Positions 1 through 30,696 of a DNA stretch of 30,696 bases are shown in pieces. The stretch is from the IMG/VR virus record IMGVR_UViG_3300025786_000006, positions 1 to 30,696 of that record; one strand, given 5' to 3'. The first letter of the stretch is position 1; each line of letters starts with the position of its first letter. The position numbers were made by a program, and so were the translations under genes. This stretch comes from a virus (Duplodnaviria > Caudoviricetes). Under the pieces are notes generated by a model that did no database searches, was not told the origin of the DNA, and saw nothing but the letters and a program-made list of their open reading frames with translations.

Positions 1-64
1 TGTAAACGCGCAGCTAATCTGGGACAGTTTTGCAGCTAATCTGGGACAGTCTCAGATCAGATGA
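1..64. mobile_element. Right end (attR) of a Mu-like transposable phage with three transposase-binding sites
   Basis: Window starts 5'-TGT. GCAGCTAATCTGGGACAGT occurs at 10-28 and 32-50 (22-bp pitch). An inverted 14/19 copy lies at 46-64. Same layout as Mu R1,R2 (direct) and R3 (inverted), distal to the tail-fibre genes. Confidence 0.85.
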
Positions 65-79
65 TTCAAAATGGCCTTT

Positions 80-685
80 TCAGAAGGGGTAATCAACCCG
101 AATCGCCCGGTAATATTGCACTTTGTACTTCTCGCCAAAATATTTTAAGACAGCAGTCTCTGCCTGTTCTGGCGGAAGGTCAAACCAGATCACTTTTTTC
201 TCTTCTGCACTGTTCGTGTCCAACACGCCAGTCTTAAATCTTCCCTGATCCCATTGCCTAAATCCTAAAATGACATGATTGGCCCAAGCATTCCAAAGCT
301 GCTGAGTAGGGTCAATGATTAAATTCCAAATCCAAAACCCTTGCCCTGGCTTTGCTCCTGTGAGTCTAAACAGTGCATAGGCATAAACAGCAAAGTCATC
401 GCAGTCACAACTCCAATCACCCCAATTGCCTGTATCCAGGCATTTCTGAGTAACGCCTGGATGCGTGTAATAATCAAATAAAAGTGGATCTGCACGGTAC
501 GGGAGCTTTGATAGTTGGTTGTTAATGGCTTCAATGGTACTGGGATGTAAAAGACCATCCTGCCCAGCAGAACCAAGGAGTGGCATTGGCGCTTTCGGGT
601 AGTACACAGCCAGAGAAACCGACTTCTTTGCCTTTTCACGCAGAAAGGGCAGAACAAACCATTCAAGAAAGGGATCGAAACTCAT
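80..685 (-). CDS. Transglutaminase-like/BTLCP-like cysteine protease-fold protein
   Basis: Y-x-x-D...DYYTHP...CDCDDFA resembles the BTLCP DYW-x-TP...GDCEDYA motif. It is followed by NHVIL and VLDT (Cys-His-Asp order). ATGA overlap with the upstream gene. Confidence 0.65.
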   Translation of the reverse strand: MSFDPFLEWFVLPFLREKAKKSVSLAVYYPKAPMPLLGSAGQDGLLHPSTIEAINNQLSKLPYRADPLLFDYYTHPGVTQKCLDTGNWGDWSCDCDDFAVYAYALFRLTGAKPGQGFWIWNLIIDPTQQLWNAWANHVILGFRQWDQGRFKTGVLDTNSAEEKKVIWFDLPPEQAETAVLKYFGEKYKVQYYRAIRVDYPF

Positions 686-1122
686 GGTTTTTTCGGCGGG
701 TAGTCAGATTTAGTCACTTCCCAGGTATAGAGCTGAATAGCTGATGTTTCGACCATTTTGTCAACTTCTTTTTCAGCTCTATTTGAAGCCCTTCGGATGG
801 CTTCACGCTCACGTAAGACAAGCTCTGGCTCTTCACCCATTACCCCCAATTCAGCCCGCTCATGGGCGCGGGTAACACGCCAATCCAGATCAGAAATCAT
901 CTTGGCCGCTTCGTGCTTTATGCGGGCTTTGCGCTCTGTTTGAATGCGCTTTAAAGCACCTTCAAAGTCTTTCACAACGGAGCCATCAGCAGCTAACTTT
1001 AGATCAGATAGATCCTTCGGCAGTTCTTCTACTTCAACCACATTCCCCTCAATATGAGAGGTTTCGCCAGTTGCGCTGGCAATCAATTTGCCCGATTCAT
1101 CAAAAATAAGCTTCGGCATCAT
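682..1122 (-). CDS. Tail fibre assembly/chaperone-like protein
   Basis: Directly after the fibre gene. Helical C-terminus (DWRVTRAHER...REAIRRASN) typical of fibre chaperones. GGAG RBS. Confidence 0.6.
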   Translation of the reverse strand: MMPKLIFDESGKLIASATGETSHIEGNVVEVEELPKDLSDLKLAADGSVVKDFEGALKRIQTERKARIKHEAAKMISDLDWRVTRAHERAELGVMGEEPELVLREREAIRRASNRAEKEVDKMVETSAIQLYTWEVTKSDYPPKKP

Positions 1123-1129
1123 CTCACTC

Positions 1130-2260
1130 CTAACATGCGATATAAGTCATTTTCGTTTGATCTTTGTACCAGTCTCCAACCAAAGAAGTATTGTATGAAG
1201 CAATCGTAAAATTGTCGTATCCGACACTAATTGCAGCCCCGCCATCCAGATAAAGAGACATATTAGAAACATTCGATGAATCATAAAAACGAACAAACAA
1301 GCCTGAACCGGCATGGAATGAGACTGCAAAATTCCATACGTCACCATTTGTCTTGGTTACGACTGTTTTTAATGGCGATGAATACAGTGCATTTTTCGCT
1401 GTCGTGGAACCATTGATTGCTGAAATAGCAGTTGCTGAGCCCTTAATTGCAGTGAGAGCGGCACTACTTGCCGCCACTGTAGTCATTGCTGTTGAATTAG
1501 CGGCTACTGCCGCCATGGCCGTGGCACTCGCAACCATCGCATTCAGAGCTGCTGTACTGGCAATCATTGCTGCAAAAGCTGTTGAGTTAGCGGTTATTGC
1601 AGTCATAGCCGTGGCACTCGCAACCATCGCATTCAGGGCTGCTGTACTGGCAATCATTGCTGCAAAAGCTGTTGAGTTAGCGGTTATTGCAGTCATAGCC
1701 GTGGCACTCGCAACCATCGCATTCAGAGCTGCTGTACTGGCAATCATTGCTGCAAAAGCTGTTGAGTTAGCGGTTATTGCAGTCATGGCCGTGGCACTCG
1801 CAACCATCGCATTCAGGGCTGCTGTACTGGCTATCATTGCCGCAAAAGCTGAACTATTTGAGATCAGGGCACTAAATGCAGTTGCCTCACCTAAGACAGT
1901 GGTTATCGCGGTTGGATTGGCGGCTAAAATAGCCATTGCAGAAGAACTTCCCAACACTGTGTTATAGGGTGTTGAGCTGTAGAGCAGAGAGCGGAAAGCG
2001 TTCGTGTCCGACAAAAGACGATCAAAGGCCTCTTTATTGCTCAAATCCCCCAGCCAGGTATTCAGTTGAGCGCTTGTAAGCGTCTCAAGCAGACGCAGAG
2101 AAGAAGGATTCAGCATGTCAATTTCAGCCACTGAAGCAGCCATTTTGAACAAAGCACCTTTTACCAAAAGTTCATTGTCTGTGGCTGTAGATGGCGTGAA
2201 TGAGCTTATACGCCCTTCAATTTCTGTTAAAAAACCATTGCGAAATTCTGGAAACCCCAT
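1130..2260 (-). CDS. Putative tail fibre/receptor-binding protein with Ala-rich 10/30-aa repeats
   Basis: Position after baseplate/fibre genes. Repeated STAFAAMIASTAALNAMVASATAMTAITAN. Beta-rich aromatic C-terminal ~80 aa. Confidence 0.65.
   Translation of the reverse strand: MGFPEFRNGFLTEIEGRISSFTPSTATDNELLVKGALFKMAASVAEIDMLNPSSLRLLETLTSAQLNTWLGDLSNKEAFDRLLSDTNAFRSLLYSSTPYNTVLGSSSAMAILAANPTAITTVLGEATAFSALISNSSAFAAMIASTAALNAMVASATAMTAITANSTAFAAMIASTAALNAMVASATAMTAITANSTAFAAMIASTAALNAMVASATAMTAITANSTAFAAMIASTAALNAMVASATAMAAVAANSTAMTTVAASSAALTAIKGSATAISAINGSTTAKNALYSSPLKTVVTKTNGDVWNFAVSFHAGSGLFVRFYDSSNVSNMSLYLDGGAAISVGYDNFTIASYNTSLVGDWYKDQTKMTYIAC
1487..1851. repeat. Near-perfect 90-bp tandem repeat (3 full copies plus partial flanking copies)
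   Basis: GTGGCACTCGCAACCATCGCATTCAG starts at 1521, 1611, 1701 and 1791. Copies differ by 1-3 nt. Confidence 0.97.
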
Positions 2261-2269
2261 ATTTTCTCC

Positions 2270-2605
2270 TTACAGACCCGCAAGGGCCAAAGCTGTTATT
2301 TCGGCCAAAGCTGCATCAATCTGGCCTTGAATATCTGCGGCTGCAATCATCTGCTGAAGCTCAATCACTTGGGCTTGAGCGGCTGCCAGTTCAACCTGAG
2401 CAGCCGCCAATACAGGCACAACAGTCGCGTCGATGCGATCTAAGCCAAACTGCTGAATCTCTGAAATAGCTGTGTTCCAGTCCAATTTGAGCTGTTCGAG
2501 CTTATCCAAGCGGCTGTCCAGGTCTAGCCAGATCGGATTGAAGTACTCCTGGCCCAAGCGGGTCTGGGTATCCTTCATCTGGTAGCGAGGGTATTGCGTT
2601 GCCAT
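2270..2605 (-). CDS. Small coiled-coil tail-fibre-associated protein
   Basis: Heptad-like helical sequence between the two fibre-region genes. Confidence 0.6.
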   Translation of the reverse strand: MATQYPRYQMKDTQTRLGQEYFNPIWLDLDSRLDKLEQLKLDWNTAISEIQQFGLDRIDATVVPVLAAAQVELAAAQAQVIELQQMIAAADIQGQIDAALAEITALALAGL

Positions 2606-2616
2606 GCGTTTAACCC

Positions 2617-4863
2617 TTACAGAGCCAGGTCATAGCGTTCGGCTACATGCCAGGATTGACGCCAGCTTGTGGTTGAACCGGTTATTTCAATACTGTAGGC
2701 AGAGGTCGGAGCACCCAGCGTAAAATCGTACTCGCGCCAGCGAGAGCGGGTATCTACAATTTCATCACGGGAACTCGTTGCTGCGACAGGCGTTCCACCA
2801 ATAACCAACTGACAACCCGCAGTATGAACCAGCGGATCGAAGTCTTCGAGCAAAAGACGCACAATCACATGGCTACTGGGAGAGCCAAGAGCACGGGCTG
2901 TTGAATAATGGGTAAAGCTTGTGCCGATCCGGGAGACAATCACCTGAGAAGTAGATAATTGCAGACCTGGCATCAAGTCCGTGGTACCCACAAAGACCGC
3001 CCTGACAGGCAAAAGCGCGGGCAATGTCGCAATATTTTCAGCAGTTCCTGCTTTGATTGGGTACCAGATTCCACCCACTTGGTATTCCCAGAAAATCTGG
3101 GTACCATCAGGTGTAACTCCTTCATAGAGCAGATCCAAATCACCGATACCACCAGCCAGCTGGAGGGGTTGCATTTGAATCACTGATCTGGGAGTCGTAA
3201 ACTGGGCAAACTGCAAGCGCAGCATCAAATCACGGTCAGCAGCCTCATTAAAATAGGCTCCATCCTGAGCATACATCAGCACGCCCTGGGTATAATCGGT
3301 GCCTTGAGTAAAGCCCACGCGATGCTGTGCGCCTGAAACCAGAACAATGGCGTAGCGGCGGCCAGACTCAACAAAAACTGGGCGCGGAAAGGTGATTCGC
3401 GTCCAGCCCGCAGAGAGTGCATTGGCAGCCAGATCGAGCTTTGCAATGCCATGATTCAGATCAGGCTGGCCCTGGCTGGCATCCGTCAGAATCAGGGTCA
3501 ATCCACCGGCAGTATCCACACTGGTGAAATAAACATCAATGCTGGTCATCCAGCCTGTTTGCGCCATCAGCACGGTTTGAGCCAGGATTGAGCCCTGAAC
3601 TGTATGCGTACTGGTAATTGCATCCCAATAGGTTTCAGCATAAGTGGTATACCAGAATTGAGTTGCACGCACCTGACCTACTTGCAGAATCATGTTCTGA
3701 CGGTAAGCGGGATCGACTGTCCAGGTTTCTCCATTGATGCGGTAGATGCCGGTCATGGGGTCATAGATTCCACTGCGCCAAAATCCGCTATTCGTGCAAA
3801 GTGTGCGGGTTTCACCATACTGAATCCGCTCACGGCTCATGGTTCGCTGAATCATGCTTGTGGTTTGGTACTGGTACTGATTAATGGTCAGTTCACCAAC
3901 TTGGGTTTCCATGCGCAGGCGGGTGATTTCGTTATAGGCAGGGAGCAAGAAGTTATCTGTGCTGAGTTTTGCGGCTGGGTCAACCGGGTTCAGAAGCGAG
4001 AATGAAACCGTATCCTGAGCCGCAATGACAGGACGAACACCCTCTTGCAGTCGGGCACTATACCCCACAGCCCCAGTATCTGATTCGTCTTCGTTCAAGA
4101 AATGGTCTGCCCCGTAAAACACGTAGGCATCAGGAATTTCCAGGCGTTCTTTGACTCTGGCCATATCCATTGCCAACTGAAGCGCTTGCTGAATCGTCGC
4201 ACGGGCAGCAACAGCCTCACCCAGCCCAGCAATATCACTGATAATATGCGCAATGCGGGGCTCTGCGCTGGTAATCCAGCCCTCTGCTGTTTTCATACGG
4301 GTAGACAGATCTTGAAGATTGGGAAGATTAAAAGTCGAAGCCAGAATGACTTCCTGAATCCCAGAAGGTGAGAGGCGAACATGGGCAATCAAGGTGTAAC
4401 CTGTTGGGGGCGAAGGTTTTTCAGGAGTAGGAGACTCAAGACCTTGGGCAATGTGCGAGATCACCACACGGCGCTTTTGCATCGCAACGGCTTCGGGTTG
4501 GGTTTGCCCAGTTTGCAAGTCAATCAGAAAGTCACGGGGTTGGATATCTGTATCTTCTTCCTGTCCATACACTGAAACCGCCAGCCATTTCTGATCTTGC
4601 AGCGGCAGCATTGAGAAAACGCTGACCGTTTGAGTGGCGGCAAGGAAATAAACTTTGCCTGTGGTTCCATCGTATAAGCGGCCCTGAGCAATATCCAGCT
4701 CAGTGGCAGTGCGGGCCGTCGTTGTCAGCCCGATAAACTGACGCTCTGAGGTTACAGCATCCATCAATAGATGCTGTTGACCTTCATCTAGCCAGGTCTG
4801 AGTATTGAGCAGATCGGCTGCTTGAAGCTCCTGTCGGTCGCGATAAATGACTTGTTTTTCCAT
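2617..4863 (-). CDS. Large baseplate-attached tail fibre/wedge protein
   Basis: 748 aa, directly follows gpI-like gene. N-terminal RQELQAADLLNTQ baseplate-docking-type motif. Beta-rich C-terminal part. Confidence 0.7.
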   Translation of the reverse strand: MEKQVIYRDRQELQAADLLNTQTWLDEGQQHLLMDAVTSERQFIGLTTTARTATELDIAQGRLYDGTTGKVYFLAATQTVSVFSMLPLQDQKWLAVSVYGQEEDTDIQPRDFLIDLQTGQTQPEAVAMQKRRVVISHIAQGLESPTPEKPSPPTGYTLIAHVRLSPSGIQEVILASTFNLPNLQDLSTRMKTAEGWITSAEPRIAHIISDIAGLGEAVAARATIQQALQLAMDMARVKERLEIPDAYVFYGADHFLNEDESDTGAVGYSARLQEGVRPVIAAQDTVSFSLLNPVDPAAKLSTDNFLLPAYNEITRLRMETQVGELTINQYQYQTTSMIQRTMSRERIQYGETRTLCTNSGFWRSGIYDPMTGIYRINGETWTVDPAYRQNMILQVGQVRATQFWYTTYAETYWDAITSTHTVQGSILAQTVLMAQTGWMTSIDVYFTSVDTAGGLTLILTDASQGQPDLNHGIAKLDLAANALSAGWTRITFPRPVFVESGRRYAIVLVSGAQHRVGFTQGTDYTQGVLMYAQDGAYFNEAADRDLMLRLQFAQFTTPRSVIQMQPLQLAGGIGDLDLLYEGVTPDGTQIFWEYQVGGIWYPIKAGTAENIATLPALLPVRAVFVGTTDLMPGLQLSTSQVIVSRIGTSFTHYSTARALGSPSSHVIVRLLLEDFDPLVHTAGCQLVIGGTPVAATSSRDEIVDTRSRWREYDFTLGAPTSAYSIEITGSTTSWRQSWHVAERYDLAL

Positions 4864-4877
4864 GATGGGCTCCTGTT

Positions 4878-6083
4878 TTAATGGTTGGTAACACCGCCAG
4901 CCAGAACCGAACCGGCCAGAATATGGCCAGATCGAACGGGGCGGAAGGTCTTGGTATCAATGGCTATGCTGTCTGAAGCTCGGGCCGCCAGACGCATATT
5001 GGCCAGCAATCTTTGCAAAGGGGCGCGGTCGCCAGCGGCAACAGGCTGCCCCATAAATCTCCCGATTCTTGGGGAGCGTTTCCCAAAGAAAGCGACTTCA
5101 ACCTGGGCGCAATGCGGGGGCATGGTCAGCCGGGAATACCCCAGATGAGATGCTGCTTTAGCTCGGGTAACGGGGGCGCTCGGATCAAAGAGTTTGATTC
5201 TACGGTATTGGGCCAGAACCGCTTCCAGGTTGACCAGACAGCGGGGAAACTTACCCAGATAGCTTGCGCCTGGATTGGCAGGGCGAATCTCAGAAACCAT
5301 TTCCCCATCCGCATGAATAGGTTCCAAAGCAGGCTTAAGAGTGCGAATTCCAAGCGTTGAAGTCCTTTCTTGATAAAGTGCGACATCTTGCAAAACAATC
5401 CGACGATTGCTGGCATCAGTGGCCGCAACAAAGCGCAAAGGCCGCCCCAAAAATGAGGCATGACCCGCTTTGGAAGGAATGATTACCTCAGTAATAGCCT
5501 GCTTTTCAGCGCTGGCAATTTGCCAGTCTGGGCTTTCAAGCTCGGTCTGAAGCCCATTTTTAACCAGCGTAACCCGCAGGCGTGAGCGTACCAGGGCTTC
5601 AGACCGGGCTGGGTAACACTTGCCGCCCAGAAACTCAGAGCCCAGCATAGCCACCTGTTTGGTTCCCGGCAGGCGGCGGGTATAAATTCTTAGCTCAGGG
5701 TGCAAATTCAGCCAGGCATTGCGCTCTGCGACACTCGCCGCAGCGGAAAGAAAGGTTTTATTCGGGGGAGCGATGATTCGACGAACCTGACCCCCAGCTT
5801 CAGCAGCTTCGCGAATCAAGCCCGCAGGGGTACCCCGTGTTCTGAAGCGGGTATGAGCCGATTGAATCAAAGCTTTCCGCTCCTGATCGGATTGTGCAGA
5901 CTGCCAAGCCGCAGTTTCTGTAATGCCCAGCATTTCGGCGAGATAGGGCAAAATAGCGCTTTCAGTGGAATCGACATGCCAGACCGTGGCTTTCCAGCTT
6001 GGCAAATTGAAAAAACGATCTGTCAGCTTTGCAACGGGCAGCCAGCGTGAAGATTTTTCCAGAACAGGGGTGATGTCAGTCAA
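4878..6083 (-). CDS. Baseplate wedge protein, P2 gpI-like with long C-terminal extension
   Basis: LPYLAEMLG...RKALIQSAHTRFRTRGTPAGL matches the gpI motif (LPxLA...R.KGT). Follows J. Confidence 0.8.
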   Translation of the reverse strand: MTDITPVLEKSSRWLPVAKLTDRFFNLPSWKATVWHVDSTESAILPYLAEMLGITETAAWQSAQSDQERKALIQSAHTRFRTRGTPAGLIREAAEAGGQVRRIIAPPNKTFLSAAASVAERNAWLNLHPELRIYTRRLPGTKQVAMLGSEFLGGKCYPARSEALVRSRLRVTLVKNGLQTELESPDWQIASAEKQAITEVIIPSKAGHASFLGRPLRFVAATDASNRRIVLQDVALYQERTSTLGIRTLKPALEPIHADGEMVSEIRPANPGASYLGKFPRCLVNLEAVLAQYRRIKLFDPSAPVTRAKAASHLGYSRLTMPPHCAQVEVAFFGKRSPRIGRFMGQPVAAGDRAPLQRLLANMRLAARASDSIAIDTKTFRPVRSGHILAGSVLAGGVTNH

Positions 6084-7161
6084 GTTCGGCCTCCAGGAAA
6101 GCAGGCTCAGGCCAGCTCATGACCGCATACTGATGCGGTTCAATCGGGACATCGGCCCCAATCAAACCGACCCTTTTGATGGCTCCTGAATCTTGAATCT
6201 TGGCACTCAATTCAGACGCTACAAGGTCATAGCCCAATGTGTTTTTCAGCTTGTCTCTGTGCGCTTCGAGCACGGCCTGAGCAGATTGAAGCAGAGTTGC
6301 CACCAGAGCCCCTTTGCGGGGGGTGATCGTCACCAGAATCGGAGCCGCAATTGCTTCAGCAGCGACAACATCTACACGGTCAGTCAGTGGGCGGGAATCA
6401 TCAGCCCGCACAGCCTGATCGACATTGGCAACGATTTCAGCGCTGTCTCCATCCGTCAAAACAGCCAGGCGAACCCAGCCAGGTGCAACGATTTGCACAC
6501 TGACATCCACCACATGGCTGTCAGCAGTTAGGGCGATATAGCGATAGGCATTGCTTGAGCCCGCAGAGGGTTGGTTCATAGCCAAGAGCACGCGAACCCG
6601 AAAACGCTCAATATCCTCTATCAAAGCCCCACCACTGGAAGTGGTCAGATTGGTGACTGTAAGGCCCGTTTGAAGGGTATCAAAAGGCTCTTTAATCGTA
6701 CCTGGAAGGAACCCATTAAACTCAGGGCCTGCGGTATCTGCCTGGGCTTTGACCTGCACCGAAGTTTGACCAGCCAGAATCCATGCATCGGCCACAGAGG
6801 CAAAGATTGCGCCATTTGCAGCTTGAATGCGTGTACCCTTTGGGATTAAGGTAGGATTCACCAAGGGCAGTGAAAGCGAAAATTCAAGCGTGGTTTTGGC
6901 AAACTGGGCAGGTAAACGGTAGGTATTGACCAGTTCCCCAAGGTATTCCAGCATGGGAGACCTGGCATAGCGGGCCAGATTCTGACGGGCTGCATCGTTG
7001 ATGCTGGTTCTGAGCAAAGTTTCACGGTAGGCGATCAAATTAATTATGAGCTGTTCAATCTGGGCGGGATACAGGGTTTTCTCTGTGCTGGCCTCATAAG
7101 CGGCTTTCAGTTCATCGAGCACCTGAGTGGGGTTTTCATGAATGACTTGGGGTAGACTCAT
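6076..7161 (-). CDS. Baseplate J/gp47-like protein
   Basis: NDAARQNLARYA, AGSSNAYRY and RPLTDRVDV motifs. Start reassigned to MSLPQV (ATGA overlap with the upstream micro-ORF). Confidence 0.92.
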   Translation of the reverse strand: MSLPQVIHENPTQVLDELKAAYEASTEKTLYPAQIEQLIINLIAYRETLLRTSINDAARQNLARYARSPMLEYLGELVNTYRLPAQFAKTTLEFSLSLPLVNPTLIPKGTRIQAANGAIFASVADAWILAGQTSVQVKAQADTAGPEFNGFLPGTIKEPFDTLQTGLTVTNLTTSSGGALIEDIERFRVRVLLAMNQPSAGSSNAYRYIALTADSHVVDVSVQIVAPGWVRLAVLTDGDSAEIVANVDQAVRADDSRPLTDRVDVVAAEAIAAPILVTITPRKGALVATLLQSAQAVLEAHRDKLKNTLGYDLVASELSAKIQDSGAIKRVGLIGADVPIEPHQYAVMSWPEPAFLEAELD

Positions 7162-7268
7162 GCAGCACTCTCCAGACCACAATCCTGCTCATCTTCTTCA
7201 GGTTCTGTTTCGCAGGCGCAGCCACACCAAGAGCAGCAACAGCAGTTTAGGCAATCCGCAAAGGCCAT
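7158..7268 (-). CDS. 36-aa cysteine-rich acidic micro-protein MAFADCLNCCCCSWCGCACETEPEEDEQDCGLESAA (not in ORF track)
   Basis: Hand-translated. GAGGA RBS 7 nt upstream of ATG. Fills the W-J gap, and its TGA overlaps the J ATG (ATGA). Confidence 0.65.
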   Translation of the reverse strand: MAFADCLNCCCCSWCGCACETEPEEDEQDCGLESAA

Positions 7269-7278
7269 GCCGCAATCC

Positions 7279-7632
7279 TCACAGGATGGACGCATAGGGA
7301 TAAACCTCCACGCTTTGCTCTACACCATTGGCCAGTTTGAAATAAACTTGAATCAGAAGGCCAGAGAAATCTGTAATTCTGACCAGAACACGCTTAACAG
7401 TGCAGCGTGGCTCCCATTTGCGAATGGCCTCAACGGTTTCACGCACCACATGAGGACGGGCGCGGTCGATAGGATGATCAACATAATTGCGAAGATTGCT
7501 ACCAAAATCTGGGCGCAGAGGGTCAGAGCCCAGAGGGGTTTCAAGAATAATGCGGATGCACTGACGCACATCTTCAACCCCTTCGACAATTCCCTCGCCC
7601 TCTAAGCTGGGTTGCCAGTGCAGCGTACTCAT
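7279..7632 (-). CDS. Baseplate wedge protein gpW/gp25-like
   Basis: IRIILETPLGSDPLRPDFGS...AIRKWEPR signature. Start MSTLHW by ATGA overlap. Confidence 0.93.
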   Translation of the reverse strand: MSTLHWQPSLEGEGIVEGVEDVRQCIRIILETPLGSDPLRPDFGSNLRNYVDHPIDRARPHVVRETVEAIRKWEPRCTVKRVLVRITDFSGLLIQVYFKLANGVEQSVEVYPYASIL

Positions 7633-7832
7633 GGCCAAAACCAATGCCCAGGCGTGGGGGCCGTTGAATAAGGGGCGTTTGTCATAAACAAACCCTCAGG
7701 ATCGAGGATCAAGAGCGTAGCGGGATCTGTCAGTGACATGAGAAAAGCCCCGAAAACCTTAGGGGATTCGGTTTCAGAGGGTAAGGTCATGTAATTGACT
7801 GGCGCGGCCAGGGTTGGAATGGGTGTGCTCAT
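7629..7832 (-). CDS. 67-aa hypothetical protein between spike and gpW
   Basis: Start MSTPIP directly follows the duplicated promoter. Stop overlaps the gpW ATG. Confidence 0.6.
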   Translation of the reverse strand: MSTPIPTLAAPVNYMTLPSETESPKVFGAFLMSLTDPATLLILDPEGLFMTNAPYSTAPTPGHWFWP

Positions 7833-7885
7833 GCCCTTAGCATAGGGCTGAAAGCAAGGCAGCGTCGTGGTGACATAGTTCACAC
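7829..7885 (-). promoter_or_regulatory. Late promoter copy 1 (57-bp perfect repeat): activator box, -10 TATGCT, ATG 6 nt later
   Basis: Identical to 18938-18994. On - it reads GTGTGAACTATGTCACCACGAC-N19-TATGCT-AAGGGC-ATG. Confidence 0.75.
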
Positions 7886-7897
7886 CGGGGGAATGGG

Positions 7898-8407
7898 TCA
7901 GGGTTGTGGCTGGAGAATCAGTTTACCCTGAATCAGAATATTATTCACCTTTGTCAAAGGGGCATCAATCGTCACCAATATGCCCTTGATGGTCACATTC
8001 TGGCCCTCGACCGTCACCGGCCCAGTGGCTTTGATGGTGATTTCACCCTGGGCATCCACCTTGAGCTTGTGCTCAGAGCGATCATACTCAATCACAGTAC
8101 CATCTTTAAACTTGCGATGAAACTTGTCTTTTGACTTGACCGGCGGGGTGTCTTCTTCAGAATAAACCGCCCCGATGATAATCCCCTCTTCGCCCCTGGT
8201 ATCCAGGAGCAAAGCAACCTGTGTCCCTATATCCACAGTGTCCAGAGCCTTATCGTCCTGAGAAACAGAAACAGGAAGAGGCAACCAATGGGTCAGCATA
8301 TCATCGAGATCGGGAAGCCTGACCTTGACCTGGTAGGTCTCTTCGTCAAATTCTTCAATCAGACCATAGCGAAGGGTGACAGCAGACTCTTTCAGGGTTT
8401 CATTCAT
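7898..8407 (-). CDS. Baseplate spike gpV/Mu gp45-like
   Basis: VKVRLPDLDDMLTHWLP, GTQVALLLD...GIIIGAVYS and FKDGTVIEYDRSEH motifs. Confidence 0.92.
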   Translation of the reverse strand: MNETLKESAVTLRYGLIEEFDEETYQVKVRLPDLDDMLTHWLPLPVSVSQDDKALDTVDIGTQVALLLDTRGEEGIIIGAVYSEEDTPPVKSKDKFHRKFKDGTVIEYDRSEHKLKVDAQGEITIKATGPVTVEGQNVTIKGILVTIDAPLTKVNNILIQGKLILQPQP

Positions 8408-9408
8408 ACAGAAACCCGCTTCATCTGTGATTCAGTGCTATAGCCACTGCGCGAAATCGTATGTTTGGATTCGACAATCATATACTCTCCATTCAGTTTG
8501 CCAAACTTAGAGGCGGTCACTCTGGCCCCAGCTACCAGTGAAGCATCTCCCCACAAGTTAATCGTAAAGCTGGTTTTATCGATCTCTTGCCGTTCTTGCT
8601 CGGCATCAGCCACAGCTTGAGCCTGACCTTTTGAATCCACGGGCAGAATTTTCTTATGGGTATCACTGGCTGTTTTATCCAGTGTCAGTTTGTTCTGGGC
8701 TTCGCCCTTGACCAACTTTTTCTTTCTGCGGTTTTGGTGTTTCACCTCTGTTTTTGCAGGCACTTCAGTGATTTTGTCCCGGTATTGGTAGCTGATCAGA
8801 TCTGCCGGGGTAATGACACGAACGGCTTTTTGAGAAGCCAGGTCTTTCAGTTTGGCCACGACCAGCGTCTGGTTATTATCCGTCAGCTTGACCTCATAGC
8901 CATATTCCCGGCACAGGCGCACCAGAAAGGCCCAATCCGTTTCACCGTACTGGGTCGCTTTGGGGATCTGAATATCTGCAATTTGTCCGCTAACCTTGGC
9001 CTTGAGGCGTTTGGCTACCTTTTCGACAATGGCCTTGAGCGTGGTCTTTTCATAGGCTTTCCCAAGACGCGTTCTTGCCTGCCGACTCAATCCCGCAGAG
9101 AGCGCACGAATCCGAACAGTAGAGGGAGGGCCTTCGATTTCAATCTCATCCACTTCAAAGGCCCCGGCCTTAATCAGGGGCTTGTGGGTATAGCCATATT
9201 CCAGCTTGATTTCAGCTCCCTTTTCCGGGTACCAGGCATCCATCCAGCGGCCATCTGGGTCAACCAGTGAAACATCCAATTCATCAGATTGCCCGGTCAG
9301 CCGGTCAGTATAGACAATCTCTGTGATATATGGGGCCAGATCATGGGTAACATCCTTGCCCGCATAGAAAAGCTTAAAATCTGGTTTGATGGCTTGTTTC
9401 ACTTCCAC
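8404..9408 (-). CDS. Baseplate hub, P2 late control gene D-like
   Basis: YTDRLTGQSDELDV, FEVDEIEIEGPPSTVRIRA and QYGETDWAFLVRL motifs. Confidence 0.92.
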   Translation of the reverse strand: MEVKQAIKPDFKLFYAGKDVTHDLAPYITEIVYTDRLTGQSDELDVSLVDPDGRWMDAWYPEKGAEIKLEYGYTHKPLIKAGAFEVDEIEIEGPPSTVRIRALSAGLSRQARTRLGKAYEKTTLKAIVEKVAKRLKAKVSGQIADIQIPKATQYGETDWAFLVRLCREYGYEVKLTDNNQTLVVAKLKDLASQKAVRVITPADLISYQYRDKITEVPAKTEVKHQNRRKKKLVKGEAQNKLTLDKTASDTHKKILPVDSKGQAQAVADAEQERQEIDKTSFTINLWGDASLVAGARVTASKFGKLNGEYMIVESKHTISRSGYSTESQMKRVSV

Positions 9409-9611
9409 GGCGGAAGCCCTACAATATCTGCGGCCTGCTCAATCAGGGGGATATACAACTTGAGGCCAGAGGGCAGGGCAGGCGCAATCGGGGCATGGGG
9501 ATTGGTTTCGATCAAAAGCCCGATCTGGTTGATATCACGGTAATACTGCCAGGCAATATTATCCCAGCGTTCCCCCTCTTTGGTAATGTGTTCAAGGTAT
9601 TGCTGGCTCAT
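9399..9611 (-). CDS. Tail protein X (LysM-like)
   Basis: HITKEGERWDNIAWQYY...NP...LPSGLKLYIP...LPPWK. Confidence 0.92.
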   Translation of the reverse strand: MSQQYLEHITKEGERWDNIAWQYYRDINQIGLLIETNPHAPIAPALPSGLKLYIPLIEQAADIVGLPPWK

Positions 9612-10513
9612 TTTGGCGGGCCTCCGAGGCGACTGCCCACTTCACCAAAGGCCTGCAGTCTTTCAAGTGCAGGCTGAGTATTGGCAGACAGGCCAACGGC
9701 TGAAGACATGTGTCCAGCCGCAGCGCTCAATCCGCCCAGGTCAGTGGATTGTTCCAGCAAAGAGGCTGCTGTAGTGATTTCAGTTTGCGCCTGGCTTAAA
9801 CCCGTGGCCACTTCACCGGCATCTTGAGCAACGACAGCCATCTCCTGGAACTGCTGAACATTTTCAACGGGTAGCAATTGAGCCATTTCAGCCAGTTCAG
9901 GAGCATAGGCACCGGCCAAACCAACCGCACCCAAAATATCTCCATTCTGAGCGCTGGCCACAATGTCATTCACACGGGCAGAGGCTTCGCCAATGGTTTC
10001 AATCGTTCCCATCACAGTATCCAGGGTTTCAAGGAACCCACCGGGCGGCTCAGTGAGCAAGACTGTGGGATTGGTGATTGCCTCAATCGGCAGGGTATCT
10101 ACAATCACGCCGGGGGGATTGGGTTTTGCTGGGTCGCCAGTATACTCTTTGAGAGCGAGATTTAGCTCCATGGCAATAATATTCCCGCTGGGATCGGTAT
10201 GCCGCAAAGCCACATCCAAATCAGGGATAACAAAGACCCCGCGATACTCACCCGTACCCATCACCAAAGAGAGGGTGTCCTGATTGTCCATGTGTTCTTT
10301 GAGCTTGCGCAGCTCATAGGCAGGGTCACACCAATTAGAATGCAGGAGCACGCGCCAAGAGATTTCATCAGGGGAAAAGCCCGTAAACTGAAGCCCAGAC
10401 TTGCGGCCAATCAAAGCTAGATCGGCATAAGAGGCAGAATATTTTACACCCAATTCAGAAGGGCCAGTCAGAACTTCGATTTCAGTATCGCCCAGAGTCG
10501 CAAACGCAGTCAT
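9608..10513 (-). CDS. P2 gpU-like tail tube initiator with C-terminal extension
   Basis: FATLGD...YADLALIGRKSGLQFTG...LSLVMGTGEYRGVFVI...LKEY in the first ~125 aa. Confidence 0.85.
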   Translation of the reverse strand: MTAFATLGDTEIEVLTGPSELGVKYSASYADLALIGRKSGLQFTGFSPDEISWRVLLHSNWCDPAYELRKLKEHMDNQDTLSLVMGTGEYRGVFVIPDLDVALRHTDPSGNIIAMELNLALKEYTGDPAKPNPPGVIVDTLPIEAITNPTVLLTEPPGGFLETLDTVMGTIETIGEASARVNDIVASAQNGDILGAVGLAGAYAPELAEMAQLLPVENVQQFQEMAVVAQDAGEVATGLSQAQTEITTAASLLEQSTDLGGLSAAAGHMSSAVGLSANTQPALERLQAFGEVGSRLGGPPK

Positions 10514-13005
10514 CAGGCATGGCTCCGTTTTTTGTCATGGGTGTAGCGATCCATAAATCGCTTGAACTCGGGGTAGAGATCGCGCACCGCTTGCTGCATT
10601 TGCTGCTCAGAACTTGCACCTGGCAGAGCACTGAGCTGAATCACAGGCGCGAAGGTGATATTATGCCCGCCGCCAGCGTTCCCTCTGGCAGAAGCTAAAG
10701 CCAGAGATGGGCCAGACAGTTTCTGAAAACTCGGAGTTGCAGCCTTTGCCAGCTTACCCGCAGCACCCGCTACACTGGCTGCTTTGGCTACCATGCCCAG
10801 CTCCAGGCCAGCACCCAGATTTTGACCATAGTTCATAAAGACACGGGACGGGGAATGGATTCCAAGGATGCCTGTAAATGTGCTCTTGATATTGTTCCCA
10901 ATCTCTTTGAGCCTGCTCATTACCGCTCCTGCCGCTGAATTAATTCCATTTATCAGGCCGTGCATCATATTTGCGCCAATCGATAAGAATTTTTCGGGCA
11001 GAGCCATAAAATGCGCCAGCATTTCTTGTCCTTTGCTGATCATTTCAGCCAGTGCCAAGCCGAATTTTTTCCCCATCTTTTCAGCCGCGCCACCAGTGTC
11101 ATTGACTGGGCTCAAAAGGCTTTTCAACCAGTTCCAAACGCCTTTCAAAGCACCCACAATAGGCTGAATAATCGGGGCAACTGCTTTGAAGGCACCATCA
11201 AAAGCAGGCTTCAGTGGTTTCAACCCAACCATCAGGCCATGCCAAAGCCCTTTGAAAAAACCTGAGATCGGTTTCCAGTATTTAAAGACCAATATTGCGC
11301 CAACAGCCAGCGCAGCAATAGCAATCCCCGCAGGATTCGCCAGAGCAGCCATGCCGACTGCGCGAATGCCAAGAGCAACTCCTCTCAACAGAGCAGGAAT
11401 CTTGGTCAAAAGACCAGGGATTTTTCCAAAAGCTCCGCCAATAGCGCCGGGGATTTTTAGTAGTGCGCCTGGCAACCCAGCAAACAGCCGACCAACTTTA
11501 CCCACAGCGCCAACAATTGAACTTCCAAAACTCTTGGCTGCATTACCCACAGAGCTGAAAGCAGATTTGAATATTGCTGAAAACTTTGGCATTGGGATTG
11601 GCTTATTGGCCGCAGCGACAATGTTTGCTCCTGCTGAAGCATTCCAAATTTTCATTGACAATGCCGCATCTTTGCCATGCTTCGCGAGCTTACCAGCTCC
11701 AGCGGCAATCTTGCTCGCGCCCGTTGCAGCATGTCCGAAGGCTGGCAGAGCCATACCAAGACCCATCGCTGCTGTTCCACCCACAACCAAAGCAGCCCCA
11801 CTGAGCAGGGTAAAGGCTGTAGCCATCTTTGTAATTTGTGGATGTTCTTTGGTGAATTTCTGAAGGTTTTCAGAGAGCTTTCCAAAGCCATCTGCCATGG
11901 CTTTAAGCTCAGGAGCAATGGAACCACCAAGGGTAGCAAGCATATTGGTAAAAGTGCCTGTCGCAGAATCCCAAATGTTGGTAAGCGTCTTGAGCTGAGC
12001 TTCTACTTTGGTATTGAGATCAGCTTGGTCTTTCTTCTTTTTTTCCATGGCGTTATAAGCTTTGATTCCGCCAGAAATAATAGTGGATACCATTTGAGCA
12101 TCTTGCCCGCTTCCGAACAAAGAATTCAGAACGGAGGCTTTTTTATCTGGAGCTAGTTTGTTAAGCTTTTCGAGCTGAGAAATCATATTGCGCTCACCAA
12201 GAAATTTGCCTGATTTGCCAAAGAACCGCATCTCTATGCCCAAGGCTTTAAGACTTTTTTGAGCCGCTTTTGCTTTGTCTCCAATGCCGTATTGGTACTG
12301 TTGCAATCCGCCCGCAAGGGCTGCAAAGTTAGTACCAACAGTTTCTCCAGAAAGACCAGTTTTGATAAGCATCGCAAAGAGAGTGCTAAGCCCTGATGCT
12401 GATTCCAAACCCTGAGCGCCAATTTCTTTCAGCTTGCCAGCACTACGCCCAAAAGCAAGCTCCATCTCTCCTGTTGTTACGCCAAGATTTGCTGTGCGCT
12501 GAATGGTATCCATAAACTTTTCCATGTCTTTGGATGCAATCCCAGCAGCCTCTCCAGTTTTAGCAGCAAAGATCGCGGCTTCACGGTAGGGCATTTTAAG
12601 CTGAACGCCAAGATAGGCAGCAGCTTTACCAACACCCCCAAGGATAGAGTCAGCCTTGACGCCCTGCTGATTCAGGGCAGTCATCATTTCCTGAAAGTCT
12701 GCGGTTGTGCCTGGCAACTTATTACCAAGATCTGTCGCAAGTTTATTGACGGCTTCAAAGCCCTGAGAAACGCCCTTAGAGTCCATCATCGAGACTCTAA
12801 GCTGAGTTGCCGCGTCTTCAGCTTCAGCGAAAGCTTGAATGGGAGCCTGCATTGCCCCAAGAATCTTCTGGCCCATCGCCCGCGAAGCGGCCCCAATCGC
12901 CAGGAGTTCGTGACTGAATTTCTTGACGTTGCTCTGAGCTTGCCCAAGAGGGCCTGAAGCCATATCTTTGAGCGTCAGCATCATGGCTAAAAGCATGTCA
13001 GACAT
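10513..13005 (-). CDS. Tail tape measure protein
   Basis: 830 aa, Ala/Gly-rich helical. LGNKLPGTTADF, KYWKPISGFFKGLW and LGIHSPSRVF motifs. AAGGAGG RBS. Confidence 0.95.
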   Translation of the reverse strand: MSDMLLAMMLTLKDMASGPLGQAQSNVKKFSHELLAIGAASRAMGQKILGAMQAPIQAFAEAEDAATQLRVSMMDSKGVSQGFEAVNKLATDLGNKLPGTTADFQEMMTALNQQGVKADSILGGVGKAAAYLGVQLKMPYREAAIFAAKTGEAAGIASKDMEKFMDTIQRTANLGVTTGEMELAFGRSAGKLKEIGAQGLESASGLSTLFAMLIKTGLSGETVGTNFAALAGGLQQYQYGIGDKAKAAQKSLKALGIEMRFFGKSGKFLGERNMISQLEKLNKLAPDKKASVLNSLFGSGQDAQMVSTIISGGIKAYNAMEKKKKDQADLNTKVEAQLKTLTNIWDSATGTFTNMLATLGGSIAPELKAMADGFGKLSENLQKFTKEHPQITKMATAFTLLSGAALVVGGTAAMGLGMALPAFGHAATGASKIAAGAGKLAKHGKDAALSMKIWNASAGANIVAAANKPIPMPKFSAIFKSAFSSVGNAAKSFGSSIVGAVGKVGRLFAGLPGALLKIPGAIGGAFGKIPGLLTKIPALLRGVALGIRAVGMAALANPAGIAIAALAVGAILVFKYWKPISGFFKGLWHGLMVGLKPLKPAFDGAFKAVAPIIQPIVGALKGVWNWLKSLLSPVNDTGGAAEKMGKKFGLALAEMISKGQEMLAHFMALPEKFLSIGANMMHGLINGINSAAGAVMSRLKEIGNNIKSTFTGILGIHSPSRVFMNYGQNLGAGLELGMVAKAASVAGAAGKLAKAATPSFQKLSGPSLALASARGNAGGGHNITFAPVIQLSALPGASSEQQMQQAVRDLYPEFKRFMDRYTHDKKRSHA

Positions 13006-13008
13006 GGG

Positions 13009-13170
13009 TTAATCCTCCTTGGGGGTATTGATGTGATTCCAGTAGGCGACAGACTCCTGACACCACCACGCCAGGTCATCAAGATCCATGCAGTCTATTT
13101 CAGACGGACTGGCTCCAGTGACATGGCAGAGATGAACAAGAAGCTGAGCGCTGGGTAGAACTACTTTCCC
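13009..13170 (-). CDS. -1 frameshift extension (gpE'/GT-like) of the tail assembly chaperone
   Basis: Slippery G GGA AAG at 13170-13164 just before the TAG. The -1 frame reads VVLPSAQLLVHLCHVTGASPSEIDCMDLDDLAWWCQESVAYWNHINTPKED and stops 3 nt before the TMP ATG. Confidence 0.85.
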   Translation of the reverse strand, partial: GKVVLPSAQLLVHLCHVTGASPSEIDCMDLDDLAWWCQESVAYWNHINTPKED

Positions 13171-13430
13171 AGCAGTTTGTTTGAGGCCTGAATAAGTGCG
13201 TTACAGTCATCCAAGTCCATTTCGAGAAAATCGTCTTCGTAGTTCAAAGATTTTCCATTGATAGTGGTGGAATCAGCGGCCAGAATCATACCGAATTCGT
13301 TTGGATTGTCAGAAATGCGCATGGCGTTTCTGAGCTGTCGCCCTTTGGCTTTGCGCACAATCGCAGTGCGACCGTCAGAAAGGGTGACTTCAAGCTGGTT
13401 GGGATTGGTTTCTTGAGTTACGGGCTCCAT
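13161..13430 (-). CDS. Tail assembly chaperone (gpE/Mu gp41-like)
   Basis: Between tube and TMP. VRKAKGRQLRNA...EMDLDD motif. Confidence 0.88.
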   Translation of the reverse strand: MEPVTQETNPNQLEVTLSDGRTAIVRKAKGRQLRNAMRISDNPNEFGMILAADSTTINGKSLNYEDDFLEMDLDDCNALIQASNKLLGK

Positions 13431-13437
13431 ATTTCAA

Positions 13438-13959
13438 TTATCCCCCTATGTTACTTCTGTAAGTCGCCAGCATATCGACCCCACCGGCTTTGTAGATGTT
13501 TTCGAGCACGTCAATTTCGACAATATCTTCGCCATTGACGGTCTGTTTCATGTAATAGCAGGCAAAATCTGTCTCAAGCTCCACATTGTCTTGGGGCTTG
13601 AAATTCCCGCCAGGGAACTTTTTAAAGGCCACCGTCAGGTTAATAACGACCTTTTTCTGTTCTGAACGGCCTTGACCTGTCCAGGATTCCAGTGAACCAC
13701 GCACCTGAATCTGCACAGACTTGAAGGGATTGGCTGTTTTCTTCATGGCATCGGGGTAAAGGCTTGACCATTTGATCTTGCCTTCGAGCTTCTCAAAGCC
13801 AGCGAAGGCTTCAATGCTCCCAACCATTCCCAGTGCTTTGTGCTCTGCTGTTTTCACCTTAATTTCAGGTAAGGTGATTTCTTCAACCCGACCCAGCAGA
13901 CTATTCCCCTCAAAGAAGACATTGGCATTGGTCAGGCGGTTGATCGCAATTTTAGACAT
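13438..13959 (-). CDS. Major tail tube protein (P2 FII-like)
   Basis: LTNANVFFEG...EEITLPEI...EIDVLENIYKAGGVDMLATYRSNIG. Confidence 0.95.
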   Translation of the reverse strand: MSKIAINRLTNANVFFEGNSLLGRVEEITLPEIKVKTAEHKALGMVGSIEAFAGFEKLEGKIKWSSLYPDAMKKTANPFKSVQIQVRGSLESWTGQGRSEQKKVVINLTVAFKKFPGGNFKPQDNVELETDFACYYMKQTVNGEDIVEIDVLENIYKAGGVDMLATYRSNIGG

Positions 13960-13971
13960 GGTTTGCTCCTT

Positions 13972-15399
13972 TTACGCTGCGGCCCCAAGGCCAGCCAGCA
14001 AATTGATGTCGAGGAAGGATTCAAAGGTGATGCGTTCTGCCGGGGTCGGCGGAATGAAGGTCACATCAAAGGTGAGATGGCCCAAGGCAATCTCTGTGGG
14101 GGGATTCTTGGCGGGATCGTAGGTTACTTCACCGTCTACAATCGCTCCACGTCCGATCAGAGTACGGACAAAGGCATTGGCGCTCTGAATGATGGCATCA
14201 ATCAGAACATCGTCAATCGGGTAATCAATGAACTGGAGCATTGAAAACTCGATGGATTCATGCAGAACATCAGCGGTACGGCGCACAGAAACGAAGTTTT
14301 TGGGGCTGGTGACTGAAGGCCATGCGGCACTTCGATTACCCCAAGTGCGCAGACCCGTTCCAAAGCTGTTAAAGACCGTACAGATTCCGGCTTCGTTGAG
14401 CTGGTTGGCTTCAGTATTGGGATCGTTCACGCGGGCAGAGATTGGGAATTCAGAGCCTGTGATGCCCAGGATTTCCAGATTGGAGGGAGACCACCAATAG
14501 CCATTTTCAACATCACGTCGACACATGACTCCTGCCAGACGCTGGCTGTAGGGTTCCAGACGTTCGGCATTGAGCACGGTATCGTAAACTTTGAGATGGG
14601 GATAGCAGAGATAAGCCCGCTCTGAGCTGGTATTGAAGTTAATCGTGCCCGCAGGACCGCGCCCTGCAATGGCTTGGGCGGGTGTCGTGCCGATTGGAGC
14701 ATCGATCAGGGCAATGGCTTTGAGCTTTTGCGCCATTGCAATCAGCTCAACTGCAACACTGTTCTGAGTGCAGAACACGGGTGAGATTAGAATCTTGGCG
14801 AAATAGCCGAAGAGGTTATACGTGTCATCCAGGGCCTGGATGCCTGAACGCTGCCCCCCCACAGAAGTGCCGCCGATAATATCCGAGGCCAATACTTTGG
14901 TAGGATCGGCATAGTCATAATCCGCTTCAATGGCTTGACCTGCGGTAATATCACCTGTCGGAATTCGGGTGACTTTCCCGGTCACAGGGTCAACTGAATA
15001 GTCTGTATCTTTGACATAGGTGACCGTCCCGCCAGTATTCTTCAAAACCAGATTGGCGATATGTGGATGCGCAAGGCTCAAGGTGCCATCGGTACCGAAG
15101 GTTTGAGCTTCAGCAGCCACAGCGGTTTTATGCACAGCAGGGTCAAGCACATTAATCACGATCACCGTGCCATAGCCTTGGTCGAAGATCGCATTCAGAG
15201 CTTGGGGAATGGTAAAGTTAGGGGTCTGAGGGCCAAAAGCAGCAGCATCCCGGTCAGAGAGCACCACTGTCGGCGTATTGACTGCACCCATTGGGGCAGA
15301 GCCAATCAGGCCCACCACAGCAGTTTTAACGGTTCGGATGGGGCGGGGGCCTTTGTCCACCTCGATGGTTTCGACCCCGTGAAGGTAATTGACAGCCAT
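13972..15399 (-). CDS. Tail sheath protein (P2 FI-like)
   Basis: YLHGVETIEV, GYWWSPSN, GLRTWGNRS and PPTPAERITF motifs. Confidence 0.97.
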   Translation of the reverse strand: MAVNYLHGVETIEVDKGPRPIRTVKTAVVGLIGSAPMGAVNTPTVVLSDRDAAAFGPQTPNFTIPQALNAIFDQGYGTVIVINVLDPAVHKTAVAAEAQTFGTDGTLSLAHPHIANLVLKNTGGTVTYVKDTDYSVDPVTGKVTRIPTGDITAGQAIEADYDYADPTKVLASDIIGGTSVGGQRSGIQALDDTYNLFGYFAKILISPVFCTQNSVAVELIAMAQKLKAIALIDAPIGTTPAQAIAGRGPAGTINFNTSSERAYLCYPHLKVYDTVLNAERLEPYSQRLAGVMCRRDVENGYWWSPSNLEILGITGSEFPISARVNDPNTEANQLNEAGICTVFNSFGTGLRTWGNRSAAWPSVTSPKNFVSVRRTADVLHESIEFSMLQFIDYPIDDVLIDAIIQSANAFVRTLIGRGAIVDGEVTYDPAKNPPTEIALGHLTFDVTFIPPTPAERITFESFLDINLLAGLGAAA

Positions 15400-15599
15400 T
15401 AGGCTTTTTCTCCTTTGCTTTTGCTGGTTTTGGGCTGGGATGGCTCAGGAACAAGTCGCCGCTGGCTTACCAGTGCCTGGACGTATTCATTGTCTTCAGG
15501 CAAGCCATATTTCTGGCCGGGGTAAAACAGGACTTCGCTCCCGTCTGCCAATGTGACCCCAGAGGGCGGGCCGTTGTAGGTATAAGTGGTCATGGTCAA
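15399..15599 (-). CDS. Small hypothetical protein preceding sheath
   Basis: 66 aa, overlaps both neighbours, occupies the Mu gp38 position. Confidence 0.75.
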   Translation of the reverse strand: MTMTTYTYNGPPSGVTLADGSEVLFYPGQKYGLPEDNEYVQALVSQRRLVPEPSQPKTSKSKGEKA

Positions 15600-16057
15600 A
15601 CCTCATCGAAAGTTAATAGTTTCAAAAGCGGCCCGATTACGGGCTCTGCATCATCCACCCAAACCGCTTGCGTGTTCAGGATAATGCTCATGCTCCAAGC
15701 CCCTTCTTCCTGACCGTGATTCGTGACCCGGCCAATACGGAAGGGAGTCAGACCAGAATCAGGGGGCACCCAACCCAGCAATGCTTTACGGCTGGCTTCG
15801 AGCAGCGAATAAAGTCCTGTTCCAGAGCGCAGCGAGCGAGAGAACAAGACCAATTCATAGCTCAGCGTGACGGGCTGGGCTGTGGTGAAGAGATCGATTC
15901 CGGGGCCGGGATCGGCCCCAGTAAAGACCACCAAAGCAGCCCCAATAGGATGGGTAAAGTTCCACTGTTTCTCTGGGAGAGCTTCAACCGGCAGCGGCGA
16001 CAGAGCAATTTTCAGCCGGTCTACGATGGCGGTCTCAATATCCAGCTCCCAGGACAT
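15596..16057 (-). CDS. Mu gp37-like tail terminator
   Basis: IETAIVDRLK...FTHPIGAALVVFTG...ALLGWVP. Follows gp36. Confidence 0.85.
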   Translation of the reverse strand: MSWELDIETAIVDRLKIALSPLPVEALPEKQWNFTHPIGAALVVFTGADPGPGIDLFTTAQPVTLSYELVLFSRSLRSGTGLYSLLEASRKALLGWVPPDSGLTPFRIGRVTNHGQEEGAWSMSIILNTQAVWVDDAEPVIGPLLKLLTFDEV

Positions 16058-16059
16058 GC

Positions 16060-16470
16060 TCAGTACCCCAGATTCGTCATGATGGAATCAGGGGCTGAAT
16101 AGGCAATGCCGGTCGGGGCGGCACTGCCCGTATCTGCGGTTGACAGACCCAGACTGACTTCGCCTTTGGCCAGCATCTTCAGGTATGCAATAGCATCCTC
16201 ATAGCGCTTGCGAGAATCTTCAAGGTCTCCGAAACCACGCAGATTTTGAAGCCTGTACATGGCAATATCTATCGCGACCCGCCTCAGGACAGGGGGCACT
16301 GAGGCCAGCGGTAATACATAGCGACCGGCCAGATACCCGTCGATTTCAGCAAAGGCATCATTCAATGCTCGCTGGATTGCCACGGTATCCGGGGTATCTG
16401 TGCCTGTCAGGTTGGCGACCAGATTCTCAGGGGCAGCGGCAATCAATTCGGCGGGTGTGGCGTAGTCCAT
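16060..16470 (-). CDS. Mu gp36-like (DUF1320) head-tail connector
   Basis: YAT...ALNDAFAEIDGYLAGRYVLPL...DIAMYRL...RYEDAIAYLKMLAKGEVSLG. Confidence 0.93.
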   Translation of the reverse strand: MDYATPAELIAAAPENLVANLTGTDTPDTVAIQRALNDAFAEIDGYLAGRYVLPLASVPPVLRRVAIDIAMYRLQNLRGFGDLEDSRKRYEDAIAYLKMLAKGEVSLGLSTADTGSAAPTGIAYSAPDSIMTNLGY

Positions 16471-16472
16471 TT

Positions 16473-16646
16473 TCACCCGGCCTTTTTAGAGGATTTAGGG
16501 GGTGTTTTAACCCCGTTTAAATCCACCGCAAGCGCAGCCCCGGCATCAATCAGGGGCTGGGCCTGTTCAGCGGGGAGATCCAGCAGGGTATCCTGCGGAA
16601 TCATCTCCCCGTCATGTTTAATCGGTGTGACCGTCTTGATTTTCAC
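16473..16646 (-). CDS. 57-aa post-capsid protein (Mu gp35 position; not in ORF track)
   Basis: Hand-translated from GTG: KIKTVTPIKHDGEMIPQDTLLDLPAEQAQPLIDAGAA...PPKSSKKAG. Fills the capsid-gp36 gap. The PIxHDG...A..L...GA pattern is common after capsid genes. Confidence 0.75.
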   Translation of the reverse strand: MKIKTVTPIKHDGEMIPQDTLLDLPAEQAQPLIDAGAALAVDLNGVKTPPKSSKKAG

Positions 16647-16650
16647 AGAC

Positions 16651-17586
16651 CTAAGCCACCGCGTTCGTGATCAGGTATCCGGCATCAGCACCGGCAATGA
16701 CGGGGGAAACCTCGTCAATCACGGGGTAATACCAAGAACGATCATTCTTGCTGTAATTGGCCTCTTCGGCCACCGGGTAATTGCGCAGACGGTAAGTGTA
16801 CGCGTAGGACGGTGAGCCCATGGCAGCCAGAGAGGCGGGGGCAGCGTAGGCCAGCACCACATCTTTGCCCCAAACATCGGTGAACGCGCCTGATTCATCG
16901 GCATAAACAGCCTTGCCGACATGCACCTGGTCAATATCCCAGAGCGCGGCCAGCATTTGAGCGGTTACGGAATCCCGACCCGTGTACTTAATCCGATCAA
17001 TGATCTGCGGATGGGTTTTCAGGACTGAGAAAACAGCTGCTGAAATGATTGCGACATTGGGATAAAGCCCTGTCTTTGTGCGAATTGCTTCACGGGCAGT
17101 TTCAATGTCTGAAGAGGGTTTCGAGCTGGCATCACTCCACTGCGATGTTCCAGAGAGCGTAACCTTATTGCTGGCAGCATAGGAGGCCGCATTGCGGGCC
17201 AGTTGGGCCTGTTGGTACTCCAGACGCAGGTGAATAATATCCATGACCTGGCTGACGGCAATCTTGCCTAAGTCAATACCTGGAATAGCTTTCGCATCTT
17301 CGAGTAATTCAACAGGGACTTTTCCATTCAGAGCGTGTTGTTCAAGGGCATAGGGGGTATTGGAATAAGCAAAATCTACTGAACCGACATTCCCACCGGG
17401 AGCGCGAGCTGTGCGGTAGAGCTTGAAAGCTTCTTTGCCAAATTCAACGACCTTCCCACCCCGCTGACCGACAGGCACATAAGGGAAAAGATTTAAGCCG
17501 ACATGTTCGGCATTGCGGTACCCACGGGCCACTTCAGTCAGAACGGGATCGACGACACGGGCCTGGGCTGTGTTCATTTGAGCCAT
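16651..17586 (-). CDS. Major capsid protein
   Basis: 311 aa. VDPVLTEVARGYRN, LSGTSQWSD, VWGKDVVLAY and PSYAYTYRL motifs. After protease and cement genes. Confidence 0.92.
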   Translation of the reverse strand: MAQMNTAQARVVDPVLTEVARGYRNAEHVGLNLFPYVPVGQRGGKVVEFGKEAFKLYRTARAPGGNVGSVDFAYSNTPYALEQHALNGKVPVELLEDAKAIPGIDLGKIAVSQVMDIIHLRLEYQQAQLARNAASYAASNKVTLSGTSQWSDASSKPSSDIETAREAIRTKTGLYPNVAIISAAVFSVLKTHPQIIDRIKYTGRDSVTAQMLAALWDIDQVHVGKAVYADESGAFTDVWGKDVVLAYAAPASLAAMGSPSYAYTYRLRNYPVAEEANYSKNDRSWYYPVIDEVSPVIAGADAGYLITNAVA

Positions 17587-17609
17587 TGGTTTTTCTCCTT
17601 GGTTTTTCT

Positions 17610-17948
17610 TTAGTTGGGAATCAGCAGAACTTCAATGACTTGCCCGGCAGCCGTGGCGGCCTGCAAAGTACGGCCCACGGTTACACCCGTAGACTTGGTG
17701 ACAATCCGGCCATCGGCCAGAGCTTCTACTTCTGCCCCTTCAGCGATAGCGGCAGAGGCTTCAATCGGAGCTGTGCCCATTGCAATCACCGGAGCGGTCT
17801 GACCTGAAGAAGTGTCCATACCGGCAACCCCCAAGGTATTTCCGCCTGCGGTCGGCAGCCCTCCTGTCGGAGAGACCAAACGATTGCCGGTTAAACCGGC
17901 AGTCGCAAGAATACTCAGCGTTAAAACGCTTCTGAACTGTGCTGACAT
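17610..17948 (-). CDS. Capsid cement/decoration protein (DUF2190-like)
   Basis: Gly/Ala/Thr-rich, ends ATAAGQVIEVLL, precedes capsid gene. Confidence 0.85.
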   Translation of the reverse strand: MSAQFRSVLTLSILATAGLTGNRLVSPTGGLPTAGGNTLGVAGMDTSSGQTAPVIAMGTAPIEASAAIAEGAEVEALADGRIVTKSTGVTVGRTLQAATAAGQVIEVLLIPN

Positions 17949-18464
17949 TTAGCTTGCGCCTCCTTCAATGGCTTGAATAGCTTCGACATAGGTCTTGCCT
18001 GGATTCTTTGCCATCCAAGCTTTTACTTGGGCGTGCAATGCCAGACGCTCAGAATTAACTTCGTACTCTGAGGGCGCAGCAAAGCTGACCGCAGGAGCGG
18101 CAGGCAATTTTTCACCAGCAGCTTTTTCACCCAGAGGAACCTGAACAGGCAGAGCAGAGAGAAAATTTTGGAACCCATCCAGCAAAGGCTTGTCTCCTTC
18201 GCCCAGATCGACGGTTTTGCCCTCAAGGGATTCCATCAAGGCCAGCGCAAAGGACTCCTGAGCAGGCAATAGGCGACCCGCCTGGATGTGGGTTTGAAGC
18301 GTTTGCTTCCATTCTTTGCGGCGGAATTCGCGTTCGCGCCGTGCCAGATCTTTTTCAGCCAGGTCAACTGTCTTTTCACGGTCAGTTACCTTTTGTTCCT
18401 GCAAGAGAATAGCGGTTTGCTTTTCAGCCAAAGCTACGGCAGGGTCTTTGTTTTCGTCACCCAT
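17949..18464 (-). CDS. Nested in-frame scaffold protein (Mu gpZ-like)
   Basis: GGAGG (18474-18470) 5 nt before an internal ATG (MGDENKD) that starts the coiled-coil half. Confidence 0.65.
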   Translation of the reverse strand: MGDENKDPAVALAEKQTAILLQEQKVTDREKTVDLAEKDLARREREFRRKEWKQTLQTHIQAGRLLPAQESFALALMESLEGKTVDLGEGDKPLLDGFQNFLSALPVQVPLGEKAAGEKLPAAPAVSFAAPSEYEVNSERLALHAQVKAWMAKNPGKTYVEAIQAIEGGAS

Positions 18465-18941
18465 GCGGGCCTCCATAAATTCAATGGTGATATGGTCAGT
18501 GTCCTCGCTGTTATAAATCACACCCTTCAAACCTTTGACCGCAGGGGGCTGTGCCCCTAAGAAACCCAAGTGCTTGAGGTAATAACTCCCAGGCATCGGG
18601 TTCGCAGGGCTGTCGGGGGGATAAAGCGAAACACTGACCTTTTTGTACAATTCGCGATCGAACATATCCGCAAGCTCAGGCACCAGCCCTGTTTCCAGCC
18701 AGAGACCATCAGAGCGCAATTCAGCAGAGCGAACCCACCCAAAGGCTGGGTCATCTGTGGCGGGGTGTCCCAAGACCACAGGGGCTTCGTGTAGGGAGGG
18801 GTTATAGCTCTGGGCGATTTGCGCCAGGTCAACAGGAGAAATGGAAACAGACCCTGACAGCCCTGCCCAGGTTCCCGCCTTGAGGGCGTGAATCCAAGCA
18901 TTGCGTAGGGTGCCGGGTGATGTTTGAGTTTGCTTAATCAT
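17949..18941 (-). CDS. Prohead protease/scaffold (Mu gpI-like)
   Basis: YNPSLHEAPVVLGHPATDDPAFGWV, YKKVSVSLY and YLKHLGFLGAQPPAVKGL motifs. Start reassigned to MIKQTQ after the promoter repeat. Confidence 0.92.
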   Translation of the reverse strand: MIKQTQTSPGTLRNAWIHALKAGTWAGLSGSVSISPVDLAQIAQSYNPSLHEAPVVLGHPATDDPAFGWVRSAELRSDGLWLETGLVPELADMFDRELYKKVSVSLYPPDSPANPMPGSYYLKHLGFLGAQPPAVKGLKGVIYNSEDTDHITIEFMEARMGDENKDPAVALAEKQTAILLQEQKVTDREKTVDLAEKDLARREREFRRKEWKQTLQTHIQAGRLLPAQESFALALMESLEGKTVDLGEGDKPLLDGFQNFLSALPVQVPLGEKAAGEKLPAAPAVSFAAPSEYEVNSERLALHAQVKAWMAKNPGKTYVEAIQAIEGGAS

Positions 18942-18994
18942 GCCCTTAGCATAGGGCTGAAAGCAAGGCAGCGTCGTGGTGACATAGTTCACAC
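18938..18994 (-). promoter_or_regulatory. Late promoter copy 2 (position of Mu P-I)
   Basis: 57-bp identity with 7829-7885, directly upstream of the protease ATG. Confidence 0.8.
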
Positions 18995-19000
18995 TGATTC

Positions 19001-19375
19001 TCACGCCTGGATTCCCCGTGCCCTAGCTTGCTGGGCCGGGGAGGAAGGCGTGTCAGGTCGTAAGACCTGAGCTAACCACCTATCAGACGTCAATACCTTG
19101 ATTTTCGATGTAGCGCTTGATGGTTTCGATGGTTGCCCCGCCAGTGGTCAGAATGCAATAGCTGTCTGTCCAAAACAACGGCTTCCAGTAAAAGCGTTTG
19201 AGGTGTTCTGCATACGCTTGGCGTACCATTCGGCTGCTGACAGATTTAAAGTTATTGACCAGTTTGGAGGGTTGTACTTTGGGGTTGGTGGTAAACAGAA
19301 TATGCACATGGTCGGGCTCTCCGCCAAACTCGATAAGCTCTGAACCCCACTTTTTGCACAGCTCTGAAAACAGTG
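19001..19375 (-). mobile_element. IS200/IS605-family relic: one end with hairpins plus truncated tnpA
   Basis: Imperfect hairpin 19002-19052 (CACGCC/GGCGTG, TCCCC/GGGGA, GCCC/GGGC) and hairpin TCAGGTC-GTAA-GACCTGA 19053-19070, next to the 3' end of tnpA. No tnpB. Confidence 0.85.
19083..19375 (-). pseudogene. tnpA: 5'-truncated Y1 HUH transposase
   Basis: Frame reads LFSELCKKWGSELIEFGGEPDHVHILF...FWTDSY...TIKRYIENQ (HUH and catalytic Y present). Upstream the frame hits TGA with no start codon, and the N-terminal YHxVxxxKYR segment is missing. Confidence 0.88.
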
Positions 19376-19419
19376 GGTCATTGACACTGAAAGATGTATT
19401 TCAGGCTTTGCCTGAAACA

Positions 19420-19545
19420 AATTTAGCGAGACGCTGTAGAATCGATTTTAAGGCCGGTGTGGTTGTGGTTTAGTATCAACATACCACTGATGGGTGTAAA
19501 ACAAAATTTAAACAGCTTTCAAATGGGTTTAAATGTTATTTGTAT
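19420..19545. other. Candidate strong gyrase site-like phased sequence
   Basis: T/A tracts at 19496, 19507, 19518, 19528 and 19539 (10-11 bp period). Lies between G and I, where the Mu SGS lies. Confidence 0.4.
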
Positions 19546-19629
19546 CAATGAGATATTCTCACAGATATTGCTTGCAAATTATTTAATGATGAAAGAAACT
19601 AATAAACAAGCACTAAATTTTGAGGCACT

Positions 19630-20508
19630 ATGTACTACAGACGTAAATTACTTTTGAACTTAATCCAGACTTTTGGCAACGCTCTGACATCCAGACAAGT
19701 TCAAAAGCTTATGTTCATTTTATCTCCAAAATTAAACAAACCTCATTATGACTTCGTTCCGCATCGGTTTGGTGCATATTCATTCGTCATAAAGTCAGAT
19801 TTACTTAACCTAGAAAAGAACGGGCTATTATACAAATCAGCGCAACCATCTGTGTGGAAGTTAATCACACATGAGATCCCTGAACTAACACCAGTTGACC
19901 GCCGTTTGATGAACGATCTCGCGATTAATTTTGCTAACCTGCAAGAATCAGAACTCATTAAACACACTTACAATGAGTATCCAGAATATGCTGTAAACAG
20001 TGAAATAGCCTCACAACTACTGACCGAGCCTGAGGTAAAAAAAATACAAGCATTTAAACCAAAGTCTGATTTATCTGCTATTTACACTATCGGTTATGAG
20101 GGTTTGTCGTTAGACGCATTTGTACAAATTCTTTTAAAGAATGACATCCAACATTTATGCGATGTAAGAAAAAATGCCTACAGTATGAAATTTGGCTTTA
20201 AAAAATCTGAGCTTTGCAAAACACTTGAGTCAGTTTCGATTACGTATAGTCACCATCCAGAATTGGGAATTGAATCTGAAAAAAGGAAAATTGTTCAAGA
20301 AACTGGAGATTGGAATCAGCTCTTCAATGAATACGAAGCCACAATAAGTAATAACTCGACCAATTTATTACCGCCAATATTGCACTTATTTGAAAACAAA
20401 AAACGGATAGCATTAATGTGCTTTGAGCATAAATCCTGTAATTGTCATCGTGGAAGATTAATAAACGTTATTCAAGCGAATAAGGAGATTAATGTAATAA
20501 ATTTATGA
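19630..20508 (+). CDS. DUF488-family protein with N-terminal SocA/Panacea-like winged-helix domain
   Basis: C-half IYTIGYEG, LCDVRKNAYSMKFGF, HHPELG, LMCFEHKSCNCHR (DUF488). N-half QVQKLMFIL...YDFVPHRFGAYS. GAGG RBS, AT-rich. Confidence 0.82.
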   Translation: MYYRRKLLLNLIQTFGNALTSRQVQKLMFILSPKLNKPHYDFVPHRFGAYSFVIKSDLLNLEKNGLLYKSAQPSVWKLITHEIPELTPVDRRLMNDLAINFANLQESELIKHTYNEYPEYAVNSEIASQLLTEPEVKKIQAFKPKSDLSAIYTIGYEGLSLDAFVQILLKNDIQHLCDVRKNAYSMKFGFKKSELCKTLESVSITYSHHPELGIESEKRKIVQETGDWNQLFNEYEATISNNSTNLLPPILHLFENKKRIALMCFEHKSCNCHRGRLINVIQANKEINVINL

Positions 20509-21401
20509 CTGACTACTTTGACCCAAACCCTCAGGATTTAAAGGTTTTAATTACAGTAAAAACATATCCAACATTGTCCACGAAGTATGCGGAAACAGTT
20601 TGTACTGCTGGCATAACAGATGATGGGAAATGGATAAGGCTCTATCCTATCCCTTTTAGGCAAATCGAAGATTTTGATAAACGTTATCCAAAATATTCAT
20701 GGGTTGACGTAAGAGCGATACGGCGAGATACGAAGAAAGATTTCCGGGTCGAAAGCTTTCAGCCGATAGATATTAACCAAATAAAAGTAAGCCCCAAAAT
20801 ACCAACAGCTAAAGACCCTGGATGGTCTAAACGACGTGCGTTGACTATTGATAAAGTGCGAATTTACGATAGCTTAGACGAATTGATTGCTGATTCTAAG
20901 CGAGACAGTAACCCAGTCCCCATTTCTTTGGCAATGTTTAAGCCTACTGAAATTTTAGATTTTACCTGGAAACCTGATGACAGAACATGGAATAAAGGGA
21001 AAGTCTATGAACTTGAAAATCAACTTTCTCTCTTTGATGATGTTGGAGGCAATTTAAAATCAAGCCCATTTAAAGTTGTGGACAAGCTACCTTTTACTTT
21101 TAAGTACAAGTTTAAGGATTCCAAAGGTAAGATTAGTAATCTGATTATTACTGACTGGGAAACAGGCATGCTGTATTGGAAGAGTCGAAAGAGCACGCAG
21201 ACAGATGAAGAAGCGTGCCAAAAGGTCAAACAGAGATACTTTGATGATTTTATAAAAAAAGATATTTACTTTTACATGGGTACAGTATTTAACAATCATC
21301 TGCTTAACCGCCCAAACCCATTTTCAATTATAGGGGTTTTTTATCCTCCATTTTTACCTGAAGGCTTTACTAAACAACTGAATATTTTTGAAGATATTTA
21401 A
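20505..21401 (+). CDS. Uncharacterised DUF488-partner protein
   Basis: ATGA-coupled to DUF488 gene. VKTYP...ETVCTAG...WIRLYP, DWE and FYMGT motifs. QLSLF and QLNIF peptides. Confidence 0.8.
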   Translation: MTDYFDPNPQDLKVLITVKTYPTLSTKYAETVCTAGITDDGKWIRLYPIPFRQIEDFDKRYPKYSWVDVRAIRRDTKKDFRVESFQPIDINQIKVSPKIPTAKDPGWSKRRALTIDKVRIYDSLDELIADSKRDSNPVPISLAMFKPTEILDFTWKPDDRTWNKGKVYELENQLSLFDDVGGNLKSSPFKVVDKLPFTFKYKFKDSKGKISNLIITDWETGMLYWKSRKSTQTDEEACQKVKQRYFDDFIKKDIYFYMGTVFNNHLLNRPNPFSIIGVFYPPFLPEGFTKQLNIFEDI

Positions 21402-21412
21402 AAAATCAAGCT

Positions 21413-21943
21413 TCACGCCTTCAAGTATTTTTCAATTGTCTGCAAAATAACAGATCTGTCTTCATCCGAAAAACCAAGATAGGGCCGACCTGGAATATTA
21501 CCCCAGGGAATCGGAGCCCCGCGCTTGGTTTTACCAAAAGCTCCCTGGGATGCTCCGAAATGCTGCACACGGGAATAAATCATGCCAGAGCCGATCTTCA
21601 GCTCTTGTGAAGTGGCCCGGTAATGAATGGTTCCAGAGAGGGATTTGCTTTCGCCAATCAGGGGCTTTTTCCCAGAAGCGCGGCCTTGGCCTTTCTTGGT
21701 CAGACCGCCTTTCTTTTTAAAGTTCCCCTTGGTCTTGTTAAGCATCTTCAGAAGTGTACTGTCTTTGTTGGCTGCCCACTTTTGGCCGTCTGGGCCTGTG
21801 CTGGTTTCAAAGCGCTTCTTGACACTTTCGAGCATCTCTTCGCCGATCTCTTTCATAACAGGCCGAAGATTGCCTGACTTTTCCTTCAATCGGAGCAGGG
21901 TATTCAGGACGGTTGAGTCATCCAGCTTGATATCGAACTGCAT
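21413..21943 (-). CDS. Mu gpG-like virion morphogenesis protein
   Basis: LRPVMKEIGE...RFETSTGPDGQKW...YSRVQHFG...IPGRPYLGFS. Confidence 0.93.
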   Translation of the reverse strand: MQFDIKLDDSTVLNTLLRLKEKSGNLRPVMKEIGEEMLESVKKRFETSTGPDGQKWAANKDSTLLKMLNKTKGNFKKKGGLTKKGQGRASGKKPLIGESKSLSGTIHYRATSQELKIGSGMIYSRVQHFGASQGAFGKTKRGAPIPWGNIPGRPYLGFSDEDRSVILQTIEKYLKA

Positions 21944-22167
21944 CAGAAAAAGTCCTCACCCTTAATGACATTGAGCTGAAGATCAAACTTTTCATACTGG
22001 GCGATCACATGAATTCCGACACCTTCGATTTCCTGACCAATCAGCCAGAGATTGGGATTTGTAAAAGAGAGAAAGGCTTCGATATTGTAATTGCCAGTTT
22101 GGCGCTGGAAATGATAAACCAGCTCAGTGACTTCATCGGGAAAGAGCCTCTGTTCTATATCAGGCAT
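21943..22167 (-). CDS. 74-aa acidic hypothetical protein, candidate MuF-toxin immunity
   Basis: Directly downstream of MuF. TGATG-coupled to gpG. Weak RBS. Confidence 0.55.
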   Translation of the reverse strand: MPDIEQRLFPDEVTELVYHFQRQTGNYNIEAFLSFTNPNLWLIGQEIEGVGIHVIAQYEKFDLQLNVIKGEDFF

Positions 22168-22181
22168 GGGGAGCCCTGTTG

Positions 22182-22187
22182 TATAAT
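22182..22187 (+). promoter_or_regulatory. Consensus -10 (TATAAT) facing antisense into the MuF 3' end
   Basis: Perfect TATAAT 5 nt before the stem at 22193. No recognisable -35. Confidence 0.45.
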
Positions 22188-22192
22188 AAATG

Positions 22193-22276
22193 TAGCAGGG
22201 GATTACTGCGAAATCGCTTTCGGACGTATGGAGAAGGCAAGTGAAATTGCATGAATCCGTCGCAGACCTCCTGCTA
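22193..22276 (+). ncRNA. Candidate ~84-nt multi-stem structured RNA
   Basis: TAGCAGGGG (22193-22201) pairs with CTCCTGCTA (22268-22276). CTGCGA (22206-11) pairs with TCGCAG (22260-65). Inner GCAA-GTGAAA-TTGC hairpin and a TTTCGG loop. G-U wobbles work only on +. Confidence 0.55.
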
Positions 22277-23581
22277 AGACTTTCTCTGATAAATGAAAAA
22301 ACTTTTCATCGAGAGCATTCGCTTTTTCCCCAAAACCTCAAATAGAACAACATAGGTTTGATTCCCAATTGCTTTTTTATAGGCAAGAAAAGGTGTGCCT
22401 CCACCAATATCTGTTGCTCCCCTGTTTTCAATAATGTCAGGTGAGTTTAATACTTCGGGAATTATCTTGAAATCATCGGGTTCAACAGGCTTTTGGCTAT
22501 TCACCATTTCACCAACCACATCTTGCCCCGCAACACCATGTCTATCACGAATGTGATTCAATGCAGACTTGTTCAAGGCAAAATCAAAGCCTTTAATATC
22601 CACATTTTTCATCTCAAATGGATTCTCTATTGGCGGCTTACCGTGCTTGATGCGTTTTCTATTTCTAGCAGCCAGCTCTTCTGCTGTTTCCTTAAATGTC
22701 CAGCCACGGATCATCTGAGCATCTTTGGATTCTATCAGCCCCAATGTTTGAAATTCTTGGTAATTAGGACGTTTTTCAAATACTCGCTTTGCGTATTGTC
22801 TGGCAGCATCTGCCGTCGAAGGTAAATCACGATATGAACGGGCAAACTGGTCTTTAATACCTTCTGGCAAATTTTCCATATAGGCTTTGACAATTGTGGT
22901 ATCCCATTGCACCGTTTTTTCTCCCATGGCGCGAACTGTATCACTGACGGTATTCCCAGGCATGTACCCCCAGCCTTTGTCTATGCCGAAGGGTTCACCT
23001 GTTTTGGGGTCAATTTCCACATCAGGGGCCTGGCCAATGTCTGAGGGATTATTCTTGCCTTTGACCCGACACTGACAGCCCCAGCCATTGGGCGGGTAGT
23101 GGGCGTTCCAGAAGGGATCATCAGCAGGGAGCACCAAACCATCCCAGGCTTGGTGTTGTTTGCGAGGGTGAGCCACGGCTTTGCTGTGAATGTATTCCCA
23201 GTGCGTGAAGCCTGCCTCACGCAGTTGAGCCAGACGGCCAGCTGAATAACTGGTCAGCATATTGGTCTGGTAAATGACCTTTGTGCGCCAGTTAAACTCC
23301 CCGCGATAATCCCAGCCATGCTTGGCAGCAATGCTTCTGAAATCTTTGCGAAAGGCATCCAGACTTGTTCCCTGACTGATCGCTTTATCTACAGAGGCAG
23401 CCAGGTCAGCGAGTAAATCTGCTTTGGCAGCGCCTGCCACGATAAAGCCCCGATCATGTGCCTCTTTCTGCATGTCTGTCCAGCGTTCTGTGGGTACTTG
23501 ATTGCCCAACTTCTGCCGGAAGAAAGCGACTTGCTCCTGGAAAGGCTCTCGAAAGACGCCTGAGATAGATGGTTCAGGCAT
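22274..23581 (-). CDS. MuF (gp30) minor head protein with C-terminal putative BECR/PBECR-type nuclease domain
   Basis: N-part PFQEQVAFFRQK, IYQTNMLTSYSAGR, HPRKQHQAWDG, YPPNGWGCQCRV (MuF). C-part SALNHIRDRHG...DDFKIIPEVLNSPD...YVVLFEV...LSMKSFF. Confidence 0.85.
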   Translation of the reverse strand: MPEPSISGVFREPFQEQVAFFRQKLGNQVPTERWTDMQKEAHDRGFIVAGAAKADLLADLAASVDKAISQGTSLDAFRKDFRSIAAKHGWDYRGEFNWRTKVIYQTNMLTSYSAGRLAQLREAGFTHWEYIHSKAVAHPRKQHQAWDGLVLPADDPFWNAHYPPNGWGCQCRVKGKNNPSDIGQAPDVEIDPKTGEPFGIDKGWGYMPGNTVSDTVRAMGEKTVQWDTTIVKAYMENLPEGIKDQFARSYRDLPSTADAARQYAKRVFEKRPNYQEFQTLGLIESKDAQMIRGWTFKETAEELAARNRKRIKHGKPPIENPFEMKNVDIKGFDFALNKSALNHIRDRHGVAGQDVVGEMVNSQKPVEPDDFKIIPEVLNSPDIIENRGATDIGGGTPFLAYKKAIGNQTYVVLFEVLGKKRMLSMKSFFIYQRKS

Positions 23582-23771
23582 TTTCAGATTCCTTACTCAA
23601 GCCATCGCATTCTACGCAAAGACTGATCCATTTAGGGTATGAGGGAATCTCTACCTTTTGCCAATTTTTTGCTTTTGCACCGCACAAAGCCTTACCTATA
23701 CCATTGGGCACGAAATGAGATTTTGATCGTGGGCCACTTCTAAAAAGGATTTTTTCAGACTCAGGCTTCAT
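23574..23771 (-). CDS. 65-aa putative Zn-binding protein between portal and MuF
   Basis: H...ALCG...CVEC. Overlaps the portal stop and the MuF start. GGAG 7 nt before ATG (MKPESE). Confidence 0.6.
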   Translation of the reverse strand: MKPESEKILFRSGPRSKSHFVPNGIGKALCGAKAKNWQKVEIPSYPKWISLCVECDGLSKESENA

Positions 23772-25284
23772 TATCATTCTCCTGCTCGACATCAAAGCGA
23801 CCCGCCAGTTCAGCCGTCATGAGGGCCAGCCCCATAATTTCACCCAGTTCATCACCAGGCAGATCTGCATAGGCATTCAAAAGGGCATCGCGCAGGCTGG
23901 GTAGGTCAGGGGCAGTGTCCACCAGATTCTGGATATGGGCCAGAATCTTTTTCCAGATCGGGGCAGTCTGTTCATCCAGGGTCTGGGTAAGAGGTTCGAC
24001 GGGGGTTGGGGGTAATTCAGTTTTGTCTCCCTCGGCCAGCTCTGGCATCTGAAAACCAATCTTAAGTTCGCGTTTTTGTTCAGCGCTTGTCTTTCCCTTA
24101 AGTTTTTCAGCTTCGCCTGTTGTGGATGGTTCGGGTTTAATGGGTTCATAATCGTCCCCATACACTTCTTTAAGGGCTTTAGGTGTGAGTCTGTATCCCA
24201 TGTCAAAGAGGGCTTTGTCTCGCTCTGATCTGGATTTCAGGTCTTCGGCATCTTCCATGTCGCGCCAAAGTGTTGGGTAGGCTGCACCGGGCAGATTGAA
24301 ATCAATCAACCAACGCACCCAGGAGTTATTTGCACTCTGGCAGACCAGATCAGCATCAGCTTTCACAAGGTCTTGGCGCACGTCATAATGCACAGTCGCT
24401 TGAGAATAGCTGCTTCCGTCTTCTGTGGTCATGGTCTGACCCAGAATAACCTTTGCAATGGCGCTGTCCCAATAATGAAGCCACTGCTCATAAGAGGCAT
24501 TCCCGCCACGACTGGCTTCGAGCAGTTCAATTTTTACACCTTCGGGCACGATAATCCCGGCATCAGTGGCCGCAGCCTGAACTGCCCCCAAGAGCATAGA
24601 ACGCTCTGCCTGATCGGTTCCGTTGGGGAATGTGCCAACTGTGGTTGGAGCTGCAAACTTTTCCATGAATCGCGCCCAAAACTTTGCCCCTTGACGTTTG
24701 AACCAGACGGGCCAATAGAGTGAGTGACCCAAGCCCAGACCATAGGGCTCATCATGATGAGAGGCCCCCACTGAAGCCGTCCAGAATTTACGCTCTGGCA
24801 GGGCCTCACCCATGACATTGTGACTGGTTAAAAGCAGCAAACTGTTATCCGGGGCAAAGACAAAGCGGCGACGATCACGCACGCGAATGTCTGAAAGTTT
24901 GACCTGGCTGTTTTCAATCTCCCACATGACCTCTGCCACAGCATAGCCATAAAAACGGGCATAAAGCATGTGATCGGTGATGGTATCGAATTCAAGGTTT
25001 TTCAGGGTTGCTTCAACCAATTCAGCGGCGGCTTTGTCCTGTCGTTTTGTTCCACCTGGAACCACATCCCAGGGACGGGAAAGTACAGCATTGCGGCGTT
25101 GCGAAAAACAGGCAGATACCTGATCATCTCTGAGCAGTTCTTCATATCCCTGCAAGCCACCAGCTTGGGTCAACACTTTGTCTGAAGGAGTCAAATAGGG
25201 CAGGGCTTCAGTATAACCACGGGTAATATCTCTCCCGTCGTTTGTCGTCGCAATTTCAATCAGGTTTGGTTTTTTAGTATCCAC
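23761..25284 (-). CDS. Portal protein (Mu gp29/DUF935)
   Basis: ARFYGYAVAEVMW, PYGLGLG...YWPVWFK and IAKVILGQTMTT motifs. Confidence 0.95.
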   Translation of the reverse strand: MDTKKPNLIEIATTNDGRDITRGYTEALPYLTPSDKVLTQAGGLQGYEELLRDDQVSACFSQRRNAVLSRPWDVVPGGTKRQDKAAAELVEATLKNLEFDTITDHMLYARFYGYAVAEVMWEIENSQVKLSDIRVRDRRRFVFAPDNSLLLLTSHNVMGEALPERKFWTASVGASHHDEPYGLGLGHSLYWPVWFKRQGAKFWARFMEKFAAPTTVGTFPNGTDQAERSMLLGAVQAAATDAGIIVPEGVKIELLEASRGGNASYEQWLHYWDSAIAKVILGQTMTTEDGSSYSQATVHYDVRQDLVKADADLVCQSANNSWVRWLIDFNLPGAAYPTLWRDMEDAEDLKSRSERDKALFDMGYRLTPKALKEVYGDDYEPIKPEPSTTGEAEKLKGKTSAEQKRELKIGFQMPELAEGDKTELPPTPVEPLTQTLDEQTAPIWKKILAHIQNLVDTAPDLPSLRDALLNAYADLPGDELGEIMGLALMTAELAGRFDVEQENDNEA

Positions 25285-26614
25285 AATAATTTACTCCTGA
25301 AATGCTCCCCCAGGTACGCAGAGGGAGATCTTTTTCTGTTTGGCCTGTTGTCTGTATCTGACTGTAATCTGGTGGAGCTTCGGTATCTGCGGCAGCACAG
25401 GCCAGAGCCAGAGCCCAGAATCTATCCGCGTGACTGCCATTTGCCCGACCGGCAGATAAGCGAGGGCTTCCAGTGGGGCCAATGGTTTTGGTGACTGAAT
25501 GTAAGTCATCACGCAAGGCTTGTACATGGGGAATTCTAATCAGACGGTCTTCCATACGGGTTTTGAGTACCGTCGCGATATTCAATTTGCGCTCACCACT
25601 AAAATTCACAGCTTCTACTCTGCTGTGTCCGTGCTGGTATTTCGCCCATTCAACAGGCTCACTGCCCATTCCCGTTGAATCCATGGCAGCCCTGAGAATC
25701 CGGTATTTTCTGAACAATTCATTGATGACTTCTTTTTGCTGATGCCAGGGGGTTCTGAAGAGTTCGCGATACTCACGCAGCCAGAGCACATCCCCGACAT
25801 TTTCGAGCAGATACATTGTGGTTAAATCGCGCTCACGGCCAAAGTCTACCCCCAGGTAGCAATAGCCTCCGGCATAAAGATCTGGAATTCCAGCATAAGG
25901 GTCTTCACAACTATCAATCAGGTCATAGGTCAGCCAAGCTGTGGCCGCGTCGATAAACTTACATTCAAATTCCTGTGCCCAAGCATCAGGGTCATTCAGG
26001 CCCGCTTTAAGCTCTTCAATATTGCGAGGCAACCCATCAGCGACCGCCTGATAAATATCTGTAATGTGTCGGGTAAAGCCCATTTTGTCTGAGGTCATGA
26101 TTTCATAAAATTTATTGCCCTTGCCGTTGGGCGTAGAAATGACGCGCAGTTTTAGGCCAGGTTTGGAAATCACCGGGAAAAGGGCTGTCCAGATGGCACG
26201 GCTGTCTTGATGGTGAGCAAATTCATCCAGAATCAGGTTTTCTGTCATGCCGCGTGCAGTGCGCGGATTGGCTGCAATAGCCCGTATCCTGGAACCACCA
26301 GGAAGCCGCACCTCATAAGCTTTGTCTTCTTTGCTGAATTCTTCTTCGAGGTATTCAAAGGCCATTTGAAAGGCATTCAAATGCAGTTTAACCCCGTTGT
26401 CTATCGCATCTTTGGCGCGGTCTTCTGAAACGGAGAGGATCGTCCAGCGTCGGGGTCTCCCCTCAGATTCTCCCTCCAAGCAATCCAAAACCGATTCAAG
26501 TGTTGTGGTAAATGTTTTACCGCATTGACGCGAAAACATCCCGACTTTAAAGCGGGAATCGTCTTTCAGATAGCGCTGCTGATAAGGATAGAGAACAGGC
26601 CCATCAGACCCCAT
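25274..26614 (-). CDS. Terminase large subunit (Mu gp28-like)
   Basis: LYPYQ, Walker A SRQCGKT, Walker B LILDEFA, ISTPNG, GVDFGR, HADRFWALALA. Confidence 0.96.
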   Translation of the reverse strand: MGSDGPVLYPYQQRYLKDDSRFKVGMFSRQCGKTFTTTLESVLDCLEGESEGRPRRWTILSVSEDRAKDAIDNGVKLHLNAFQMAFEYLEEEFSKEDKAYEVRLPGGSRIRAIAANPRTARGMTENLILDEFAHHQDSRAIWTALFPVISKPGLKLRVISTPNGKGNKFYEIMTSDKMGFTRHITDIYQAVADGLPRNIEELKAGLNDPDAWAQEFECKFIDAATAWLTYDLIDSCEDPYAGIPDLYAGGYCYLGVDFGRERDLTTMYLLENVGDVLWLREYRELFRTPWHQQKEVINELFRKYRILRAAMDSTGMGSEPVEWAKYQHGHSRVEAVNFSGERKLNIATVLKTRMEDRLIRIPHVQALRDDLHSVTKTIGPTGSPRLSAGRANGSHADRFWALALACAAADTEAPPDYSQIQTTGQTEKDLPLRTWGSISGVNYCGY

Positions 26615-27140
26615 ACAGGGCCTCTCTGACTGCGCGAAGGGTTTCTGGATCTAAGCGTTTTTTGCCTTTGGTCTGTTCTTGAGCCTGGGCTTCGAGCGCA
26701 GAGAGTTTGGACTTAACTTCATCTTCCCAGCGTTTTTGACTGACACTGGCACGACTGGCTTCAGAAATGGCTCTGGCCGCACCTGAAAGCAGTTTGACCC
26801 GTTCGCCAGGATCGGCATCTTCGGCATCCTGCAAATTGAGCAGGGCTTCAAAGAGTTCTGTCTGCACCAATGAAATGACGGCAGCAGAGCGGTGATCGGC
26901 ATCATCAGGGGCGGATTGAGCAATCATACGAGCAGCCTCTGTACTGGCCTTGATTGCACTTAAACGGCGCTCAAGCTTTTGCCCATGGCGATGAATAGCC
27001 GCATGAGAGATATCAAAGCCCTTGTCTTTCATCAGGGCCTCAAGTTCTTTGTAGCCAGAGAAGCCACGATCTATCAAAGCTTTTTCAAGCCATTCGCGCA
27101 CTTCGGAAGGCATGATTGCAATCTTTGAGGGTTTCGCCAT
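26604..27140 (-). CDS. Terminase small subunit (Mu gp27/DUF3486-like)
   Basis: SKI..MPSEVREWL...GFDISHAAIHRHG...IREALYG-type end (VREALYGV). Start MAKPSK. Confidence 0.88.
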   Translation of the reverse strand: MAKPSKIAIMPSEVREWLEKALIDRGFSGYKELEALMKDKGFDISHAAIHRHGQKLERRLSAIKASTEAARMIAQSAPDDADHRSAAVISLVQTELFEALLNLQDAEDADPGERVKLLSGAARAISEASRASVSQKRWEDEVKSKLSALEAQAQEQTKGKKRLDPETLRAVREALYGV

Positions 27141-27142
27141 GT

Positions 27143-27451
27143 TTACCACTTTGGGGGGCGGGCAATACCGGCAGGACAATCAGAACGATAATCCACCAGA
27201 TCTTCGCCATCGGGGGTAATGGTTGCGTGCCAGAGAGGCTGATTGTCATTGACTTCAATCAGGTGACGGCCCTTGAGGTAGTGCATTTCTTGCCTGACCT
27301 GATCTTGGGTAACGCGCAGAGGCACGTCTTGAGCGGTACGCAGAATCAGGTACTCGCTGCACCCATAGGGCCGGGCATGCCACAGGGCAGACAAAATAAT
27401 CCAGCGCAGGGTTTCGCGCTCGGCACGGGCAATATCCATAATGTCAGGCAT
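27143..27451 (-). CDS. Mu gp26-like winged-helix protein
   Basis: RETLRWIILSAL...VRQEMHYL...ATITPDGEDLV...PAGIARP. Confidence 0.85.
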   Translation of the reverse strand: MPDIMDIARAERETLRWIILSALWHARPYGCSEYLILRTAQDVPLRVTQDQVRQEMHYLKGRHLIEVNDNQPLWHATITPDGEDLVDYRSDCPAGIARPPKW

Positions 27452-27776
27452 TTCGTTTCAACTCCAGCATAATTTCATAAACCTTGTCTAGCTTGGCATT
27501 CAGCACCGTCTGGTCTCTGATTGTGTCATCACGGCGCTGGTACTGAATGGGCAATTCAACCAGGAGTTTTCTGAATTCAGCCTCCACACGCTGAAGCTCC
27601 AAGCGGTTTGCTTCAAGTTGCGCTATGAACTGCTTATTTTCTTCGGCGACCTTTTTTTCAAAGCTTGAAAAAACCTTTGAAACAAGACGCTGAATCACTC
27701 CAATCAAAAGAGCAGACCAGGCCACAGCCAAACCTGAAGCCCAAGCGACCTGCCCCCACTCAAGCGTTAATGTCAT
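27444..27776 (-). CDS. Membrane-anchored coiled-coil protein (Mu gp25 position)
   Basis: N-terminal TM helix, coiled coil, ELPIQYQRRDD motif. Confidence 0.75.
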   Translation of the reverse strand: MTLTLEWGQVAWASGLAVAWSALLIGVIQRLVSKVFSSFEKKVAEENKQFIAQLEANRLELQRVEAEFRKLLVELPIQYQRRDDTIRDQTVLNAKLDKVYEIMLELKRNA

Positions 27777-28009
27777 GGCTCACCACCTGTATTGCCAAGG
27801 GGCTGAGTCGTAACCACCCGCAGAACAGCATTCACGACAGGCAAAACACCCGCCATAATCAGGTAGAAGTTTTCACCCACCAGAGGCTTTAGCATCCCTG
27901 TACTGGCTTCAAGGGCAGTTAGGCCAGCGGCCAGGGCGTTAAAGATCAGGGTCTTTGAGGTATACCAGGGCTTTTTAGGCTGTTCCTGTACAGGCTGATT
28001 ATTTTCCAT
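27773..28009 (-). CDS. Putative holin
   Basis: 78 aa. KPWYTSKTLIFN, two hydrophobic helices, LRVVTTQP. Downstream of the lysin. GGAG RBS. Confidence 0.72.
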   Translation of the reverse strand: MENNQPVQEQPKKPWYTSKTLIFNALAAGLTALEASTGMLKPLVGENFYLIMAGVLPVVNAVLRVVTTQPLGNTGGEP

Positions 28010-28142
28010 GAGGTCTCCGATCTGTGAATGCGATATGATAGGCCTCAAAGGCCATTTGCTGAGAGGGAAAGGGCTGACTGGTGAAATCACCCACCATGTA
28101 ATGCCAGCCCCGATTCCCCAAATAAAACTGAACTTTACGCAT
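27999..28142 (-). CDS. 47-aa hypothetical protein between lysin and holin (not in ORF track)
   Basis: MRKVQFYLGNRGWHYMVGDFTSQPFPSQQMAFEAYHIAFTDRRPHGK. TGATG-coupled to the lysin stop, overlaps the holin start. Confidence 0.6.
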   Translation of the reverse strand: MRKVQFYLGNRGWHYMVGDFTSQPFPSQQMAFEAYHIAFTDRRPHGK

Positions 28143-28594
28143 CAAAATTTAGCCAGGTCGTAAGAGACTCTGCCGCTATAATAACGGGCGATCAAATACT
28201 GACGGCGCGGATTAGCACCTGCCTGAGCAATGCCAACATGCACCCAGGAGCCGAATTCATCAATCACCTGATCGACAGGCAGATTCATAGCATGGATATA
28301 CCGCATAAGCTGAGAGGAAGACATGCCTTGAACGTGAATATCTGCGGCGCGTCCGTCCATGTGCGCTGAGGTAGTTGACCCTCCGATGACCCGATTCAGA
28401 GCCGGGGAACGGTACCCGCTGGTGATCAGCACGGGGCGGGCCAGTTTATCGCGTAGGGGCTGAAGGGCCGTTTTGCAGAGGCGCTCCAGATTGGCGATAT
28501 GCGCCGCACCGGGTTCATTTGAAATATTCTGACGGGCAGCAGTCTGAGAAACTGTTAATTCAGAAAGATAGAAATTGGGTGAAAGTTTGGGCAT
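28142..28594 (-). CDS. Endolysin, peptidase M15A (Zn D-Ala-D-Ala peptidase fold)
   Basis: ITSGYRSPALN...SAHMDGRAADI...WVHVG. GGAGGA RBS before MPKLSPNF. Confidence 0.93.
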   Translation of the reverse strand: MPKLSPNFYLSELTVSQTAARQNISNEPGAAHIANLERLCKTALQPLRDKLARPVLITSGYRSPALNRVIGGSTTSAHMDGRAADIHVQGMSSSQLMRYIHAMNLPVDQVIDEFGSWVHVGIAQAGANPRRQYLIARYYSGRVSYDLAKF

Positions 28595-28614
28595 GATGGC
28601 ATCCTCCTGGATTG

Positions 28615-28661
28615 AGAATGCCAAAAATGAAGGGGTTAAGTCGTGGTGAACTAAATCAAAC
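28615..28661 (-). promoter_or_regulatory. Late promoter copy 3 (degenerate; position of Mu P-lys)
   Basis: On - it reads GTTTGATTTAGTTCACCACGAC-N19-CATTCT. Same TCACCACGAC core and same 19-nt spacing to a -10-like hexamer as the 57-bp repeats. Confidence 0.65.
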
Positions 28662-28679
28662 TGAGTGTGTTTTCGGTTC

Positions 28680-29102
28680 TTAAACCTTGTATTCATCGAG
28701 AATGTAATAGATATTTCGCGCACTTCTACCGAGTTGTAATGCTGTTAGATGCACCGCCCTACGACGTGAGTTTCCTTGTGAAACAAAATTGCGAAAAATT
28801 TGTATAGCCTCTCTGTGTATAGACCTGGCTTCTTTGGCGCGATTACGAACAATATAAATCTCTTCACCACCAAACTTCAATACAAGAAGTCGAGCCAATT
28901 CCAGACCAAGCTTTTGCTCAAAGAATTCATAATCTGTCCCGTTTGGCTGACGAGGGACTTTGATAGATAGACCACCAAGAGCCTTGATAATTGTCAGAGC
29001 GTTTTCTTTGCCCAATTCAAACTCAAGAACACCAATTTGATCTTCAGATATTTGTGGCAATTTTGTATATTCTTCAAGCGGGAAAAGAGAGGGCTGTTCC
29101 AT
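28680..29102 (-). CDS. Mor/C-family late transcription activator
   Basis: ALGGLSIKVP and KFGGEEIYI motifs, C-terminal HTH (LGRSARNIYYIL). Directly before the lysis genes. Confidence 0.82.
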   Translation of the reverse strand: MEQPSLFPLEEYTKLPQISEDQIGVLEFELGKENALTIIKALGGLSIKVPRQPNGTDYEFFEQKLGLELARLLVLKFGGEEIYIVRNRAKEARSIHREAIQIFRNFVSQGNSRRRAVHLTALQLGRSARNIYYILDEYKV

Positions 29103-29506
29103 TATCTTTTATCCTTTGCAGGCGCTGGCATTTTGAAAAAATCTGCCAGTGAGGCTTTAATTTTCTGAACTTGCTCAATATTGAAGAGGCGTTGCTCTTC
29201 GGTCATTTTGGGAGCCATGAGCTTTAAGGGTTCTGGCCGTGGGGGCAGGGCTGCAATCAAATCTTTAGGAACAGGCCAGCGCTCCACTTCAGGAAGCATG
29301 GTCAAGAATGCTTCTTCGAGACGGGGTCTGTCCTGAGCTTCATCCCATGAGGTAGAGTATTTCCACAGGGCCTTAATCCAAGCCTTGCCGGTCATACCGA
29401 TGGTTTCTGCCGGGGGCTGACCAGGCAACCCCAAAACAACGAGATGCTTCAGACCATCAGAAACCACATCACGCAGCCATTTCGGCGGTTCTTGGCGTTC
29501 AACCAT
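29102..29506 (-). CDS. Mu-like phage hypothetical protein
   Basis: GLKHLVVLGLPGQPPAE...ERWPVPKDLIAALPPR. GGAGG RBS before MVERQ. Confidence 0.8.
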   Translation of the reverse strand: MVERQEPPKWLRDVVSDGLKHLVVLGLPGQPPAETIGMTGKAWIKALWKYSTSWDEAQDRPRLEEAFLTMLPEVERWPVPKDLIAALPPRPEPLKLMAPKMTEEQRLFNIEQVQKIKASLADFFKMPAPAKDKR

Positions 29507-29951
29507 TTTTAATATCCTCCAGGGCAAACAGGGCCGCAGCCGTTTTACTTTGATACGTTGGGCGGGCAGGCATGGGGGTTGGAGTAATCACAGCTTGAGT
29601 AGAATCTGAGGGCAAGCCTTCCAGAACCCGCTTGAGATAGTTGTGATTGTTCATGGGTTTCCAGTTCCCTGAAGCCTGCTTTTCGCGCAAGATTTCCACA
29701 GCTTTTGCAAGCCCTGTGGATAACCGAGCTTTGTCTGAATCCAAAGCCAGAACTTCTTGAGCCAGTCGCAAGGCACGATCAAAGGAAAGAGCGCGTGAGG
29801 CAGAGCGAAACAGGCCCAGGTATGAAACAAGGGGGCGAGAGGTTGCGGGTTCGAGCTTTGCCAAAACCACCATCAATTCACGCCCAGCTTCGCTATCCAG
29901 CGCAGAAGCCAGATCGAATTCAGCAAAACAAGAGGGGCATTTGATTCTCAT
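29499..29951 (-). CDS. Mu-like phage hypothetical protein with N-terminal CPxC
   Basis: MRIKCPSC...YLGLFRSASRALSFDRA...NHNYLKRV. Follows GemA. Confidence 0.82.
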   Translation of the reverse strand: MRIKCPSCFAEFDLASALDSEAGRELMVVLAKLEPATSRPLVSYLGLFRSASRALSFDRALRLAQEVLALDSDKARLSTGLAKAVEILREKQASGNWKPMNNHNYLKRVLEGLPSDSTQAVITPTPMPARPTYQSKTAAALFALEDIKNG

Positions 29952-30352
29952 CGCGTGTTTCTCCGTTTCTGGTCATAAACCAGAGCCGCCACAACCTTAT
30001 GCAGTTGATCAGGTGTGGCCCATTCAAGCCTATCAGGAGCTTTGTCACCAAACATGTGTTTCAGCATGGCTTCGATATATGTCACGGGCCGGTCGCCCAA
30101 CATGGCATAGATTTTCTTGACCATGCGGATTTTATCGTCGGGCAAGTTTACACGGGGTTTATGCCACGGTTTTTTGCCCTGCAAACGCTCCATTTCAGCA
30201 ATCAACTTCTGGCGTTCATTGTCGTCGAGGTCAGCAGCACTGCGCTTTCCGGTTACACCTTCGAGCAGATCGCGATAGCAATCATCATCGAGACCCAAGC
30301 GCTTTTTGGCGGCATGGATAATTCCCAGTTCCTTGCGGCGATCAGGTTTCAT
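29948..30352 (-). CDS. gemA: GemA/gp16-like protein
   Basis: IIHAAKKRLGLDDDCYRDLLEGVTGKRSAADL...QLHKVVAAL. Start MKPDRR by ATGA overlap. Confidence 0.88.
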   Translation of the reverse strand: MKPDRRKELGIIHAAKKRLGLDDDCYRDLLEGVTGKRSAADLDDNERQKLIAEMERLQGKKPWHKPRVNLPDDKIRMVKKIYAMLGDRPVTYIEAMLKHMFGDKAPDRLEWATPDQLHKVVAALVYDQKRRNTR

Positions 30353-30696
30353 GCTCTGCACCCCCGGATACATTCATCCAATGCTTTGAGTTCTTCAGTC
30401 AGAGCTTCAATGGTGGCATCCAAACCAAAGTGAATATCCATAGATTGATCCAAGCTTTCGCGCTCATACTGTTTACCAAAGGCCAGTGCTTCTTCAGGGG
30501 TATCAAAGACATGGCGGGCCTGAGGAGAATAAACGAAGCCTCCTTGCTGCATCCTGATTTCAGGAGGCAAGATTTTAAGCTGGTCAGGGCTCCCTTCTTC
30601 AAGTATTTTTTGAGCGTGAAGGGCCGCTCCAACTGTGGGATAAGAGCGCTGAATGATTCTGCCTGTGCGAAGATTGCGCAGGTGATAAAGCAGGGT
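30349..30696 (-). CDS. Hypothetical protein, 5' end outside window
   Basis: The frame of the 30349..30570 ORF stays open to the window edge (TLLYHLRNLRTGRIIQRSYP...). Confidence 0.7.
   Translation of the reverse strand, partial: TLLYHLRNLRTGRIIQRSYPTVGAALHAQKILEEGSPDQLKILPPEIRMQQGGFVYSPQARHVFDTPEEALAFGKQYERESLDQSMDIHFGLDATIEALTEELKALDECIRGCRA

Follow-up and report, generated by a model that had tools for sequence, protein, structure and literature searches.

The 30,696-nt stretch of viral DNA analyzed here (the window) carries on its minus strand the late region of a Mu-like prophage, in which genes for the terminase, portal, MuF minor head protein, gpG, protease, capsid, and tail were identified with Pfam. 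The MuF protein displays the layout of MuF polymorphic toxins, with a MuF domain, a variable C-terminal toxin domain, and a location in the head module. PBECR3 (PF18812) was the only toxin family of Pfam matched by this protein (38.3 bits for a cut-off of 30). In addition to a profile score above the cut-off, the domain contains the helix histidine and the C-terminal Ser/Thr residue of the family, the latter being a serine in the last strand, and its residues His343 and His348 are the two histidines kept in relatives. The folds nearest to a structure model of the domain (pLDDT 83) were those of BrnT (Z 7.9, rmsd 2.9, 75 aligned residues), the RelE family, and colicin D (Z 5.2). The fold likeness is middling, and Foldseek returned no match at E≤0.001 with the model. 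The PBECR3 domain is a predicted RNase. Word-based protein searches returned only the proteins of the window itself. The MuF and gpG genes are separated by a 106-nt gap (22168–22273) and a 74-aa ORF (Table 1). Between the gpG and protease genes, the plus strand carries a low-GC two-gene cassette (19630–21401) encoding a DUF488 protein and a phrog_25907 protein, which is inserted against the direction of the late operon and looks like defence cargo. A fragment of an IS200-like transposase gene (19083–19420, minus strand) immediately precedes the protease gene.

Table 1. Features of the MuF locus and of the predicted RNA gene.
Feature	Position	Strand	Remarks
MuF minor head protein with C-terminal PBECR3 domain	22274–23581	−	435 aa; Phage_Mu_F, E 5.5e-15; PBECR3, E 1.4e-9; phrog_220
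PBECR3 predicted RNase domain (aa 326–433)	22283–22606	−	His343 and His348 present
74-aa ORF, rival candidate for protein immunity	21943–22167	−	no Pfam or PHROG family
Weak −35 hexamer, ATCAGG	22159–22164	+	best-scoring at 17-nt spacing; overlaps start of 74-aa ORF
−10 box TATAAT, predicted RNA promoter	22182–22187	+	8.7 bits; start site expected near 22193–22195
Predicted RNA gene, 84 nt	22193–22276	+	closed by 9-bp outer stem P1 (22193–22201/22268–22276), one G-U
Conserved three-way junction	22206–22265	+	P2, 22206–22211/22260–22265, 6 bp; junction G 22259
Core hairpin P3, family CGY-NNNGG-RCG-U	22215–22227	+	extra C at 22217 in the window copy
Third arm	22230–22258	+	P4, 22230–22232/22256–22258; purine-rich internal loop; P5; GCAU motif, 22249–22252
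P5 hairpin, GCAA/TTGC	22237–22240/22247–22250	+	inside third arm

The initial annotation of the window had proposed that the gap downstream from the MuF gene specifies a structured antisense RNA with its own −10 box. Direct reading of the sequence located the outer stem, the inner 6-bp stem, the GCAA/TTGC hairpin, and the 22215–22227 element where they had been claimed, with the complement of the MuF TAG codon (22274–22276) in the 3' arm of the outer stem and TATAAT five bases ahead of it on the plus strand. Helix P4 had been missed, and its presence makes the fold a three-way junction. Two G-U pairs had been assigned to the plus strand; the pair at 22200/22269 belongs to the structure of the family, and the second belongs to a single-sequence helix that is not kept by relatives. 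The likeness to a T-loop noted on the gene strand is probably incidental since the wobble pairs of the family fit the plus strand. In the single-sequence ensemble, pair probabilities were 0.67–1.0 for P1 and 0.01–0.21 for P3, the latter hairpin being weakly formed in the window copy. Fold z-scores computed with tight ends were −2.68 on the plus strand and −2.65 on the minus strand, and −0.94 for the interval initially flagged. The absence of a convincing −35 box, already raised as a caveat, was borne out: the poor hexamer ATCAGG was the best available, it lowered the score from 8.7 bits for the −10 box alone to 7.0 bits for the pair, and the ATCAGG/TATAAT promoter did not appear in the list produced by a promoter scan of the window. 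TATAAT is not enriched in the window (5 occurrences for 7.05 expected), and neither Rfam nor ARAGORN returned a match on it. No terminator-like site was found before position 23049 downstream from the window copy, as was the case for four close relatives, and the transcript may consequently run into the toxin gene. Taken alone, the window locus is weak evidence; it is conservation that lifts the element above chance.

The same 5.65-Mb genome contains a second prophage with a PBECR3 domain that is 34% identical to that of the window and is followed by the same element. In this second copy, the outer stem is kept through a double change from A-U to G-C, and the same −10 box is present at the same distance. 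Between the two prophages, identity is 83% for the N-terminal part of MuF, 82% for gpG, 62% for the 74-aa ORF, and 34% for the toxin domains. A search of the entire genome with the covariance model described below led to two matches only, each behind one of its two PBECR3 genes. No peptide is kept over the element since the frames differ between the two prophages: a candidate leader peptide of 30 residues (from 22252, minus strand) was discarded because its counterpart in the second prophage, a frame of 32 aa, is unrelated to it. A hairpin over the −10 box (22175–22201) was also rejected, as it is not apparent in the second prophage.

PBECR3-like domains were collected from viral contigs, genomes, and pattern hits (one of the steps kept 80 of 102 domains) with peptide patterns that favoured histidine-bearing sequences, and the set was cut to 108 domains less than 80% identical to one another. 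Two of these, both with the core, were left out because less than 150 nt was available downstream. The core CGY-NNNGG-RCG was searched for on the antisense strand, in an interval running from 20 nt before to 150 nt after the end of the domain. The strict core was present behind 90 of the 106 distinct domains, 3 or 4 of which had entered the set through the RNA pattern itself, for 2 on the opposite strand, 0 to 9 in ten control windows, and a mean of 3.8 in shuffled sequences. At less than 50% identity, the core was found for 59 of 70 cluster representatives. The record titles of the domain set include Proteobacteria, Bacteroidota, Verrucomicrobiota, Bacillota, Nitrospirota, and others, and the carriers include the cultured phages Rhodobacter RC1 and Rhizobium RHph_N28_2. 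Forty-two copies are preceded by a stop codon, and another 43 are embedded in ORFs that continue through them, all three frames being represented (34, 8, and 1). This distribution indicates a constraint on bases rather than on a peptide. The initial annotation had the RNA locked onto the stop codon of the nuclease gene; it is rather tied to the end of the nuclease domain, as 45 of the 54 PBECR3 domains located within longer proteins also have the RNA. One locus (L096) has two copies, one for each of its domains. Tandem RNA pairs were limited to a few loci (L028, L117, and L287/L298), and the window contains a single model match. In the portal-fusion ORF of phage phiE058 (L256:1832–1895), a C replaces the second conserved G in the loop of the RNA copy.

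Among the 16 domains that lack the strict core, most are followed by variant RNAs, and three, linked to Spirochaetes, have elements that look unrelated. Reverse promoters of at least 7.8 bits were found in a wider window for 14 of the 16, and three matched the covariance model at E<0.001. Five PBECR3 loci with strong reverse promoters (L050, L115, L168, L198, and L116) have degenerate, shorter RNAs lacking the strict core. Locus L150 has kept both histidines, yet has neither RNA nor promoter in the slot. Short DNA patterns used on their own mostly retrieved chance matches: 1 of 12 was real in one search, and 4 of 31 viral matches had an upstream domain in another.

The covariance model was built on 16 relatives from which the window sequence was excluded; it matched positions 22206–22265 of the plus strand of the window with a score of 33.8 bits (E 3.8e-10). 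The fold of the family consists of a closing helix P2, the core hairpin P3, an unpaired U, and a P4 arm. This arm comprises an internal loop rich in purines, a hairpin that varies, and a GCAY motif. The C-G and G-C pairs of P3 are invariant in the 82 aligned matches. These 82 matches, from 100 sources, formed an alignment fitted to the structure model, in which 91% of the cells were paired and the covariation was 0.655, versus 0.186 for shuffled and 0.08–0.14 for slid alignments. Against a tree-aware null, applied to the best 70 of the 82 rows, all six P2 pairs were significant (E<0.001), thereby supplying the covariation among homologues that the initial annotation had named as a check. The nine top-ranked column pairs were all located within the structure, no extra covarying pair was detected beyond it, and the GG of the loop, a candidate partner in a pseudoknot, was invariant. 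P4 and the variable pair of P3 ranked after P2, with E values of 0.08–0.4 that are not significant alone and are suggestive only. When arms were exchanged between RNAs, the native combination exceeded the median pairing of the swaps in 73 of 79 cases and surpassed every one of the 12 swaps in 42. Plain MAFFT alignment of the untrimmed RNAs left the 3' arm unaligned.

Eleven loci, mostly Mu-like, harbor a circularly permuted form (type B), with a loop capping P2 and an open arm. The permuted layout was the better-scoring one for 8 of the 11 type B copies; among the 79 type A copies, 73 scored better with the standard layout, the two groups having been assigned by eye before scoring. Type B copies overlap the last codons of the gene, and their domains were not monophyletic in a tree rooted at the midpoint. 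The existence of circular permutation implies that the fold matters more than the order of its parts along the mRNA. Searching Rfam with type A and type B elements in 40 loci produced no match at the gathering threshold, the sole hit being to a different element present in L024. The Rfam comparison proposed in the initial annotation thus revealed no family for the window or for the type A and type B elements of these 40 loci.

Three types of signals were used to assign the strand. The inner (variable) pair of the core, read on the antisense strand in 87 copies, is U-A in 66, C-G in 11, U-G in 10, and C-A in none. The G-U reading was better in 33 of 79 copies and the A-C reading in 7, with a tie in 39. 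Antisense −35/−10 pairs of at least 9 bits, scored with sigma-70 weight matrices, were located upstream from the RNA in 45 of the 90 loci, as compared to 4 to 7 in six control windows, a family-wide enrichment that bears on the conservation of the reverse −10 box, another check that had been suggested. Terminator-like hairpins were present downstream from the RNA in 48 of the 90 loci, for 5 to 14 in controls, some of the U-runs being contributed by lysine codons at the end of the domain. Fold z-scores do not pick the strand, as a lower whole-fold value was obtained for the antisense strand in just 27 of the 79 copies. From the wobble pairs, promoters, and terminators, we infer that the RNA is made from the strand opposite the gene, from its own promoter. 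Together, conservation, covariation, and the enrichment of promoters and terminators agree with the initial proposal of a structured RNA opposite the gene, with its own predicted promoter and linked to PBECR3. As judged from sequence comparisons, the RNA family is real, widespread, and coupled to PBECR3 domains.

The slot occupied by the RNA varied with the nuclease tip of MuF. In a set of 35 MuF loci, 13 encode a short MuF that lacks the slot and abuts gpG, 15 have a tip and a gap containing a reverse −10-like hexamer (from a list of hexamers chosen after viewing these loci), five have a small ORF instead, and one is truncated. The loci with a small ORF behind the MuF tip and no RNA slot are L011, L017, L031, L033, and L013; Pfam returned no match for the tips of L011 and L013. 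No gap or slot is present in L008, in which both histidines are lost, and genes F and G overlap by 4 nt in phage Mu, the domain of which was called inactive (Iyer et al., PMC5512222); the link between an inactive domain and the lack of RNA rests on these two cases. PBECR2, MuF_C-like, and unclassified tips are followed by different sequences in the same slot. One of these (L024:3306–3382, minus strand) scored as a tRNA-Arg(TCG) on the antisense strand, and tRNA-like genes are found in antisense orientation directly behind a different family of MuF tips in L024, L034, and L018 (the L024 and L034 tips are 47% identical). Distinct structured elements with a reverse −10 box were also observed behind other BECR-like domains in four groups of loci (L010, L015, and L025; L014 and L016; L056–L058 and L060; L059 and L063), each of which may represent a separate RNA family.

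Three loci harbor a stacked second element with its own −10 box (L018:3328–3432, L014:3477–3593, and L122:1648–1717). These second elements match the first element of other loci (90% over 105 nt, 85% over 117 nt, and 76% over 70 nt, respectively), and the cognate nuclease tip of each is absent from the locus in which it is stacked. By analogy, the stacked non-cognate RNAs resemble orphan immunity arrays.

The RNA was also found without the nuclease. Model searches in two sets of 151 genomes led to matches in 19 and 16 genomes. Among 36 new matches, about 16 appeared genuine by eye and about 20 chance-like; of the former, seven adjoin a domain match, four a broken domain tail, and five neither. 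Many orphan copies are located behind broken domain tails or in proteins that have lost the domain, and may thus be remnants. Four clostridial genomes, which are drafts and possibly incomplete, contain RNA copies equipped with a TTGACA-type promoter, and PF18812 was not matched in any of them. In one of these genomes (L077), two divergent promoter-bearing copies (1169–1220, minus strand, and 1420–1472, plus strand) lie beside a CRISPR-like array of 36-bp repeats. The copies without a domain suggest that the RNAs outlive their nuclease.

An RNA antitoxin that binds the PBECR3 nuclease domain is, in our opinion, the best reading of these data and a rather probable one. The initial annotation had considered both direct binding and antisense action for the neutralization of the nuclease. 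The occurrence of family-specific RNAs in the slot, the stacking of non-cognate RNAs, and the loss of the slot if the domain is absent or devoid of its histidines make the antitoxin part of this proposal likelier, and direct binding fits better than antisense action. An antidote recognized by the protein is favoured by the conservation of bases by family, permutation, replacements, stacking, and absence if the domain is missing or inactive, none of which is needed for antisense pairing. The RNA would be transcribed by the host polymerase independently of the late operon, and would therefore already be present in the lysogen, before MuF is made. Recognition by the domain would involve the internal loop rich in purines as well as the invariant hairpin of the core, and binding would block the predicted RNase, probably by means of a substrate decoy, a step for which the case is weaker than for the antitoxin reading as such. 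The RNA would thereby shield the producing cell during head assembly and the lysogens from the same nuclease delivered by virions. The domain and its RNA would move as one cassette into MuF, portal, or polyvalent proteins, each domain bringing its own antidote. Concerning the decoy, the core read as a 7-nt anticodon loop always contains G36-G37, and UCG in 53 of 87 copies. Weighing against the decoy are the shortness of the stem, the pairing of positions 32 and 38, and the fact that the GG was demanded by the regular expression itself. In its favour, colicin D cuts tRNA-Arg. More generally, the colicin-like BECR enzymes are described as mostly cutting tRNA (10.64898/2026.08.28.747851). A broader reading, which we regard as plausible with odds slightly against it, is that RNA immunity is general for BECR virion toxins, each family having its own antisense-encoded decoy and non-cognate decoys being collected in phage or host arrays, in the same manner as orphan immunity proteins are collected by bacteria. 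The decoy would be a tRNA cloverleaf in one family and, for PBECR3, a three-way junction with the Arg-UCG loop mentioned above.

Four other explanations were considered. The RNA could act as in type I systems, by pairing with the late mRNA in its 3' region, so as to silence leaky synthesis of the nuclease in the lysogen, the fold merely stabilizing the molecule. The convergent layout is that of RatA/txpA and SR4/bsrG, the transcripts of the window copy and its four close relatives can reach the coding region for lack of a terminator, and type B copies overlap the last codons. However, an RNA antisense in cis needs no conserved sequence, whereas the bases of the core are kept across many phyla, survive circular permutation, and change with the nuclease family. 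Furthermore, non-cognate and orphan copies have no target in cis, 48 of 90 RNAs have a predicted terminator at the edge of the domain, and silencing would offer no protection during late expression or against a virion-delivered protein, making this explanation unlikely. Alternatively, the RNA might assist the domain instead of inhibiting it, as a cofactor, a guide, or cargo packaged along with it in the head, which would account for the presence of one RNA per domain, even in polyvalent proteins (45 of 54) and twice in L096, and for its absence if the domain is inactive. This possibility appears decidedly unlikely, as the persistence of RNAs without a domain is easier to reconcile with an antidote than with a cofactor, host-type promoters would drive synthesis of the RNA outside the late phase, and no variable guide segment stands out.

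The element could also be a self-cleaving or processing RNA, or a structure of the mRNA strand, unrelated to neutralization of the nuclease. Three-way junctions that combine invariant bases and circular permutation are indeed typical of small ribozymes, and whole-fold z-scores fit either strand. We hold this to be very improbable, considering that no Rfam ribozyme matched the window or the 40 loci, that wobble pairs, promoters, and terminators all indicate the antisense strand, and that the element is strictly tied to one nuclease family with no peptide kept over it. Finally, the 74-aa ORF might encode the immunity protein at the window locus, the RNA being redundant or vestigial there. Small ORFs are reported behind 89.4% of 191 MuF toxin genes (PMC5576092), the 74-aa ORF is found behind both PBECR3 genes of the genome and is more diverged than the flanking MuF N-terminal part and gpG, and the window RNA has an odd extra base in its core in addition to its weak −35 hexamer. 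Against this, the ORF was detected at only two distinct places among 301 loci, which are those of the two prophage copies, and the three nearest PBECR3 domains in the tree are followed by the RNA alone. The ORF is also far more conserved than the two toxins that its product would have to recognize. An Atlas search with this ORF provided only leads under 0.9. On balance, immunity conferred by the ORF at this locus is a minor and very improbable alternative.

The RNA family is apparently undescribed so far. No description of a PBECR-linked RNA was found in the literature, mostly at the level of titles and abstracts, and supplementary lists of RNA candidates could hold the motif. The main text of an RNA-mining preprint from 2026 contains neither BECR nor MuF (10.64898/2026.09.22.753630). 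The survival of the cells producing PBECR nucleases is not addressed in the sections of PMC5512222 consulted, and no PBECR domain was tied to an immunity protein in the present analysis. If the antidote function is correct, toxins for which protein immunity has been described until now would be countered by RNA, and the range of RNA antitoxins, known from type III modules acting inside cells, would come to include toxins delivered by virions. It would also imply the existence of a new, widespread RNA family with natural circular permutation and of RNA genes hidden antisense within coding sequences. The cognate RNA gives direct access to PBECR nucleases for cloning, purification, and assays, and the conserved loop predicts the recognition target. 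The idea is testable because the cultured phages RC1 and RHph_N28_2 carry the RNA.

In the convergent type I antitoxin systems RatA/txpA and SR4/bsrG, the antitoxin promoter is directed towards the toxin gene from its 3' side, and an RNA acting by base pairing controls a small membrane peptide. The convergent promoter and the complementarity to the toxin mRNA are also found here. In contrast, the toxin is a 435-aa MuF protein with a nuclease domain rather than a small hydrophobic peptide, bases of the tertiary type are kept with the nuclease family, and some copies have no target in cis. As far as the comparison of sequences goes, conservation argues against pairing with the mRNA or its decay as the main role.

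In type III toxin-antitoxin systems (ToxIN, AbiQ, TenpIN, and CptIN) and in AbiF/RCd22, an RNase toxin is associated with a structured non-coding RNA proposed to neutralize it by direct binding (PMC12373285), an organization similar to that envisaged for PBECR3. According to the same source, the type III RNA is encoded upstream, in tandem repeats, and is co-transcribed with the toxin gene, from which it is separated by a terminator. The PBECR3-linked element is usually single, downstream, and on the opposite strand, with its own predicted promoter. Its putative target, a domain with a BECR fold within a virion protein, is distinct from ToxN, TenpN, CptN, and AbiF, and the Rfam search revealed no match of the element to type III antitoxin RNAs. 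Thus, the RNA would work like a type III antitoxin and differs from that family in layout, repeats, and toxin. PBECR domains, reported to occur in as many as 26% of polyvalent proteins (PMC5512222), include PBECR3, grouped with the colicin-like BECR RNases; the consulted text of the two corresponding papers proposes targets and describes neither self-protection nor an associated RNA (PMC5512222; 10.64898/2026.08.28.747851). MuF polymorphic toxins (PMC5576092) share with the window locus the MuF N-terminus, the variable tip, the location in the head module, and a protective element behind the tip that short MuF proteins lack. As stated in the initial annotation, the immunity described for these toxins is provided by small proteins, antisense or non-coding elements being unmentioned in the main text of that study (PMC5576092), whereas the MuF slot described here contains RNA genes, which are sometimes stacked.
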